Program-made: the position numbers and the translations under genes
Notes under the pieces: generated by a model
Told to the model about the DNA's origin: nothing
Seen by the model: the letters and a program-made list of their open reading frames with translations, nothing else
The model's database searches: none
In this document: piece after piece, positions 1 to 64,000 of the stretch
Layout of the letters: every line of letters begins with the position of its first letter
Position numbering within the stretch: position 1 is the first letter of the stretch
Assembly (NCBI GenBank): GCA_947501605.1
Contig: CANMWZ010000006.1
Coordinates: forward strand, 64,001 to 128,000
Reading direction: 5' to 3'
Source: Planctomycetota bacterium
GTDB taxonomy: Bacteria; Planctomycetota; UBA1135; UBA2386
Length of the DNA: 64,000 bases

Positions 1-597
1 CAGCACCGAGGCCAGCGCGCGGGCCGCGTCCCGACAGTGCAGAGGTGTGCGGTACTCGTTGGTGAACAGTGACACGGGCCGCTGCCCCGCGATGGCCGAG
101 AGGATCATCGAACTGGCACCGCGCCCTTGGTCGTCGGGCCCGAACAGCAACGGCAATCGCGCCACACGGCCGCCGGCGGCCACCACACGCTCCTCGCCCT
201 CCGCCTTGGTCACGCCATACACAGACAGTGGCGCCACAGGATCGCGAGCGCCGTACGGAGCGCAGCGGCCGTCGAAGACGAGGTCCGTTGAGACCAACAG
301 GAACCGCCCGCCGTAGCGGGCCGCGAGCTGCGCTGGCACATCGACGTTGTTGCGGCGCGCGCCATCGGGATCGGCCTCACAGGCGGCCATGCGCGATGCG
401 GCCGCAAGGTGGAGCACGAAGTCGGGCCGCGCCGCGTCCAGCATCGCGTTTGCTTCCGCGCGGTCGCCCAGATCGACCGCGAAGTCCCCGCCGCGGCGCG
501 AAGTGGTGACCAGAGTGAACGCGTGCCGGAACTCGGCAACCACGTGGCCGCCAAGAAACCCGGTCGCGCCGGTCACGAGCACGCGGGGCATCGTCAT
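1..597 (-). CDS. RmlD-like SDR / dTDP-4-dehydrorhamnose reductase family (3' end runs off window)
   Basis: Manual translation of the minus strand from 597: MTMPRVLVTGATGFLGGHV (GxxGxxG), HLAA, VSTDLVFDG, YGVTK (YxxxK), NEYRTP. Absent from the ORF track because it has no stop inside the window. Confidence 0.85.
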   Translation of the reverse strand, partial: MTMPRVLVTGATGFLGGHVVAEFRHAFTLVTTSRRGGDFAVDLGDRAEANAMLDAARPDFVLHLAAASRMAACEADPDGARRNNVDVPAQLAARYGGRFLLVSTDLVFDGRCAPYGARDPVAPLSVYGVTKAEGEERVVAAGGRVARLPLLFGPDDQGRGASSMILSAIAGQRPVSLFTNEYRTPLHCRDAARALASVL

Positions 598-679
598 GGA
601 TGCTCGGAATCGTGGCGTACCGGCGCCGCCGGCAAAAGCCCTCGCCCGCGGCAACCGCCTGCGGCAGCATGCGCGGACG

Positions 680-1552
680 GTGTCTGCACGCATCCTCATC
701 CTCGCGAACCCGATCGCCGGCGGCGGCCGCTCACGACGGCTCGCGCCCGAGCTGGCGACGATCCTTCAATCGCTGGGCTGCCATGCCGAGGTGTACTTCA
801 CCAAAGCCGCTGGCGACGCCGCAGCGCGCGCACGAGTTGCCGGCCCAGAACCGTGGGACGCACTCGTTGCCGTCGGCGGCGACGGCACGCTGAATGAAGT
901 GCTGAACGGCATGCCAGATCCGACACGGCCACTCGGCGTGCTACCGGTCGGCACGGCCAATGTGCTCGCGTCCGAGTACCGCATCCCACGCAGCCCGCGC
1001 GCACTGGCTCCCGTGATCGCCTCGCTGCGAACGACACCGCACGCGATCGGTCTCGCCGGGTCACGTCGCTTTCTGTTGTTTTGCGGCGCCGGCCTCGACG
1101 CTGCGATCGTCGAGCACCTGCACCATCGTCGCAGCGGCACCCTCGGCAAGACCAAGTGGTTGCCGTCGATCGGCGCCATTGTGCACCAATGGCCTCAACA
1201 CACCCTGCGGGCAACGCTTGCAGACGGCGAGGTCCTCGACGATCTCTCTTCGGTCTTGGTAACGCGGGTGCGCAACTACGGCGGCGTCGCCAGACTGCCG
1301 CGGCACATCGACCCCGCGTCGGACCAGTTGTACGTGCTGTGTTTTCGCAGCCGTTCGCGCATTGCCTGGGCTGCGATGGGTCTTTGTGCAGCCCTCGGTG
1401 TCCTCCGCTCCGGGCGCAACCTGGTCATGCGAACGACGCGCGAGGTGCTGGTTCTCGGGAATGCACCAACCCAGGTCGACGGCGATCTGGGCAGCCGCTC
1501 GCCGCTCCGCATTGGCCTACACGACGTCACTGCCCGATTGCTCGTGCCGTAG
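680..1552 (+). CDS. Diacylglycerol/lipid kinase family protein (DAGK catalytic)
   Basis: ANPIAGGG, GGDGTLNEVLNG, PVGTANVLA, QVDGD motifs. GTG start at 680 is inferred. Confidence 0.88.
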   Translation: MSARILILANPIAGGGRSRRLAPELATILQSLGCHAEVYFTKAAGDAAARARVAGPEPWDALVAVGGDGTLNEVLNGMPDPTRPLGVLPVGTANVLASEYRIPRSPRALAPVIASLRTTPHAIGLAGSRRFLLFCGAGLDAAIVEHLHHRRSGTLGKTKWLPSIGAIVHQWPQHTLRATLADGEVLDDLSSVLVTRVRNYGGVARLPRHIDPASDQLYVLCFRSRSRIAWAAMGLCAALGVLRSGRNLVMRTTREVLVLGNAPTQVDGDLGSRSPLRIGLHDVTARLLVP

Positions 1553-1584
1553 CCAGCGGCCCGCTGCGAGGTAGGATGCGCCGC

Positions 1585-2424
1585 ATGCAGCAAGCCTCGG
1601 CACCACCGTGCACGGTCAAGATCGGCGACGCGACGTTTGGCGGCGGTCAACCGTTCGCGCTGATCGCCGGCCCCTGCGTGATCGAGAGCCGTGACCACAC
1701 GTTGCGTCATGCCGAGGCCATCGCGAAAGCGTGCCGGCAGCGAGGCATCGGCCTCGTCTTCAAGAGCAGCTTCGACAAGGCCAACCGAACCTCTGGCAAT
1801 GCCTTCCGAGGCCCTGGCATGGACGAAGGCCTCGCAACGCTTGCAGCGGTGAAGGCACAACTCGGCTTGCCGACCTTGACCGACGTCCATGACATCTCGC
1901 ATTGCGAGGCCGCCGGTGAGGTCGTGGACTGCCTGCAGATCCCTGCGTTCCTGTGCCGTCAGACCGATTTGCTGCTCGCGGCGGCGGCGACCGGCAAAGC
2001 GGTGAACGTGAAGAAGGGCCAGTTCCTGGCGCCCGAGGATGTCGGCAACGTGCTCTCCAAGATCACTGGCGCCGGCAATTCGCGGGCGATGATCACCGAA
2101 CGCGGTGCGAGCTTTGGTTATCGCACCCTGGTCGTCGACTTCGCCGGCTTCCCGACGATGCGCTCGTTCGGCCAGCCGCTGATCTTCGACGTGACACACT
2201 CCGTGCAGCGCCCCGGCGCAGCCGGGACTTCGACGGGCGGCGATCGCACCAAGGTGCCATTCCTCGCGCGCGCTGGAGTTGCGTGCGGCGTCGACGGACT
2301 GTTCCTCGAAGTGCACGAAGATCCCGACCATGCGCCGAGCGACGGACCGAACATGCTCGTCTTGAAGGACCTCGGCTCGCTCCTCGACACCCTGCTGCGC
2401 ATCCAGGACGCCACGCGCGGTTGA
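1585..2424 (+). CDS. kdsA: 3-deoxy-8-phosphooctulonate (KDO8P) synthase
   Basis: AGPCVIES, KSSFDKANRTS, QIPAFLCRQTDLL, KKGQFLAP, ERG, DVTHSVQ, EVH..P..APSDG. Start at 1585 (or 1576). Confidence 0.96.
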   Translation: MQQASAPPCTVKIGDATFGGGQPFALIAGPCVIESRDHTLRHAEAIAKACRQRGIGLVFKSSFDKANRTSGNAFRGPGMDEGLATLAAVKAQLGLPTLTDVHDISHCEAAGEVVDCLQIPAFLCRQTDLLLAAAATGKAVNVKKGQFLAPEDVGNVLSKITGAGNSRAMITERGASFGYRTLVVDFAGFPTMRSFGQPLIFDVTHSVQRPGAAGTSTGGDRTKVPFLARAGVACGVDGLFLEVHEDPDHAPSDGPNMLVLKDLGSLLDTLLRIQDATRG

Positions 2425-2448
2425 GCCAGATCCTGTGAGCCCCGCGCC

Positions 2449-4341
2449 GTGACCCAGCATCCGGACTTTGGCCTTGCCCGCGACATCTACACGTTCGCGC
2501 CCGAGGCACTGGGTGAGGCGCTGCCCCTGTTCGAGATCGTGCGCGAGATCGGCAAGGGCTCCATGGGCATCGTCTACGAGGCTCGCCGTCGCAGCGATGG
2601 GCAACGGTTGGCCCTCAAGGTCCTGCCGCCAAGCCTGACGCTCAGCGAACGCACCATCGCGCGCTTTCTGCGCGAGGGCCGACTCATGGCGCGCGTCGAG
2701 CACCCGGACATCGTCCGGTTCTTGGGTCAGGGCTCGGGCACGGCCGGCGGCGTGCGCCTGTTCTGGTTCGCCATGGAACTCATCGATGGCAGTTCGCTAC
2801 AGGAGCGCTTCTGCATCGGGCCGCTGCCAGTTCGCACGGCTTGCGCCATCGCCGCGCGAACGGGTCGCGCGTTGCAGTTCGCGCACGAACGCGGCGTGGT
2901 GCATCGCGACATGAAGCCAAGCAACATCCTGCTGCGCGCCGAGTCTGACGGCAGCAGTAGCGAGTCGCCGCCGGTCGCCATCTCCGACTTCGGCCTCGCG
3001 CGCGAAACCGGCACGGGATCGATGACCGAGAGTGGTGCGCTGGTCGGCACGCCCATGTACATGGCTCCCGAGCTCGTGCTCAACGGCAGCGCACAGGCAG
3101 GAACACTCGCCGACGTCTACGGTCTCGGCGCCACGCTCTACACGCTGCTGAGTGGACAGCCGCCGTTCGACGGCCCGACGGCACAGAGCGTCCTCCGCGA
3201 TGTCCTCGATCGCGAGCCGCCGAGACTGCGCCGACTTCGCGCCGACTTGCCGCAACCGGTCGAGGCCATCGTGCGCAAGGCGATGAGCAAGGAGCCGAGG
3301 AACCGCTACGGCTCCGCCCTCGAGCTCAGCCTGGACCTCGAGCGCTACTTGCGTGGCGAGCGAGTGCTTGCGCGTGCTCCAGGCCCGGTGGCGACCACGC
3401 TGCGTGCGATTCGTCGGCGGCCGTTGCTCGCAGCGACCGCGCTGCTCGCAGTCCTGTTCGGCCTCGGCACGCTCTACTTGCTGCACGAGCGCCATCACGG
3501 TTTGATCGAACAGGGCATTGCTGAAGCCGAGAACTGGCTTGCGCAAGCGAGCAGTTCGCGCGACGAGCGCGATCGACCACTGTCGGAATCGAAGCGACGC
3601 GAATTGCTGCTAGCCGCCCTGTCGGCGGCAACCGACGTGCTGGCTCGAGATGCCGCGGTGCCGATGGCGCACGTAGTGCGCGCCAAGGCTCACTACCGCC
3701 TTCGGCAACTCGAGGAAGCGCTGCTCGACATCGACGCCGCCGAACGGCTATCGGGGGGGCCGCAGCCGGAGCTACTTCACTTCCGCATCGACGTGCTACG
3801 ACAACGCGCGGACCCCGCGTCGACGCGGCGCTTGCAGGAGGACCTCACAACCCTGTTGCAACTCGATCGCGGCAGTCGCACTCGGGCGATGGTCGCCGAG
3901 CACTTGCTCGAGATCGGACTGCAGGCGAGCCAGGCCGAGCGGGAGGCGGCGCTCTCAGCCGCCTACCAGGTGCTCGAGCCCATCGGCGACGACAATGCCC
4001 GCACCGCCGTATTGCGTGCACGACTCCTCGAAGCCGAAGGCCTGACCAATGACGCGCTCGAGGCCATGCGCGCGGCGCGACGTCACTTCCAGGGTGACGT
4101 TTACGTGCACTTGCAAGCCGCCGCGATGTTCGACCGGCTCGGTCTCGCTGCCGAAGGCCGCGCCGAGAAGGAGACCGCCAGCATCCTGCAACCTACCAAC
4201 TCATCGACCAGCACCGCGCCGGTCGACCTCCAGGGGATCGGCGACTTCTTGGGCGAGGTGAACCGACTGCTACAAGCACTTGACCCGCCACCCGAAGGGG
4301 AACCCGCCGCCACCGGCAAAACCGACAAGCAGCGCGACTGA
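2449..4341 (+). CDS. Hanks-type Ser/Thr protein kinase with a TM helix and TPR-like C-terminal region
   Basis: IGKGSMGIVY, ALK, HRDMKPSN, DFG, GTPMYMAPE, DVYGLG, then hydrophobic LLAATALLAVLFGLGTLYLL and helical repeats. Confidence 0.93.
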   Translation: MTQHPDFGLARDIYTFAPEALGEALPLFEIVREIGKGSMGIVYEARRRSDGQRLALKVLPPSLTLSERTIARFLREGRLMARVEHPDIVRFLGQGSGTAGGVRLFWFAMELIDGSSLQERFCIGPLPVRTACAIAARTGRALQFAHERGVVHRDMKPSNILLRAESDGSSSESPPVAISDFGLARETGTGSMTESGALVGTPMYMAPELVLNGSAQAGTLADVYGLGATLYTLLSGQPPFDGPTAQSVLRDVLDREPPRLRRLRADLPQPVEAIVRKAMSKEPRNRYGSALELSLDLERYLRGERVLARAPGPVATTLRAIRRRPLLAATALLAVLFGLGTLYLLHERHHGLIEQGIAEAENWLAQASSSRDERDRPLSESKRRELLLAALSAATDVLARDAAVPMAHVVRAKAHYRLRQLEEALLDIDAAERLSGGPQPELLHFRIDVLRQRADPASTRRLQEDLTTLLQLDRGSRTRAMVAEHLLEIGLQASQAEREAALSAAYQVLEPIGDDNARTAVLRARLLEAEGLTNDALEAMRAARRHFQGDVYVHLQAAAMFDRLGLAAEGRAEKETASILQPTNSSTSTAPVDLQGIGDFLGEVNRLLQALDPPPEGEPAATGKTDKQRD

Positions 4342-4501
4342 CCAAGCCTCCGATGGCACGGGGTCGTTGCCCTCGACTGCCCGTTTCGAGACGGTCTCGA
4401 GTCGGCGTTCGCGGTTGCGGTAGTCCGGAGAGTTACTATTCCTCGTCAGTCCATCCGCCGACGCGGCCCCACCGCCCGGCAACCCCCACCCCTCCTGTCC
4501 T

Positions 4502-5629
4502 ATGCGTCCCCGCGACTCGGTGCTTTCTGGTGGCGCGTTCGCCCTCTTGGCGATCGCTGCCTTCGCGTGGCTGGGTGATCCTACGGTCGCCGGCGAACTG
4601 CCTCCGCCAGCTGGCGACATGCCGTTCGTGATTGCCGCAGAGTTGGACAGTCATGGCGATGCGCCGGGCGCGGCGGTCGTCGACGGTGGGCCCGTGCATG
4701 CGAACGACGTGGCCGTTGCCGACCCTGTGTTCCACCCGTCGCGAGGACGCGACACGACCGGTTGGACCTCCGGCGTCATTGCCGGTGACATCCCCCTGAC
4801 GCCCAACATCGTGCAGCAGATCCAGTCGATCTCCGTGGTCGTCGACGAACTCAAGAACCTACGAGCCGCGAGCACACCACCGTTCCGCAAGGTTGTCCCC
4901 GTCATCCTCGGACAAGGCACGCCGACGTTCGAAGTGCACGATGTGCCGTTCTCGGATTACGGCTACGTGGTCCGCGTTCACTCGCCCGGATTGAACGGCG
5001 GACAGAGCACGGTCTCGATCACTCAGGACCACCCGTTCGTCAACGACGTCAAGCTACCGATCACCCCAGGATCGCCCTACTCCGTGCTGTTGCGCGACCA
5101 GGACCGAGCGCCGCTGGCCATGACCGAGGTACGGCTGGTCCCGCATCTGGAGCCCCGTGGACGCCCGACCTTCTTCGGTTCGTCAGACAACTACGGCAGC
5201 GTGGTCTTCGAAAACGTGCTGGAAGGGCTCTACCACGCCCATGTCGGCCCCCAGGCCCAGCCGTTGATGGAACCAGTGGAGCTCAACGTCCAACCGGGTT
5301 CGTTCCTGCGCCAGGGCTCGGTCGTGATGCCGCAGGGCACCACCATTGTCGTGCCGCGCGGTCTACCGCTGCAGACCACGGTTGTGCAGGCCGGCGGTTG
5401 GCCGCTGCCAGGAGCGCTCGTCCAAGTGCGCGCCACCGATCGCAGGCATGTCGTCGAACTCGAGGACGTGACAGATGTCCGGGGCCAAGTGCACTTCCCG
5501 AACATCCTGCCTGGGCAATGGGAGATCGAAGTGAGCAAGCCGGATTTCGAACGCCGACTCGCGCAGTTCGAGGTCAAGATCGGCGAAGAGCTGCCCGCTC
5601 AGCGGTTTGATCTGGTGCGGTTGCGCTAG
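4502..5629 (+). CDS. Membrane-anchored protein with carboxypeptidase-regulatory-like (prealbumin-fold) domains
   Basis: N-terminal TM; repeated motifs such as PLPGALVQV...TDVRGQVHFPNILPGQWEIEVSKPDF. Confidence 0.7.
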   Translation: MRPRDSVLSGGAFALLAIAAFAWLGDPTVAGELPPPAGDMPFVIAAELDSHGDAPGAAVVDGGPVHANDVAVADPVFHPSRGRDTTGWTSGVIAGDIPLTPNIVQQIQSISVVVDELKNLRAASTPPFRKVVPVILGQGTPTFEVHDVPFSDYGYVVRVHSPGLNGGQSTVSITQDHPFVNDVKLPITPGSPYSVLLRDQDRAPLAMTEVRLVPHLEPRGRPTFFGSSDNYGSVVFENVLEGLYHAHVGPQAQPLMEPVELNVQPGSFLRQGSVVMPQGTTIVVPRGLPLQTTVVQAGGWPLPGALVQVRATDRRHVVELEDVTDVRGQVHFPNILPGQWEIEVSKPDFERRLAQFEVKIGEELPAQRFDLVRLR

Positions 5630-5715
5630 CAGGTTTCGGCGAGTTCTTCGCTGCGGCGACCCTCTCGGGTAGAAATTCTGCCCGCCGTCGCCACCGTGCT
5701 GCGGTACCGCAACTC

Positions 5716-6195
5716 ATGGCTCGCCCGCTGGTCGATTTCGCATTGCTCGACGTCTCCAAAGACGTCATTCCGCAGGCCGAACTGCGCAGCATGGTGCCGC
5801 ACCGTGACGCCTTCCAGTTGCTCGACGGCATCTGCTACTACGACCCAGAACAGTCGCTGCTCATCGCCTACAAGGATTGGACCGTCGATGCGTGGTGGGC
5901 AGCGGGCCACATCCCGGGCAAGCCGCTGATGCCAGGCGTGCTCATGATCGAAGGCGCGGCGCAGGCGGCGACCTTCTTGCTGAAGAAGTTCAACAACTGG
6001 CCACCTGAGAAGTTCGTCGGCCTCGGTGGTCTGGACGATGTGCGGTTTCGCGGTCAGGTGGTGCCGCCCGCACGAGTGCACTTCGTCGTCGGCCGCGGCA
6101 CCTTGAGTGGCAGCCGCATGGCCAAGTTCCCAACGCAGGCCTTCTGCAACGGGCAAATGATCATGGACATGGTCCTGCTGGGCGTGATCCTCTGA
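5716..6195 (+). CDS. fabZ: 3-hydroxyacyl-ACP dehydratase, FabZ/FabA family
   Basis: PHRDAFQLLD, GHIPGKPLMPGVLMIEGAAQ, VRFRGQVVP hot-dog motifs. Confidence 0.85.
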   Translation: MARPLVDFALLDVSKDVIPQAELRSMVPHRDAFQLLDGICYYDPEQSLLIAYKDWTVDAWWAAGHIPGKPLMPGVLMIEGAAQAATFLLKKFNNWPPEKFVGLGGLDDVRFRGQVVPPARVHFVVGRGTLSGSRMAKFPTQAFCNGQMIMDMVLLGVIL

Positions 6196-6312
6196 CCAGC
6201 AGAGGAGACATCATGATGCAGCCTCTCCGCTCGCTCCTGGTGGCCGCCCCTGCGACCACGCGGAGTGTGCGCAGCCCCTTCTCCCGCACGCTCTGAGCCG
6301 GCCCTATCTCCA

Positions 6313-8196
6313 ATGCTGCCTCGAGCCGATGCTCCAGATGTGGGCCTACCGCGCTGGTTCTGGTGGCTCCCAGCGGTCGTCTTCGCCGCATGGTTTCCGA
6401 TCGCGCCGTTCTGGGCCAGCGACGACTACTTTGCGCTGCACTGGGCCAAAGACCTCGAGCACGTGCTCGCCGACTTCACGGGACCGTGGTACGGCGCCAC
6501 CGACCTGTTCTTCTTCTACCGCCCACTGATCACGCTGAGTCTGTGGCTCGAAGTCCAGGTCGCGGGCAGCGACCCATGGCTTGCACATATCAACAACGTG
6601 CTCGTCCATGCGTGCAGCGCCACGATGGTCGCGCTGCTGTGGCGACGTTGGCTTTCGATCGGCTACGCCTTTGCTGCGGGACTCGTCTGGGGCCTGTCGC
6701 CCATCCACATCGGCGCCATTGGCTGGGCGATCGCGCGCACCGACGGGTTCAGTTGCGCATTCGCACTGATGAGCACCTTGCTGCTCGCGCGCTATGTCGA
6801 AGGGTCGACGACCCGACGGTGGCCGTCGCTGGTCTGCTTTGCGCTGGCGCTGTTGTGCAAGGAGACCGTGCTGTGCCTACCGGGCTTGCTGTTCTTGGTG
6901 GCTTTCGCCAAGCAAGACCCCGCAGCGATCACACCCCGCGCCAAGAGAGCGCTGAGCGCGATCTGGCCGCACATCGCACTCCTCATTGCCTACGTCGCCT
7001 GGCGCGTCGCGATTCTGGGGCGAATGGGAGGTTACGACGCCGCGGCCTACGAGCCTCTGCAGATGGCAGCAGGGCTCAGTGAGTACGCCTTGGGCCTCCT
7101 GAACCCTCTGTACTGGTCGCCACCTCCAGAACGGATCGAGCTGCTGCCGCGCGTCCTACACCTCGCCCTCGCACCACTCGGCTTCGCGCCGGCACTCCTG
7201 GCGGTGACCGTCCTTCTGGGCAAGGGTCGAGCCAAGACGCTCGGCTTCGCGGTCGCGTGGTTCTTGCTCGCGAGCGTGCCGATGGCCGGATTCTTCGCCC
7301 AGGCCGACAACCACCACAACCTCCGCTATTTCTGCCTCGCATTCGCGGGGTTGGCGGCGCTACTCGTGACCGGTGGGCGCGTCGCAACAGCACTCGCCCT
7401 CACATGCACTCTCCTCATGCTGGTACGCGTTCGGGTCGAGCAACACGATGCCGACATGCAGTCGCGCAGCATGCACGAGCAGTTGGTTTCGTTGCTCGAT
7501 GACGATCTGCCAGGCCCGTGGTTCGTCGCCGGCCTGCCGCATCAGAGCCAGAACGCCGTGGCACTTCAGTTTCACTTCGGGATCGACCGGATGCTGACGC
7601 CGCCGTTCGCAAACGGCACGACTCGCGTGTTTGCGCATCGGCCGACCTTCGCATTACCGGGTGCAGTAGACCTCACCGACGAGGACGGGCTGCCGATCGC
7701 GCCGCCGATGGGAACGACGCTGCTGTTCCGTGGCAGCGAACTGCTGGTGACCGTGCCACAAAAGCCACTGCCTGAACTGCCGCTCGACGCGCCTACGGAG
7801 GTCGACGCCACGAGCCCGGCACTCTATCGACTCAACAACGGTTCCGGGCCGGTGCGCTTCACGATGCCCGGCGTGCGTACGCCCGCGTTGCGCCTGACGT
7901 TCTTCACTGCAAGCGGGTATCTCGGTGCGCTGGTGCCAAACCACGCTGCCGCCGACGAGCAGGACGGCAGGCTCGACCTGCTGACTTTCTTCAAGACCGC
8001 GCAGTGGTCCGCTGGGCGCGAACTGATTCGGGGCCTCGAGCCCTCGACGATCATGGACTTGGCCACGGACTTCCCGGTGCTCATCGAAGGCGGGGACTAC
8101 CGCGACGACACCTTCACGCCGACCCACCGAGCCCGCCGCATGGTGATGTTCCGCTTCGACCGCGGCCTGCCCAAGGTGATGCGCGGCGGCGATTGA
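6313..8196 (+). CDS. Multi-pass membrane protein, GT-C-fold glycosyltransferase-like
   Basis: SDDY after the first TM, FFYRPL, ALLCKE, about 10 TM segments and a soluble C-terminal domain. Confidence 0.65.
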   Translation: MLPRADAPDVGLPRWFWWLPAVVFAAWFPIAPFWASDDYFALHWAKDLEHVLADFTGPWYGATDLFFFYRPLITLSLWLEVQVAGSDPWLAHINNVLVHACSATMVALLWRRWLSIGYAFAAGLVWGLSPIHIGAIGWAIARTDGFSCAFALMSTLLLARYVEGSTTRRWPSLVCFALALLCKETVLCLPGLLFLVAFAKQDPAAITPRAKRALSAIWPHIALLIAYVAWRVAILGRMGGYDAAAYEPLQMAAGLSEYALGLLNPLYWSPPPERIELLPRVLHLALAPLGFAPALLAVTVLLGKGRAKTLGFAVAWFLLASVPMAGFFAQADNHHNLRYFCLAFAGLAALLVTGGRVATALALTCTLLMLVRVRVEQHDADMQSRSMHEQLVSLLDDDLPGPWFVAGLPHQSQNAVALQFHFGIDRMLTPPFANGTTRVFAHRPTFALPGAVDLTDEDGLPIAPPMGTTLLFRGSELLVTVPQKPLPELPLDAPTEVDATSPALYRLNNGSGPVRFTMPGVRTPALRLTFFTASGYLGALVPNHAAADEQDGRLDLLTFFKTAQWSAGRELIRGLEPSTIMDLATDFPVLIEGGDYRDDTFTPTHRARRMVMFRFDRGLPKVMRGGD

Positions 8197-8245
8197 GTTA
8201 GCGCGCCAGCGTGACTGCGCCTGCGCGCCAGCGGGCGCTCGCACC

Positions 8246-9067
8246 TCAGATCCCGTCGGCGAACGGCGACTCTGGCGTCAGGATCTCTTCGACATCGAGC
8301 AGGTCGCAACGGCAAGCAACGCCGAGCAGCGACGACAAGGATGGCGTCGTTCGCCCCTCATCGCCACTGATGAACTCCTTCACGTAGGTACCGTGCTGGC
8401 ACTGCACCTTCAGCTGCAGCCGCATGTCCGCGATGTACTCGAGTCCCTTCACGCTGACGAGTCGTTCGCGGTCCAGGTCGGCACGGCGATGCGAGACGCG
8501 CTGCGGCGTGCGCTGGACGACAACACCGTGAAACGCGAGCGCGGCATCGAGACTCGCCGGCAATTGTTCGAGCGCGACCTCGGCACGATAGATCTTCTCG
8601 AAGTTCGTCTGCTTCCAGTAAGCGACGCGGTTCTTGCTGACCGGCACGAACGCCGACAACTCGATCGCGCCCTCGGCCCGCTGCTCGATCTCCTTGCGCA
8701 GTTCGTCGAGGTCCACGTCGAGCTTGCGCGCACCGATCACTTCGTAGACGAACGGACGACCGCGACCGAGCATCAGCACGTCGATGTCTTCACGGCCGGC
8801 ACCGTGGAAGCGTCCCGTCCGAGCTTGGAACGCCGGCATCATGCGGCGGCCGATCAGCTCTTGGACGGATTCCTTGGTCAGCTTGCCGAAGCCCTCGCAG
8901 GGCACGCAACCTTCGCGTCGGCGGCGGTCACCCTTGCAGGTCGGGCACCAAAAAATGGTCTGCGGCAAACCGCGTCGAAGTTTGCGATACCTCGACTCGA
9001 AGAAGAGGTTGCGGCGTGAGACGCGCGGACGCGGGTTGCGCGCTGGATCGGCGGACGAGGGTTCCAC
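8246..9067 (-). CDS. pus10: tRNA pseudouridine(54/55) synthase, Pus10 family (catalytic domain only)
   Basis: RYRKLRRGLPQT, CPTC...CVPC, SVQELI, FHGAGREDIDVLMLGRGRPF, QRTPQRVSHRRADLDRER, GTYVKEFISGDEGRTTPSL, LDV. The GTG start at 9067 has TATACT 8 nt upstream. Confidence 0.88.
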   Translation of the reverse strand: MEPSSADPARNPRPRVSRRNLFFESRYRKLRRGLPQTIFWCPTCKGDRRRREGCVPCEGFGKLTKESVQELIGRRMMPAFQARTGRFHGAGREDIDVLMLGRGRPFVYEVIGARKLDVDLDELRKEIEQRAEGAIELSAFVPVSKNRVAYWKQTNFEKIYRAEVALEQLPASLDAALAFHGVVVQRTPQRVSHRRADLDRERLVSVKGLEYIADMRLQLKVQCQHGTYVKEFISGDEGRTTPSLSSLLGVACRCDLLDVEEILTPESPFADGI

Positions 9068-9140
9068 AGAGCCGCAGTATAGGCACACCCCCACGGCCGA
9101 CTGCAAGCGGGCGACAGCGACTCTGCTTGCGATCCTCGCC

Positions 9141-9566
9141 TCACTTTGTGCGGGCGGTGGAACGCGGCGCCGAAGACGGCCGACGATTGGCGTCGTCGCG
9201 GCCGGAATGGCGTTCGATGAAGCGACCGAGGAACGAGAACAGTTCCTTGCAGTCAATCGGCGTTCGCAGCAGCGAATGGATCTCGAAACGCTGCTTCTCG
9301 TTGCTCATCGCCTTTGGCTCGCGCCCAGCCACCAGTGCGACCAACTCGGTCGCCTGGTCGAACGAGCGCAGGTGCTGCAGCATCCCCATCGACTCCTGAT
9401 CGAGCGGCTCGACCCCGAGGAAGACGCAGTCGAAAGTGCGGGATCTGAGTTCGTTGATACCGCGATAGCCGGAGCCCACGGTCACCTTGATGCCAGGGAA
9501 CTGCTGCAACCCGACCTTCAGTTGGTCTCGAACCAGCGCATCCTTCTCGATCAACAAAACATCCAT
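9141..9566 (-). CDS. Atypical (pseudo-)receiver domain protein
   Basis: Receiver-like layout MDVLLIEKD...FDCVFLG...LLRTPID, but the phospho-Asp and conserved Lys positions are replaced. Confidence 0.65.
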   Translation of the reverse strand: MDVLLIEKDALVRDQLKVGLQQFPGIKVTVGSGYRGINELRSRTFDCVFLGVEPLDQESMGMLQHLRSFDQATELVALVAGREPKAMSNEKQRFEIHSLLRTPIDCKELFSFLGRFIERHSGRDDANRRPSSAPRSTARTK

Positions 9567-9699
9567 CGGCGTATCGAGCCTCCAGAGTCGTGTATCGGCC
9601 GTGCGCTAGTTCCGACGCGACCCGCGGCACCGTCCCATCCAAGGTGATGCGGCGATTGCAGGCTTGACCGCGATGGCATGGGCTGGTTCGGTGCAGGTC

Positions 9700-10647
9700 A
9701 TGAACTGCCTCGCCGGAATCGACGAAGCGGGCCTCGGGCCAATCCTCGGGCCGATGGTCGTCGCCGGCTGTGCGTTCACCGGCCCCGACGGCGCCGATCC
9801 GTGGGCGCTGCTCGAAGAGTACGTCGGCCGCACCCGCCACCAGAAGGACAAGGTCCGCGTCGCCGACAGCAAGAAGGTGCACCAAGGACCGCACGGACTG
9901 CGACGCATCGAGGAGACCGCACTCTGCTTCTGGGCCGTACTGCACGGCGAGGTCCCGACCGACGTCGCCAGCTGGCTGCAGCGGCTCGGTGTCGACCTCG
10001 ACCAACTGGCGAAGTGTCCGTGGTACGAGGGCCTCGCGCAGAAACTGCCTCTGCATGCCGACCGCCAGTGGCTCGAACTGCACGCCGAACTCGTGCGTCG
10101 GTCGATGGCCAGCGTCGGCATCGCCATGCGCACGATCGCCGTTCGCGCAGTCGACGTCGAAGAGTGGAACCTCTTGATCGCCGAGACCGACAACAAGAGC
10201 CGCGCCCACTTCCGCGCCTACGCCAGCGTGCTCGCGCGCCTGCTCGACGCGATGCCCGGTCGCGGTCACCTCGTCGCCGATCGCTGCGGCGGCCGCATGC
10301 ACTATGCGCGCGATCTCAAAGAGCTGCGCCCTGGTGTCGCCGTCGCGACTGTGCACGAAGCAACCGCGAGTTCGAGCTACCGCCTCGGTCGCGAACCTGA
10401 CGTCGTCACGGTCACGTTTGCCGAGAAGGGCGACGACCGCTCGTTCCCAACCGCGCTCGCCAGCTGTTTTGCCAAGTACGTGCGCGAGCTGATGGTGCAC
10501 GTGATGAACGACTGGTTTTGCAGCAAGGTGCCGGGCCTGCAACGCACTGCCGGTTACTACGTCGATGGCCATCGCTTTCTGCAGGACCTCGCGCCACACA
10601 TGAACGCGCTCGACCTTCCGACTCAGCGCCTCGTGCGCGTGCGGTGA
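9700..10647 (+). CDS. rnhB: Ribonuclease HII family
   Basis: AGIDEAGLGPILGPMVV, ADSKK, EKGDD..FPTALASCFAKYVRE, GYY. Confidence 0.85.
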   Translation: MNCLAGIDEAGLGPILGPMVVAGCAFTGPDGADPWALLEEYVGRTRHQKDKVRVADSKKVHQGPHGLRRIEETALCFWAVLHGEVPTDVASWLQRLGVDLDQLAKCPWYEGLAQKLPLHADRQWLELHAELVRRSMASVGIAMRTIAVRAVDVEEWNLLIAETDNKSRAHFRAYASVLARLLDAMPGRGHLVADRCGGRMHYARDLKELRPGVAVATVHEATASSSYRLGREPDVVTVTFAEKGDDRSFPTALASCFAKYVRELMVHVMNDWFCSKVPGLQRTAGYYVDGHRFLQDLAPHMNALDLPTQRLVRVR

Positions 10648-10651
10648 CACG

Positions 10652-12583
10652 ATGACGCCAGTCCTCACCGCCGCGATCGCCGCCGCCTGCGTGCTGCCGC
10701 TGTCGCTGCGACTCCTCGCAGCCCGACGAGTCGTTCTGGCCAATGTGCTCTGGCTCACGGTCGCCATCGTCATTGGCATCGCCGCACGAACGGTCACGCC
10801 CGACGTCCCGCTGGAGCCGACCTCACGTCCCGTCGAGCGGCTCGGCGACGGCTACGTCGGCAGCGGCACGTGCACCAAGTGCCATCCCGGCGAGCATGCA
10901 AGTTGGCAGCAGTCGTTCCATCGCACGATGACACAGAGCGTCTCGCGCCCGGCGCTGCGCGCGATCTTCGACGACCTGCAACTCGACTACTTCGGCGCCC
11001 CGGTGTCGCTGCACTGGCGCGGGTCCGAGCTGTTCGTGCGGTTGTCGCCCGACGCGCGCGGTCGCCGCAACGAACGCAAAGTCGTGCAGCTGACCGGATC
11101 GCACCACGCGCAAGTGCTCTGGTACGAAACCGGCAACCAGCGCGAACTCGGCATCGTGCCGATGGTCTACCGCATCGCAGAACAGCGCTGGCTGCCGTTC
11201 CCCGCCGTGTTCTTGATACCGCCGCAGCTGCGCGAGCCGCCGCTGCCGGGAACGTGGAATGGCAACTGCAACGGGTGCCACACGACCCACAGCATGCCGC
11301 GGCTCGATACCGATCGTGTCGACACCATGGCGGCGGAGTTCGGCATCGCCTGCGAGGCGTGCCATGGCCCGGGCGAGCGCCACACGACCGCGAACGCGAA
11401 CCCGCTACGTCGCTACGGCCTGCACTACGGTGGCAAGTCCAGCGACGACACCGTTGCCCAGCCAACGCGTATGTCGAGCGCGCGCAGCAACGAGGTCTGT
11501 GGGCAGTGCCACTCTGTGTCGATCGTCAAGCAGCAGCACTTCGACACATGGCGCGACCATGGCTCGCCGTTCCGGCCGGGCGAAGAACTGGCGCAGAGCC
11601 AGCTCGTGGTCTCGCCGCAGGACAGGAGTGCGCCCGAGTTGCACCGCAAGCTCGAGCAGGACCCACAGTTCTTTGCGCACACCTTCTGGAACGACGGTCT
11701 GCCGCGCGTGACCGGCCGCGAACTGCACGGCATCCGAGCCTCTCCGTGCTACGTCGGCGGCGAGGGCGAGCGTTCTCTGTCCTGCACCAGCTGCCACCGT
11801 ATGCACCGGGAGCAGGACGACGCCCGCGAACCGAGCGCGTGGGCAAGCTCGCAACTGGGCCAAGGCATGGACGGCAACGCCGCCTGCACGCAGTGCCATC
11901 CGAAGTTCGAGGATGCCACCGCTCTACAAGCGCACACCCACCACGCGCCACGATCTGCCGGCAGCTCGTGCTACGACTGCCACATGCCGCATACGAGCTA
12001 TGGGCTCATGAAGGCGATGCGCAGTCATTCGATCGAGTCGCCGAGCGTTGCCCGCGAACTGCAGACCGGCAGGCCGAACGCATGCAATCTGTGCCATCTC
12101 GATCGCACGCTGCAGTGGACGCAGAACCGACTGCAGGAGTGGTACGGAACCGAACCGAGCCCCCTCGACGAGGACCAGCGCAGCGTTGCCGCGGGGCCGC
12201 GTTGGCTGCTGCAGGGCGACGCCGGCATCCGCGCTCTCGCCGCGTGGAGCTCGGGCTATGAGCCGGCGCGCGCGGCCTCGGGCCACGACTGGCTGCAGCC
12301 GTACCTCGCGCAACTGCTCAGCGATCCCTACTACGCCGTGCGGTTCGTCGCGCGGCGGTCGCTCATGACGCTGCCCAGTGCGCCATCGCTCGCGGGCTAC
12401 GACGAGTTGGCCGAGACCGGGCGCTGCCAGGAAACCACAGCCCGCCTCCAGCTCGAGTTCGCCGCCACCTCGACTCGCAGCGCGCGCACCGAGATCCTGC
12501 TGGACGAAGGCGGGATGCAGTGGGACACCTTCCGCCGCATCCTCGCCCGCCGCGACGACCGCCCCGTGTTCCTCGCCGAATGA
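10652..12583 (+). CDS. Membrane-anchored multiheme (8x CxxCH) c-type cytochrome with helical/HEAT-like C-terminus
   Basis: CTKCH, CNGCH, CEACH, CGQCH, CTSCH, CTQCH, CYDCH, CNLCH; two N-terminal hydrophobic segments. Confidence 0.9.
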   Translation: MTPVLTAAIAAACVLPLSLRLLAARRVVLANVLWLTVAIVIGIAARTVTPDVPLEPTSRPVERLGDGYVGSGTCTKCHPGEHASWQQSFHRTMTQSVSRPALRAIFDDLQLDYFGAPVSLHWRGSELFVRLSPDARGRRNERKVVQLTGSHHAQVLWYETGNQRELGIVPMVYRIAEQRWLPFPAVFLIPPQLREPPLPGTWNGNCNGCHTTHSMPRLDTDRVDTMAAEFGIACEACHGPGERHTTANANPLRRYGLHYGGKSSDDTVAQPTRMSSARSNEVCGQCHSVSIVKQQHFDTWRDHGSPFRPGEELAQSQLVVSPQDRSAPELHRKLEQDPQFFAHTFWNDGLPRVTGRELHGIRASPCYVGGEGERSLSCTSCHRMHREQDDAREPSAWASSQLGQGMDGNAACTQCHPKFEDATALQAHTHHAPRSAGSSCYDCHMPHTSYGLMKAMRSHSIESPSVARELQTGRPNACNLCHLDRTLQWTQNRLQEWYGTEPSPLDEDQRSVAAGPRWLLQGDAGIRALAAWSSGYEPARAASGHDWLQPYLAQLLSDPYYAVRFVARRSLMTLPSAPSLAGYDELAETGRCQETTARLQLEFAATSTRSARTEILLDEGGMQWDTFRRILARRDDRPVFLAE

Positions 12584-12999
12584 ACGGTCTCGACACACCT
12601 TCTAGTTTGCGCACGCGCCACCTGCGGATCGGCTGGTGGGCACTGTTCGTGTTCGCGCTGCTCGGCGTCAGCTTGGAAGCGCTGCACGGCTTCAAGGTCG
12701 CGGCCTATCTCGACGCGAGCAACGAACCGCGGCGGCTCCTGTGGCGACTCGCGCACGCGCACGGCATCGGGCTGTCGCTGGTCCACATCGCGTTCGCGTT
12801 CACTGCGGGCGCGATGCCGAGTCCGCCGCGATGGGCCTCCCCGTGCCTGACCGGGGCACTGCTGGCGATGCCGGCCGGGTTCTTCCTCGGCGGGCTTTTG
12901 CCGGTCGGCGGCGATCCGGGTGCGGGCATCGTGCTCGTGCCGCTCGGGGCCTTGTTGCTGCTGGTCGCGATCGGGGCCACGGCGCGCGGGCTACGCTGA
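12580..12999 (+). CDS. Small 4-TM membrane protein with His motifs (LEALHGFK, LAHAHG)
   Basis: ATGA overlap with the cytochrome stop; four hydrophobic segments. Confidence 0.75.
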   Translation: MNGLDTPSSLRTRHLRIGWWALFVFALLGVSLEALHGFKVAAYLDASNEPRRLLWRLAHAHGIGLSLVHIAFAFTAGAMPSPPRWASPCLTGALLAMPAGFFLGGLLPVGGDPGAGIVLVPLGALLLLVAIGATARGLR

Positions 13000-13047
13000 G
13001 CGCCCAGCGTTCCGATCGCGACAAACAACGGATCAGGCTGACGTCAA

Positions 13048-13878
13048 CTAGCGGCGAGAACGCGCAGCGGCCAAGAAGATAGACCGAACGGCGATCTCGA
13101 ACTCCGCGCGTTGAAGCTTGATTGCGTCCTGCGCGGCAAAGAAGGCTGGGTACCTCGATTGCTCGAGAAACACGAATCGATTGTGAGAGAAGTCCGACCC
13201 CGGCAACTCCCCCGACAGCCACCTGCCATCGGGATTACGTGCCTTGGCCTCCGCCCGGAGTTTCCGTCCGATTCCATCAGGATCCGAGCCATTTGGCTTG
13301 GTCACGAAGTCGCCGTTCTGGATCGCTTCGGCCAGTGCGAGTCGGTCGGCGAGATGAACGTCTCGCTTGGCCGATCGCAGTTTCGCACCATACTCTGCAA
13401 TCAACTCTTCCAGGACTCGGAGGTCTTCTCCTCCGAGTTCGGCACGCGCGGGGTTGTAGTCCTTGTTCTGCCGAAGCTCGTCCACCGAGGGCATTGGCTC
13501 CACAAACGGATCTAACTCAGCAGGCGGCTGCAGCGCGCTTTGAAGGGCTTTGCGAATGGTGTTGATGCCTACATCGCTACCGCTCGGCTGGGCCAGGAAC
13601 GCCATAGCCTGAGCCTCGAGGGTAGGTTCCACCGCAGCTGCGACCCGAACCACCGTCTCAGCGGAACTAGCGCTCTCGCTCGTAGCGGCTGGTTCTGCCT
13701 TCACTGGCGTCGGGCCATCTTCTCCACGAACTGGCAGCGGCGTTGCTTCCTGATGAGCCCTGGGGACAGAGTGTTCTGTCACCGGCACCTCGACCACTGA
13801 GTTCCTGCTGGCAAACCATGCACCGACCAGGACGACCAGGACAACAGAGAGGATCCGTGCCCACTTGTGGCTCACCAT
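13048..13878 (-). CDS. Hypothetical protein with N-terminal membrane anchor
   Basis: 276-aa ORF, ILSVVLVVLVGAWF TM, Pro/Ala/Ser linker, helical domain; starts 3 nt after the stop of the Cys-rich gene. Confidence 0.75.
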   Translation of the reverse strand: MVSHKWARILSVVLVVLVGAWFASRNSVVEVPVTEHSVPRAHQEATPLPVRGEDGPTPVKAEPAATSESASSAETVVRVAAAVEPTLEAQAMAFLAQPSGSDVGINTIRKALQSALQPPAELDPFVEPMPSVDELRQNKDYNPARAELGGEDLRVLEELIAEYGAKLRSAKRDVHLADRLALAEAIQNGDFVTKPNGSDPDGIGRKLRAEAKARNPDGRWLSGELPGSDFSHNRFVFLEQSRYPAFFAAQDAIKLQRAEFEIAVRSIFLAAARSRR

Positions 13879-13881
13879 GAC

Positions 13882-14388
13882 TCAGCCCCCTGCTGGCACG
13901 AAGTTCTGGGGACAGGCACTGCAGGTACCGCTCGGGGCAGCGATGATCTGGACCGGTTGGTTGCCGTAGTAGCGTCGGAAGACCCAACTGTCCTGCTTGC
14001 CGCACACAACTGGATAGTCGGTGACGGAACTCGGATTGGCGAAGAGGAACGACTCAGCAGTGCAGGCTGGTGATCCGACAGGATGCCCGGCCGCGTCCAC
14101 GTGCTGAGTGCAGTAAGACTGGCTGTAGAGAACGCCGCATCCGTGATCCACGATCTGGATTGTGACGGAGAAGAGGCAGTTCGCACGAGCGACGCACTTC
14201 GGGGGAGGGTTCAGCTTGCACTCCCCGGAAAGGGAACCACCCCAAGTGACGATGACCGTAGTGCACGCATCGTTGACCGGGCTACCGTCGTCCACGACCG
14301 GGTTGCACACGGCGCACACTTGCGCAAACGCAAGGTTGCCGACCAGAACCAAACAGGCGAAGGCCTTTCGCAGAAGTTCGAGCTTCAT
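13882..14388 (-). CDS. Secreted cysteine-rich small protein (168 aa, 12 Cys in mature part)
   Basis: MKLELLRKAFACLVLVGNLAFA-Q signal peptide; CAVC near the N-terminus and CSAC near the C-terminus. Confidence 0.75.
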   Translation of the reverse strand: MKLELLRKAFACLVLVGNLAFAQVCAVCNPVVDDGSPVNDACTTVIVTWGGSLSGECKLNPPPKCVARANCLFSVTIQIVDHGCGVLYSQSYCTQHVDAAGHPVGSPACTAESFLFANPSSVTDYPVVCGKQDSWVFRRYYGNQPVQIIAAPSGTCSACPQNFVPAGG

Positions 14389-14402
14389 CGAAGCAATCTC
14401 AT

Positions 14403-14453
14403 GGGCCCTTGCCGGGGGCCCTTGCCGGGGGCCCTTGCCGGGGGCCCTTGCCG
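14403..14453. repeat. 13-bp tandem repeat (GGGCCCTTGCCGG) x ~3.9
   Basis: Read directly: gggcccttgccgg|gggcccttgccgg|gggcccttgccgg|gggcccttgccg. Confidence 0.95.
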
Positions 14454-14625
14454 CGAGGCTGACCCTCAGCCCCGAGATCACTCTCCTACCCCGAACTACC
14501 AATGCAATCAATGCCCAGTCCATGACGCTTTCGGCACTCGCGCCGACCCACGTCTCGATAGCCAGGACGACCCAGTACGGTTCCTGTTGACTGACGCCTC
14601 GCGACCTCGGCGAAGCGACATGCCC

Positions 14626-16635
14626 TCACTTGCCGTCGACGACGATCTGCTGCCCGGGGACCACCGTGACATCGCGCCGCGCGATCGCGCGCCCGCGAAC
14701 GAAGAACACCACCGTCCACGACCCCGACGGCACCGCGGCCTCGCCCGGCAATCCGCGTTCGAGCGGCCCGCGCATCGCCACGTCGTCGCCGCGCACCACC
14801 GCGAACGCATCCGCCAGCGGGTGCATCGGCCGCACCACGCCGCCGCGCGCGAGTTCGACCACGACATCGTCCGTCGATTGTTGTGCCGTCACGACGACGC
14901 CGTGCACAACACCGACGCGCCCGGAACCATCCTGGGCCACGAAGTCCCAAGTGCCCTCCCGCAAGCGGCCGTACTCGAACCGACCATCGAGATCGACGCG
15001 CCCGCCGACCACTTCGCCGCCCGCGCGACGAAAGCCGCGCACGAACGTGTCTGGCTGCACTTCGCCCGAGCCGCTGACGCGTCCACGCAACGATCCGCTT
15101 ACCGATGCGACTTTGACCTCGAGCCCCGTTCGCCCCGCCGGCACGTTGACCGGTTCGCGCATCGCCAAGTCCTGGTCGTAGAGCTCCGTGGTGACCTCGT
15201 AATCGCCCGGCGCGAGGGACTCGATCGTGAACAGGCCGTCGCGATCGGTGACCGCCGAGGCCACCTGCGTGTCGCCCCTCATGGCATGCACTTCGAAGGC
15301 GCTGATCGGACGATTCCCCGGGCCGGTCAGTCGTCCTGAAATCGACAGCGAGCGCTGGACCTTCAGCTCCATGCGGGCGGTCGCGCCAGCCTGAACCTCG
15401 ACGCGAGCGCAGGGCGATACCCAACCCGGCGTCCCCTGCACGGCCAAAGCCCAGGATCCGGGATCGAGTTCCTTCAACTCAAAGCTGCCATCGGGTTCGG
15501 TCAGCACCGCGAGACCATCGACGTTCTCGGCGAGGACATCCAACACCGCATCGCCGTGGACCAGCACTGCCGCGACACGTGCAGAGGGCACCGGAGTCCC
15601 GGCCGCGTCGAGCACACGGCCTACAATGGCACCGAGCGACGTCAGTTGGATGCGATGGGCGTTGGCGCCGGACGCTAGTTCCAACGTCTGCGTCGCCGCC
15701 GCCGCGGTCCCCACTGGGGGCTGTACAGCAATCACCAGCGACACGGCGGCCGGGAGGTCGGCAAACCCACAGGCACCGCGATCGTCGAGCTGCGCGGTCC
15801 ACACTTCGGGCATGCCGCGCGGTGGCGCGTTGGCGGGATACACCAGCGACCACGGCATCGCCGTCACCGTGACCAGGCCATCGGGCAAGGGTTCGCCCGA
15901 GGCATCGACAACGGTGATCGACAAGTCCGCCGCAGTTGCCAATGGCACCTCGATGACGCCGTCTTCGCCAAAGCTCTTGGCGATCGGCACGACACGGCGC
16001 ATGGCGCGACCTTCTTTCTGCACGACCAAGAACTCGTAGTCACCGGCCACATCGATCGCGACCAGGCCCTCCGCATCGGTTACGGACTCGGTTTCCCCGT
16101 ACGGGTAGACGAGCACGTGTGCGCCCTCCAGCGGGGTATTGGCTTCGGCAGCGACCACGCGGCACCAGACTTGGCCACCGGCATCGGCAACGAGTACGGC
16201 GCGCGCCTCGACGACTTCCCCCGCTGTGGCAGTGACACGTTGGCGCAGCACGTTGCCGGCACGTGCGTCGGCAGGCTTGATCTCGATCCAGTGGCGGCCT
16301 GGCTTCAGTTCGAACTCGGCAATGCCGTTCTCGTCCGAGGTCTTGGGCGCAACCTTGCCGGGTTGAATCACGCAACCCGCGACCGGGACGCCGGCCCCGT
16401 TGCAAACCAACACCCGCACGATGGCGATTCCGGCTGCGGGCTTCGGCCGCGTCGGCCCGACCTCCGTGCGCCGATCGGGGCTCCTGGTCTCCGATTGCCG
16501 CGGCAGTTCCCGCTCTTGCATCTCCGTCTCGATCGGGACCTGCGCCACCACGGCGACTTCCTCGATCGGCCAGAAGAAGTACGCCAGCACAAAGGACGCG
16601 ACAGCCAAGAGCAGCAGCAGCAACGAGGAACGCAC
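14626..16635 (-). CDS. Membrane-anchored protein with multiple carboxypeptidase-regulatory-like repeats
   Basis: LLLLLLAVASFVLAYFFW TM; repeated G.V.DA.G.P(V/L) and TD.DG.F....L.PG.(W/Y) units. GTG start is inferred. Confidence 0.8.
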   Translation of the reverse strand: MRSSLLLLLLAVASFVLAYFFWPIEEVAVVAQVPIETEMQERELPRQSETRSPDRRTEVGPTRPKPAAGIAIVRVLVCNGAGVPVAGCVIQPGKVAPKTSDENGIAEFELKPGRHWIEIKPADARAGNVLRQRVTATAGEVVEARAVLVADAGGQVWCRVVAAEANTPLEGAHVLVYPYGETESVTDAEGLVAIDVAGDYEFLVVQKEGRAMRRVVPIAKSFGEDGVIEVPLATAADLSITVVDASGEPLPDGLVTVTAMPWSLVYPANAPPRGMPEVWTAQLDDRGACGFADLPAAVSLVIAVQPPVGTAAAATQTLELASGANAHRIQLTSLGAIVGRVLDAAGTPVPSARVAAVLVHGDAVLDVLAENVDGLAVLTEPDGSFELKELDPGSWALAVQGTPGWVSPCARVEVQAGATARMELKVQRSLSISGRLTGPGNRPISAFEVHAMRGDTQVASAVTDRDGLFTIESLAPGDYEVTTELYDQDLAMREPVNVPAGRTGLEVKVASVSGSLRGRVSGSGEVQPDTFVRGFRRAGGEVVGGRVDLDGRFEYGRLREGTWDFVAQDGSGRVGVVHGVVVTAQQSTDDVVVELARGGVVRPMHPLADAFAVVRGDDVAMRGPLERGLPGEAAVPSGSWTVVFFVRGRAIARRDVTVVPGQQIVVDGK

Positions 16636-16894
16636 ATGGGGATTGGACCTCACGGAAGGGCAGTTGTCAGCCGGGCACCTTGCCGGACCCCCGATCGGCC
16701 TCGGGCTACCTGGCACCTGGCCGTACCATCGACCCAACGCCGCCGCCACGCCCGGCCAGGGGCGAGACGTTCGCACGATGCAGGTGTACGCGTGCTTCGC
16801 CCCGCTCTCATGCCGACAGCACCGCTCCTGGTCCAAGACCGGAGCACGGCGAGAGCGGGCAAGGACTAGATTCGGAACGGGATCTGGAGGTTCG

Positions 16895-16974
16895 GCAGTG
16901 AGTTCGCGACGCTGGCATCGGGCGTCGGGGCCGATCGCGGCTGCTGGTGCTTTCTGAATCCACTTCTAGACTCC
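16895..16974 (+). repeat. ~80-bp dispersed repeat, copy A, ending in a -10-like TAGACT upstream of valS
   Basis: Aligns to 41461-41538: last 39 nt 33/39 identical, first 27 nt 22/27 identical. Confidence 0.75.
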
Positions 16975-16983
16975 CCCGCCCAG

Positions 16984-19900
16984 ATGACGACCGAGCTGCC
17001 CGCCAAGTACGAACCCGCCACCCTCGAACCCGCGGTGACCTCGCGTTGGCGCGAGCACAAGGCCTTCGCCGCCTTCCCCGACGCACGCGAGCATCGCTAC
17101 GTCGTCATGATGCCGCTGCCCAACGTCACCGGCGCGCTGCACATGGGGCACGCGATGGACAACGTCATGCAGGATCTGCTGATTCGTTGGCATCGCATGC
17201 GCGGCGACAACACGCTGTGGCAAGCGGGCACCGACCACGCCGGCATCGCCACCCAAGCGGTGGTCGAGAAGCGCCTCAAGGAAATCGAAGGCAAGACGCG
17301 CCACGACATCGGTCGCGAGGCTCTCGTCGAGCGCATCTGGGAATGGAAGGAGCAGAGTCAAAAGCGCATCATCGCGCAGCAGCAGGGCATGGGCTGCTCG
17401 TGCGACTGGGACCGCACCCGCTTCACCATGGATGCGGTGTGTGCCCGCGCTGTGCGCCACACGTTCTTCAAGATGTTCCGGGACGGACTCATCTTCCGCG
17501 GCAACCGACTCGTCAACTGGGACTGCGCGCTGCAGACCGCCGTCGCCGACGACGAGCTCTACAAGGAGACCGTTCAGGGCAAGTTCCACTACCTGCGCTA
17601 CCCGTTGCACGAACGCAAGCCCGGCGAGCCCGAGCACGTGATCGTGGCGACGACGCGGCCCGAGACGATGCTCGGCGACACCGCCGTCGCGATTCATCCC
17701 GATCCGGCGATGGCGTTGCGTGCCGCCATCGAGGCGCAGCGGCACAAGGTGCAAGGCGCCGCCGACAAGGAGCGCGCCGTCGCCGAACAGGAGCTCGAAC
17801 GCCTGCTGCAGCGCGAGCAAGAGTTGCTGCCGCATCTCATCCAGATCGCTGCCCTGGCCAAGCAGGGCCGCAAGATCACGCTGCCACTGACCGGCCGCAC
17901 GATCCCGCTGATCACGGACGAATGGGCCGATCCGGCGCTCGGCACCGGCTGCGTCAAGATCACGCCCGCGCACGACCCCAACGACTACCAAGTGTGGCAG
18001 CGGCACCGTTCGATCGGTGCAATCAACGTGCTGAATGGCAACGGCACGATCAGCGCCGAAGGCCCGTATCTCGGCCTCGATCGCTTCGACGCCCGCAAGC
18101 AGATCCTGCGGGACCTGCAGGCGCAGAACCTGGTCGAGAAGATCGAGGACCGCACGATTGAGATCGACCACAGCGACCGCAGCAAGACCATCGTCGAGCC
18201 GTGGCTCAGCAAGCAGTGGTTCGTGCACATGGCCGATGTCGACGGCGGCATCACCATGGGTGCTGGCACGCCAAAGCAGTTTCGCTCGAAGGGGCTCGCA
18301 CAAGCAGCACTCGACGCCGCCGCGGGGGCGCTGCCGGCATTGGCCGACGGCAACGCCCGCATGCAAGTGCGCTTCCATCCCGACCAGGACCGCTATCGCA
18401 AGATGTACGACCAGTGGCTTGCCGAGAAGCGCGACTGGTGCATCAGCCGCCAGCTCTGGTGGGGCCATCGCATTCCGGTGTGGCGCGGCGAGATGCAGAA
18501 GCAGCACCTCTTGATGCTCGAGTCGGTGCTGCAAGGCCAACTGCGGCGCGACGATGTCGCGGCCTGGATCGTGCTGCCCGACGGCTCGCGTCTGTCGGTC
18601 GCCGATGCGCTACTAGCCCTCAAGAGGGAAGGCGCGCCGGCCACCGTCGAAGTGCAGATCTGCTTCCGCGACGACACTGCCGACGCGACGACTGGTGTGG
18701 TGCTGCAAGGTGCCGGACTCGAACTCGATCCCGATGTCCTCGACACCTGGTTCAGTTCGGCATTGTGGCCTCACAGCACGCTGGGCTGGCCTGACCCTCT
18801 GTCCGCCAGGGTCGACCCCGGCCAACCGTCGCTCGGTGCGCGCGGCGACAACCAGAGCGCGCTCGACTACTGGTATCCCGGTTCGTGCCTCGTGACCGGC
18901 CGCGACATCATCACGCTGTGGGTCGCGCGCATGGTGATCACTGGGCTCTACAACCTTGGCGACGTGCCGTTCAGCGACGTCTTCTTGCACGCCACCATCC
19001 TCGATGGCAAGGGCGAGCGGATGAGCAAGAGCAAGGGCAACGGCATCGACCCGCTCGACATCATCAAGCGGTATGGCGCCGACGCACTTCGCTATGTGGT
19101 CTGCGAACTGCAGACCGGCACGCAGGACATTCGCTTGCCGGTGCAAGCGATCTCGCCGTTCACCAAAGACGGCGAGCCAGAGCAACTGATCGACCTCGCG
19201 ACCGCGAAGCCCGGTCCGTACCTTGGCACCTACATCGACCCCGTCACCAAACAGCCGTTCGATCTCGTCGGCCAGTACGGAAAGCAGGGGCTCGCGCCGG
19301 CGAAAGCTGTGAGCGATCGCTTCGCAGTCGGCGCCAACTTCTGCAACAAGCTGTTCAACGCGGCGCGGTTTGCCTTCCTCAACCTCGACGGCGCCTCGTT
19401 CACCGAGCGCCCGCTCGCGTCGCTGCCGCTCGAAGACCGCTGGATCCTGTCGCGCCTGGCGGCCGCCCATGCCAACGTGCACGGAGCCCTGTCGTCGTAC
19501 AACCCGGCTGCAGCGATTGCAGCAGCGCGTGAGTTCTTCTGGGGCGAGCTGTGTGACTGGTACCTCGAACTGGTCAAGCCGCGCTTCCGCGACGAGGCGC
19601 CGGCGGCCGAACGTGCCCTCGCGCAGCAGGTGCTCGCCGCCGTGCTCGACCAGACGCTGCGCATCCTGCACCCGTTCGTGCCGTTCTTGACCGAGACGCT
19701 CTGGCAAAACCTGTGCGACCTCGCGCCCGTCCGGGGTATCGATCGCGAACTCGAAGGGAGCGCGCTGCTGGTGCACGCGCGGTGGCCGGAACACACGGCA
19801 ACGTGGATTTCCGAGGAGGCCGACAGCGACCTCAAGTGCGTGCAGCAATGGTGCGCCGCGATCCGCGAAGCGCGCGCCAGCTACCAAGTCGCACCACGCA

Positions 19901-20286
19901 CGCGCATCGCGCTGCGGATCCAGGCGAGCGGTCAGACCGCCAAGATTCTGCTGCGCGGGCAAGCGCTCCTTGCGCACATGGCCACCGCCGAGTCGATCGC
20001 GATCTCCCCTACGCAGGAGCGTACACGAGATAGCGCCGCAGTCGTCGTCGGGGACGGAACGGCCTTCTTGCTCGGGGTCGTCGACCTCGACAAGGAACGC
20101 GACAAGCTGGGCAAGCAGCAGGACAAGCTGCGATCACAGATCGCGAGTATGGCGGCAAAGCTGGGCAACGAGGGCTTCCGCGCCAAAGCGCCGCCGCAGG
20201 TGATCGCGCAGCAGGAGGCGACCCTCCAGGGCCTACGCCAACAACTCCTCGCCGTCGAGCAAGGCCTGCGCGACCTCGACCACTGA
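16984..20286 (+). CDS. valS: Valine--tRNA ligase
   Basis: PLPNVTGALHMGHA (HIGH), GTDHAGIATQ, ATTRPET, GTGCVKITPAHDPND, DWCISRQLWWGHRIP, DVLDTWFSS, RMSKSKGN (KMSKS), C-terminal coiled coil. Confidence 0.98.
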   Translation: MTTELPAKYEPATLEPAVTSRWREHKAFAAFPDAREHRYVVMMPLPNVTGALHMGHAMDNVMQDLLIRWHRMRGDNTLWQAGTDHAGIATQAVVEKRLKEIEGKTRHDIGREALVERIWEWKEQSQKRIIAQQQGMGCSCDWDRTRFTMDAVCARAVRHTFFKMFRDGLIFRGNRLVNWDCALQTAVADDELYKETVQGKFHYLRYPLHERKPGEPEHVIVATTRPETMLGDTAVAIHPDPAMALRAAIEAQRHKVQGAADKERAVAEQELERLLQREQELLPHLIQIAALAKQGRKITLPLTGRTIPLITDEWADPALGTGCVKITPAHDPNDYQVWQRHRSIGAINVLNGNGTISAEGPYLGLDRFDARKQILRDLQAQNLVEKIEDRTIEIDHSDRSKTIVEPWLSKQWFVHMADVDGGITMGAGTPKQFRSKGLAQAALDAAAGALPALADGNARMQVRFHPDQDRYRKMYDQWLAEKRDWCISRQLWWGHRIPVWRGEMQKQHLLMLESVLQGQLRRDDVAAWIVLPDGSRLSVADALLALKREGAPATVEVQICFRDDTADATTGVVLQGAGLELDPDVLDTWFSSALWPHSTLGWPDPLSARVDPGQPSLGARGDNQSALDYWYPGSCLVTGRDIITLWVARMVITGLYNLGDVPFSDVFLHATILDGKGERMSKSKGNGIDPLDIIKRYGADALRYVVCELQTGTQDIRLPVQAISPFTKDGEPEQLIDLATAKPGPYLGTYIDPVTKQPFDLVGQYGKQGLAPAKAVSDRFAVGANFCNKLFNAARFAFLNLDGASFTERPLASLPLEDRWILSRLAAAHANVHGALSSYNPAAAIAAAREFFWGELCDWYLELVKPRFRDEAPAAERALAQQVLAAVLDQTLRILHPFVPFLTETLWQNLCDLAPVRGIDRELEGSALLVHARWPEHTATWISEEADSDLKCVQQWCAAIREARASYQVAPRTRIALRIQASGQTAKILLRGQALLAHMATAESIAISPTQERTRDSAAVVVGDGTAFLLGVVDLDKERDKLGKQQDKLRSQIASMAAKLGNEGFRAKAPPQVIAQQEATLQGLRQQLLAVEQGLRDLDH

Positions 20287-20353
20287 GCCCCCAGGTCGCC
20301 AAGGCGGGACGGGCCCCCAGGTCGCCAACGGCGTCGGGGCCCGTTGGCCGACC
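20287..20353. repeat. 16-bp direct repeat (GCCCCCAGGTCGCCAA x2) plus hairpin just after the valS stop
   Basis: Copies at 20287-20302 and 20313-20328; GGTCGCCAACGG can pair with downstream CCGTTGGCCGACC. Confidence 0.6.
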
Positions 20354-20513
20354 AAAGACTCCGGGCCACTCACGTGGACCGGAAAGGCCGCCGCCATGGC
20401 CGGAATGGTGGAACCGCGCCCGCCGGCGCGGCTATCCTCCGTCCTCCCGAACGACCCCACACCCGTCGAGCGCTCGACTCCCTGCCAACGTGCGCTCGCA
20501 AGGAAGCCCTCCC

Positions 20514-21494
20514 ATGTCCCTGATGCGCACGTCCCTCGCGCTCGGCAGCCTCCTGGCACCTCTGTGTGCCCAGGTCACCGAGATCCCCGCCATGACCACA
20601 GTGTCGACGCGCGTCGATGTCGATGCGCTGCCGGTGGGCCCAACGAACCTCGATGCCCTGCGCGGCGCCGGCAGCCCCTACACCGCGCAGATCGCGAACC
20701 TGGTACTCAGCCCGAACGTCGCAGTACAGGGCTTCTACAACTTCAACGTCGGCGGCGGTGAAGGCTTGGCGCGCGACGCGACGACCGGAGCCCTCTCAGT
20801 CGTGGCGCCGCTGTCGTTCTTCAACGCCTTCGACGCGACCATCGATCTGCAAGTGCCGGGCATCGAGTTCGGTTGCTCGGTCGGCGACTGGAGCGGTGGC
20901 CTGGTGATCGAGTTTCGCCGCCGCAGTGACAACTCGCTGGTTGCACAGATCAACTCATCACAGTTCGCGACCGTCGCTCCGAAGTTCTTTCAGACCACGG
21001 CACTCTTCGACCGCGTCGTCATCAAGGCCGACAGCGAGACCGGCAACTGGGTACTGACGGAGTTCCACATCCCCGCGAACGAGCCATGGGTCTCGTTCGG
21101 CACGGGCTGCGCCGGCACCGTCGGCATTCCGATCATGACCGCAGTCACTGCGCCCTCGCTCGGCGACCCGTTCAACCTCTCGATCAACAACATGCCGACC
21201 GCCGGCGGTGTCTACATCATGACGCTCGGCACCTCGGTCACGATCGACTCGCAGCTCGGGGTGCTCCCGATCGACCTTGGGCCGCTTGGTGCTCCCGGTT
21301 GCCCGATCCTGAGTTCCGTCGATTCGACGTTCTTCCAACTGCAGACAGCTGGAACGGCAACGTTCACCTTGCCAGTGCCAAGCCTCGTCGGCCTGCTGGG
21401 TCAGCGCTTCACCAATCAGGCCTTCGTCAGCGACGCGGCGAACGCGCTGGGCTTTGTCGCCAGCAACGCCGGTATCGGGACCATCCAGCCCTGA
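20514..21494 (+). CDS. Secreted hypothetical protein with conserved C-terminal ~130-aa domain
   Basis: Signal peptide ...LLAPLCA-Q; C-terminus FGTGC...PSLG...APGC...P.P..GLLG..FTNQAFV.D..N.LG.V.SN. Confidence 0.8.
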   Translation: MSLMRTSLALGSLLAPLCAQVTEIPAMTTVSTRVDVDALPVGPTNLDALRGAGSPYTAQIANLVLSPNVAVQGFYNFNVGGGEGLARDATTGALSVVAPLSFFNAFDATIDLQVPGIEFGCSVGDWSGGLVIEFRRRSDNSLVAQINSSQFATVAPKFFQTTALFDRVVIKADSETGNWVLTEFHIPANEPWVSFGTGCAGTVGIPIMTAVTAPSLGDPFNLSINNMPTAGGVYIMTLGTSVTIDSQLGVLPIDLGPLGAPGCPILSSVDSTFFQLQTAGTATFTLPVPSLVGLLGQRFTNQAFVSDAANALGFVASNAGIGTIQP

Positions 21495-21554
21495 TGTCGA
21501 AGCCGCGGCGCGCAAGCGCGGCCCTGCGAAGCGCCGCGTAGGATCGGCCCGCCG

Positions 21555-22394
21555 ATGCCCGAGCTGCCAGAAGTCGAGACCGTTCGTCGTGGCGCCGAGC
21601 CGCTGCTCGCAGGCAGACGCCTCCTCGCGGTCGAATTGAAGCGGCACGACCTGCGCTTCCCGATCCCGCTCGAGGCGGTTCACGACCTTGCTGGCCGCAC
21701 CTGCCTGCGCATCGATCGCCGGTCGAAGTACCTCCTGCTGCGCTTCTCGGGCGACGGCATGCCGTCGGCCATCGTGCATCTGGGGATGACGGGGCGGTTC
21801 CTCGTCGACCCGATCGGAGCCCGCGCAGCGCGGCCGGAGTGGCGTCTGCACGAGCACTGGCGCATGGACTTCGGCGATCAACTAGTTCGCTTCATCGATC
21901 CACGCCGCTTCGGCATGCTCGACGTGGCGAGGGCCGAGACCTTTGCGACCCACAAGTTGCTTCGCGGACTCGGACAGGAACCGCTCGAAGAGGCATTCGA
22001 CGGCGCCTTCTTGTTCGCGTGCAAACGAGGCAAGAAGGCGAGCGTGAAGTCGATGCTGATGGACGGCCGCGTCCTGGTCGGGGTCGGCAACATCTACGCC
22101 AGCGAGGCCTGCCATCGCGCCCACGTGCGTCCGCGCCGCGCTGCGGGCACCCTCACTCTCGCCGAGTGCGAAGCACTTGCGTGTGCGATCCGCACGGTGC
22201 TCGCGAGCGCCATCGAGGCCGGGGGCACATCGTTCCGCGACTATGTCGGTGTCGGCGAAGAGCAGGGCTACTTCGCGCAGCAACTCGATGTCTACGAACG
22301 TGAAGGGGAACCGTGTCGCCGCTGCCGCTCGGCGATCCGTCGTACGACGGACGCGGGGCGAAGCACCTACTGGTGCGCCGGCTGCCAGCGCTGA
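21555..22394 (+). CDS. mutM: Formamidopyrimidine-DNA glycosylase (Fpg/MutM)
   Basis: MPELPEVE, RRSKYL, HLGMTG, DPRRFG, GVGNIYASE, zinc finger CRRC...CAGCQ. Confidence 0.97.
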   Translation: MPELPEVETVRRGAEPLLAGRRLLAVELKRHDLRFPIPLEAVHDLAGRTCLRIDRRSKYLLLRFSGDGMPSAIVHLGMTGRFLVDPIGARAARPEWRLHEHWRMDFGDQLVRFIDPRRFGMLDVARAETFATHKLLRGLGQEPLEEAFDGAFLFACKRGKKASVKSMLMDGRVLVGVGNIYASEACHRAHVRPRRAAGTLTLAECEALACAIRTVLASAIEAGGTSFRDYVGVGEEQGYFAQQLDVYEREGEPCRRCRSAIRRTTDAGRSTYWCAGCQR

Positions 22395-22400
22395 CCGACC

Positions 22401-23510
22401 TCAGAGATCGATATGGATGAACCACAGGAGCCGCACGCAGTCGCGGCGCGGTGAGTTCTCCACGCGCACGAGACCCAGCAGGGCGCGGAAGACCTCGCGC
22501 GTCGCCGGCGCGCGACCGGGAGGATCGGAGACGTAGGTCGACTCGTTGCTCACCAACAACCCGAGCGGACCGACCGTCCATTCGTCCTTTTCGGCTTCGT
22601 CCCTCACGCGGAAGAGCAACGGAAACCAGATGTGCGTGCCTTCGGTGTAGTCCTCGAGCTGCATGGATGCCGCGTGGGACTCGGTGCCGCGCTGCACCGA
22701 GAATGCGATCGACTCGCCGCGCGTGCCGCGATCGTGGACCATCGCCGCGAGGTCTTCGATGGGCGGCACGGGCCCGCCGTCGACGCGTTCGAGGACGTCG
22801 CCAGGACGGAAGCCCGCGACCCAGGCCGGCGAACCGACATCGACCGAGCCGATGATGATGCCGCTGCGGTCGTCGTCGAAGATCCGCTCGCTCCACTGTG
22901 GCGGGATTCCGCGCAGCACGACGCCGCAGTACGGATGGCGCGTCGTGACCTTCTGCAGCTCGATGCTCTCGACCTCCATCTTGCGTTCACGCACCCCCTG
23001 GGCGGTGAGATGCAAGTCGACCTCTTCCTGACCACGCAGCACGCACAGGACCACGGGGTCGCCGACCTTCAGCTTCTCCTCGCAGAGCGGGATCTGGTCG
23101 GCATAGACGGTCTTCGTGCCGGCGAGCGCGAGCACCACATCACCCACGAGGACACCACCGGCAAGGGCCGCCGAGCGCGGCGACGTGCCGGTCACGAGCA
23201 CGCCGCGATAGGGCTCGAGGCCCCGCTTCTGAGCCGCGTCGCGGTCGAGGTCCGCAGTCTGCAGACCGAGCGAAGCGCGCTCTCGGTGCCACAGGACCCG
23301 CACCTCGAGCTTCGGTTCGGAGCCGTTGCTCGCCTCGAGCACGAAAGTCTCGACCGCGCCGTCGCCGCGATCGTGCTTGGCGACCTCCACGGAATCGCGG
23401 AACGATCGGTCCTGGTAGGAGCGAACAGTGCACCCGGCCAACAGTGTGAGGCAGGTCAGAGCTAGCAGCAGCGAGGCACGTGCACGGTGGCGGAGCAGAA
23501 GAGTGTTCAC
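22401..23510 (-). CDS. Lipoprotein with two PDZ domains
   Basis: Lipobox LLAGC; GVLVTGTSPRSAALAGGVLVGDVV and GIIIGSVDVGSPAWVAGFRPGDVLERVDG. Confidence 0.8.
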   Translation of the reverse strand: MNTLLLRHRARASLLLALTCLTLLAGCTVRSYQDRSFRDSVEVAKHDRGDGAVETFVLEASNGSEPKLEVRVLWHRERASLGLQTADLDRDAAQKRGLEPYRGVLVTGTSPRSAALAGGVLVGDVVLALAGTKTVYADQIPLCEEKLKVGDPVVLCVLRGQEEVDLHLTAQGVRERKMEVESIELQKVTTRHPYCGVVLRGIPPQWSERIFDDDRSGIIIGSVDVGSPAWVAGFRPGDVLERVDGGPVPPIEDLAAMVHDRGTRGESIAFSVQRGTESHAASMQLEDYTEGTHIWFPLLFRVRDEAEKDEWTVGPLGLLVSNESTYVSDPPGRAPATREVFRALLGLVRVENSPRRDCVRLLWFIHIDL

Positions 23511-24499
23511 GACGGGTTCTCCTTGCGACTACGAAACCAGAGGACGCAGAGCACGACTCCGAACAGCAGGAGGAAGGCGTCGTCGACGGCATAGGCAATG
23601 CCCTCGACGCTGCGACCTTGACCACGGATCCGTTGCTCGAAGTGCGACAACGCCGGGCTGGCCATCTCGGGGCTCAGCTCGGCGTCGGTCGCAGCGGGCT
23701 CGGCCAATCCGACCCGCTCGCGGACGGCCGTACGAACGGCCGGCTCGCATATTTGCGCAACCAGCGCACTCGCAGCCAGGGCGTCGCTACCGTCGATCAC
23801 AGCGATGCCGATGGGCAACGCGCCGTTGAGTGAACGCACGTGAACTGAAGCGTTTAGTCCCAGCAGTAGATCGCTGACCAAAGGGTGCGGCAGAACCACC
23901 GCACTTGCGGTTCGCTGTTCGAGCTCCGCGACAATGCCCGCGTAGTCGCGAGGGTAGACCGCAATGCGAGCGTCGAGTGCGGTCCAGAGGCCGAAGGTCG
24001 CGGTGTCGGGGCGGCCCCGTTGATGCAGCTCGGCCATCGACAGGAGCCACGGGCCCGCATCGACCTCGGGCGGTGCGACGCGCAAGCCGTCACCCAACTC
24101 GGCAGCCAGCGCGAGCCGCTCCCAAGACCACGACTCCGTCGACGTCGGCAGAGGCGTAGCGACGCAGTAAGCGAGACTCCAGGGCAGCGCCACCAAGCCA
24201 TCGTACGACCGACGCAACGAAACGGACGCAGAGCCGAGCTCCTGGGGTAGCGGCGCAAAGGGATGGAGTGGCTGCAGCCGTTGCAGCAGGAGCCAGTCGC
24301 CGACCACCACGCTGCCCGCTTCGCAGCGAATCGCTGAGGGTGCCGAGGTCGTGACGATGGCGCTCTTGCCCAATTGGTCTCTGAGGGCGCGGGCGACCCG
24401 TTCACAAACCGGTTCGGGCAGCACAACCTCCACTGCGACCTGCGCGCCGAGCGGCGCCCACAGTGCCATCATCATCGCCGCATGTGCGAGCCCGTTCAC
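23507..24499 (-). CDS. Hypothetical exported protein, distantly solute-binding-protein-like, with C-terminal TM
   Basis: GTGA overlaps with both neighbours; signal-like N-terminus; C-terminal FLLLFGVVLCVLWF. Confidence 0.6.
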   Translation of the reverse strand: MNGLAHAAMMMALWAPLGAQVAVEVVLPEPVCERVARALRDQLGKSAIVTTSAPSAIRCEAGSVVVGDWLLLQRLQPLHPFAPLPQELGSASVSLRRSYDGLVALPWSLAYCVATPLPTSTESWSWERLALAAELGDGLRVAPPEVDAGPWLLSMAELHQRGRPDTATFGLWTALDARIAVYPRDYAGIVAELEQRTASAVVLPHPLVSDLLLGLNASVHVRSLNGALPIGIAVIDGSDALAASALVAQICEPAVRTAVRERVGLAEPAATDAELSPEMASPALSHFEQRIRGQGRSVEGIAYAVDDAFLLLFGVVLCVLWFRSRKENPS

Positions 24500-25686
24500 G
24501 ACCGGCCCTCGCGGACAAAGAACCGGATGGCCAAGTAGGACACCAGTTGGCAGCCGGCGGCAGCGTAGAGCACGCTCTGAAACCAGCCTTCGCCTTCGGT
24601 CGGGACCAGTTGGGCGAAGGCGAACACGCCAAACTGCATCATGAAGGCACGTACCCCCATCAACGTCGCCAGCTGGTAGCTCGGGACGAGGCCGGAGGTC
24701 AGAGCCTGCAGCGGCCCCGTTCTGGCCGAGGAGATGAGTGCCAGCGCGATTCCAAGCGGCGCCAGCGTTGCGAGCGTGTCGGCACGCACGATCAGCAGGA
24801 AGCACGCGATCAGCAACGTCGAGGTGAGCATGACGAAGTTGCGCTTGCCGATGCGGTCAGCCACCCGCCCAAAGGCGAAGCTACCAATCGCCGCGCACAG
24901 CCCGAGCCATACCCACACCCATCCCTGTTGGTCCTTGGGCACGAGCGCCGGGCGATCCAGCCACCTGCTGCTGAGCTGCACAGTCGTGAAGAACGAGCCA
25001 TTGTGCAACATCACCGCTACGAGCGCCGCGAGTACCGGCCCCTGTTTCACGATGTCGCGCGGGTCGACCCACCGTCCACTACTCCGGCGCTCGGGCACAA
25101 ACCGCATCGCGCCAACCGCACCGAGGAACCCAATCGCGCCCTGCAACCAGAAGATGGCCGGCCAGTGCCCGACGCTCGCAAACCACCACGCCAGCGGTAG
25201 CCCTAGCGGCAGCGCCAAGAACATGCCCGCCGTGAACACCCCCATCGCCGCGCCGCGCCGCTGATAGGGGACAATCTCAGCTGCAAGCGCCGATGCACAG
25301 GCGTAGGCAACCCCGACTGCGGCGCCAGAGATCGTCCGCGCAACGAGCAGCATGACGTAACTCTCGGCGAGGCCGTGCAGCGCACTCGCAACGGCAAACG
25401 CCAACATGCCGACCACCAGCATGCGCTTGCGGCCGAGGCGATCTGCAAAGGGGCCGGCCACCAGCGCACCGATCCCGGAGGCCAGCGCCGCGGCGGCCAA
25501 CAGCGTCTTCTCGCCACTGCCGGGAGCTGCGAGTTCTGCGGGCAGGAACGGCAACAGCGCACCGAGGACCAACGTGTTCAGGTTCAGGGCGAACGCAGCA
25601 AGAGCCAACGAAGCGATGGCGAGCCGTTCTACCCCGCGGGGCAGCTCGATGTCGGGCGCGGCGGCGCTGGGCGAAGAAGTCGTCAA
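24496..25686 (-). CDS. MFS transporter
   Basis: Motif A twice (GPFADRLGRKRML; GRVADRIGKRNF), about 12 TM segments. Confidence 0.93.
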   Translation of the reverse strand: MTTSSPSAAAPDIELPRGVERLAIASLALAAFALNLNTLVLGALLPFLPAELAAPGSGEKTLLAAAALASGIGALVAGPFADRLGRKRMLVVGMLAFAVASALHGLAESYVMLLVARTISGAAVGVAYACASALAAEIVPYQRRGAAMGVFTAGMFLALPLGLPLAWWFASVGHWPAIFWLQGAIGFLGAVGAMRFVPERRSSGRWVDPRDIVKQGPVLAALVAVMLHNGSFFTTVQLSSRWLDRPALVPKDQQGWVWVWLGLCAAIGSFAFGRVADRIGKRNFVMLTSTLLIACFLLIVRADTLATLAPLGIALALISSARTGPLQALTSGLVPSYQLATLMGVRAFMMQFGVFAFAQLVPTEGEGWFQSVLYAAAGCQLVSYLAIRFFVREGRS

Positions 25687-25803
25687 GGCGCGCCATCATG
25701 GCTGTCACCTGCGCTCCCGCAAACAACTGGGCGGCTCGTTGCGGACAGTGGGCAATCGCCGCCGCGTTGCTAGACTGCGGCCCCGTTTCGTCGTGGAGGT
25801 TCG

Positions 25804-27141
25804 TTGAAGATCGCGATTCTTGGCGGAGGCATCTCCGGCACCGCTCTCGCTCGCATGCTCGCAGCCGACGGTCACCGTGTGACGGTGCTCGAGGCGGCGG
25901 CACGCCCAGGTGGCCTTTGCCGCAGCCGCAAGTACGGCGAGTTCACGTTCGACGAGGCCGGCGGACACATCTTGTTCAGCAAGGACAAGAAGGCCCTCGA
26001 CTGGCAGCTTGACCGCTGCGGCGGTGAGGCGGGGACCATGCGCGTCGAGCGCAACACCAAGATCCGCTGGCACGACCGCTGGGTGCCGTATCCGTTCGAG
26101 AACGGCGTCGGGCATCTCACGCAAGACGCGATCGTCGCCTGCATGAAGGGCTACATCGACGCCCACGTCGAGCGCCGCCTCGGCGTGCCGTGCCCGCCGA
26201 ACTTCCGCGACTGGATCCACTGGCGCATGGGTGCCGGCTTCGCCGAGCACTTCATGGTTCCGTACAACGAGAAGATCTGGAAGTGCGACCTCGCCACGAT
26301 GGCCAGCGGGTGGGTTGCCGGGCGCGTCCCCGAAGCGCCCATCGACGACGTGCTGCGGTCAGCCCTCGGTCAGGCCACCCAGGGCTACACCCATCAGTCG
26401 ATCTTCTGGTTTCCCAAGCACGGCGGTTTCGAGTCGATGGTCCGCGGCACGGTCGAGCAGGGTGGCTTCGACCTTCAGTGCGGCGTGCGCGTGAAATCGG
26501 TGCGCAAAGACGGAGCGAAGTTCTCGGTCGACGGCGAGTCCTTCGACCTGGTCGTCAACACGGTGCCGCTACCGCAGATCGAGGGCGCCATCGAAGGGAT
26601 CCCGGCGGAGATTCGCGCCGACATCCGGGCGATGGTCCCCATCTCGCTGATCAACGTGATGATCGGCGTGAAGCTCGACGAGCCGATGCCGCCGCTCAGT
26701 TGGATCTACCTGCCGTTCGCTGACCAAGGTCCGACCAACCGCGTCACCTACTACAGCAACTACTCGCCGAACAACGCCCCTGCGGGTCACGGCTCCTTCC
26801 TCGCCGAGGTCACCTACCGTGGCAAGCTCGTGCCCGACGCGGCCTGGATGGAGCACGTCCTCAAAGGACTTGCGCGCGCCGGTATTCTGCGGCGCGAACA
26901 GGTCGTCTTGGCGGAGTGGTGCGACAACACCTTTGCCTACATCGACCAGAACCTCGAGTTCGCGGCTCGCGTCGGCCGGGTTCGCAGTTGGTTTGACCAA
27001 TCGGGCTACATCACCTTCGGTCGCTTCGGACGGTACGAGTACCACAACAGCGACCAGTGCGTTGCGAGGGCGATGGAAGTGCACGCCCACATCCGCGAAA
27101 TCGCCGCCTCCGGCGCCCCAGCTCGCCCGGCCTTTCGCTGA
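25804..27141 (+). CDS. FAD-dependent oxidoreductase (UDP-galactopyranose mutase / protoporphyrinogen oxidase-like)
   Basis: GGGISG, EAAARPGGLCRS, FDEAGGHILFS, PYNEKIW, GRFGRYEYHNSDQ. Confidence 0.85.
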   Translation: MKIAILGGGISGTALARMLAADGHRVTVLEAAARPGGLCRSRKYGEFTFDEAGGHILFSKDKKALDWQLDRCGGEAGTMRVERNTKIRWHDRWVPYPFENGVGHLTQDAIVACMKGYIDAHVERRLGVPCPPNFRDWIHWRMGAGFAEHFMVPYNEKIWKCDLATMASGWVAGRVPEAPIDDVLRSALGQATQGYTHQSIFWFPKHGGFESMVRGTVEQGGFDLQCGVRVKSVRKDGAKFSVDGESFDLVVNTVPLPQIEGAIEGIPAEIRADIRAMVPISLINVMIGVKLDEPMPPLSWIYLPFADQGPTNRVTYYSNYSPNNAPAGHGSFLAEVTYRGKLVPDAAWMEHVLKGLARAGILRREQVVLAEWCDNTFAYIDQNLEFAARVGRVRSWFDQSGYITFGRFGRYEYHNSDQCVARAMEVHAHIREIAASGAPARPAFR

Positions 27142-27258
27142 CAGCCGAACCACGGCTCGCAACCCTGAGGGCAGGGTCCTCGCGTTTTCGCAGGTCGAAG
27201 GGAACACGAAGCAGCAGCCGGAGCGTCCGAGATGCGCCTGCCGAGCTCATGCCGCTTG

Positions 27259-27432
27259 GTAGGGCTCTTTGCCTGTCCTTGGATTCCTGTTGGGTCGCTG
27301 GATGCCAGAGGGTGCCGCGAATCAGAGGGGTCTGTTCCGGGATGCATAGCCCAGGTTCCTTTGGTCGATCAGCGAGTCGATCAAGGTCCCGGTGGCTCGA
27401 CGAGGTTCGAGGACAGGCAAAACTCTCCCTGC
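27259..27432 (+). ncRNA. ssrS: Probable 6S RNA (rod-like hairpin with central bubble)
   Basis: TTTGCCTGTCCT (27268-27279) pairs with AGGACAGGCAAA (27410-27421); GTTGGGTCGCTGG pairs with CCGGTGGCTCGAC via G-U pairs (favouring the + strand); central bubble; inner stem ATCAGAGGGGTCT/AGGTTCCTTTGGT; intergenic, ~175 nt. Confidence 0.7.
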
Positions 27433-27465
27433 GATGCGCGGTGTGCGAGCCCGCGCAAGTCTCCC

Positions 27466-27509
27466 AGCGGAGCGCACCGCCCCATGCTGGTGCGCTCCGC
27501 TTCTTTTTT
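27466..27509 (+). terminator. Rho-independent terminator
   Basis: AGCGGAGCGCACC-loop-GGTGCGCTCCGCT followed by TCTTTTTT. Confidence 0.88.
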
Positions 27510-27824
27510 GCGCGCTGCCTTGGCAGGCCGTTCTTGCTTGCTGCATCGGCAGCGGGCCGCAGCGAGCCGTCCCGCGCCTGCGCCACGCGCTGCCACGCTG
27601 GACCAACGAGCCCCGCTGCGTGCTTCACGGCCTGCCACCACGCGAGGATTTTGTGGGCCAACAGGTTACGTCGCGGCGCGAACTCGGTAGCCTCCCGCGC
27701 CAGCCGACGGCTGTCTGCGCCCCGCCAACGTGTCGCCACCGGCCCCTTCCGACCGCATGCACACACCATCCTCCGGTCCGGGTCCGTCCGTTCGCATCAC
27801 CCCACTGATCCACCAGGACCAGGC

Positions 27825-28145
27825 GTGAGTGATCCCAGCGACCGCCTCGGCCGCGACCGCATCCCACGCGATGCGGTCCAGCGCGCATGGGCGCAGCGCG
27901 GATTCAGCTGCGAACTCTGGGTCGACCCGCCAGAGACCGTCTGGGAGGGCTTCGTCCACGACACGGATGAGTTGGTCCTTCTGCTCGACGGATCCCTGCT
28001 GATCGAGTTCGACGGGCGCGCATTGCGGCTCGAGCCCGGCGATGAACTACGGATCCCGGCTGGCACCAAGCACACGGTGCGAAATCTCGGCGGCACGACC
28101 GTGCGCTGGCTCTACGGCTACCCGGTGAACGAGCAGGCTGGCTGA
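27825..28145 (+). CDS. Cupin domain protein
   Basis: FVHDTDELVLLLDG...LEPGDELRIPAGTKHTVRN cupin motifs; GTG start inferred. Confidence 0.85.
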   Translation: MSDPSDRLGRDRIPRDAVQRAWAQRGFSCELWVDPPETVWEGFVHDTDELVLLLDGSLLIEFDGRALRLEPGDELRIPAGTKHTVRNLGGTTVRWLYGYPVNEQAG

Positions 28146-28176
28146 AGCGCGGGATCCCGCGGCAGCCGACCGTCCC

Positions 28177-28686
28177 TCAGTCGTCGGACATTGCGTAAAT
28201 GCCCTGCTGCCCCGGCGTCTCCTCGACGCCGACCTCGAGCCGCCTGACCTGCAACTGCGGCCACGCGGCCCGCATGCGCAGACGCAGCTCGCGGGCAAAC
28301 CAGGTCGCCAGATTTTCGGCGCTGGTGTTGCCGATCGGCAACACGATCACTTCGTCACGCGGGACCAAGTAGCGACGCTGCAGGTAGCGGATCTCCATCT
28401 GCCCACCCTCGATCTCGGTCGCGCGCAGCACAGGGTGTTCGCCCGGGATCAACAAGTGCTCGTCGAGCTCGTCGCAGAGCTGACGGACCATGGGCTTGAT
28501 CTCCTTGAAGTTGACCACGAGCCCATGCGCATCGAGTTGCGTCTCGATTGCCACGGTCACCTTGTAGTTGTGACCGTGCAGCCGCTCGGCCGACCCGTCC
28601 GGGAAGATCAGAAAGTGAGCCGCGCTGAACTTGAGGTAGTCCTTCTCGATGAAGATGGACCAGCGCTCGGATGGGCCGTGGCTCAT
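28177..28686 (-). CDS. queD: 6-carboxytetrahydropterin synthase / PTPS family
   Basis: FSAAHF, ERLHGHNY, LDEHLL, TSAENLA, VEETPG. Confidence 0.85.
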   Translation of the reverse strand: MSHGPSERWSIFIEKDYLKFSAAHFLIFPDGSAERLHGHNYKVTVAIETQLDAHGLVVNFKEIKPMVRQLCDELDEHLLIPGEHPVLRATEIEGGQMEIRYLQRRYLVPRDEVIVLPIGNTSAENLATWFARELRLRMRAAWPQLQVRRLEVGVEETPGQQGIYAMSDD

Positions 28687-28735
28687 GGGACGGTATCGAC
28701 GGGGGCGACGCTGAGAGCGCGCCGCCCAAGCCACG

Positions 28736-30853
28736 TCACTTCGCGTATTCCTCGAGCACCTTGCCGGCGATGTTTGGCGGCACCGGCTCGTAGTTGCTCG
28801 GTTCCATCGAGTAGTGCCCGCGACCTTGCGTCATCGAACGCAGCGACGTCGAGTACTGGAACATCTCAGCGAGCGGAACCTTGCCGGTCACGGCCGAGAT
28901 GCCACCTGGCTTCGAGGTCATCTCTTCGATGATGCCGCGACGCGATGACAAGTCACCGATCACGTCGCCGGTGCGATCCTCGGGGCACTCGACTTCGATC
29001 TTCATGATCGGCTCGAGCAACTGCGAGTTGTTCTCCGCGGCGATGCGGAACGCCAGGATGCCCGCCGATTCGAACGCCATGGCGCTCGAGTCGACGTCGT
29101 GGCTCTGACCGTCGTAGAGCTCGGCGCGAACCTTCACGTACGGGAAGCCCTGGCGGCCACCGCCAGTGACTGCGGCGAGGATGCCCTTCTCGATCGGCGC
29201 AATGAACTCGCGCGGCACCGAGCCGCCCTTCACCGCATCGACGAACTCCAGCGTCTCCACTTCGTCGTCGGTGGAGAAGCGCACGCGGCAAACGGCGAAC
29301 TGACCCGAGCCACCGGTCTGCTTGATGTGACGCGCTTCGACGTCCTTCGACTTCGCCAGCGTCATCTTGTAGGCAACCTTCGGCTTGCCGACTGTCACCG
29401 GGATCTTGTAGTCGTTCATGATCATGTTGCACTTCACCTCGAGGTGAAGTTCACCCATGCCACTGATGACCATCTGACCCGTCTGCTCGTCGGTGATCGC
29501 CTTGAACGTCGGGTCCTCGCGGACCAGCTTGCCGATGACCGTCGACAGCTTGTCGCGATCCGCGCCCGCTTTGGGCTCGATCGCCATGCTGATGACGGTG
29601 TCCGGGAAGTTCATCGCCTCGTAGATGACCGGGTTCTCGCGCGTGCTCAGCGTGTCTCCGGTGATCGCCTCCCGGATACCGACCGCCGCGACGATGTCGC
29701 CGGCTCGCGCGGTATCGATTGGCTCGCGCTGGTTGGCATGCATGCGCATCAGACGGCCGATGCGCTCGTACTTGCGCGTGCGCGCGTTGTAGTACTTCTC
29801 GCCCTGCGACATGGTGCCGCTGTAGATGCGCAAGAACGTGAGGTCGCCATTGGGGTCACTGATGGTCTTGAAGACCAGGGAACCGAACGGCTGATCCGGC
29901 AGCAGATCCCAGATGACCTTGCTGTCATCTTCCGGGTTCTTGCCTTCGATCGGGGGCACATCGAGCGGACTCGGCAGGAAGTCGACGACGGCGTCGAGCA
30001 CCTGCTGCACACCCTTGTCCTTGAACGCCGAGCCACAGAAGACCGGTGTTATCCCGAGCGACAGAGTGCCCTTGCGGACCGCCAGCATGATCTCCTCGAC
30101 CGTGCCGATCTCGCCTTCGACGAACTTCTCGAGCAGCGGCTCGTGGAACTCGGCGATGCCCTCGATCATCTTCTCGCGGCGCGCCTTGGCCTGATCCATC
30201 AGGTCGGCCGGGATCTCCTTCGTGATCATCTCACGAGCGTCGGCGTCTTCACCGGTCCAGTAGTAGGCCTTCATGTGGATCAGGTCGATCACACCGAGGA
30301 AGTCCTTCTCCTTGCCGATCGGCATCACCAGCGGCACCGGGTTCGCGTTGAGGCGCGACTTCATCGAGGCCACGGCCTTGTCGAAGTCGGCGCCCGTGCG
30401 GTCGAGCTTGTTGACGAAGGCGACGCGCGGAACCTTGTAGCGATTTGCTTGGCGCCACACCGTCTCCGACTGAGGCTGCACGCCCGCGACGCCGCAGAAC
30501 ACGCCGACAGCGCCGTCGAGCACGCGCAGCGAGCGCTCCACTTCGGCGGTGAAGTCCACGTGTCCTGGGGTATCGATCAGGCTCATGGTGTGGCCGCGCC
30601 AGTGGCACGTCGTCGCGGCCGATGTGATCGTGATGCCGCGCTTCCGCTCTTCCTCGAGGTAGTCCATCGTGGCGGCGCCCTCGTGCACTTCACCGATCTT
30701 GTGGCTCTTGCCGGTGATGTAGAGGATGCGCTCGCTGAACGTGGTCTTGCCGGCGTCGATGTGCGCGATCACGCCGAAGTTGCGAAGCATGCGGATCTCC
30801 GCGATGTCCTTCGACTCCTTCTTCGACGGGGTGGAATTGTCGGCCTGCGACAT
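28736..30853 (-). CDS. fusA: Elongation factor G
   Basis: [62 protein letters not shown]. Confidence 0.97.
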
Positions 30854-31115
30854 GATGAGTACCTGGAAATGCAGTAGAGGCAGGACCGCAGCGGCCGCGA
30901 CCTCTGACGCGCGGCAGGCTTTGGCCCGGTTTGAAGGCGAAGAAGGGTAGCGGGCCGTCTCGGCTGGTCAATGGCCCCGCCGCGCTCCCGGCGTTGCGAA
31001 CCTCCCCACCGCACCTGCCGGTGGCACCGCTGCCAGCTCGCCGCTGTCCAGTCCCGCATCACCCGAGGTCGATGCCTGTGCGCAAACGCAGCACTCAATC
31101 CGCGCAAGGAAACCC

Positions 31116-33053
31116 GTGGCAACTGGCATTCGCAGCATCCTGTCCGCCCTTCTGGCCGTTAGCGCCCTGGCTCCCTTCACCACTGCGCAGCAGGGTCCGG
31201 CTGAAGCCAAGGCGTGGCTCGAGGCCGGAAATCGCCGATTTCAGTCCTGCGACACCGCGCCGCCCCAACTTGGCGCCGGCGCGCGCCGGACTACAGCCCT
31301 TGGCCAGAATCCCCGCGCCGTCGTGCTGACTTGCACCGATTCGGACGTGGCCCCCGAACATGTGTTCCAGGCGGGACTCGGCGAACTGGTCGTGATCCGT
31401 CTGGCGGGCAACTGCGTCGACACCGAGACCATCGCCGACATCGAGCAGGCGGCGAGCCGACTCGCTGTACCGCTGTTGGTCGTCCTCGGTCACGAGCGCT
31501 GCACCACGGTTGCGGCGGCGATCCGCTGCGCCGAAGACGCCGAACGCGGGGTGGCCACGAGCGTGCCGAGCCCGGCACTGCAACAGCTGCTGCAGCAGTT
31601 CGAACCATCTGTCCGCCGCGGCTTGCAGCAGTCGCTGAGCGGAGCGGCCCTCGCCGCCCAGGTAGAAACTGAGCATGCAACGGCAATCGCCGCCGAGTGT
31701 CTTCGCCGCAGTGAGACCCTAAGACGCCTGCAGCAACTCGGTCGCTTCCAGGTCCAGCCTGCGCGCTACCACCAAGAGACCGGCGCCGTCGAATGGCTCT
31801 TGCCGCAGCCACTGCCGCAAACACCGCAGGAAGCCGCGACCGTGGCCGACGCCTCGCCGCCGACCATGGCGCCGCATGTCGCACTCCGCCTGCTGCAGGC
31901 AGGCAATCGCCGCTATCTGGGCGACGGCAAGCCACTAGGCGACATCAGCCCGACGCGGCGCGCCGGGATTCAGAAGGGGCAGCAGCCGTTCGCGATCGTG
32001 CTGACCTGCTCCGATTCCCGCGTTCCACCTGAGCATGTGTTCGATTGCGGCCTCGGCGAACTGTGCGTGATTCGCATCGCCGGGCACGTCATGACGGACA
32101 CCGTGCTCGCTAGCCTCGAACTAGCGGCGTCCCAGAGCGGCGCGCCGGTCATCGTCGTCCTCGGTCACAGTGACTGCACCACGATCCAAGAAGCGGGGCA
32201 ATCGGGGGATCGCGCCCGAACAGCAGGCATGCGCGCACTGGTCGACCGCGTCGCGCCAGCCTTTGCCGGTCAGCATGGCACCAGCCCAGAAGCGCAGAAG
32301 GCCGCCGTCGCCGCCAACGCGCTGCGCGTCGTCAGCCAAGCCCGTCAACGCAGCATCACGCTACAGCAGTTGGAGCAGCAGGGTCGCCTCCTGCTCCTCC
32401 CGGCAGTCTACGACATCGCCAGCGGGGACATCTCCTGGTTGGCCGAGCCGCCGCAAGAGGCGAGCGTGATGCCGGCTCTCCCACCAGCCACGCCGCACGG
32501 GGAATCCCATGCCGAAAAGATGGCAGCTCCGCACCACGAACCTGTGCCAGCGCCCACGCACGGAGCCGACGGCCACGATGCACCCCACGTCGAAAGCCAC
32601 GTGCACACCGAGCCACATCACGGCGAGCACGGCACGCCGCCAGCACCCGACTTGTCGTGGGCAGCCCCATCGCCGGAAGCAGCCGTCGCCGGCGCACTGC
32701 CCGACGTTCATGCCGCGCCAATGGGTGAGTCTCACGCCCCGGCCCACGCGGGGCATGACATGGATCCCGCGGCCCATGCCCCATCGCCAGACGTGCACAT
32801 GGACACGCCGCAAAGCGATGCGCCCGCGCCCGGCGCCAACCACGGCGTAGCAGAGGATCCACACGCGCACGGGCACGTGCACGGCGACGCTCACGACGAC
32901 TCTGCGCCGAACGCGCATCCCGCCGACACTCACGACCCGGCGCCGCGAGCGGAGACTGCCAAGAGCCAATGGAACACCGTGCTGATGCTCGCGGTCACGG
33001 CGATCGCCTCGTTCTCGCTCGCGATCGTCGTCACCATGCGTCACCGCAACTGA
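31116..33053 (+). CDS. Exported tandem beta-carbonic anhydrase with His-rich linker and C-terminal TM anchor
   Basis: Signal peptide; domain 1 CTDSDV...HERC; domain 2 CSDSRV...HSDC; ~26 His in the Pro/Ala-rich tail; TM VLMLAVTAIASFSLAIVV. Confidence 0.88.
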   Translation: MATGIRSILSALLAVSALAPFTTAQQGPAEAKAWLEAGNRRFQSCDTAPPQLGAGARRTTALGQNPRAVVLTCTDSDVAPEHVFQAGLGELVVIRLAGNCVDTETIADIEQAASRLAVPLLVVLGHERCTTVAAAIRCAEDAERGVATSVPSPALQQLLQQFEPSVRRGLQQSLSGAALAAQVETEHATAIAAECLRRSETLRRLQQLGRFQVQPARYHQETGAVEWLLPQPLPQTPQEAATVADASPPTMAPHVALRLLQAGNRRYLGDGKPLGDISPTRRAGIQKGQQPFAIVLTCSDSRVPPEHVFDCGLGELCVIRIAGHVMTDTVLASLELAASQSGAPVIVVLGHSDCTTIQEAGQSGDRARTAGMRALVDRVAPAFAGQHGTSPEAQKAAVAANALRVVSQARQRSITLQQLEQQGRLLLLPAVYDIASGDISWLAEPPQEASVMPALPPATPHGESHAEKMAAPHHEPVPAPTHGADGHDAPHVESHVHTEPHHGEHGTPPAPDLSWAAPSPEAAVAGALPDVHAAPMGESHAPAHAGHDMDPAAHAPSPDVHMDTPQSDAPAPGANHGVAEDPHAHGHVHGDAHDDSAPNAHPADTHDPAPRAETAKSQWNTVLMLAVTAIASFSLAIVVTMRHRN

Positions 33054-33251
33054 GTCGCGCGCGTTGCTGACCGCCACTGGACGGACGGAAGCGTCGCCGA
33101 GCACCCAGCCGACGGGTCGAGTTCCAGGAGTGCCAACTCGCCGAACCTGGGCGCCTCCTTGGTTCGCGCGACGAAGCGATCGATCCGGGTGCCCAACGCG
33201 CAGGAAGGACGCGCCCTCGAACGGGCCGCTGACCCGGCGCTCGGTGCCTGT

Positions 33252-34976
33252 TCACTTCATGTGACGTTCGAAGGCTGCGCGCCGCTCCGGGTCGTCGTTG
33301 TGGTCGAAGTAGAACAGGCGCAGGTCGGCGAAGTCCTTGGCGACCTGTTCCTTCGACTTGTTCGGCAGCTCCCGGATGTAGGCGTCGAGGGCGCCCTCGA
33401 AGTCCGAGCCGAAGTGCTTCGGCTGACGTTCGCGCAGCGCTCGCATCAGGGCGCGATCCCAGATCACGATCCTCATCGGCATCGCCAACGCGTCCGGGAG
33501 GGAGGGCACTGGAAAGGCGATCTGGCGGTAGGCGTCGCAGAACCCGCCCGTCTGGTAGCTCCCTTCCAACATGAAGTTCAGCTTCCGCTCGATCAGGTAG
33601 TGCGGATACATCGGCCACGGACGATCGTGCCCCGGCTTGCGACGACCCGGCACCGGCAAGTGCGCGATGTAGGCGTCGGTGAGTCCGGCGGCGCACTCGA
33701 CGGCGACGTCGACCTCGGTTCGATACGCGAAGTTGGCGTGGCCACCGGCGATGCCGATGCGAACGCCGAGCCCAGCGAACAACCGCTTCAGCTCATGGCC
33801 GGCGAGGCGCGCGTACTCGGTCAGCGGCAACCCTGGGCTCAGCTCCACGACGCTGATCGCGCGGTTGTCCGAGACCGCTCCGGCATAGTCCGTCAGGTAG
33901 GGCGGATCGTGGCGGAAATGCGTGCCGGCGACGGCGATGCCGACCGCGGCGGCGCGCACCGCGGGCATCTTCTGCACCAGCAGATCGAGCGCGAGCAACA
34001 AGAACGGCGTCACCGGCAAGAGGAAGCGGCCGAACATGAAATCGCCGCCGACCCACACCACGAACGCGATGTAGGGCAACACGAACAGCCACAGCGCGAG
34101 GCCCGTCCGGCGCGCGTTCCAACAATCGGCGACCGCGAAGCGATCGACGCGGCGCAGCGGCAGCACCAGCAATGCGAGCGCAGCAGGCACCAGCGACAGG
34201 CTGTAGCACTTGAAGTACTCGACGACGTAGTCGAGGCCCGCAGCGAGGTTCGGTTCGCCGCCGGACTTGGCGAAGAACGTGTTGGGCACCCAGTAGCCGT
34301 AGTAGGCGTGACGCCAGAGCAAGTACGGCACCATGCACACGATCAGCGGGATGCCGTAGGCAAGAGCGATGCGGGAGCTGCGTGCCCGCCACGCGTCGAA
34401 CAGGACCATCGCCCCGGCGGCGGCCACGAACAGCGCGCCGTCGGGCCGCGTCATCGCTGTGAGCGCCGCGAGAAAGCCGAGCAGCCACACCTGACGGCCG
34501 CAGCGACGTTCGATGGCGAGCCACCACATGCAGACCCCGAGGAACACGAACAGCGCCGTCTCGAGGCCAGCGGGAGCCAACGACGCCGCGGCATAGCTCA
34601 CGGCGTAGGCGGGCGCGGCGATGGGCACCAGAGCCTTGCCGTGACTGCTGCGCCACGCCACGACGCCGAGCACAAACACCGTCGCTGCATGCAGCAGACA
34701 GCCCCAAAAGATCGACCAGGTCTCGAGGTGGTCGCCGATGAAGCCGAGTGCGATGCCGATCGCCAGCCACATCGTCCAGCTGAAGTTGGTGTAGCCCTCG
34801 ACCGGAGCCTCGTTCGGATCGAGGTTGAACACCAGCCCGTTGCCGTCGACGAAGTTCTTGGCGTAGCGAAACGAGATGTAGGCGTCGTCGCAAGTCCAGC
34901 CCAAGGACCACGCATGCGCGAAGGCCATAAGCGTGGCGAGGAGGACAACCGACCAGAACAAAGGGGCACGCCGCAT
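33252..34976 (-). CDS. GT-C-type membrane glycosyltransferase (arabinofuranosyltransferase-like)
   Basis: DDAYISFRYAKN..G.GLVFN, PVEGYTN, GLET, TRPDG, YYG..VPNTFFAK, GGDFM..RFLLP, PGH. Confidence 0.8.
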   Translation of the reverse strand: MRRAPLFWSVVLLATLMAFAHAWSLGWTCDDAYISFRYAKNFVDGNGLVFNLDPNEAPVEGYTNFSWTMWLAIGIALGFIGDHLETWSIFWGCLLHAATVFVLGVVAWRSSHGKALVPIAAPAYAVSYAAASLAPAGLETALFVFLGVCMWWLAIERRCGRQVWLLGFLAALTAMTRPDGALFVAAAGAMVLFDAWRARSSRIALAYGIPLIVCMVPYLLWRHAYYGYWVPNTFFAKSGGEPNLAAGLDYVVEYFKCYSLSLVPAALALLVLPLRRVDRFAVADCWNARRTGLALWLFVLPYIAFVVWVGGDFMFGRFLLPVTPFLLLALDLLVQKMPAVRAAAVGIAVAGTHFRHDPPYLTDYAGAVSDNRAISVVELSPGLPLTEYARLAGHELKRLFAGLGVRIGIAGGHANFAYRTEVDVAVECAAGLTDAYIAHLPVPGRRKPGHDRPWPMYPHYLIERKLNFMLEGSYQTGGFCDAYRQIAFPVPSLPDALAMPMRIVIWDRALMRALRERQPKHFGSDFEGALDAYIRELPNKSKEQVAKDFADLRLFYFDHNDDPERRAAFERHMK

Positions 34977-35023
34977 GAGGAGCGCGGATCGTGCCCGCTG
35001 CGCGCCGCGGGCGAAAGGGCGCG

Positions 35024-35746
35024 TCAACCGACCGTCGTGCGCAGCGCCGCCACCAAGGCAACGGCGAACCGCCGTTGGCCCGCCGCCGTGCGCGCGGTTC
35101 GCTGGTTCAGTTCGATCTCGATGCCGAGGTAGCGCGCGGGTGACTGGGAACTGCGCAGACTCTGCGTGTGCCCATCGGTGTGTCCGAAGTAGGGGAAGTT
35201 CTTGCGCACCGACAGCCCTTGCGCGACGAGCGCCGCCTGTAGCGCCACGACCAAGGCGCGTTCGCGTGGGCGCTGCGGATGAAACAACAGCCCCACATCC
35301 GATCGCCGCTCGACGCCGTTCAAGCGCTCGACAAACGAATGGACACTGAGGTGCAGACAACCACCGCTGGTCACCACCGCTCGCCCGACGGCGCGTGCCG
35401 TCGCCGCGCGAAACGGTCGCCACCACCGCTGCAACCGCCGTTCGCGATCCGCCGCCGTGAGCGCTTGGTTGCCTGGGACCGGACCATCTTCAGTACGCGC
35501 GGCACAGAGTCGTGGATGATCCTCGCTGCGATTGAGGTCGACCACGAGCCGCGACCACTCGCCGACCATCAGCGGCGCGTCGAATGCAGCGGCGATCGCC
35601 TGCGCCACCGGCAACGCACCTGGATCCCACGCAACGTGCTGCTGACGTCTTGAGGCCAGCAGGCCAAGCCCGTGCAACTCCTTGGGCACCGCGTTGCTGG
35701 CGTGCTCGCACGTGACGACGAGCGAGCGCCCGTGCCCGCGCACCAC
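35024..35746 (-). CDS. N-formylglutamate amidohydrolase family
   Basis: VTCEHASN, H.AWDPGA, SRLVVDLNRS, SVHSF, IEIELNQ. Confidence 0.88.
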   Translation of the reverse strand: MVRGHGRSLVVTCEHASNAVPKELHGLGLLASRRQQHVAWDPGALPVAQAIAAAFDAPLMVGEWSRLVVDLNRSEDHPRLCAARTEDGPVPGNQALTAADRERRLQRWWRPFRAATARAVGRAVVTSGGCLHLSVHSFVERLNGVERRSDVGLLFHPQRPRERALVVALQAALVAQGLSVRKNFPYFGHTDGHTQSLRSSQSPARYLGIEIELNQRTARTAAGQRRFAVALVAALRTTVG

Positions 35747-35747
35747 C

Positions 35748-36251
35748 TCAGTCCTCGATCTCAAAATCGCAGAGCAGCACAACACGGGGGCTGTCTGACG
35801 AGTTGGTCACCTCGTGAATCTGGCTGCGATCGAACATCACGACGTGCCCCTCTTCCCACTCCAGCCGCTTGCCAGCCACGATCATCTCGCTGCCGGAGGG
35901 CACTTGGACGCCCATGTGCAGTCGCTGCAGCTTTGGCCCATAGTTGTCTGAGTGCGGCAGAATCCGCGACTTGGCGCCAACCAGCGAGAAGCCCGCGTCC
36001 ACCAGCCGCGGCAACGACTTCAGCATCGCCACGGTCCTAGGACACCTCGACTGGTTCTTCGGCAGGTCGATCGGGAGATACGGGTCGCAGTTGAAGAACA
36101 GCCCGAACACGCTCCACATGCCGGTGTAGCCGTCGGACTGCGGCCAGGGGTAGAAGTCGCGAACGAGGTCGAGACCCTGCAGTTCGCGCTTCACGTCGGG
36201 GAAGGCGCGCTCGATCGTCGGGATCACCACCTGCGTGAGGTCGTAGGCCAT
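35748..36251 (-). CDS. Aspartyl/asparaginyl beta-hydroxylase family Fe(II)/2OG dioxygenase (LpxO-like domain)
   Basis: CPRT..ML, AGFS, ILPHSD, RLHMG, WEEG..VMFDRSQIHEVTN.SD.PRVVLLCD. Confidence 0.85.
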   Translation of the reverse strand: MAYDLTQVVIPTIERAFPDVKRELQGLDLVRDFYPWPQSDGYTGMWSVFGLFFNCDPYLPIDLPKNQSRCPRTVAMLKSLPRLVDAGFSLVGAKSRILPHSDNYGPKLQRLHMGVQVPSGSEMIVAGKRLEWEEGHVVMFDRSQIHEVTNSSDSPRVVLLCDFEIED

Positions 36252-36315
36252 GGGCGAGAATCCTATCGACCGATGGTCGCGCGTTCCTGCACCGCGGCAC
36301 CACCTTGGCAACGCC

Positions 36316-37014
36316 TCACCAGCGGCCTGCGAGGCCCGGTTGGCCCGGATCCGCGAGCCGCGCCGGATCGACGCTCCAGCGCGAGGCCAGCGACCGGACG
36401 TCCGTCGGCAGCGGCCACCACTTGATCGCATCCTCGGTCAGGTCGCGCGCATCCTCGACAAAGAAGCCGAGGTCGCGTTCGGCCGCGGTCATCTCGCCGA
36501 GCTCCCATAGCACCTGCTCCTCACTGCCATCGAAGCTGAAGGCGCGTTGCATCTCGCCGCGCCGCGCAAACGCCCAGCCCATGCAATCACGGTCCGCATC
36601 GACCAGGAACCAGAACGCCTCGCCGTGGGCCTCGGACAGCCGCCGCAGCGCCGTTTCGACCTGCGGCAGGTCCCCGCGATGCCACGCGTCGATGCCGATG
36701 GCCATGACGAAGGCCGCGCCCGCCGGCGCCACGAACAGGCCCGTTTTGGCCGCCTGCATGCCCTCCGCGAACGGGACCGGGCGAGCGGTTCGTAGGCCGA
36801 GCACGCGCGCGACATCGCGGACGTCCGTCGTGCGCACAGCGAACCAGACAGTTGTCCGCGCCGACGCCGCAGCGATGGTCGCCGCCGCCTCCGCCTCGTC
36901 GAGCCCGGAGGCCACTCGATCCTGATGCACGCGGTGCCGGCGCATGATCTCCGCCCATCGCATCAACCCGAACACGGTGAAGACCACCACCGCGACCACG
37001 ACCGCGATACCCAT
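36316..37014 (-). CDS. Hypothetical protein with N-terminal TM
   Basis: MGIAVVVAVVVFTVFGLM; starts 2 nt after the upstream stop. Confidence 0.65.
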   Translation of the reverse strand: MGIAVVVAVVVFTVFGLMRWAEIMRRHRVHQDRVASGLDEAEAAATIAAASARTTVWFAVRTTDVRDVARVLGLRTARPVPFAEGMQAAKTGLFVAPAGAAFVMAIGIDAWHRGDLPQVETALRRLSEAHGEAFWFLVDADRDCMGWAFARRGEMQRAFSFDGSEEQVLWELGEMTAAERDLGFFVEDARDLTEDAIKWWPLPTDVRSLASRWSVDPARLADPGQPGLAGRW

Positions 37015-37015
37015 G

Positions 37016-37423
37016 TCAGGTCCCCCCGTCACGGCGCAGCACGTCGAGCTTCGGAAGGTCCCACTTGGCGCGTTCGCTATCGGTCGTCGAGGAGTCGCAG
37101 GGCAGCGCCGCGCCGTCCGCCGCCCGCAGCGTGCCGAACTTCTGCAACTGCCCGCGCAGAACGCGGAGCTTGTCGTAGCTCCGCGCCGCCAACGCGCGGG
37201 CCGGCCGGTGGCCAGCCATGGCCACGCTGGCAAGATCGTGCGCCGCTTGCACCGACGGCAAATCGGCGGCGCGCAGCAGGACTACCGCGGCCCAAAACTG
37301 GGCGACGGATCCCTGCACCATCCCCTGCGCGCAGAGCGAACGTACGCGCACAATCGCAGCCTCGTCGGCAACATCGCCCGTCGTGGCTGCCAACGCCTGT
37401 AGTTCGGCTTCGAGTTCGTCCAT
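37016..37423 (-). CDS. Conserved hypothetical helical protein (DUF6624-like C-terminal motif)
   Basis: ALAARSYDKL....GQLQKFGT...TTDSERAKWDLP resembles the DR...G.PQ.YGTQ...D.ER motif. Confidence 0.55.
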   Translation of the reverse strand: MDELEAELQALAATTGDVADEAAIVRVRSLCAQGMVQGSVAQFWAAVVLLRAADLPSVQAAHDLASVAMAGHRPARALAARSYDKLRVLRGQLQKFGTLRAADGAALPCDSSTTDSERAKWDLPKLDVLRRDGGT

Positions 37424-37581
37424 TGCGCGCGAGCATGGTAGCAACCGTTCGCGGAAGATCGCACGACACACGAACCCAGCCGATTCCACGCGCGCGCAGG
37501 TGCCCTCTTTCGCGAGCCCCCGTCGCTGGGGCATTGTTCTCGAGTTGCATCGCGCCCCCGCCAACCGGCGCTGCCTTCCAC

Positions 37582-38490
37582 GTGATCCCGACCCGAGTGT
37601 TTCTCGTCCTCGCTGCACTGCTGCTGCTACCGGCGGCGACATGCGGCTCCCCATACGTCATGCCACCGTGCTCACAGCGCACGGTCACGCACGCAATCAC
37701 GATCCCGCCAGGGGCGCGGCGTCTTGAAGTGCAGTTCCACGACGGGCTGTTGGCAATCGAGGAGGGTGAAGAACCGAGTTGCACCCTAGAGGTGCATCTG
37801 CAAGCGGACGATGCCGTCCAACTCGCCGAGTTCGAACTCGCGGTCGCGCCCGTAGTCGCGTTTCGCGATGCGGATGCGACGGCGTCGTTGCACGTAGCAC
37901 TCCCGCCGGGCGCCGACCTCGATGCCGTCCGCACGACTTGGCGCCTGCGCGTGCCAGCGCGCCTTGCCGTTGCGATCACCACACGCCGCGGCGGTGTCGT
38001 GGCGCGCGGCACCCACTGTGACCTCGAGGTGCGGGGCGGCAGTGGCGTGGTGGAAGCCGACTTGGCTGGTGGCAAGGCACGACTGTCGACGACTTCGGGC
38101 AGCCTGATACTGCGCGGCAACTACGCCGATGCAGTCGTGCACAGCAACCTCGGCCGCATCGACCTCGGTCTGCCGCCGGATGGCCCGACCCCCGTGGAGC
38201 TGCGGGCCGCTAGCCAAAAGGGCGACCTCTACATCGACATCCGCAAGGACCAAGTCTGGGACGTCTACTTCCTGGGCGAGACCCACTTGATGCGCTGCGA
38301 CCCGGAAGTCCGCGCTGAGTGGCTGGAGAACGTGGAAATCGACAGTCTCGACTACAGCAAAGGCCGGGCTGGGAACCTGCAGGGCAACCCATGCGGCAGT
38401 TTGTGGCTCCAGGCGACCACGCCCGTGTACGTCCGCTTGCTGCCAGAGCGCCCGTTTGCTGCAACCAGCACCGGCGCTCTGCCGCGCTGA
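37582..38490 (+). CDS. Exported hypothetical protein, DUF4097/adhesin-like beta repeats
   Basis: Signal peptide; repeated T..G.V/I units (TTRRGGV, GGSGVV, TTSGSL, SNLGRI, SQKGDL). Confidence 0.6.
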   Translation: MIPTRVFLVLAALLLLPAATCGSPYVMPPCSQRTVTHAITIPPGARRLEVQFHDGLLAIEEGEEPSCTLEVHLQADDAVQLAEFELAVAPVVAFRDADATASLHVALPPGADLDAVRTTWRLRVPARLAVAITTRRGGVVARGTHCDLEVRGGSGVVEADLAGGKARLSTTSGSLILRGNYADAVVHSNLGRIDLGLPPDGPTPVELRAASQKGDLYIDIRKDQVWDVYFLGETHLMRCDPEVRAEWLENVEIDSLDYSKGRAGNLQGNPCGSLWLQATTPVYVRLLPERPFAATSTGALPR

Positions 38491-38521
38491 TAGAACGGGC
38501 GAGACGGCGTTCGCTCGCGAC

Positions 38522-40060
38522 TCAGTTCTTCAGCAACGGCGTCACCATCGCGCCGAGTTTGCGCGCGATGCCGATGGCCGCATCCGTCGCTTCGATTTCG
38601 AGGAACGGCAGCCCGCCGTCGCGCGCCGCCAGGACTTCTGCCAACAGGTCCGCCGGCAGGCCGTCGTCGGCAACGAGCACCAGCGCGCTGCCGAGCTCGT
38701 CGCACAGGCGCCGCAAAGCCGCGATCGCTTCGCGCAGTTGTTGCGGCGACGACCGCGGCTTGCCAGTCACCGCATCGAGCGCGGCCTCGTCGCGCGGCAC
38801 ACCGAACACGACGACCTTTGGCTGGAAGGGACGAAAGAACCGATCCAGCATCCGTAGCTGCTGACCTGACCACCCATCGACCGTCGGCAGCGACACGACT
38901 TCAGGCGGCGGGACGCCCTTGTTGGTTGCGCGCAGCTCGCCGGTGAGCAGCGGCTCGATGTGCTGGTCCGGCGAACCGCCGCGCCCCCACAAGAGCTGCC
39001 CGCCGAGGAGGAAGACACGCGGGACGTCCCGTTCCAGGGTGTGGATCGCGCGCGGTCCGCGAATGCGGGCGGCCAGCGTCTCGGTGATCGTCTCGCGCGC
39101 CATCGGTCCGAAAACGGCGTCGAGCTCCTGCGTTGGCACCACGCGTTCTTGCAGCCCGCGACCTGCGATTGCGAGCACGCCCGATGTGAGCAGGAAGCCG
39201 ATCACGATGCACAGCCGCCGTGCGCGGCCACCGGCGAGGATTGCCAACGCGAGCGGCAAGCCGGCCAGTGCGGCGATCTGTTCCAGGATCAACTCGGGTT
39301 GCTGCAGCGGCAGCAGTGCGGAACCGGCCACCATCGCAAATGCGAGCGGCGCGGCGGTCAACGCGGCAGCAGAGCACAGCGCCATCGTCGGGCCAGACCG
39401 CCGCAGGATCGCAAGGGCGCTCAGCACGAGGCTTGAAGCTAGAGCCAGCAGCCAAGGTGACCACTGTCCCCCACGACTCTGCGGCACCACCGACATCGAG
39501 TTGATCGCGGCCGTTCCGCCGCGCGCAATCACCGCCAGGCTGCCGTGGTCGTCCTCGGCTGTGAACGGCGGCAGGTGCTTGCCCGCCACGCTTGCCGTGA
39601 GGACACGACCGCGCGCTTGCAGTTGAATCGTAGCCGGGATGCCGGCACCGAGCCGCACTCCGCCAACCTCCCCGAATAGCGCACTGGTCGGTGTATGCCA
39701 CGCATCGCCGCCTGTCGTTGTAGACAGTCGGAGCGCTGCAAATCGACTGTGGCCGGGCAACGACACGCCCTGCAGATAGCGCGGCTCGACGCGCCGCAAG
39801 ACGAGATCGACCTCGGCGCCTTCGCCCAGCTCGACATCCGCCAGCAGGTCGAAGTCCTCGCGCAACATCGGCAGCTCGAGCCACAGCGGCGGAGTCACCA
39901 ACATCGGGTCGCCCGGCTTCCGTTGCAGGCGGAAGACCTCACTGTGGATGCCGAGCTCGCCGAACTTGGGCTCGGGACGACGGCAGCTGGTGGCGAAGAG
40001 TCCGGCGGCGAAACCGGCAAGCGAGAGGATCGCAATCGCAGCGAGGTCTGTAGTGCGCAT
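38522..40060 (-). CDS. Hypothetical membrane protein with SGNH-like C-terminal domain
   Basis: N-terminal anchor, beta-rich domain, four TMs, RVFLLGGQLLWG and PKVVVFG. Confidence 0.55.
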   Translation of the reverse strand: MRTTDLAAIAILSLAGFAAGLFATSCRRPEPKFGELGIHSEVFRLQRKPGDPMLVTPPLWLELPMLREDFDLLADVELGEGAEVDLVLRRVEPRYLQGVSLPGHSRFAALRLSTTTGGDAWHTPTSALFGEVGGVRLGAGIPATIQLQARGRVLTASVAGKHLPPFTAEDDHGSLAVIARGGTAAINSMSVVPQSRGGQWSPWLLALASSLVLSALAILRRSGPTMALCSAAALTAAPLAFAMVAGSALLPLQQPELILEQIAALAGLPLALAILAGGRARRLCIVIGFLLTSGVLAIAGRGLQERVVPTQELDAVFGPMARETITETLAARIRGPRAIHTLERDVPRVFLLGGQLLWGRGGSPDQHIEPLLTGELRATNKGVPPPEVVSLPTVDGWSGQQLRMLDRFFRPFQPKVVVFGVPRDEAALDAVTGKPRSSPQQLREAIAALRRLCDELGSALVLVADDGLPADLLAEVLAARDGGLPFLEIEATDAAIGIARKLGAMVTPLLKN

Positions 40061-40140
40061 GAGCAGCGAGCCGGGGATGGTAGCGGGGACGACACGGCAC
40101 GCTCGTGTTTCGCTGCAGCTTCGACGCTACGTTCTTAAGT

Positions 40141-41256
40141 GTGTCGTCGTTGGAGCTAGCAACCGAACTCGCCGTCCTGCCGCACACGATCGCCGCCCGC
40201 GTGCGCATCGTGATCGAGCACGGTCGCATCGCGACCATCGACACCGAGAGACCATCGCCCAATGCCCGCTTCGTCGCTGGCACCCTGTTGCCGGGCTTGG
40301 TCGACCTGCAGGTGAATGGCGGCGGCGGTAGTAGCTGCGCTGAAGCCACGCCCGCGGCCCTCGCGACAGTCGCGCGTGCCGTCCTCGACGGCGGCGCGGT
40401 CGCGTTCTTGCCAACGCTGATCACGACGCCGTGGGATCAGTTGCTGGCGCAGGTCGCCGCGACCGCATCGTGGATCGAGTCGCAGCCCGACGCCGGCGCA
40501 ACGCCGCTCGGCATGCACGTGGAAGGTCCGTTCCTGGAAGTAGCGGGCGCCCACGACCGGACGGCGCTCCTTGAGCCGTCGCTGCCGCGCATCGAGGCCC
40601 TGCTGCAGGCCGCCCGCGGACACCTACGCTTACTGACGCTCGCGAGCAGTCGACCCGGCGCCGCGGCCGCCGTCGCGCGGTTGCGACAGGCCGGTGTGAC
40701 GGTAGCCCTCGGTCACGTCGCACAAACCGACGGCTTTGCCGCCTGCGTCGACGCCGGCGCGGCAATGGCCACGCACCTGTTCAACGCGATGGGCCCACTG
40801 CATCACCGGCAACCCGGAATCGCCGGCCTCAGTCTCGACGAAGATCGCCTCGCATGCGGCCTGATCGCCGATGGCGTTCATGTGCACCCAGCGATGCTCC
40901 GTAACGCCTACCGCGTACTCGGACCAGACCGCACCGTACTCGTGAGTGACTCCACGGCAGCGATGGGCATGCCGGACGGCATCTACCAACTCGCCAACGA
41001 GAGTGTTCAGAGCAGCGATGGAGTCGTTCGCGACCGGAACGGCAACCTCGCCGGCTCAGCGCTGACCATGGCGCGAGCGGCCCAGAACTTTCTGCTGATG
41101 GTGCCAATGGCCGGCAGCTTTGCCCTCGCCCGCGCGGCCGCCACCAACCCGGCTGCGCTCGTCGGCGCCAACGAGTTCGGTGCGATTGCCGTCGGCAAGC
41201 GCGCGGCCTTCGCCGTTCTCGCCGACGACGGCAGCGTGCGCGCCCTGCGCTGCTGA
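40141..41256 (+). CDS. nagA: N-acetylglucosamine-6-phosphate deacetylase
   Basis: PGLVDLQVNG, LPTLIT, GMHVEGPF, GAH, LGH, THLFNAM, DGVHVHP, VSDS, LAGS, NPA. Confidence 0.93.
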   Translation: MSSLELATELAVLPHTIAARVRIVIEHGRIATIDTERPSPNARFVAGTLLPGLVDLQVNGGGGSSCAEATPAALATVARAVLDGGAVAFLPTLITTPWDQLLAQVAATASWIESQPDAGATPLGMHVEGPFLEVAGAHDRTALLEPSLPRIEALLQAARGHLRLLTLASSRPGAAAAVARLRQAGVTVALGHVAQTDGFAACVDAGAAMATHLFNAMGPLHHRQPGIAGLSLDEDRLACGLIADGVHVHPAMLRNAYRVLGPDRTVLVSDSTAAMGMPDGIYQLANESVQSSDGVVRDRNGNLAGSALTMARAAQNFLLMVPMAGSFALARAAATNPAALVGANEFGAIAVGKRAAFAVLADDGSVRALRC

Positions 41257-41460
41257 GCCCGCCGCTGCTGGACTGCGGCACACCGCATCGTCTGGCTGTC
41301 GGCCCGCAGACCCTTCTGTCCGAATCCGAGGCCATGGCGCTGGCCGCGCGCCAAGGTCCAGGACCCTCAGTGGACGTGGTTTCCCGATTGGCCTGCGGGC
41401 GAAGCCGAGCACCGAAAGTCGAGCGCAGAGGGCGGACTCGTCGCGCAGCCCCTAGCTGCC

Positions 41461-41538
41461 GCGGCGAGTTCGCGGCGCGGCCATCGGCCACGTGCCGGCC
41501 GCAGCCGCTGGCGCTTTCTGAAACCACTTCTATGCTCC
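41461..41538 (+). repeat. ~80-bp dispersed repeat, copy B, ending in a -10-like TATGCT
   Basis: Homologous to 16895-16974. Confidence 0.75.
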
Positions 41539-41601
41539 GGGACCTATATCCCGTCCGTTCCTCCGGCACCGAAGCTCGCCACCTCACCCGGCGAGATCAC
41601 G

Positions 41602-43386
41602 ATGCAAACGACTCTATCGGCGCTGCTCACCGCAGCCATTCTCAGCAGCTTCGTTTCGGCTCAGTGCTCGACGCTGGCAAACACGCCATCGGGAACCAAT
41701 CTGCTGCTCGGCGACGACGCCGTCCGCACGGTCGGCCTTGGCTTCTCCTTTCCCTTCGCCGGTTCGCAGTACACCACCGTCTCGGTTTGCTCCAACGGCT
41801 ACGTCTGGCTCGGCGACGTCGCGGCCACCGCGTTCGGCGGCCTCGGCGCTGACTACTTCGACAACGAAGTCGACTTCCGGACCCTCGGCCCTCGCATCGC
41901 ACTGTGTTGGGACGACTGGAACCCGGCAGGCGGTGGCGCCGTGACGTTCGTCGGCAACGGTGCGCAGGCATCGATCGTCTGGAAGTCGGTGCCGCGGTTC
42001 GGCAACGTGGCGGTCCAGGCCAACATGGAGCTGGTGCTCCAGAGCACCGGGACAATCTTCCTCCGCTACGGCGCGACGATGTCAACGCCGGTGATGACCA
42101 GCATCGTCGGCATCAGTGGAGGTCAGGGCGCGCCCGCGAGTGCCCTTGACTGGAGCACTGTGTTGCCCGCGACGATCAACGCCGGAACGGGCTACGAGAC
42201 CTTCCTCGGCAACGGCTTCGACTTGGCCAACTCGACGATTCAGCTGCAGCCACTGACGTCTGCTGCAAACTCGCATTCGGGTGCGTTCGCGTCGATGTCG
42301 ACGTGCACCACAACTTCGTACCCGCAACTGGCGGGGGATCCCCTGCCCTACGGTGCTGGGTGCCCGACGCAGTCGATCTCGGCTCCGAGCGCGATCTACG
42401 AGTTGTTCACGCCGACTGGCGGCGCCAACCCGACCGACCTGTCGTTGCGCAGCATCCAGTTCACTCGCGCCGGCAACGTCTACACCACGCAGCAAGGCCC
42501 AGGCCTCGACACCAGCTACCTCGTATTGGGTACGGCGGTGCCGATGAGTGACGAAGTCATGGTTCGGAACCTCACGGCTGGCCCGATGGGTTCGTTCCCG
42601 TTCGGTTCCCTAGCGGTGACCAGCTTCGGCGCCAGCGACAACGGCTACCTCGATCTGCAGGGCAACATCGCCTCCGAGTTCCAGCCGCTCGTCAACGACA
42701 TGCTCGGTGTCAACGGCGAAGGCGCACGCATCGCGCCGCATTGGAGCGACTACGACCTGTCGGCGGCGGGCGCCTTCTACTGGTCGAACAACGACCCATC
42801 CTTCTGCATGGCGACGTGGGATGGCGTCCCTGGCTACTCGCAGCCCGGCACATCGAGCACCTTCCAGGCCAAGATGTTTGCCAACGGTGACATTGTCTTC
42901 AGCTATGGCTCGGTGTCTTCGCTGTTCGACGACGTCATCGCCGGCATCTCGATGGGTAACAACGCCGTCGATCCCAGGCCCACGGACCTCAGCCAAGCGA
43001 TCGTCGCGGCCGTCGTTCGGAACCTCGGCAATCTGACGTTGCCGCTGTCGCATCGAGCGCTCGGTCGCCCGTCGATCAACACGACGTTCACGCTGACGGC
43101 AACCAATGTCCCACCGGGCGGAACCCTGGGACTGTTCGTTCTCAGCGGCGTGCAAGCGAACAGCCCAATCTCGCCGAGCGCTCCAGGCTGCACCATCTAC
43201 GTCGGCCTCGACGACACCTACGTGGCGGTGCTGAACGGAACCTCCACCTTCGAGCAGCCGCTGGCGATCCCGCCCGTGCCGGCCTTCGTGGGCGTCACCA
43301 TCTACACGCAGGCAGCCGTGTTCGCGCCCGCAAACCCGTTCGGCGTGGTCAGCAGCAACGGCTTGGCGTGGACCATCGGGCTGTAG
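41602..43386 (+). CDS. Secreted protein with two nidogen(NIDO)-like repeats and conserved C-terminal domain
   Basis: Signal peptide ..SFVSA-Q; repeats FSFPFAG...SNGY...RIALCWDD and SFPFGS...DNGY...RIAPHWSD; C-terminal APGC...QAAV...NPFGVVSSNG. Confidence 0.8.
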   Translation: MQTTLSALLTAAILSSFVSAQCSTLANTPSGTNLLLGDDAVRTVGLGFSFPFAGSQYTTVSVCSNGYVWLGDVAATAFGGLGADYFDNEVDFRTLGPRIALCWDDWNPAGGGAVTFVGNGAQASIVWKSVPRFGNVAVQANMELVLQSTGTIFLRYGATMSTPVMTSIVGISGGQGAPASALDWSTVLPATINAGTGYETFLGNGFDLANSTIQLQPLTSAANSHSGAFASMSTCTTTSYPQLAGDPLPYGAGCPTQSISAPSAIYELFTPTGGANPTDLSLRSIQFTRAGNVYTTQQGPGLDTSYLVLGTAVPMSDEVMVRNLTAGPMGSFPFGSLAVTSFGASDNGYLDLQGNIASEFQPLVNDMLGVNGEGARIAPHWSDYDLSAAGAFYWSNNDPSFCMATWDGVPGYSQPGTSSTFQAKMFANGDIVFSYGSVSSLFDDVIAGISMGNNAVDPRPTDLSQAIVAAVVRNLGNLTLPLSHRALGRPSINTTFTLTATNVPPGGTLGLFVLSGVQANSPISPSAPGCTIYVGLDDTYVAVLNGTSTFEQPLAIPPVPAFVGVTIYTQAAVFAPANPFGVVSSNGLAWTIGL

Positions 43387-43434
43387 CCCGTCAGCAACTC
43401 GGGCTGTAGCCCGTCCGCAACGGCTGTGAGCCCG
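43376..43434. repeat. 23-bp tandem repeat of a palindromic unit overlapping the stop codon
   Basis: TCGGGCTGTAGCCCGTCAGCAAC / TCGGGCTGTAGCCCGTCCGCAAC / partial GGCTGTGAGCCCG. Confidence 0.85.
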
Positions 43435-43487
43435 CGCCATACTCGGGCCCGCTGAAGCTCTGGCCCGCTGCGTCGACAGACGCACGG

Positions 43488-45050
43488 TCAGCGCGCGGCG
43501 ACAGCGACTGCGACATCGACCAGCCCGCCGGTCAGATGCGCGACCTCGCGTTCGAGCAAACTGGCTGCCGCGTCGAACACACCGTCAATCGCAGTGCCGC
43601 GCTCCATCACGAACAGGTCGTGAGCTCGGCGCAGACATTCTCGTCGCATGCACGGCCCCTGGAGGTGGACCAATCGCCGCAGCATCAAGTCCGAGAACGT
43701 GACTGCCGCCAATTCGCGCAGCGCATAGATGGCCTCGACCGCAAGCAACGGCCGATGGGCACAGAGAGGTTCGAGCCAGTGCGGCTCACGACGGGCCAGT
43801 TCGCGCAACTGCGGCGCACGACTGCCGTGCCTCCACCACAGTGGGTCGCGAACATCGCGGGCGCCGTCGCCACCGGGAAGCGCCGTCGTGCGTGTCGGCG
43901 AGTCGTCGCCGCGAATGCCGAAGATCTGCGCGATCGAGCGCTCGGCGAATGCGCGGTGGGTCGTCAACTTGCCGCCAACTGCGGTGTGAAGTTCGCCGCT
44001 GGTGACCGACTCACGCACCAGGAAAGCCTCGCGATTGAGCGCGCCAGCGGGGCCTCTGCCGGCTGGGAGCGACCGCCATCCGCAGTAGGCAAAGCGCACA
44101 TCGCCAACGGTCGGCGCGGGATCGAGCAGGTAGCCGAGAGCCTCGAGGAGATAGCGCAGATCGGCTTCGGGCACCGTCGGGTCGGCTTCGGTCACATCTT
44201 CGTCGATGTCGGTCGTACCGGTGACGGTCCCGTCTTGGTGCGGCACGACGAACTGGATCCGGCGATCGGGCAGAAACGCGGCCAACGAGGTCTCGCCTGG
44301 ACGCGCGTCGAGGATCAGGTGGCTGCCTCGACTCGTGCGCACGAGGTTGCTGCCCTCGAGCGCAAACAAGCGTCGCACTGCGTCGGCGCGTGGGCCGCCG
44401 GCGTTGACCACGTGCTTGCTACGCACGACGACTTCGGCGCCCGTCACGCCGTCGCGCAACTGCAACGCCCCGTCGGGTGTGGCACCGAGCAACTCGCAAT
44501 GGTTGCTGACGCGAGCACCGGCCTCGACAGCGGCCACGACGTTGGCCAGCGTCAATCGAGCGTCGCTGGTAGCGGCGTCGTAGTACTGGACCGCGCCGCG
44601 CAGGCCCCGCGAGCGCAGGCCAGGAAACGCCGCCAACGCCTGTTTGCCACTCATACGTCGCGGACTTGGCATCGTGCTGCGGCCGCTGAGCCAGGAGTAG
44701 GCATGAACGCCCAGCCAAGCCAGGAATCTCGAGCCACCGCTGTCGGGATAGAACGGCAACAGCACCGGCAACGGCCGTACGAGATGCGGTGCGAGCCGCA
44801 ACAGCCGTTCGCGCTCATGCAGCGCCTCTCGGACCAAGCTGAAATGGGCCTGTTGCAGGTAGCGCAAACCGCCGTGCACGAGCCGTGAACTGCGCGAACT
44901 CGTGCCGATGGCGAAGTCGCGGGCCTCTACCAGCAGTGTCGACAGGCCACGCATCGCAGCCTCGCGCGCGATCGCCGCGCCTTGGATTCCACCGCCGACA
45001 ACCAGTAGGTCGAAGGTCTTGCCGTTCAGCTCGCGAGGATCGGTGCGCAC
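43488..45050 (-). CDS. glpD: Glycerol-3-phosphate dehydrogenase/oxidase (FAD)
   Basis: VVGGGIQG, DFAIGTSSRSSRLVHGGLRYL, DARL, NAGGP, GSHL, GTTD, GGKLTTHR. Confidence 0.92.
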   Translation of the reverse strand: MRTDPRELNGKTFDLLVVGGGIQGAAIAREAAMRGLSTLLVEARDFAIGTSSRSSRLVHGGLRYLQQAHFSLVREALHERERLLRLAPHLVRPLPVLLPFYPDSGGSRFLAWLGVHAYSWLSGRSTMPSPRRMSGKQALAAFPGLRSRGLRGAVQYYDAATSDARLTLANVVAAVEAGARVSNHCELLGATPDGALQLRDGVTGAEVVVRSKHVVNAGGPRADAVRRLFALEGSNLVRTSRGSHLILDARPGETSLAAFLPDRRIQFVVPHQDGTVTGTTDIDEDVTEADPTVPEADLRYLLEALGYLLDPAPTVGDVRFAYCGWRSLPAGRGPAGALNREAFLVRESVTSGELHTAVGGKLTTHRAFAERSIAQIFGIRGDDSPTRTTALPGGDGARDVRDPLWWRHGSRAPQLRELARREPHWLEPLCAHRPLLAVEAIYALRELAAVTFSDLMLRRLVHLQGPCMRRECLRRAHDLFVMERGTAIDGVFDAAASLLEREVAHLTGGLVDVAVAVAAR

Positions 45051-45099
45051 GCGCGGATTGTGCCGGTTCGAGGCCGCGACTCCAATCGCGACGCTTGGT

Positions 45100-46509
45100 T
45101 CATCGCATCCGTTGCGCCAGCTTCTTCCACGTCGATGCACTGCCGCCTTGTCGCAGCTCGAGTCCGGAGCAGGCCCCGCCGTCCACTTGGAATGCGACCG
45201 TAGCCTGCACTTGCCGGTAGAAGAACTCGGTCTCGGAGCGCGCGAACAGACGCAGCGACGGTTGCCCCGAGATCTGCGCATAGAGCCCGCGCTCGCGCAC
45301 TGTGACCGCCATCGCAACTCCGTCTTTCACCTCATAGACGCCGACATAGCGCTGCAGAGTCTCGCGATCGACCGCAACGGGCCGTTCGAGCTTCAGCGGC
45401 TTCGGCTCGCCACCGCCGAGCAGCATCAACACGCGTTCGCCTAGTGCGTCGACGGTCGCAGTCGCGGTGTTGCAGAGGATGCAGATGGCGCGAGCCTTGC
45501 CCGGTTGCACTGCGAGATAGCTGTGGAAGCCCCCGGTTTCGCCGTTGTGCCAGAGCACTGCGCCACCCCGCGCAAGGTGCCAGCCGAGGGCGATCCCAGC
45601 ACCTCCGGGCAGCTCCTTTTGCTTCTCGTGCGAACGCGCGATCGACTTGGCAAGGCCCGCATCGGCCGGCGTCGAGCACTGCGCGCTCGCGAAGGCGAGC
45701 ATGTCGCGCATGGTCGAACGGATCCCGCCGGCGCCAGCAAGTGCGGCGAGGTCCCATTCGTGATCGGACGCTAGGTCGGCGGCGAAGGGCGGTGCAAACC
45801 GCTCGCGCAGCACGGGCGTCAACTCCACCACCGTATCTGCCATCGACAGCGGCCCGGTGACGCGTTGCGCCAACAGCGCCTCAAACGAAGCAACACCAGC
45901 TCGATCGACCAGGAGCTGGCCGAGCAAGCCGGCAGCGAGATTGCTGTACTCGTAGGTGCTGCCGGGCTCGTTGCGCAACAGCGACTTGGACGCTGCGGCG
46001 TAGACCGCGACCCGATCCATGTGTGCGTACGGGTTCTGCGGATCCGGCGACTCGCCATCAGGCAGACGCGGCAAGCCGGAGACGTGCGCCGACAGATGCC
46101 AAAGCAGCACTTCGTTGACCTCGGTTCGCGGCAGGGTGATGCCCGCGGGCAGCCACTTCTGCACCCGGTCGTCCGCCGCGACTTCGCCGCGCGTGATCGC
46201 ATCGGCAAGCAAGAGGCCCGTGAACACCTTGCTGATGGAACCGATCTCGTAGACCGTCGCGGCGTCGGGAGCGCGGTCGCTGCTTGGGTCGACGCGACCG
46301 TAGCCGCGAACCAGGGATGCGTCACCGTCGACGATGCCGACAACGAACCCCACCGCCACTTCGGCGTCGACGAGCGGCTGGCACAGCACATCGAGGCGGG
46401 CGGCAAACTGAGCCGCTAGTACGCCGGCACTCGTCGATCCCTGCTGAGGATCTTGGGCGACGATGATCGAGAATGAACTCAGCCAGAACGCCAACGTGGA
46501 CCTGCGCAT
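45100..46509 (-). CDS. Serine hydrolase (beta-lactamase/AmpC-like) with C-terminal DUF3471-like domain
   Basis: EIGSISKVFT (SxxK), YEYSN, WHNGETGGF; signal peptide. Confidence 0.9.
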   Translation of the reverse strand: MRRSTLAFWLSSFSIIVAQDPQQGSTSAGVLAAQFAARLDVLCQPLVDAEVAVGFVVGIVDGDASLVRGYGRVDPSSDRAPDAATVYEIGSISKVFTGLLLADAITRGEVAADDRVQKWLPAGITLPRTEVNEVLLWHLSAHVSGLPRLPDGESPDPQNPYAHMDRVAVYAAASKSLLRNEPGSTYEYSNLAAGLLGQLLVDRAGVASFEALLAQRVTGPLSMADTVVELTPVLRERFAPPFAADLASDHEWDLAALAGAGGIRSTMRDMLAFASAQCSTPADAGLAKSIARSHEKQKELPGGAGIALGWHLARGGAVLWHNGETGGFHSYLAVQPGKARAICILCNTATATVDALGERVLMLLGGGEPKPLKLERPVAVDRETLQRYVGVYEVKDGVAMAVTVRERGLYAQISGQPSLRLFARSETEFFYRQVQATVAFQVDGGACSGLELRQGGSASTWKKLAQRMR

Positions 46510-46554
46510 GCATCGATCGTGCCCGAAGTTCGGGACGCGGTCACGCACGCCTTG

Positions 46555-48228
46555 TCACCGTGGCGCTTCCAGGACTTGGTGGGCCGCGCGCAAGCGCTGG
46601 CTGAGCTCGGGGTACGGCACGTCCTGCACGGGCAGATTGCGTTCGATCGCGATGTCAGCCGCGATCATCGCCGACTGTGCCAGCACCATGAACACGGGCT
46701 CCATGCGGATCGAGCCGAACGCGATGTGGCTCGCCGAGACGCAGACCGGAACCAGCAAGTTGTTGCAGTCAGCGCGGCGCGGCAGCAGCGCGCGGTATGG
46801 AATGCCATAGGGCTTCCGCACTCGCACCTGGACGTCCCCTTCGTTTCTGACCGCGCCGTTCACGACGTGGCGACGCACGTTGTGGCTGTCCATCGCGTAG
46901 GCGCCGAGACCGACCGGATCGGGTTCGACGCGCGCGCCGGTGCAGTGCGACTCGGTGACGACCACTTCGCCCAGTAGGCGCCGCGCCTCGCGCACGTAGA
47001 CCAGCGGCGGCCAGTTTTGCGTGGCGACAAACTCGTCCTTGGCGAGGCCGTAGCGTTGGAACTCGCTTCGCACCGAGAATGGCACGCGCGGATGGTTTGC
47101 CAGCGTCCACATCAGCCCCTGCTGGTAGTCGCGGTGCGCGGCGACAATGCGGTCCCGCTCGGCGTAGCTGGCCTCGGGATAGCCCCAATTGAGGCCGATC
47201 GCGTCGGTCGAGAACGCGCCGTTGTTGTTGCTGTCGGTCTTGCGGTTGGGCATCGGCACTGGGTGCCAGGGCGCCATCGTGTTGCCGGCATCGAACCAAC
47301 GGAGCAGGAGCTCGAAGGCGCGCTCGTCGTAGGCTGCGGGCTTTGGCCAGGCAGCGCGATTCTGTGGATCATCCGTCGCACAGAGGCGGTAGCAGTATGC
47401 CTGCACGCGCCGATCCTGGGTGCCATCGGGCTCGTCCTCGCTCGCGTCGATGCCTGGCAGCAGGCCGCTCGCAGGGTCCGTCGGCCGCACATACGGATCG
47501 ACGCGCTGCGCGAACTGGTGCTTCTCTGCCTGCCACACGGCAACGCCGTTCAGCGTCTCGCCGTAGGTCGCATTGGCTTCGCGGCCGACGACCGAGCCGC
47601 AACCGGCAGCCGCCATCAGGTCGCCTTCGTACGAGCAATCGAGAAACACGCGAGCGCGAATCCTGCGGCCCTTCTCCGTCGTGATCTCCTCGAGTCGGGC
47701 GCCGGACTTCGTGGTTCCGACGGGGGATCGGTCGATGCGGTCGACGATCGGTTCGAGGCCCGCTTGCGCCAGCATGCGCGCAAACTCGGCGCTGGCGACC
47801 CGAGGCTCGAAGGTGAATGCCACATCGCGGCCCTTCTCCTGGCCGCGCCCGGAGAACTTGTCGCGGGGTTCTCGAGTCCAGCTTGCGGCGTCGTCGTAGT
47901 GACGACGCAAGCCGCGGTAGAACTCGCGCGTGAGCCCGCCGATCGCCGCGTCGGCCCCGACATCCGTGGCACCGAGCCCGGCGGTCGTCATGCCCCCGAT
48001 CCAGGCGTCGCAGTCGACCAATACGACGCTGCGATGCAACCGCTGCGCCTGGACTGCCGCGATGATGCCGGCGGAAGTTGCGCCATAGACGCACACATCG
48101 ACTTCGAGCACATCCGCCCGGCGCAACCGCGATGCACAGGACCCGAACAGGACGGCGACGACGGCGGCGAATGCGGCGAATGAGCCAACCCCCCGGCGCG
48201 ACCACAGGGACACTTCAGCTGCGGCCAA
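46555..48228 (-). CDS. FAD-dependent oxidoreductase (lipoprotein-like)
   Basis: VYGATSAG, IGGM, DCSYEGDLMA, GRE, QAYCYRLC, YVREARRL, YGIPYRALLP, SASHIAFGSIRMEP. Confidence 0.88.
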   Translation of the reverse strand: MAAAEVSLWSRRGVGSFAAFAAVVAVLFGSCASRLRRADVLEVDVCVYGATSAGIIAAVQAQRLHRSVVLVDCDAWIGGMTTAGLGATDVGADAAIGGLTREFYRGLRRHYDDAASWTREPRDKFSGRGQEKGRDVAFTFEPRVASAEFARMLAQAGLEPIVDRIDRSPVGTTKSGARLEEITTEKGRRIRARVFLDCSYEGDLMAAAGCGSVVGREANATYGETLNGVAVWQAEKHQFAQRVDPYVRPTDPASGLLPGIDASEDEPDGTQDRRVQAYCYRLCATDDPQNRAAWPKPAAYDERAFELLLRWFDAGNTMAPWHPVPMPNRKTDSNNNGAFSTDAIGLNWGYPEASYAERDRIVAAHRDYQQGLMWTLANHPRVPFSVRSEFQRYGLAKDEFVATQNWPPLVYVREARRLLGEVVVTESHCTGARVEPDPVGLGAYAMDSHNVRRHVVNGAVRNEGDVQVRVRKPYGIPYRALLPRRADCNNLLVPVCVSASHIAFGSIRMEPVFMVLAQSAMIAADIAIERNLPVQDVPYPELSQRLRAAHQVLEAPR

Positions 48229-49249
48229 GACCCTCTCCGTTGCGTTGGTTCAACCGCTTCTCCAGCACGTCGACTTTGCGGGGAAGGTCGGACAGATCGC
48301 GAAGCGCGACCATCGTGCGGATCCACCGGCGCTTCTCGATCAGTGGATGCCCCATGTAGTCCCCAGGCGCGTCGACGTTGGCCAAGATGCAGGAGTTGCC
48401 GCCAATGCGCACGTCACTGACGATCTTGAGGTGGCCGCCCACGGCAGCGTGCCCAGCCAGGATCACGCGATCGCCGATCACCGTGCTGCCAGCAACCAAC
48501 GATGCCGCTGCGAATGCGCAATCCTCGCCGATCACGCAGTTGTGCGCGACATGGCAGAGGTTGTCGATCTTGGTGCGGGCGCCGATCTGCGTGTCGCCAA
48601 TGGCACCGCGGTCAATCGTGCAGTTGGCGCCGATCTCGACGTCGTCATGGATTCGGACCCCACCCAACTGCGGCACCTTGACGAACTGCGCACCATCCAT
48701 GGCGTAGCCAAACCCGTCGCTGCCGATCACCGCGCCGGCATGCACCGCGACGCGGTTCCCGAGCACCACCCCGCGGTAGAGGGTCACCTGCGGATAGAGC
48801 ACGCAGTCGGCCCCGATCTGGCAATCGTCGCCAATCACGCACCCTGCCATGACCACCGTTCCGGCTCCGATACGCGCCTTGCCGACCACCGCGCGAGCGT
48901 GAACCTCTACGGCGCCGTCCAGATGGGCCTCCGAGTCGATGACTGCCGTCGGATGGATCGAGCGCATCGCTGCCCGCGGCACCGGATGGAAGCAAAGGGC
49001 CACGCGCGCGAAGGCGAGCCCGACGTCAGCGACGACGATCTGCGCCGCCGGAGTTTCCAGCTCGTCGAACGTGATGAGGGCACCGAGCTTGGTCGTGCGC
49101 GCCGCGTCGCGGTACCTCGTGTCGCGCACGAAGCCGATCTTGTCCTGACCGGCCATACGCAGGTCGGCGACACCGGTAATCGCCTGGTTGCCGTTTCCGA
49201 CGACGCGACCGCCGAGCAGGGCAGCCAGCGAAGACACCGTCTCCGTCAT
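48215..49249 (-). CDS. lpxD: UDP-3-O-(3-hydroxyacyl)glucosamine N-acyltransferase
   Basis: Hexapeptide repeats, IGSDGFGY, KVPQLG.V.I.DDVEIGAN.TIDRGA, KIDNL..VAHN. Confidence 0.96.
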   Translation of the reverse strand: MTETVSSLAALLGGRVVGNGNQAITGVADLRMAGQDKIGFVRDTRYRDAARTTKLGALITFDELETPAAQIVVADVGLAFARVALCFHPVPRAAMRSIHPTAVIDSEAHLDGAVEVHARAVVGKARIGAGTVVMAGCVIGDDCQIGADCVLYPQVTLYRGVVLGNRVAVHAGAVIGSDGFGYAMDGAQFVKVPQLGGVRIHDDVEIGANCTIDRGAIGDTQIGARTKIDNLCHVAHNCVIGEDCAFAAASLVAGSTVIGDRVILAGHAAVGGHLKIVSDVRIGGNSCILANVDAPGDYMGHPLIEKRRWIRTMVALRDLSDLPRKVDVLEKRLNQRNGEGLGRS

Positions 49250-52221
49250 CTTGGGGTCCGTTGCAGTTGCGAGTGTTCTGCGAGCTGTGCCGCCGCATCG
49301 CGCAGGCGATCGACTGGCCATTCAGGATCGTAGACGATGCGCTCGCCGATCGAACGGAAAAGGGCAGCGCCGGCCGCCGTGCGCACGGCGCGGTCCTCAT
49401 CGACGAGCCCGCGACCGAGCAGCATGAGCGACGCGCGATCGGTTCGCCCTCCGAGCGCGACCTGAAGCGCCTGCCGCTGCGCCGCGGGCCCATCGGCAAA
49501 GGCCAGAATGGAAGCCGTTGCTGGCAAATCAGCGCGCCAGATGCGGAGCAACTCAGCCTCGGCCCCACGCCCGCGCAGGGCCACCGCCGCCGCTTCGATG
49601 ACGAATGGATCCGCCAGCTCCCGCAATGCCGCCAGCGCGGCAGGTGGCGACGCACTTGCGCCCCATTGCGCCACCAGTGCGGCGGCGGAACGCGAACGGA
49701 ACCGGTGGCGCAACGCGATCGCCAGCGGACCATCGCCAACCGCGAGTTCGGCGAGGCGCTCCGCTGGCGGCAACTCGGTCCAATCGGCGAGCGGCGAGTG
49801 CGCCTGAAGGCCGGCGAGGACTGGCCGCAAGAGCGGCGGCGCATCGGCGGCAAAGCCCGCGTCGAGCGCCAGTGCCGCCCGACCCGCGTTGCGCCGTTCG
49901 CGGACGCGCTGGTCCTTGCGATCCGGCAAGGCCAGGGCAGCCTGCAGGATCGGCGACGGCGACCCGAGATGAAAAAAGCGCGCCGCCAAGACACTCGCGT
50001 CAGCGACCTGGGCTGGGTTGGCCGGGTCCGCCGCCGCAATCGAGCGTTCGGCAATGCGAACCGCAATCGCCAAGACCTCGCGCCGCAGGAGCACCGACAA
50101 CGGCCGTTCCCGCAGCGCCTTCGCGAGCACTGGTTCGGCCAGCGCCCAGGCCCCGATGTCCGCAGTCAGCGCCTGCAACCGGGCGCGACCGGTGGCATCG
50201 AGCTTCGAACGCACCACGCTGGCGAGCGCTGCCGCGTTCGCGTCCAAGGTCGCGTTCGGCGAGCCCGACGCCGATCGCACGGCAGGAAGTGGCGTCGCCT
50301 CACTCGGGGCAACCAGCGGCGGCGCCAGTTCGGCCAACAGGGCCGACCGCAGATCGCCGACGCTGCCAAGACCAGCCGAGTGCAAGTGCCAACGGGCGGC
50401 GATTGGCAGGCCATCGAGAACTTCGGCGATGCGATCCCACTCAGGCGGGCGGGCAAGTCCGCAAAGCAGCAGTGTGCGCTCGAAGAGGAACACCCCGCAC
50501 CACGGATGCACCACGGCAGCACTCGCGAGCGCCGACAGCAGCAGATCAGGCGGAGCGGTGTCGAGGGCAATTGCTTGCAGCACCGCACCGTTCGTCGCAG
50601 CTCGACGCATGGCGGCGTGTTCGGCAACCGTCGCCCGCCCTGGAAGTGCCGCACCCAGCAGCGTGCCATCGATGACCGCAGCACAACTCCCCAGCGGCAC
50701 GTGCAGCAAGAAGGTGCGGCTGCCAAGAAGTGCCGGCGCGGCTCCCGCCAAGTTGGGCTGCAACACACCGGGCGCAGGAGCCACAGGACCGTCGGCCTGC
50801 AAGCGTGGCTGCAGCGCGATGGCATCGGCGCACGGCTCGATCCAGGCGACGGCATCGAGCTGGAAGTCGCGCGCACACGCGCGCAAGCGCCCCGTGTGCG
50901 GGCCCAATACCGCAATGGTCCCGCGGTCGGGCGCGAGCGCCATCGCCGCAAACATCAGCAGCGTCGCATGGTCGCACGACGGACCCGCGCGATCCACTTC
51001 GAGGCCGTCGATGGCCAGGGTGATCTGCTGCGTTCGCGCAGACCAGCTGGCCCGGGCCGTTCCCGAACGCCCGAGCACGACATCTTCGGTCGCCGAGGAC
51101 GACGACGTCGCGCCGCCGAACACGACGACCGCGAAGCCACCGGCGATTGTGCTGATGCCGCCTAGCGCCGTTCGTCGCACCAGGGCGAGCGACGCCCCTA
51201 CTGCGAGCACCGCCGCGACCACGCCGATCGAGAGCCCGCTCTGGCAACCCGCGACGCCGAGGATCGCCCCTGCGAGAGCGCGCCCGCCCGCAGCGAGGAG
51301 TTCGCGTGGCGAGCCGGAGCCCATGGCGTTGGCGAGCAGAAACGCCGAGGCAACGGCAATGCCGGTCGTTCGCGACAACGGGTCGCTTGCAGCGGCCGCG
51401 GCGAACGCGGCGAGCACTACCGTGGCGAGGCCATTGGCGCGCGCCAGGGTCGCGAGTGGTAGGCGCGCCGCCATTCCGAACCCAAGCGCGGCGGCCGCAA
51501 ATGCGCCAGCACTGCAGTCAGCGCCAGGCCACGCCATTGACTGTTCGCCGAGACCGGCGGGGATGCAGACGAACCAGACCAGCACGGCACCGGCCGGAAG
51601 CGCCAGCGACGGCATCGCTCGGGCTGCGACACGACTCGAGGCGACGACCGCGCGGGGCGCGAGCGTGGCCGCGGCAAGCCAGAGCACGGCGCCAGTGGCG
51701 AAGACCGGCGCCCACTCAGGCACCGCAAACACCGACAGGATCGACAGGGATGCTGCAGCGCCGAGCCCGGCACCAGCGAGCAGCGTTGCGCCGCCGGAAG
51801 CCCGACCGCCAACCATGGCGGCGAGCAGCGCCGCGGCAGACGCCAAGGGCAGCGCCAAGAGTGGCACGGCCGCAAAGGTGGTCGAGGCAGTGCGCGGCGA
51901 CATGGTTGCGACGGCCATGGCCGCGAGCACAACGGCACCGATGAGCGCGGCCGCGAGTGCCATGAAGGAACGCCTGCGCGCTTGCCAAGCGACGCCGATG
52001 CCAGCACCGATAGCGCACGTGAACGCAGTGAGCACCCGCTCGTCGAACGGCAATAGGGGCACGCCCACCGAAACCGCGCGCCAGGTCGACACGGAGGCCC
52101 ACCACAAAGCCCCGCCAGCGCCAAGCAGTCCCGCAGCTACCGCTGCCGACCACCACCCAGCACGCGGCGGCGCGACGGTGCTGGCGACGGCAGCATCAAC
52201 GGTAAAACCGGACTCGGGCAT
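49246..52221 (-). CDS. Large Ala-rich membrane protein, degenerate fused TM + spermidine-synthase-like domain with HEAT-like C-terminus
   Basis: Many TM segments, then LAIDG....., IAVLGPHTG, VAWIEP and a helical tail; ATGA overlap with the lpxD start. Confidence 0.55.
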   Translation of the reverse strand: MPESGFTVDAAVASTVAPPRAGWWSAAVAAGLLGAGGALWWASVSTWRAVSVGVPLLPFDERVLTAFTCAIGAGIGVAWQARRRSFMALAAALIGAVVLAAMAVATMSPRTASTTFAAVPLLALPLASAAALLAAMVGGRASGGATLLAGAGLGAAASLSILSVFAVPEWAPVFATGAVLWLAAATLAPRAVVASSRVAARAMPSLALPAGAVLVWFVCIPAGLGEQSMAWPGADCSAGAFAAAALGFGMAARLPLATLARANGLATVVLAAFAAAAASDPLSRTTGIAVASAFLLANAMGSGSPRELLAAGGRALAGAILGVAGCQSGLSIGVVAAVLAVGASLALVRRTALGGISTIAGGFAVVVFGGATSSSSATEDVVLGRSGTARASWSARTQQITLAIDGLEVDRAGPSCDHATLLMFAAMALAPDRGTIAVLGPHTGRLRACARDFQLDAVAWIEPCADAIALQPRLQADGPVAPAPGVLQPNLAGAAPALLGSRTFLLHVPLGSCAAVIDGTLLGAALPGRATVAEHAAMRRAATNGAVLQAIALDTAPPDLLLSALASAAVVHPWCGVFLFERTLLLCGLARPPEWDRIAEVLDGLPIAARWHLHSAGLGSVGDLRSALLAELAPPLVAPSEATPLPAVRSASGSPNATLDANAAALASVVRSKLDATGRARLQALTADIGAWALAEPVLAKALRERPLSVLLRREVLAIAVRIAERSIAAADPANPAQVADASVLAARFFHLGSPSPILQAALALPDRKDQRVRERRNAGRAALALDAGFAADAPPLLRPVLAGLQAHSPLADWTELPPAERLAELAVGDGPLAIALRHRFRSRSAAALVAQWGASASPPAALAALRELADPFVIEAAAVALRGRGAEAELLRIWRADLPATASILAFADGPAAQRQALQVALGGRTDRASLMLLGRGLVDEDRAVRTAAGAALFRSIGERIVYDPEWPVDRLRDAAAQLAEHSQLQRTPR

Positions 52222-52363
52222 CGGCCCCAACATAGCTGCTGGAAGCAACTTGTCGCGGGTCGACTGGCTACCCCGCCGCACCACGGCAGGCGGCACCGAC
52301 CATGGCGTCGCCGGGCCGAAGGTGCGAGCGGGCAGCGACGGCTCGCTCGTTACCGCGGACCGC

Positions 52364-52837
52364 TCAAGGGGCGCGGGCGGCATCCAGTTCGCGCAGGGCC
52401 GCGATGGCCTCGGCGGGAGTCTTGCACAGCAGCAAGCGCTGCCTGACATCGGCGCGCGCCAACATGCGCGCGATTTCTGCCAGCGTCTTGATGTGCATCA
52501 GCTTTTTGTGTCGCGGATAAATGAGCCCGACCAGGATCTGCGCGGGCTTCTTGTCCACGGCCTCGAACGGGATCCCATCCGGGGCAAGCGCCAGGATCGC
52601 GAGCAAGTCATCGATGCCGTCGACCGCGGCGTGTGGGATTGCGATGCCGTGCTCCATGCCAGTCGACATGCTGCGCTCCCTTTCCACCAGCGCGCGCTCG
52701 ATCATCGGCGCCACTGCCGCGGAGTAGCGGCCCGAGCGCACCGGTAGCGCCGCGAGAATCGAGAGAGCCTGCCATTTGTCGGCGGCTCGCAGCGGCACCT
52801 CCACTAGGTCCTGCACGATGAGTTCGGAGAGCTTCAT
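52364..52837 (-). CDS. PTS IIA domain protein (Ntr/fructose type)
   Basis: ERE..MSTGMEHGIAIPHA, GIPFEAVD..PA.I, H...LA.IAR. Confidence 0.9.
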   Translation of the reverse strand: MKLSELIVQDLVEVPLRAADKWQALSILAALPVRSGRYSAAVAPMIERALVERERSMSTGMEHGIAIPHAAVDGIDDLLAILALAPDGIPFEAVDKKPAQILVGLIYPRHKKLMHIKTLAEIARMLARADVRQRLLLCKTPAEAIAALRELDAARAP

Positions 52838-53047
52838 GCGCGCGCACAACCGACCTGCGAAATCACCTTCGCTGCGGCGCGAAGATCAGAGCCCCATGGG
52901 CAACTCAAGCAACCGCAAAGTCGGAAACCACGAGAACGCACTTCCTTGCGCCTGCCGAGCGAAATAAAAACCTCGCTCGCTCCGTCGGAGGCCGCTCAGA
53001 ATCAAACGGTCACGCCACTCCGGCCCAAGCAGCAGGAAACCACGCTG

Positions 53048-55453
53048 ATGTCCGATCCGATCCGCCGTTCGTCGCGCCGCGCCATGTTCGCTTCGCTGTC
53101 GGCCGCTTTGATGCCCGCTGCGCCGCGCCGTACTGCCGCGTCCAGCTTTGCCATCGCTCTCGCTCTCTCTTCCTTTGCGACCGGGACGTTCCTCCCTGCC
53201 CTGGGTGCGCAGACGCCACCACCGGTGACGCCACCCCCCGAGCAGGTCGGAGGCACGCAGGAGCCGCAGGCCGGCAAACCGCGCATGGAGGTCAAGGGCG
53301 ACAAGATCGTGTTCTCGATGAGCGAGACTTCGGGCATGGACCTGAAGGAGTTCGTGAAGTGGGCCCAGGAGATGACGGGCTACCGCTTCTACTTCAACGA
53401 GAACGAACTGCAGCAGAGTCCCAGCGGCACGCGCGTCAGCTTCCTCGGCACCTTCACGTTCAATCGCGACGGCTTCGTGAAGGAGTTCTTCGGCTTCTTC
53501 CAGACGATGCTCTACATCAAGGGCTTCGCCTTGCTGCCGCGCGGAACGGGAGAGCAGGAACTGCTCGAGATCGTTTCGATGAGCGGCCAGCGTGCGCGCG
53601 ACGTCAACAGCAGCGCCCGCTACGTGGCGCTCGAGTCGATCGAGGAGTACCGGAGCCAGACCGGCGTGCCGATCCTGACGACCGTCCCGCTGAAGAACAT
53701 CAACGCCAACATCGCAACCAACGCCTTGCGCCCGTTCTTCGCGCAAGCCGGTGCCGCCGCTGGCGCTGCGAGTCTGACGTTCGGAACTGCCGGTAACAAC
53801 ACGGCTCTGCTACTGCAGGGCTTTGGGCCGCAGGTCTACGACGCCGTCAAGCTGCTGCAGTTGGTCGACAAGCCGGTCGAGTCCCCAGAACTCGTCACCC
53901 AAGTACACCGCCTGGAGCACGCGGCCCCGGAAGAACTCGAACCGATCCTGACCGAGATCCTCGACAACCGTTCGCGCGTCCGCCAACAGGCACTCGCGGA
54001 GTCCGGCCAAGCCGGCGCGTCGGGAGCGCCGATGCAGGCAGGTGGGCAGAGTCAGATGAAGGTCGTCGTCAACCCAGCCCTCAAGGCGCTGGTTTTGTCC
54101 GGCACTGCGGAGCAGGTGAGCGAAGCACTCGAGCTCGTCGCCCGACTCGATGTGCCGCCAGAACCATTCGATGGCCAGGCCTCCGTGATCCCACTGAAGA
54201 ACGTGCTCGCCGAGGACCTGCAACGGACGCTCAATGAGTTCGTGGCGGAGGACCAGCGCGCCGACCAGCAGGCCCAGGCAGGCCAACCCGGCGCCGGTAG
54301 TTCGCGCCGCCCCCGTCCGACCGTCATCCGCGTGCACAAGGAGAGCAACAGCCTCCTGATCTCAGCCGCAGCGACCAAGTACAAGCAGATCGTCTCGCTC
54401 ATCGACGAACTCGACAAGCGCCAGCCCCAGGTGCTCATCGAGTGTGCCCTGGTCGAACTGACCACTGGCGACCTCGACCGCTTCGGCGTCGAACTCGGCT
54501 TGATCGACATCAATCAGAACGGCGACTTCACCCGCGGCTTCGGCTTCTCGAACTTCGGTCTGTCGACCTTCCAAGACAACGACGACGACGGCATCCCAGA
54601 CACTCGCCTGCCTGACTTCGACAACCCGCTGCAGGGTGTGACCGGCGGCATCATCAGCGGCGGCGACTTCGCCGTCCCGGCACTGGTCAACGCACTGTCG
54701 ACCGACGATCGCGCCAACATCCTGTCGATGCCGAGCGTGCTGGTGAACAACAACTCACCGGCAACCGTAACGACCGAAGAGGAGCGTCCGACCCTGACGC
54801 AGAACCAGGGCAACGCCACGACGCAGTCCGGCGTCGGCACGCCCCGCAACGCCGGTATCACGCTCGAGATCTCGCCGACGATCAGCAAGAACAACTACTT
54901 GCGCCTCAACATCAGTCTCGAGGTCTCGCGCTTCATCGGCGCCTTCGACCCCAACTCGGCGACCGGTGGCGGCATCGTCGTGCGCCGCACGATCGAAACG
55001 CAGGTGACGATGCCGAGCGGCGACACGATGGTGCTCGGTGGTGTGATCGACGATCAAGAGTCGCACAGCGACCGCGGCATCCCGTTCCTCAAGGACCTGC
55101 CGCTGCTGGGCTTCTTGTTCCGCAGCAGTGATGACACGTCGAACAAGACGAACCTCTACTTCTTCGTGACGCCCACGATTCTCGACGAAGACGACTTCGA
55201 CGACCTGTGGCAACTCAGTCTGCAGAAGAAGATGGAAGCCGATCGCTACATCGGCACGCGGCGCCTGCGCCTCATCGATCGCAAGTGGACCAGCCCGAGC
55301 GCCGCGCAAGCCCGCACGCTGGAGGACACCGGCACGTCGCTGGAGGACATCGATCGCTTCAGCGACAACGAGATGCCGTACTACCACCGGCCCGATCGCC
55401 AGAAGACGCAAGCTACGCCCAGCGGTCCCGTGACTCCCAACCAAGGCCAGTGA
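53048..55453 (+). CDS. gspD: Type II secretion system secretin
   Basis: N-domain repeats, LDKRQPQVLIE, NILSMPS, GITLEISPTI, VLGGVI, GIPFLKDLPLLGFLFRS, NLYFFVTPTI. Confidence 0.92.
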   Translation: MSDPIRRSSRRAMFASLSAALMPAAPRRTAASSFAIALALSSFATGTFLPALGAQTPPPVTPPPEQVGGTQEPQAGKPRMEVKGDKIVFSMSETSGMDLKEFVKWAQEMTGYRFYFNENELQQSPSGTRVSFLGTFTFNRDGFVKEFFGFFQTMLYIKGFALLPRGTGEQELLEIVSMSGQRARDVNSSARYVALESIEEYRSQTGVPILTTVPLKNINANIATNALRPFFAQAGAAAGAASLTFGTAGNNTALLLQGFGPQVYDAVKLLQLVDKPVESPELVTQVHRLEHAAPEELEPILTEILDNRSRVRQQALAESGQAGASGAPMQAGGQSQMKVVVNPALKALVLSGTAEQVSEALELVARLDVPPEPFDGQASVIPLKNVLAEDLQRTLNEFVAEDQRADQQAQAGQPGAGSSRRPRPTVIRVHKESNSLLISAAATKYKQIVSLIDELDKRQPQVLIECALVELTTGDLDRFGVELGLIDINQNGDFTRGFGFSNFGLSTFQDNDDDGIPDTRLPDFDNPLQGVTGGIISGGDFAVPALVNALSTDDRANILSMPSVLVNNNSPATVTTEEERPTLTQNQGNATTQSGVGTPRNAGITLEISPTISKNNYLRLNISLEVSRFIGAFDPNSATGGGIVVRRTIETQVTMPSGDTMVLGGVIDDQESHSDRGIPFLKDLPLLGFLFRSSDDTSNKTNLYFFVTPTILDEDDFDDLWQLSLQKKMEADRYIGTRRLRLIDRKWTSPSAAQARTLEDTGTSLEDIDRFSDNEMPYYHRPDRQKTQATPSGPVTPNQGQ

Positions 55454-55457
55454 TCTC

Positions 55458-57173
55458 GTGACCATGCTGCAGGATCGAATTCGCGAAGGGCTCCTGCGCA
55501 AGGCGGGGCTGACCCAGATCCAGATCGACGATGCTCTCGCCGCCGAACACGAAAGCGGGCTGGGCCTCGATCAGGTTCTGATCACCAAGAACTTCCTGCC
55601 CGAAGCCAAGTGTTTGCAGTTCTTCGCTGACTTCCTCGGCATGGAGTTCCGGCCAAGCCTCGAGGGCATCGGGGTGCCTGGCGACTTCATCCACAAGGTG
55701 CCGGTGCAGTTCGCCCGTACGCACGGGCTGATCGCCATCGCGATTCGAGAAGGCGTGCTGCAGGTGGCGACGCACAAGCCGCTCGAAGTGCAACCGATGG
55801 ATGACCTCGCAACGATGCTGCGTTGCGAAGTCGAAGGCGTACTGACGCCGCGGTCCGAGATCGCCAACCTGATCAACCGCGCCTACCGCCACAAGGCCGA
55901 CGGAGTCGACGAAGCCCTCGAGGACATCGAGGACACCGACATCGTCGCGGTCGCGGGCCAGATCCAGGAGAGCGAAGACCTCCTCGACCAGAACAAGGCG
56001 CCGGTCATCAAGTTGGTGAACATGCTGCTGTTCCAGGCGCTCAAACTGCGCGCCTCGGACATCCACCTGCAGCCCTACGCCGACCGCCTCCAGGTCCGCA
56101 TGCGCATCGACGGCGTGCTCTACGACATGGAGTCGGTGCCCAAGCGCGCGCAAGAGGCGATCGTGAGCCGCGTCAAGGTCATGGGCAAAATGGACATCGC
56201 CGAGCGCCGGCTGCCGCAGGACGGCCGCGCGAGCATTCGCATCGGCGATGGCGACGTCGACGTGCGCATCAGCTCGGTGCCCGTCACCAGCGGGGAACGC
56301 ATCGTCTTCCGCATCCTCGACAAGACGACCAAGATCTACAGCCTGGAGCAGATCGGGCTATCGCTCGACAACCAGCGCACGATCAAGCGCTACATCAACT
56401 ACTCCCACGGCATCATCTTCGTCACCGGCCCAACGGGTTCGGGCAAGACGACGACGCTCTATGCCTGCCTCGACGCGATCAACGCGCCCAGCCTCAACAT
56501 CCTGACCATCGAAGACCCTGTCGAATACAACCTCGACGGCATCAGTCAGGTGCAAGTCAACGTCAAGAAGGGTCTGACCTTCGCCAACGGCCTGCGCAGC
56601 TTCTTGCGTCAGGACCCGGACGTCATGATGGTCGGCGAAGTGCGCGACAACGAGACCGCGGACATCGCCATCCGCGCCGCCCTGACGGGCCACTTGGTGT
56701 TCTCGACGGTGCACACCAACGATTCCGCGTCGACCGTTACGCGCCTGATCGACATCGGCGTGGAGCCATATCTGGTGTCGTCGTCGATGCTGCTGGTCGT
56801 CGCCCAGCGACTGCTGCGAACCGTGTGCGCGAACTGCCGCGAACCGGTCGAGCCCGACGAGCAGATGCTGTTCCACCTCGAAGACCTCAAGCTGAAGCGC
56901 GAGCAGTTCCAGAACGGCAAACTGATGATCGGCCGCGGCTGTGACGAGTGCTTCCATTCGGGCTACGCCGGCCGGACTGCCATCTACGAGGTCATGCCCA
57001 TCGACAGTGCCGTGCAGGAACAAATCGTGCGCAAGGCAACCGCCAGCGAGATCAAGCGGTCGGCCCTCGAGCGCGGCCTCCGCACCTTGCGCATGGACGG
57101 CGTGGACAAACTGCTCGCGGGGTTGACGACACCGGACGAAGTCCTGCGCGTCACCCAACTGGACGTGACGTGA
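55458..57173 (+). CDS. gspE: Type II secretion system ATPase
   Basis: ASDIHLQP, DIAERRLPQDGR, GPTGSGKTTTLY, TIEDPVEY, RQDPDVMMVGEVRD, TGHLVFSTVH, CANC...CDEC. Confidence 0.95.
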   Translation: MTMLQDRIREGLLRKAGLTQIQIDDALAAEHESGLGLDQVLITKNFLPEAKCLQFFADFLGMEFRPSLEGIGVPGDFIHKVPVQFARTHGLIAIAIREGVLQVATHKPLEVQPMDDLATMLRCEVEGVLTPRSEIANLINRAYRHKADGVDEALEDIEDTDIVAVAGQIQESEDLLDQNKAPVIKLVNMLLFQALKLRASDIHLQPYADRLQVRMRIDGVLYDMESVPKRAQEAIVSRVKVMGKMDIAERRLPQDGRASIRIGDGDVDVRISSVPVTSGERIVFRILDKTTKIYSLEQIGLSLDNQRTIKRYINYSHGIIFVTGPTGSGKTTTLYACLDAINAPSLNILTIEDPVEYNLDGISQVQVNVKKGLTFANGLRSFLRQDPDVMMVGEVRDNETADIAIRAALTGHLVFSTVHTNDSASTVTRLIDIGVEPYLVSSSMLLVVAQRLLRTVCANCREPVEPDEQMLFHLEDLKLKREQFQNGKLMIGRGCDECFHSGYAGRTAIYEVMPIDSAVQEQIVRKATASEIKRSALERGLRTLRMDGVDKLLAGLTTPDEVLRVTQLDVT

Positions 57174-57195
57174 ACCCCGCAGCGAGCCAATAGCC

Positions 57196-58419
57196 GTGCC
57201 CATCTTCGAGTACAAGGCCGTAGGCCCGGACAACAAGACCAAGAAAGGCATGATCGACGCGGACACCCCGCGCGACGCACGCCTGAAGCTCAAGAAGGAG
57301 CGGCTCTACGTCACCGACCTGAACGAGCGGGGCAAGGAGGGCGTTCGTCGCGTCCGGATCCGCGGCGTCACCGGCGTCACCACGGTCAACAAACAGCGCA
57401 TGGAGCAGATCGCCGCGGTGACGCGCCAAATGGCGTCGCTGCTGCAGGCCGGCATTCCGTTGGCAGAGGCGCTGCGCATGGTCATCGAGCAGGCCCCCGA
57501 CAAGCGCATCGAGAGCGCGTTCCGCGACATCCGCGAGAAGGTCACGCAAGGCATGCCCTTTGGCGACGCGGTGCTCCAGCACCCCGCGTACTTCACGCCC
57601 CTCTACTCCAACATGGTCAAGGCGGGAGAGTCATCGGGCGCCCTGGAGCAGGTGCTTGGCCGCCTCGCCGGGTTCTTGCAGGCGCAGACGCGCCTCAAGA
57701 ACAAGGTCGGGGCAGCCCTGGTCTACCCGACAGTGATGATCTGCGTCGGCGTGGTCGTCGTCGCTGTGTTGATGACCTTCGTCGTCCCCAACGTGACCAA
57801 GCTCATCCAGAAGCGCGGCCAGGACCTACCGCTGCCGACCGAGATCTTGATCGTGACGTCGAACTTCCTCGTCAACTACTGGCTCCTCGTGCTCCTCGGC
57901 TTGTTGCTGCTGGTGGTCGCGTTCCAGATGTTCATCAACTCGGACAAGGGCCGATTGGTCTGGGACAGGTTCAAACTGTCGGTGCCGGTGTTTGGCGATC
58001 TGATGCGCAAGCAGTCGATGGCGCGCTTCGCCGTGACGCTGTCGACACTGCTCCGATCCGGTGTGCCGGCGCTGCAAGCGATCGAAGTCACGCGCAACGT
58101 ACTCGACAACAAGATCCTGCAGAACGCTCTGCAGGACGTGCACGACAAAGTGCTCGAAGGCGCCGACATCAGCACACCGATGAAATCGAGTGGCGCGTTT
58201 CCGCCCACGGTCTCCTACATGGTCGGCGTCGGCGAGCAAGCCGGCAACCTGGAGGAGATGCTCGAGCGCATCGCCGCAACCTACGACGAAGAGGTGGACC
58301 TCTCGACACAGAAGCTGACCTCGCTGATCGAACCGCTGATCATCGTCATGCTTGCCGTCGTCGTCGCCGGCATTGTCATCGCGATCGTGATGCCGCTGAT
58401 GCAACTGCAGCGCACCTGA
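57196..58419 (+). CDS. gspF: Type II secretion system inner-membrane platform protein
   Basis: RQMASLLQAGIPL, AGESSGAL, ALVYP, LLRSGVP, GEQAGNL, LIEP. Confidence 0.95.
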   Translation: MPIFEYKAVGPDNKTKKGMIDADTPRDARLKLKKERLYVTDLNERGKEGVRRVRIRGVTGVTTVNKQRMEQIAAVTRQMASLLQAGIPLAEALRMVIEQAPDKRIESAFRDIREKVTQGMPFGDAVLQHPAYFTPLYSNMVKAGESSGALEQVLGRLAGFLQAQTRLKNKVGAALVYPTVMICVGVVVVAVLMTFVVPNVTKLIQKRGQDLPLPTEILIVTSNFLVNYWLLVLLGLLLLVVAFQMFINSDKGRLVWDRFKLSVPVFGDLMRKQSMARFAVTLSTLLRSGVPALQAIEVTRNVLDNKILQNALQDVHDKVLEGADISTPMKSSGAFPPTVSYMVGVGEQAGNLEEMLERIAATYDEEVDLSTQKLTSLIEPLIIVMLAVVVAGIVIAIVMPLMQLQRT

Positions 58420-58498
58420 GCCAGCCGCCAATCGCGGCGCCAACGGCAAAGCCAACGCACACGTGCAGGCGCTCGGCCGCGAGCCGTATCCTCCGCGC

Positions 58499-59782
58499 AT
58501 GCTCGGCTCCCTCGCCCCCCTGTTCGGCGTGCTTCTCGGTGCGGGCCTCTCGGCGCTGATCGCGCAGGCTCCCGCCACCCGACCGATCTCGCGTTGGCAG
58601 CCACCTGGCCATCAGGACCGCGGCCTGCCGAAGCCCGACGCCGTCTGGAGCCCGTACGACGAAGGTCCGCAGCATCCGGCCAACCGCGTGTTCGCAGCGA
58701 TCTGGCTCGCGCGACTGCAGCCAGCGGAGGTCGCCGCTGCCTTGCCGACCGAGCATTCCGGCGCATCGAAGTTCTTCACCAACGGCTGGTACTTCAAGAA
58801 GCGCGACGGCCGCGACGGCGACGAGCGCTGGTTTGGCGGCGATGGCCTGCAGTTGCCGCGCGAGCGTTTCACCGCAGCAGAATCTGCAGCCCTCATCGAC
58901 TTGTTGCTCGCGATCGACGGCGAACTCGCCGCCAACCTTCGTTCGCGGCCGCAGTCGTGCATCTGGTTGCAGAACGACCTGCTCCGCACCGCCCGGCGGT
59001 TGCTCGATACCGACGCCAACTCTGAGCTGCTGCTGCCACTGCTGCGCGCGGCCGAACGGCTGGCCTTGCCCGCCGCCACACTCGAGGACGCGAGCCTGTC
59101 GACCTTTGGGCTCGAGAGCCTCACCGCCGTCGAACCAGCGCTAGCACACGGGCGCCTGGTCGAACTCGACCGCCGTTCGTCGCGCCTGTTCGACGCCGAG
59201 CATTCGCTGCTCTGGTCGCGCGTCTTCGTGCAATGGCCAGAGACCGCCGAGCCGGACCTTCAGGGCTACCTCGAGGCTGCCGCCAACAAGCTGCAGCCCT
59301 CGATCCCGCTGCAGACGCGCGCCGTGCTCATCCAGGGCCTCGTAGCGATCGACGACCAGGGGCGGCCGCGAGCCACATCCATCGCCATCGACGTGCGCCT
59401 GCAGATCTTCGCCAACGCGGATCCACTGTCTGTCGCCAACACGACGACGACGCACGACGGCATCGCGTTCCGCGCCTTCTGGCTGGAGCGCCAGACGCTC
59501 CGCGAACGCGGCGCCAACCTCAAGTTGTCCGACTTCCGCGAACTCGCCGACGAAGACCAGGTGCTGTTTCGCGACTACGGCTCGCTGAAGCACACGACCG
59601 TCGCCGCCCAATGCTCGTTGTGCCATCGACGCACCGACACTCCAGAGCAAGACCTCGCCGGCTTCCCGGTACTGCGCAGGACCTCCGAGCCCAAAAGCCA
59701 CATCGCTGCGGACACCCGCCTTCGACGTGCCGAGGCTGAGTTCGAGCGCTTCCTCGTCGCGCTGCGTTCCGCTGTGAAGTGA
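58499..59782 (+). CDS. Exported hypothetical protein with a single CxxCH (possible c-type cytochrome)
   Basis: Signal-like N-terminus; CSLCH near the C-terminus. Confidence 0.6.
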   Translation: MLGSLAPLFGVLLGAGLSALIAQAPATRPISRWQPPGHQDRGLPKPDAVWSPYDEGPQHPANRVFAAIWLARLQPAEVAAALPTEHSGASKFFTNGWYFKKRDGRDGDERWFGGDGLQLPRERFTAAESAALIDLLLAIDGELAANLRSRPQSCIWLQNDLLRTARRLLDTDANSELLLPLLRAAERLALPAATLEDASLSTFGLESLTAVEPALAHGRLVELDRRSSRLFDAEHSLLWSRVFVQWPETAEPDLQGYLEAAANKLQPSIPLQTRAVLIQGLVAIDDQGRPRATSIAIDVRLQIFANADPLSVANTTTTHDGIAFRAFWLERQTLRERGANLKLSDFRELADEDQVLFRDYGSLKHTTVAAQCSLCHRRTDTPEQDLAGFPVLRRTSEPKSHIAADTRLRRAEAEFERFLVALRSAVK

Positions 59783-59787
59783 CGCTC

Positions 59788-59810
59788 AGCCCGCCGGCGC
59801 GGGCTTTGTT
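59788..59810 (+). terminator. Possible intrinsic terminator
   Basis: AGCCCGC-CGGC-GCGGGCT followed by TTGTT, right after the stop. Confidence 0.5.
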
Positions 59811-60014
59811 CCATCGCCCGCTCCGGTTTGCACAGAAGCACCCGTCACTCGACGTCAGGGGTGTCCAGACCGCGACCAGGGCGTTCGTAGTTGCCGTGCA
59901 GACGGTGCCAACAGCCAACGTCGGCAAGAGGATCCCGGAGTTGCTGCCAGCGCCAGCGGCACGTTCGTCCAGGACCGCAGGGAACGACGATCGCGTCGGG
60001 ACCGTTTCGGCCGC

Positions 60015-61658
60015 TCACCAATTCGTGGCTGCGCGCGCCGCTGCCGCCGCCTTCGCCGTCGCTTCGACGCGCAGGTCGCCCTCGGGCAACATCGTCGCGG
60101 CGATCACCGCATCCTCGGGCCGCCCACAGCGCAGCGCCACGTCGATCGCAGCCTCGAGCAACTCCACACGACGAGCGCTTGCGAGCGGATCGCGGTCGAC
60201 GATCGAAGCGACAAAGTCATGCAACGCGCGATCGACGCGAAACAACTCAAAGCGTGTGTGCCCGTGCGTGGTCTCGCCGCCAGGTCGCTTGCCGAGACTC
60301 ACGAATGCCTCGACACCCTGACCAAAGTACTCCGCTTCGTTGGTGGCCGCGTAGTAGTCAAGGCAGAACCCCTGTTGCTTTGCCTTGTGGTACAGCTCCC
60401 GGATGCGCGCCTGATCGACCGGCTTCAGCGCGTAGTAGTGAACCTGATGGGCCAACTCGTGCACCAGTGTGTCAAACCCATGCTGTGCCGCTTCGTCGAG
60501 TGCTTCGATGCCGGTTGCTGCCGACAATCCGCCGATGCCGCGCACGTCGTCCCACACCCGCCCGTCAAACGTCCGCCGCCCGCGCAGCATCGAACGCGAC
60601 TCGGAGTCTGTCGTGCGGTCGACTTCGAGCAGGAGATCGTGTTTGCCGCCGATCACGATCATCCGCTTGAGCCGACTGCCGAATAGCGCCATGGCACGCT
60701 CGACCACGGCGCGTCGTGCGCCCGTGAGCTGGTCGTACGCAGGCATGAAGTCGGCGATTGGCAGGCTGCCGACATCGGGCGCCGCGAGCGCCGTGCGCAG
60801 TCGCGCGAAGGCCTCGTCGCGCATTGCCATGCTGGCCAGCGTGCGCTGCTGCAACAGTGCTTCCCCGAGCAGTCGATGTACGACCGGATTGTCTGAATCG
60901 ACAGCGAGGCACGTCGACAGGGCGGCAATGGCCCGGGCCAGCTCGCCGCGCTGCATGGCAGCGACAGCAGCATGGATCTCGAGCCCGATGACGACAGTGC
61001 GCGGGTTCATCAGCCCGGAGCCGAGCCGGAGGTGCGCTTCGGCATGAAGGGGATCGCGCTCGATGACTGCCTTGTAGACCAAGCCCGCATCCTCGGTCCG
61101 CTGCACGCGGAACAGCGCCGACGCCTGCGCCGCCAGCAAGGGTGCGCTCGGCGCAACAATGCGGCCGGTGTAGTCGGCGGCGCACTGCATCGCCGCCTCG
61201 AACTGCCGCGCCCGGATCCGCGCGCGCACCGCCAGCGTCATCGCCGGCTCGGACAGCGCGTCGCTGAGGAGTGCTTGGTCGGCATAGGCCTGCGCGATCG
61301 ACGCGCGGCCGAGCAACAGATGCGCGCGACCGAGGCCGATGCGCGCGTCCTCGTTGCTGGGTGCCGCCAGCGCTGCGGCCTGAAACGTGCGCCACGACAC
61401 CACGGGGTCCTCGGCCTCGAGTGCGCGTTCTCCCGCCTGCACCAACTCGGATGCGGATGCGACCTCGGTCAGCGGCGCCGGCCCAGGTCCTGGTCCCGGC
61501 CCAGGCACGAGGAACGGCACCGCCCCCTGCGCCGACAACGAGCCCAGAGCGAGGGCAAAGGCCGCAGCGCAGATAGGGTGCGGCGTGGGGCAAGCGCTGG
61601 CCCGCTTTGGGGAGGAGTAGGTCACAACGGAACTCGGCGTCCCGTCGTTTTCGGCCAT
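60015..61658 (-). CDS. TPR-repeat protein with C-terminal zincin metallopeptidase domain
   Basis: TPR-like helices; TLVHELAHQVH and YAATNEAEYFGQG; start position uncertain. Confidence 0.8.
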   Translation of the reverse strand: MAENDGTPSSVVTYSSPKRASACPTPHPICAAAFALALGSLSAQGAVPFLVPGPGPGPGPAPLTEVASASELVQAGERALEAEDPVVSWRTFQAAALAAPSNEDARIGLGRAHLLLGRASIAQAYADQALLSDALSEPAMTLAVRARIRARQFEAAMQCAADYTGRIVAPSAPLLAAQASALFRVQRTEDAGLVYKAVIERDPLHAEAHLRLGSGLMNPRTVVIGLEIHAAVAAMQRGELARAIAALSTCLAVDSDNPVVHRLLGEALLQQRTLASMAMRDEAFARLRTALAAPDVGSLPIADFMPAYDQLTGARRAVVERAMALFGSRLKRMIVIGGKHDLLLEVDRTTDSESRSMLRGRRTFDGRVWDDVRGIGGLSAATGIEALDEAAQHGFDTLVHELAHQVHYYALKPVDQARIRELYHKAKQQGFCLDYYAATNEAEYFGQGVEAFVSLGKRPGGETTHGHTRFELFRVDRALHDFVASIVDRDPLASARRVELLEAAIDVALRCGRPEDAVIAATMLPEGDLRVEATAKAAAAARAATNW

Positions 61659-61779
61659 CGCAGGTGCCCAACTGCGGTGCGGTCGCAGGTTCGCGCACGG
61701 GCGCCATGGCGCCGAGGTGTTCGAGCTCAGGCAACGCGCAGCAAGGGCCGATGGCATCGGCGCTGCTGCGTTGCGGCGA

Positions 61780-63000
61780 TCACAGACGGGCGGCGAGGAC
61801 TTCGATCTTCTCGACGTCCAAGACGCGCAGGCTCTCGAAGTTTGGCCGGCGACTGGCGCCGATCAGGCCAAGTTCGCAATCGACGAACAGACTCAGGTCG
61901 TAGCGACCGCTCTGGCAATTGACCTCGAACAACTGCTTGCCGCCCTTCTCGACGACGTAGCGGCCGGCGCCGGTCAGACCCTTCACCCAACGCAGGAAGC
62001 CGATCGCCTGGAAGCGATCGAGTGCGTCCGGCACGACGGCCGGCGCCATTTGCGTCAGGCCCTCGACGGGCTTCGGCTGCTCGTCACGAACAATCGTCGC
62101 CTCGACGACCCACTGCTGCGTGCCGATGCGACGCTTGAACTCCTCGACCAACGGCTTCAGGTCGGCGTCATTCTGAGCCTGCGCGAGCAACTCGTCGGTC
62201 GCAGCTGCGATGCCGGCCAGTTTCTGCTCACGCGGTGCCTTCTTCAGTTCGGTGGCGAAGTCCCCGTGCAGCGCCGCCAGCTTCTCTCGTCGCTCCTTCG
62301 CGATCTTCGTGGCTTCGAGATCCTTGGCGATCGCCTCGATGCGCGACGTGACCTCGGCCCGCTGCACCTTCTCGAACTCGGCAAAGGCGAGCGTCATCGT
62401 CTCTGGTGGGTTGTCGAACACCTGAATCTCGGTGTCGAGCACCCAGCAAACGGTGCTGGCGTTGCGCACCTTCCACCACTCATCCTGCTCGCCCGTGACC
62501 CAGAGTTCCGTGCCTTCTGGCAGCGTGGTGACTGGCGCCTCTCCCGACTTCGGGCGATAGCGGAAGGCGACGCTCTTGCTCTTGACCGCCACCTTGCCCT
62601 CGGCCGTCGGCTCGTTGGCAAAGCTCTTGTGCACGAAGCCGATCGGGCCGAGCGGCAAGAGGACTTCGCGGAAGCCGGCTTCGCTGCGACCGACGCGTAG
62701 GACGGTGTCCTTGGCAACCGTGCCTTCGTAGACCGGCGAGTTGGCGGTCGGCCAAACGCGCAGCGTCGCCGTAGCCGCCATCACACTTGCCATCCCAGTG
62801 CCCTGAATCCCAGCACCCTGAGCGGTAGGCGCCGACGGCGGCGCGGCAGGATCTGCCGCACTCGGTGCCGGAGTAACGCCGGCTGCTGGAGTGACGGGTG
62901 TTGGTGTTGCAGTCGTGTTCTCTTGCGCGATCAGCGCCGAGGCGAACACCACCGAGAAGAACGTAGGAACCGCACGACCGATCAATGGATGCAGAAACAT
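61780..63000 (-). CDS. Exported protein with two SH3b-like domains, coiled coil and C-terminal beta domain
   Basis: Signal peptide, Pro/Ala linker, LRVWPT.NSP...GFVHKSF and FRYRPKSG...WWKV...CWV. Confidence 0.7.
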   Translation of the reverse strand: MFLHPLIGRAVPTFFSVVFASALIAQENTTATPTPVTPAAGVTPAPSAADPAAPPSAPTAQGAGIQGTGMASVMAATATLRVWPTANSPVYEGTVAKDTVLRVGRSEAGFREVLLPLGPIGFVHKSFANEPTAEGKVAVKSKSVAFRYRPKSGEAPVTTLPEGTELWVTGEQDEWWKVRNASTVCWVLDTEIQVFDNPPETMTLAFAEFEKVQRAEVTSRIEAIAKDLEATKIAKERREKLAALHGDFATELKKAPREQKLAGIAAATDELLAQAQNDADLKPLVEEFKRRIGTQQWVVEATIVRDEQPKPVEGLTQMAPAVVPDALDRFQAIGFLRWVKGLTGAGRYVVEKGGKQLFEVNCQSGRYDLSLFVDCELGLIGASRRPNFESLRVLDVEKIEVLAARL

Positions 63001-63187
63001 GGTAGTAGCCCTCCGGAACCTTCCTGCGCCAGCCGAGCTCCGGGGACCAAACCGGCGGCAGCACAAGATCGGCGCACCATACCGGGGCAGTGGGCTCGCG
63101 CAACGCCAGTCTCCGCCACCCAGGGCCGGGCCAGCGAAAGCCGCCGCCATGGTGGCAGAATGCCGCTGACCCCTACGCTGCGTGCCG

Positions 63188-63880
63188 ATGCGCCCCTGCG
63201 ATCTCCCTTGGCTGCCGCGCGCCCTGCAGGTGCTGGACCTGCGCAGCACCGACCGCCTGCTCCTTTGCCTGCCCGGCCATGCCGAGGTTGCCAAGGCGGT
63301 CGCCATCGCCCTGGGCAGCAAGGGGGAGCTGACGGTTCTGGAACCCCGCCGGGTGGTGGCCGAGGCCATTGCCGCGGCGCAGCCTGACGCCGAGGTCGTG
63401 GCCATGGATGTGGCCGGCAACCACCACTTTGGGGACTTTGACGCCCTCCTACTGGTGCCCTTCGCGCCACCAGCGCGTCCGGCTGCCGAATGGGCCCGCT
63501 TCGTCGCCCGAAACCTCCGCCCCGGGGGGCGCTTTGCGGTCGATCTCCCGGCGGAGGATCCATGGCCGGACCTCGCGGCGGCGGCCGCCACGGCGCAACT
63601 GCCGGCGACCGTGGCGCTGCGTAGCGCCCTGCGCGGGGTCAGCGAGTCGGACCTGGGAAGCGCCCTGAAGTCAGCCGGATTGCGCCGCGTCGATGCCTTG
63701 TTGGGCACGCACCTCGTGGCGTTTGCTTCGCCGTTCGAGGCCGCGGAGTTGATCGGCGACGCACTCCGGCTGGCCGAGAGCGAGCGTTTGCAGATCGGCT
63801 CGGCGCTCGCACATCGGTGCCAAGCAACCGCCGCCGTCGAGCTGCGCGTGCTCCGCTGTGCCTTCGCCGGCATGCGGTGA
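63188..63880 (+). CDS. Degenerate class I SAM-methyltransferase-like protein
   Basis: LDLRSTDRLLL, LTVLEP, FDALL, NLRPGGRFAV; lacks the canonical GxGxG. Confidence 0.55.
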   Translation: MRPCDLPWLPRALQVLDLRSTDRLLLCLPGHAEVAKAVAIALGSKGELTVLEPRRVVAEAIAAAQPDAEVVAMDVAGNHHFGDFDALLLVPFAPPARPAAEWARFVARNLRPGGRFAVDLPAEDPWPDLAAAAATAQLPATVALRSALRGVSESDLGSALKSAGLRRVDALLGTHLVAFASPFEAAELIGDALRLAESERLQIGSALAHRCQATAAVELRVLRCAFAGMR

Positions 63881-63929
63881 CGCTCACGCTGCGCTCGCGC
63901 GCTGTCTGGTGGCGCGGTATGCCCTCCGT

Positions 63930-64000
63930 ATGCCTGCCCCTTTGCACCCGCCGAAAGCCGCCCTGCGCGCGTTGCTGATCCGCGAGTACGGCCTCGACGG
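63930..64000 (+). CDS. Probable start of a further CDS (partial)
   Basis: MPAPLHPPKAALRALLIREYGLD, open to the window end. Confidence 0.3.
   Translation, partial: MPAPLHPPKAALRALLIREYGLD

Follow-up and report, generated by a model that had tools for sequence, protein, structure and literature searches.

A Pus10 catalytic domain without the THUMP region in a class of Planctomycetota, likely making tRNA Psi55 in place of TruB

Few features of bacterial translation are as conserved as Psi55 in tRNA and TruB, the bacterial pseudouridine synthase acting on it. Archaeal Pus10 (TIGR01213, COG1258, PF21238), studied in M. jannaschii and P. furiosus, carries ~170-235 N-terminal residues, comprising a CxxC...CxxC Zn ribbon and a THUMP domain, ahead of a catalytic domain marked by the motifs RYRK, a Cys knuckle, GRED, QRTPxRVxHRR and GxYxKE. 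In human PUS10 (2V9K), too, THUMP and a Zn site are part of a large accessory domain at the N-terminus. The M. jannaschii enzyme makes both Psi54 and Psi55, and passages of the report by Joardar et al. (2013, PMC3753934) give a 17-mer T stem-loop as its minimal substrate. It was stated in the same passages that mutation of the N-terminal Zn cysteines resulted in less Psi54 in vitro, while in vivo the Zn-site mutant still produced Psi54 and Psi55. According to an excerpt of a 2025 review (PMC12710931), basic residues of THUMP and the Zn cysteines are crucial for Psi54 and apparently not for Psi55. As far as the excerpts of reviews of 2021, 2023 and 2025 go, Pus10 is described as absent from bacteria.

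The window analysed here, a stretch of 64,000 nucleotides from the genome of an uncultured planctomycete, a placement that agrees with the names carried by close homologues and related contigs, contains an open frame on the - strand at 8246..9256 (336 aa). When it was aligned with 10 close homologues, conservation was found to set in at a GTG at 9067, the upstream residues being unconserved, and three of the 10 had a start codon in that column; hence, the best gene model is 8246-9067, encoding 273 amino acids. The original prediction had recognized a full set of Pus10 motifs in a protein of about this length, and all of them were located, with coordinates verified on the translation:

8246..9067, - strand: coding sequence of the THUMP-less Pus10, 273 aa, GTG start and TGA stop (from the ORF list, the Pus10_C and TIGR01213 matches, and homologue conservation for the start)
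8981-8992, - strand: RYRK, which opens the Pus10 catalytic domain and is shared with archaeal Pus10; R26, Y27 and K29 invariant in two alignments, of 21 and of 60 sequences
8897-8947, - strand: CPTC...CVPC knuckle, CxxC-x9-CxxC (C41, C44, C54, C57), with a basic DRRRRE insert; predicted zinc binding
8780-8797, - strand: GREDID; G91, R92 and D94 invariant, D94 (8786-8788) being the predicted catalytic Asp
8483-8515, - strand: QRTPQRVSHRR, a basic segment of Pus10_C; Q185, T187, P188, R190, V191, R194 and R195 invariant
8375-8392, - strand: GTYVKE, with the conserved Tyr of pseudouridine synthases; G226, Y228 and E231 invariant

Ahead of RYRK stand only ~24 residues, which are not conserved. Three of the knuckle cysteines (C44, C54 and C57) are invariant in both alignments (21 and 60 sequences) and C41 is conserved in at least 90% of the sequences; the same knuckle follows RYRK in archaeal Pus10, and the four cysteines are predicted to bind zinc. 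In the alignment with human PUS10 (chain 2v9k_A), GREDID stands opposite GREDVD, whose Asp, matching D94, we take to be the catalytic residue of the human enzyme. No substitution occurs among the 60 sequences at D94, Y228, R92, R104, R194 and R195, which are aligned with human PUS10, or in the stretch G103-R104-P105-F106.

The assignment to Pus10 and not to TruB or TruD, at scores well past anything that chance would give, was borne out by Pfam, TIGR01213, the PDB sequence search and Foldseek, all of which favoured Pus10. Pus10_C (PF21238) was the only Pfam family matched (E 7.3e-56, 189.8 bits, profile positions 1-231 of 232); no TruB-family match was obtained with Pfam or NCBIfam, a Cbf5 model reaching only 14.7 bits. 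The archaeal Pus10 equivalog of NCBIfam, TIGR01213, scored 257.8 bits (cut-off 200), with only profile positions 155-401 of 402 matched. Human PUS10 (2v9k) was the sole PDB sequence match (E 1.7e-26, query 61-264 against chain 313-522). An AlphaFold2 model, computed from an alignment of 60 sequences, had a mean pLDDT of 93.7 and a pTM of 0.86, and its top Foldseek match in the PDB was again 2v9k (E 3.5e-22, TMq 0.77, rmsd 2.5, 258 columns, 29% identity). The runners-up were TruA, with TMq 0.51-0.52, and TruB 1k8w, with 0.41 (E 5.4e-5); all TruB/Cbf5 structures stayed at or below 0.41. Family, fold and intact conserved residues thus show that the protein of 8246-9067 is the Pus10 catalytic domain alone.

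On comparison with archaeal Pus10, the catalytic domain is 39-47% identical over ~240 residues and retains each of the motifs named above. The N-terminal Zn ribbon and THUMP, by contrast, have no counterpart in the planctomycete short form, as positions 1-154 of TIGR01213 were unmatched and alignment with archaeal and with longer planctomycete forms gave the same result; the predicted loss of the THUMP region was thereby confirmed. The short form also differs in that its host is a bacterium and its pseudouridine synthase activity is predicted from sequence. Human PUS10 is the only structure matched by sequence and the best by fold, although it has the N-terminal accessory domain and the sequence alignment is limited to residues 313-522. 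Bacterial TruB shares the pseudouridine synthase core fold and the predicted job on the same nucleotide; it belongs, however, to a separate family, and the short Pus10 is without a PUA domain.

It is likely that the THUMP-less Pus10 makes tRNA Psi55 in the T-loop in place of TruB. Since a 17-mer was sufficient as a substrate for the archaeal enzyme and the N-terminal residues were reported as needed for Psi54 and apparently not for Psi55, the catalytic domain alone may be able to bind the T-arm and convert U55. The T stem-loop would be gripped by the forefinger and thumb loops together with the Cys knuckle, and U55 would be flipped out and isomerised through Asp94. Loss of the N-terminal module would leave the Psi55 activity intact and would probably weaken or remove the Psi54 activity, so that the stripped enzyme would be Psi55-specific or Psi55-biased.

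The tRNAs of the genome offer the expected substrate. Aragorn predicted 46 of them, and the T-loop TTCRANN was found in 41/46 by a fixed-offset parse and in three more with a shift of one base, while GTTCRA was present in 44/46; the remaining two predictions, of 95 nt, look false. With this T-loop, U54-U55 is available for modification. The original prediction had also raised an archaeal-type Psi54. A dual synthase of Psi54 and Psi55 resembling M. jannaschii Pus10, and hence an archaeal-type T-loop without m5U54, is nevertheless unlikely. It would fit with the lack of a true TrmA in the genome (the best score to TIGR02143 was 77 bits vs a cut-off of 334), with the rejection of the TrmFO candidate, which is MnmG (737 bits to TIGR00136), and with the two products of the M. 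jannaschii Zn-site mutant in vivo. Against it, the N-terminal Zn and THUMP residues reported to be important for Psi54 are wholly missing, a search of the genome for TrmY was negative, and contigs C5, C1 and C43 (L029-L031) encode three RlmD/RumA-type m5U methyltransferases, of which one may be a tRNA U54 methylase. Given these three and no TrmA, TrmFO or TrmY, the state of position 54 is not predictable from the genes.

The suggestion that Pus10 could replace TruB is supported by comparative genomics. The genome (4.65 Mb in 89 contigs, 91.4% complete) has exactly one Pus10_C gene and gave no match to TIGR00431 or PF01509 (TruB_N), both of which were matched in 14/14 control genomes. When 40 relatives were added, the sample covering 10 families and 34 genera, Pus10_C was found in 39/41 genomes and TruB in 0/41. 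The two relatives without Pus10, G001 (62% complete) and G021 (94% complete, 8 contigs), gave no match with a lineage-specific profile either; G021, of the same family as the genome under study, thus has neither Pus10 nor TruB. A wider sample of the class, comprising 121 genomes from 8 families and 72 genera of one order, was matched by the lineage Pus10 profile in 121/121 cases, every match starting at profile position 50-81, past the N-terminal domain. TruB_N was matched in a single one of these genomes (G313).

The phylum as a whole was sampled with 201 genomes, each at least 85% complete. Pus10_C was matched in 40 of them, 38 strongly, and TruB in 98 (TIGR00431) or 99 (TruB_N). The two occur together only in G080 and G106 (family f50, 86% complete, 460-1010 contigs), that is, in 2 of the 38 Pus10 genomes; Pus10 and TruB are therefore nearly mutually exclusive in the phylum, the counts coming from genomes related to one another. 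Neither enzyme was found in about 67 of the 201 genomes (for example G045, G049, G050, G052 and G065), and a search of five neither-enzyme genomes of 90-97% completeness with a TruB protein of the same phylum gave 0/5 matches. A missing TruB alone is, consequently, no proof of replacement, and the fact that it is not always accompanied by a visible substitute is the main caveat on the replacement reading. The position of truB was considered as a further line of evidence and rejected: no truB follows the nusA-infB-rbfA operon, which sits halfway along a 207-kb contig, but in 0/4 TruB loci of other genomes of the phylum did an rbfA homologue adjoin truB, so the gap at this site is no evidence.

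The weak Pus10_C matches in G102 (L121:490-1464, - strand) and G094 (L122:761-1780, - strand) proved to be frames of TruB-family proteins resembling archaeal Cbf5. These proteins have a GH(G/S)GTLDP motif and score weakly to bacterial TruB models, and contamination is possible; in the G094 protein, a C-terminal stretch resembles a PUA domain by eye.

The genomes without either enzyme bear on a second alternative, according to which the short Pus10 acts on another RNA (rRNA, tmRNA or mRNA) or a new target and Psi55 is either absent or made by another synthase. This is improbable. About one third of the sampled phylum genomes, and G021 within the same family, do without both TruB and Pus10, an enzyme without THUMP could have been released from its tie to tRNA, and RluA/RsuA paralogues are numerous: the genome has 11 RluA/RsuA-family matches and one fragment, as well as one TruA and two TruD, and any of these enzymes could in principle act on U55. 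The co-occurrence of Pus10 and TruB in so few genomes, however, fits one shared job; the catalytic domain keeps all conserved motifs and 39-47% identity to the tRNA-modifying Pus10 of archaea, for which the T-arm alone is a sufficient substrate according to the work on the M. jannaschii enzyme (PMC3753934).

A comparison within the phylum placed the loss of THUMP in the class. A profile of 333 positions was built from short and long Pus10 forms. Among the genomes of the phylum sample that belong to the same order as the one studied here, 11/11 matched it from position 70-76, whereas 26 of the 27 Pus10 genomes of other orders matched from position 1-14, the exception being G142 (from 78). As the THUMP-like N-terminal domain is kept in other orders, its loss marks this class. 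The long forms have an extra 95-105 residues; a sub-threshold match to Pus10_THUMP_arc was obtained for 7/10 (best 25.9 bits, cut-off 28) and one to the THUMP model for 2/10, so that one or the other model gave such a match in 8/10. These residues align with the archaeal THUMP core, and both CxxC pairs of the Zn ribbon are absent. A model of the long form L021 had a pLDDT of 94.9 and aligned to 2v9k over 417 columns, vs 258 for the short form.

Judged by sequence, the architectures appear to form a series: Zn ribbon, THUMP and catalytic domain in archaea and Bipolaricaulota; THUMP and catalytic domain in the other planctomycete orders; and the catalytic domain only in this class. The THUMP-bearing proteins of other Planctomycetota orders and of Bipolaricaulota resemble the short form in being bacterial, in residing mostly in genomes without TruB and in having a catalytic domain 33-43% identical to it. 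They differ from it in that the former keep the THUMP-like ~95-105 aa without the Zn ribbon, and the latter have the full archaeal architecture. Net charge as a compensation for THUMP loss gave no signal, the median for the catalytic domain being +7 in short (n=22) and long (n=10) forms alike. Two Bipolaricaulota MAGs (L093 and L115) contain a Pus10 with a THUMP-bearing N-terminus, with the full Zn ribbon in L093, and both sequences group with a Methanocalculus sequence in the tree described below (SH-aLRT 97). In two sequences of Iainarchaeota (DPANN; L083 and L112), the N-termini are reduced to ~70-100 aa, and an 'F(Y/H)CPxCKGxGC'-like knuckle is shared with the short planctomycete clade.

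No support was found for the separate RNA-binding partner that the original prediction had suggested. Two neighbours form the context of Pus10:

9141..9566, - strand: receiver-domain-like protein, 141 aa, directly upstream of Pus10; Pfam Response_reg 18.5 bits, below the cut-off of 30.2
9664..10647, + strand: RNase HII-like protein, 327 aa, divergent neighbour; Pfam RNase_HII E 1.9e-11, with partial Pfam and NCBIfam matches

A split Pus10, in which the catalytic domain works with a separately encoded THUMP or other RNA-binding protein, is very improbable: the small receiver-like gene adjoins Pus10 in 16 of 38 short-form loci, yet it is absent from most loci and is by Pfam not an RNA-binding fold, just two THUMP domains were detected in the genome, both fused to RlmL/Trm14-type methyltransferases (589 and 464 aa), and the search turned up no stand-alone THUMP partner. 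Slighter still are the chances that an archaeal gene was transferred and survives only as an inactive relic: although ~40% of the ancestral protein has been lost, 121/121 class genomes have an intact frame (a single stop codon occurs in 8 of the 121 full-length matched stretches and none in 113), the 60 aligned sequences show no variation in the catalytic residues, and the fold is predicted with confidence.

With respect to origin, the original prediction had proposed a horizontally acquired or relict gene. When one genome of each species was scanned, at least 587 relatives were confirmed, and the 80 best were retained: 27 of planctomycete type, two from Bipolaricaulota, one labelled Faecalibacterium and 50 from archaeal contigs. 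Among these best 80 of at least 587, the closest non-planctomycete relatives are archaeal, with 39-47% identity over the catalytic domain. Pus10 is neither a recent acquisition nor an oddity of this genome, as it is class-wide and lies in a conserved neighbourhood. The RNase HII-like gene adjoins it in 30 of the 38 short-form loci, indicating long residence in the class, and a FabA-like gene in 21/38. The gene would have been gained from archaea long ago, ahead of the radiation of the class.

A quick maximum-likelihood tree (IQ-TREE; 62 rows hand-picked from 102 loci, 252 columns, with L015 on a very long branch) united the 22 short forms (SH-aLRT 98). This clade adjoined four Iainarchaeota rows, with a support of only 88, and the long forms were scattered; a single clade of all planctomycete rows was not rejected by the AU test (p 0.268). 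A more elaborate history may be put forward tentatively, as a conjecture with rather low odds of being right: there might have been two archaeal acquisitions, a THUMP-bearing one from a euryarchaeal-type donor and a THUMP-less one from a DPANN-like (Iainarchaeota-type) donor whose N-terminus was already reduced, the latter displacing TruB class-wide and making Psi55 by the catalytic domain alone. The 21.9-kb contig labelled Faecalibacterium (L071) is probably archaeal and mis-binned, its Pus10 being of archaeal type and pairing with a methanogen sequence (SH-aLRT 100).

Of 8000 candidates scored in a protein search, 5795 were relatives; the best 120 are proteins of 219-322 aa with Pus10_C, and many of these short proteins are already named Pus10 by NCBI and JGI. 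The original prediction had allowed that THUMP-less bacterial Pus10 might be both common and already characterised; common in databases it is, while no characterising paper was found. A literature search returned no paper on bacterial Pus10 or on Pus10 in Planctomycetes, and, among the matches listed, none that pairs Pus10 with Planctomycetota, PVC, Bipolaricaulota or Acetothermia; a search combining TruB, Planctomycetes and pseudouridine gave nothing relevant, as far as titles and abstracts tell. The databases are thus ahead of the literature on bacterial Pus10, and the finding is real, moderately important and not unique to this locus.

If the replacement reading is true, the class represents a clean cross-domain, non-orthologous displacement of a core tRNA-modification enzyme. 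As sister orders keep THUMP, its class-wide loss amounts to a natural deletion experiment, and the natural pairs of short and long forms bear on the debated role of the Pus10 N-terminus, namely Psi54 vs Psi55 specificity and binding of the acceptor end. A practical consequence concerns the scoring of genome completeness in Planctomycetota, for which TruB is unsuitable as a universal marker.

A weak hint at transcription of the gene came from RNA libraries. Four metatranscriptome runs, from 3 studies, yielded contigs that match parts of Pus10 with 0-1 mismatches, and one contig spans the receiver-like gene and Pus10; the contigs give neither strand nor level, DNA carry-over is possible, and no significance attaches to the parts left without a contig. 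Further genes were observed on either side of the locus. The 643-aa protein encoded at 6265-8196 (+ strand), convergent on the Pus10 3' end, is apparently membrane-bound and has no Pfam match; its homologues adjoin Pus10 in 10 of the 38 loci. Beyond the RNase HII-like gene, the frame at 10652-12583 (+ strand) encodes a multihaem c-type cytochrome, also of 643 aa, with several CxxCH motifs (Cytochrome_C7, Paired_CXXCH_1, Cytochrom_C552).
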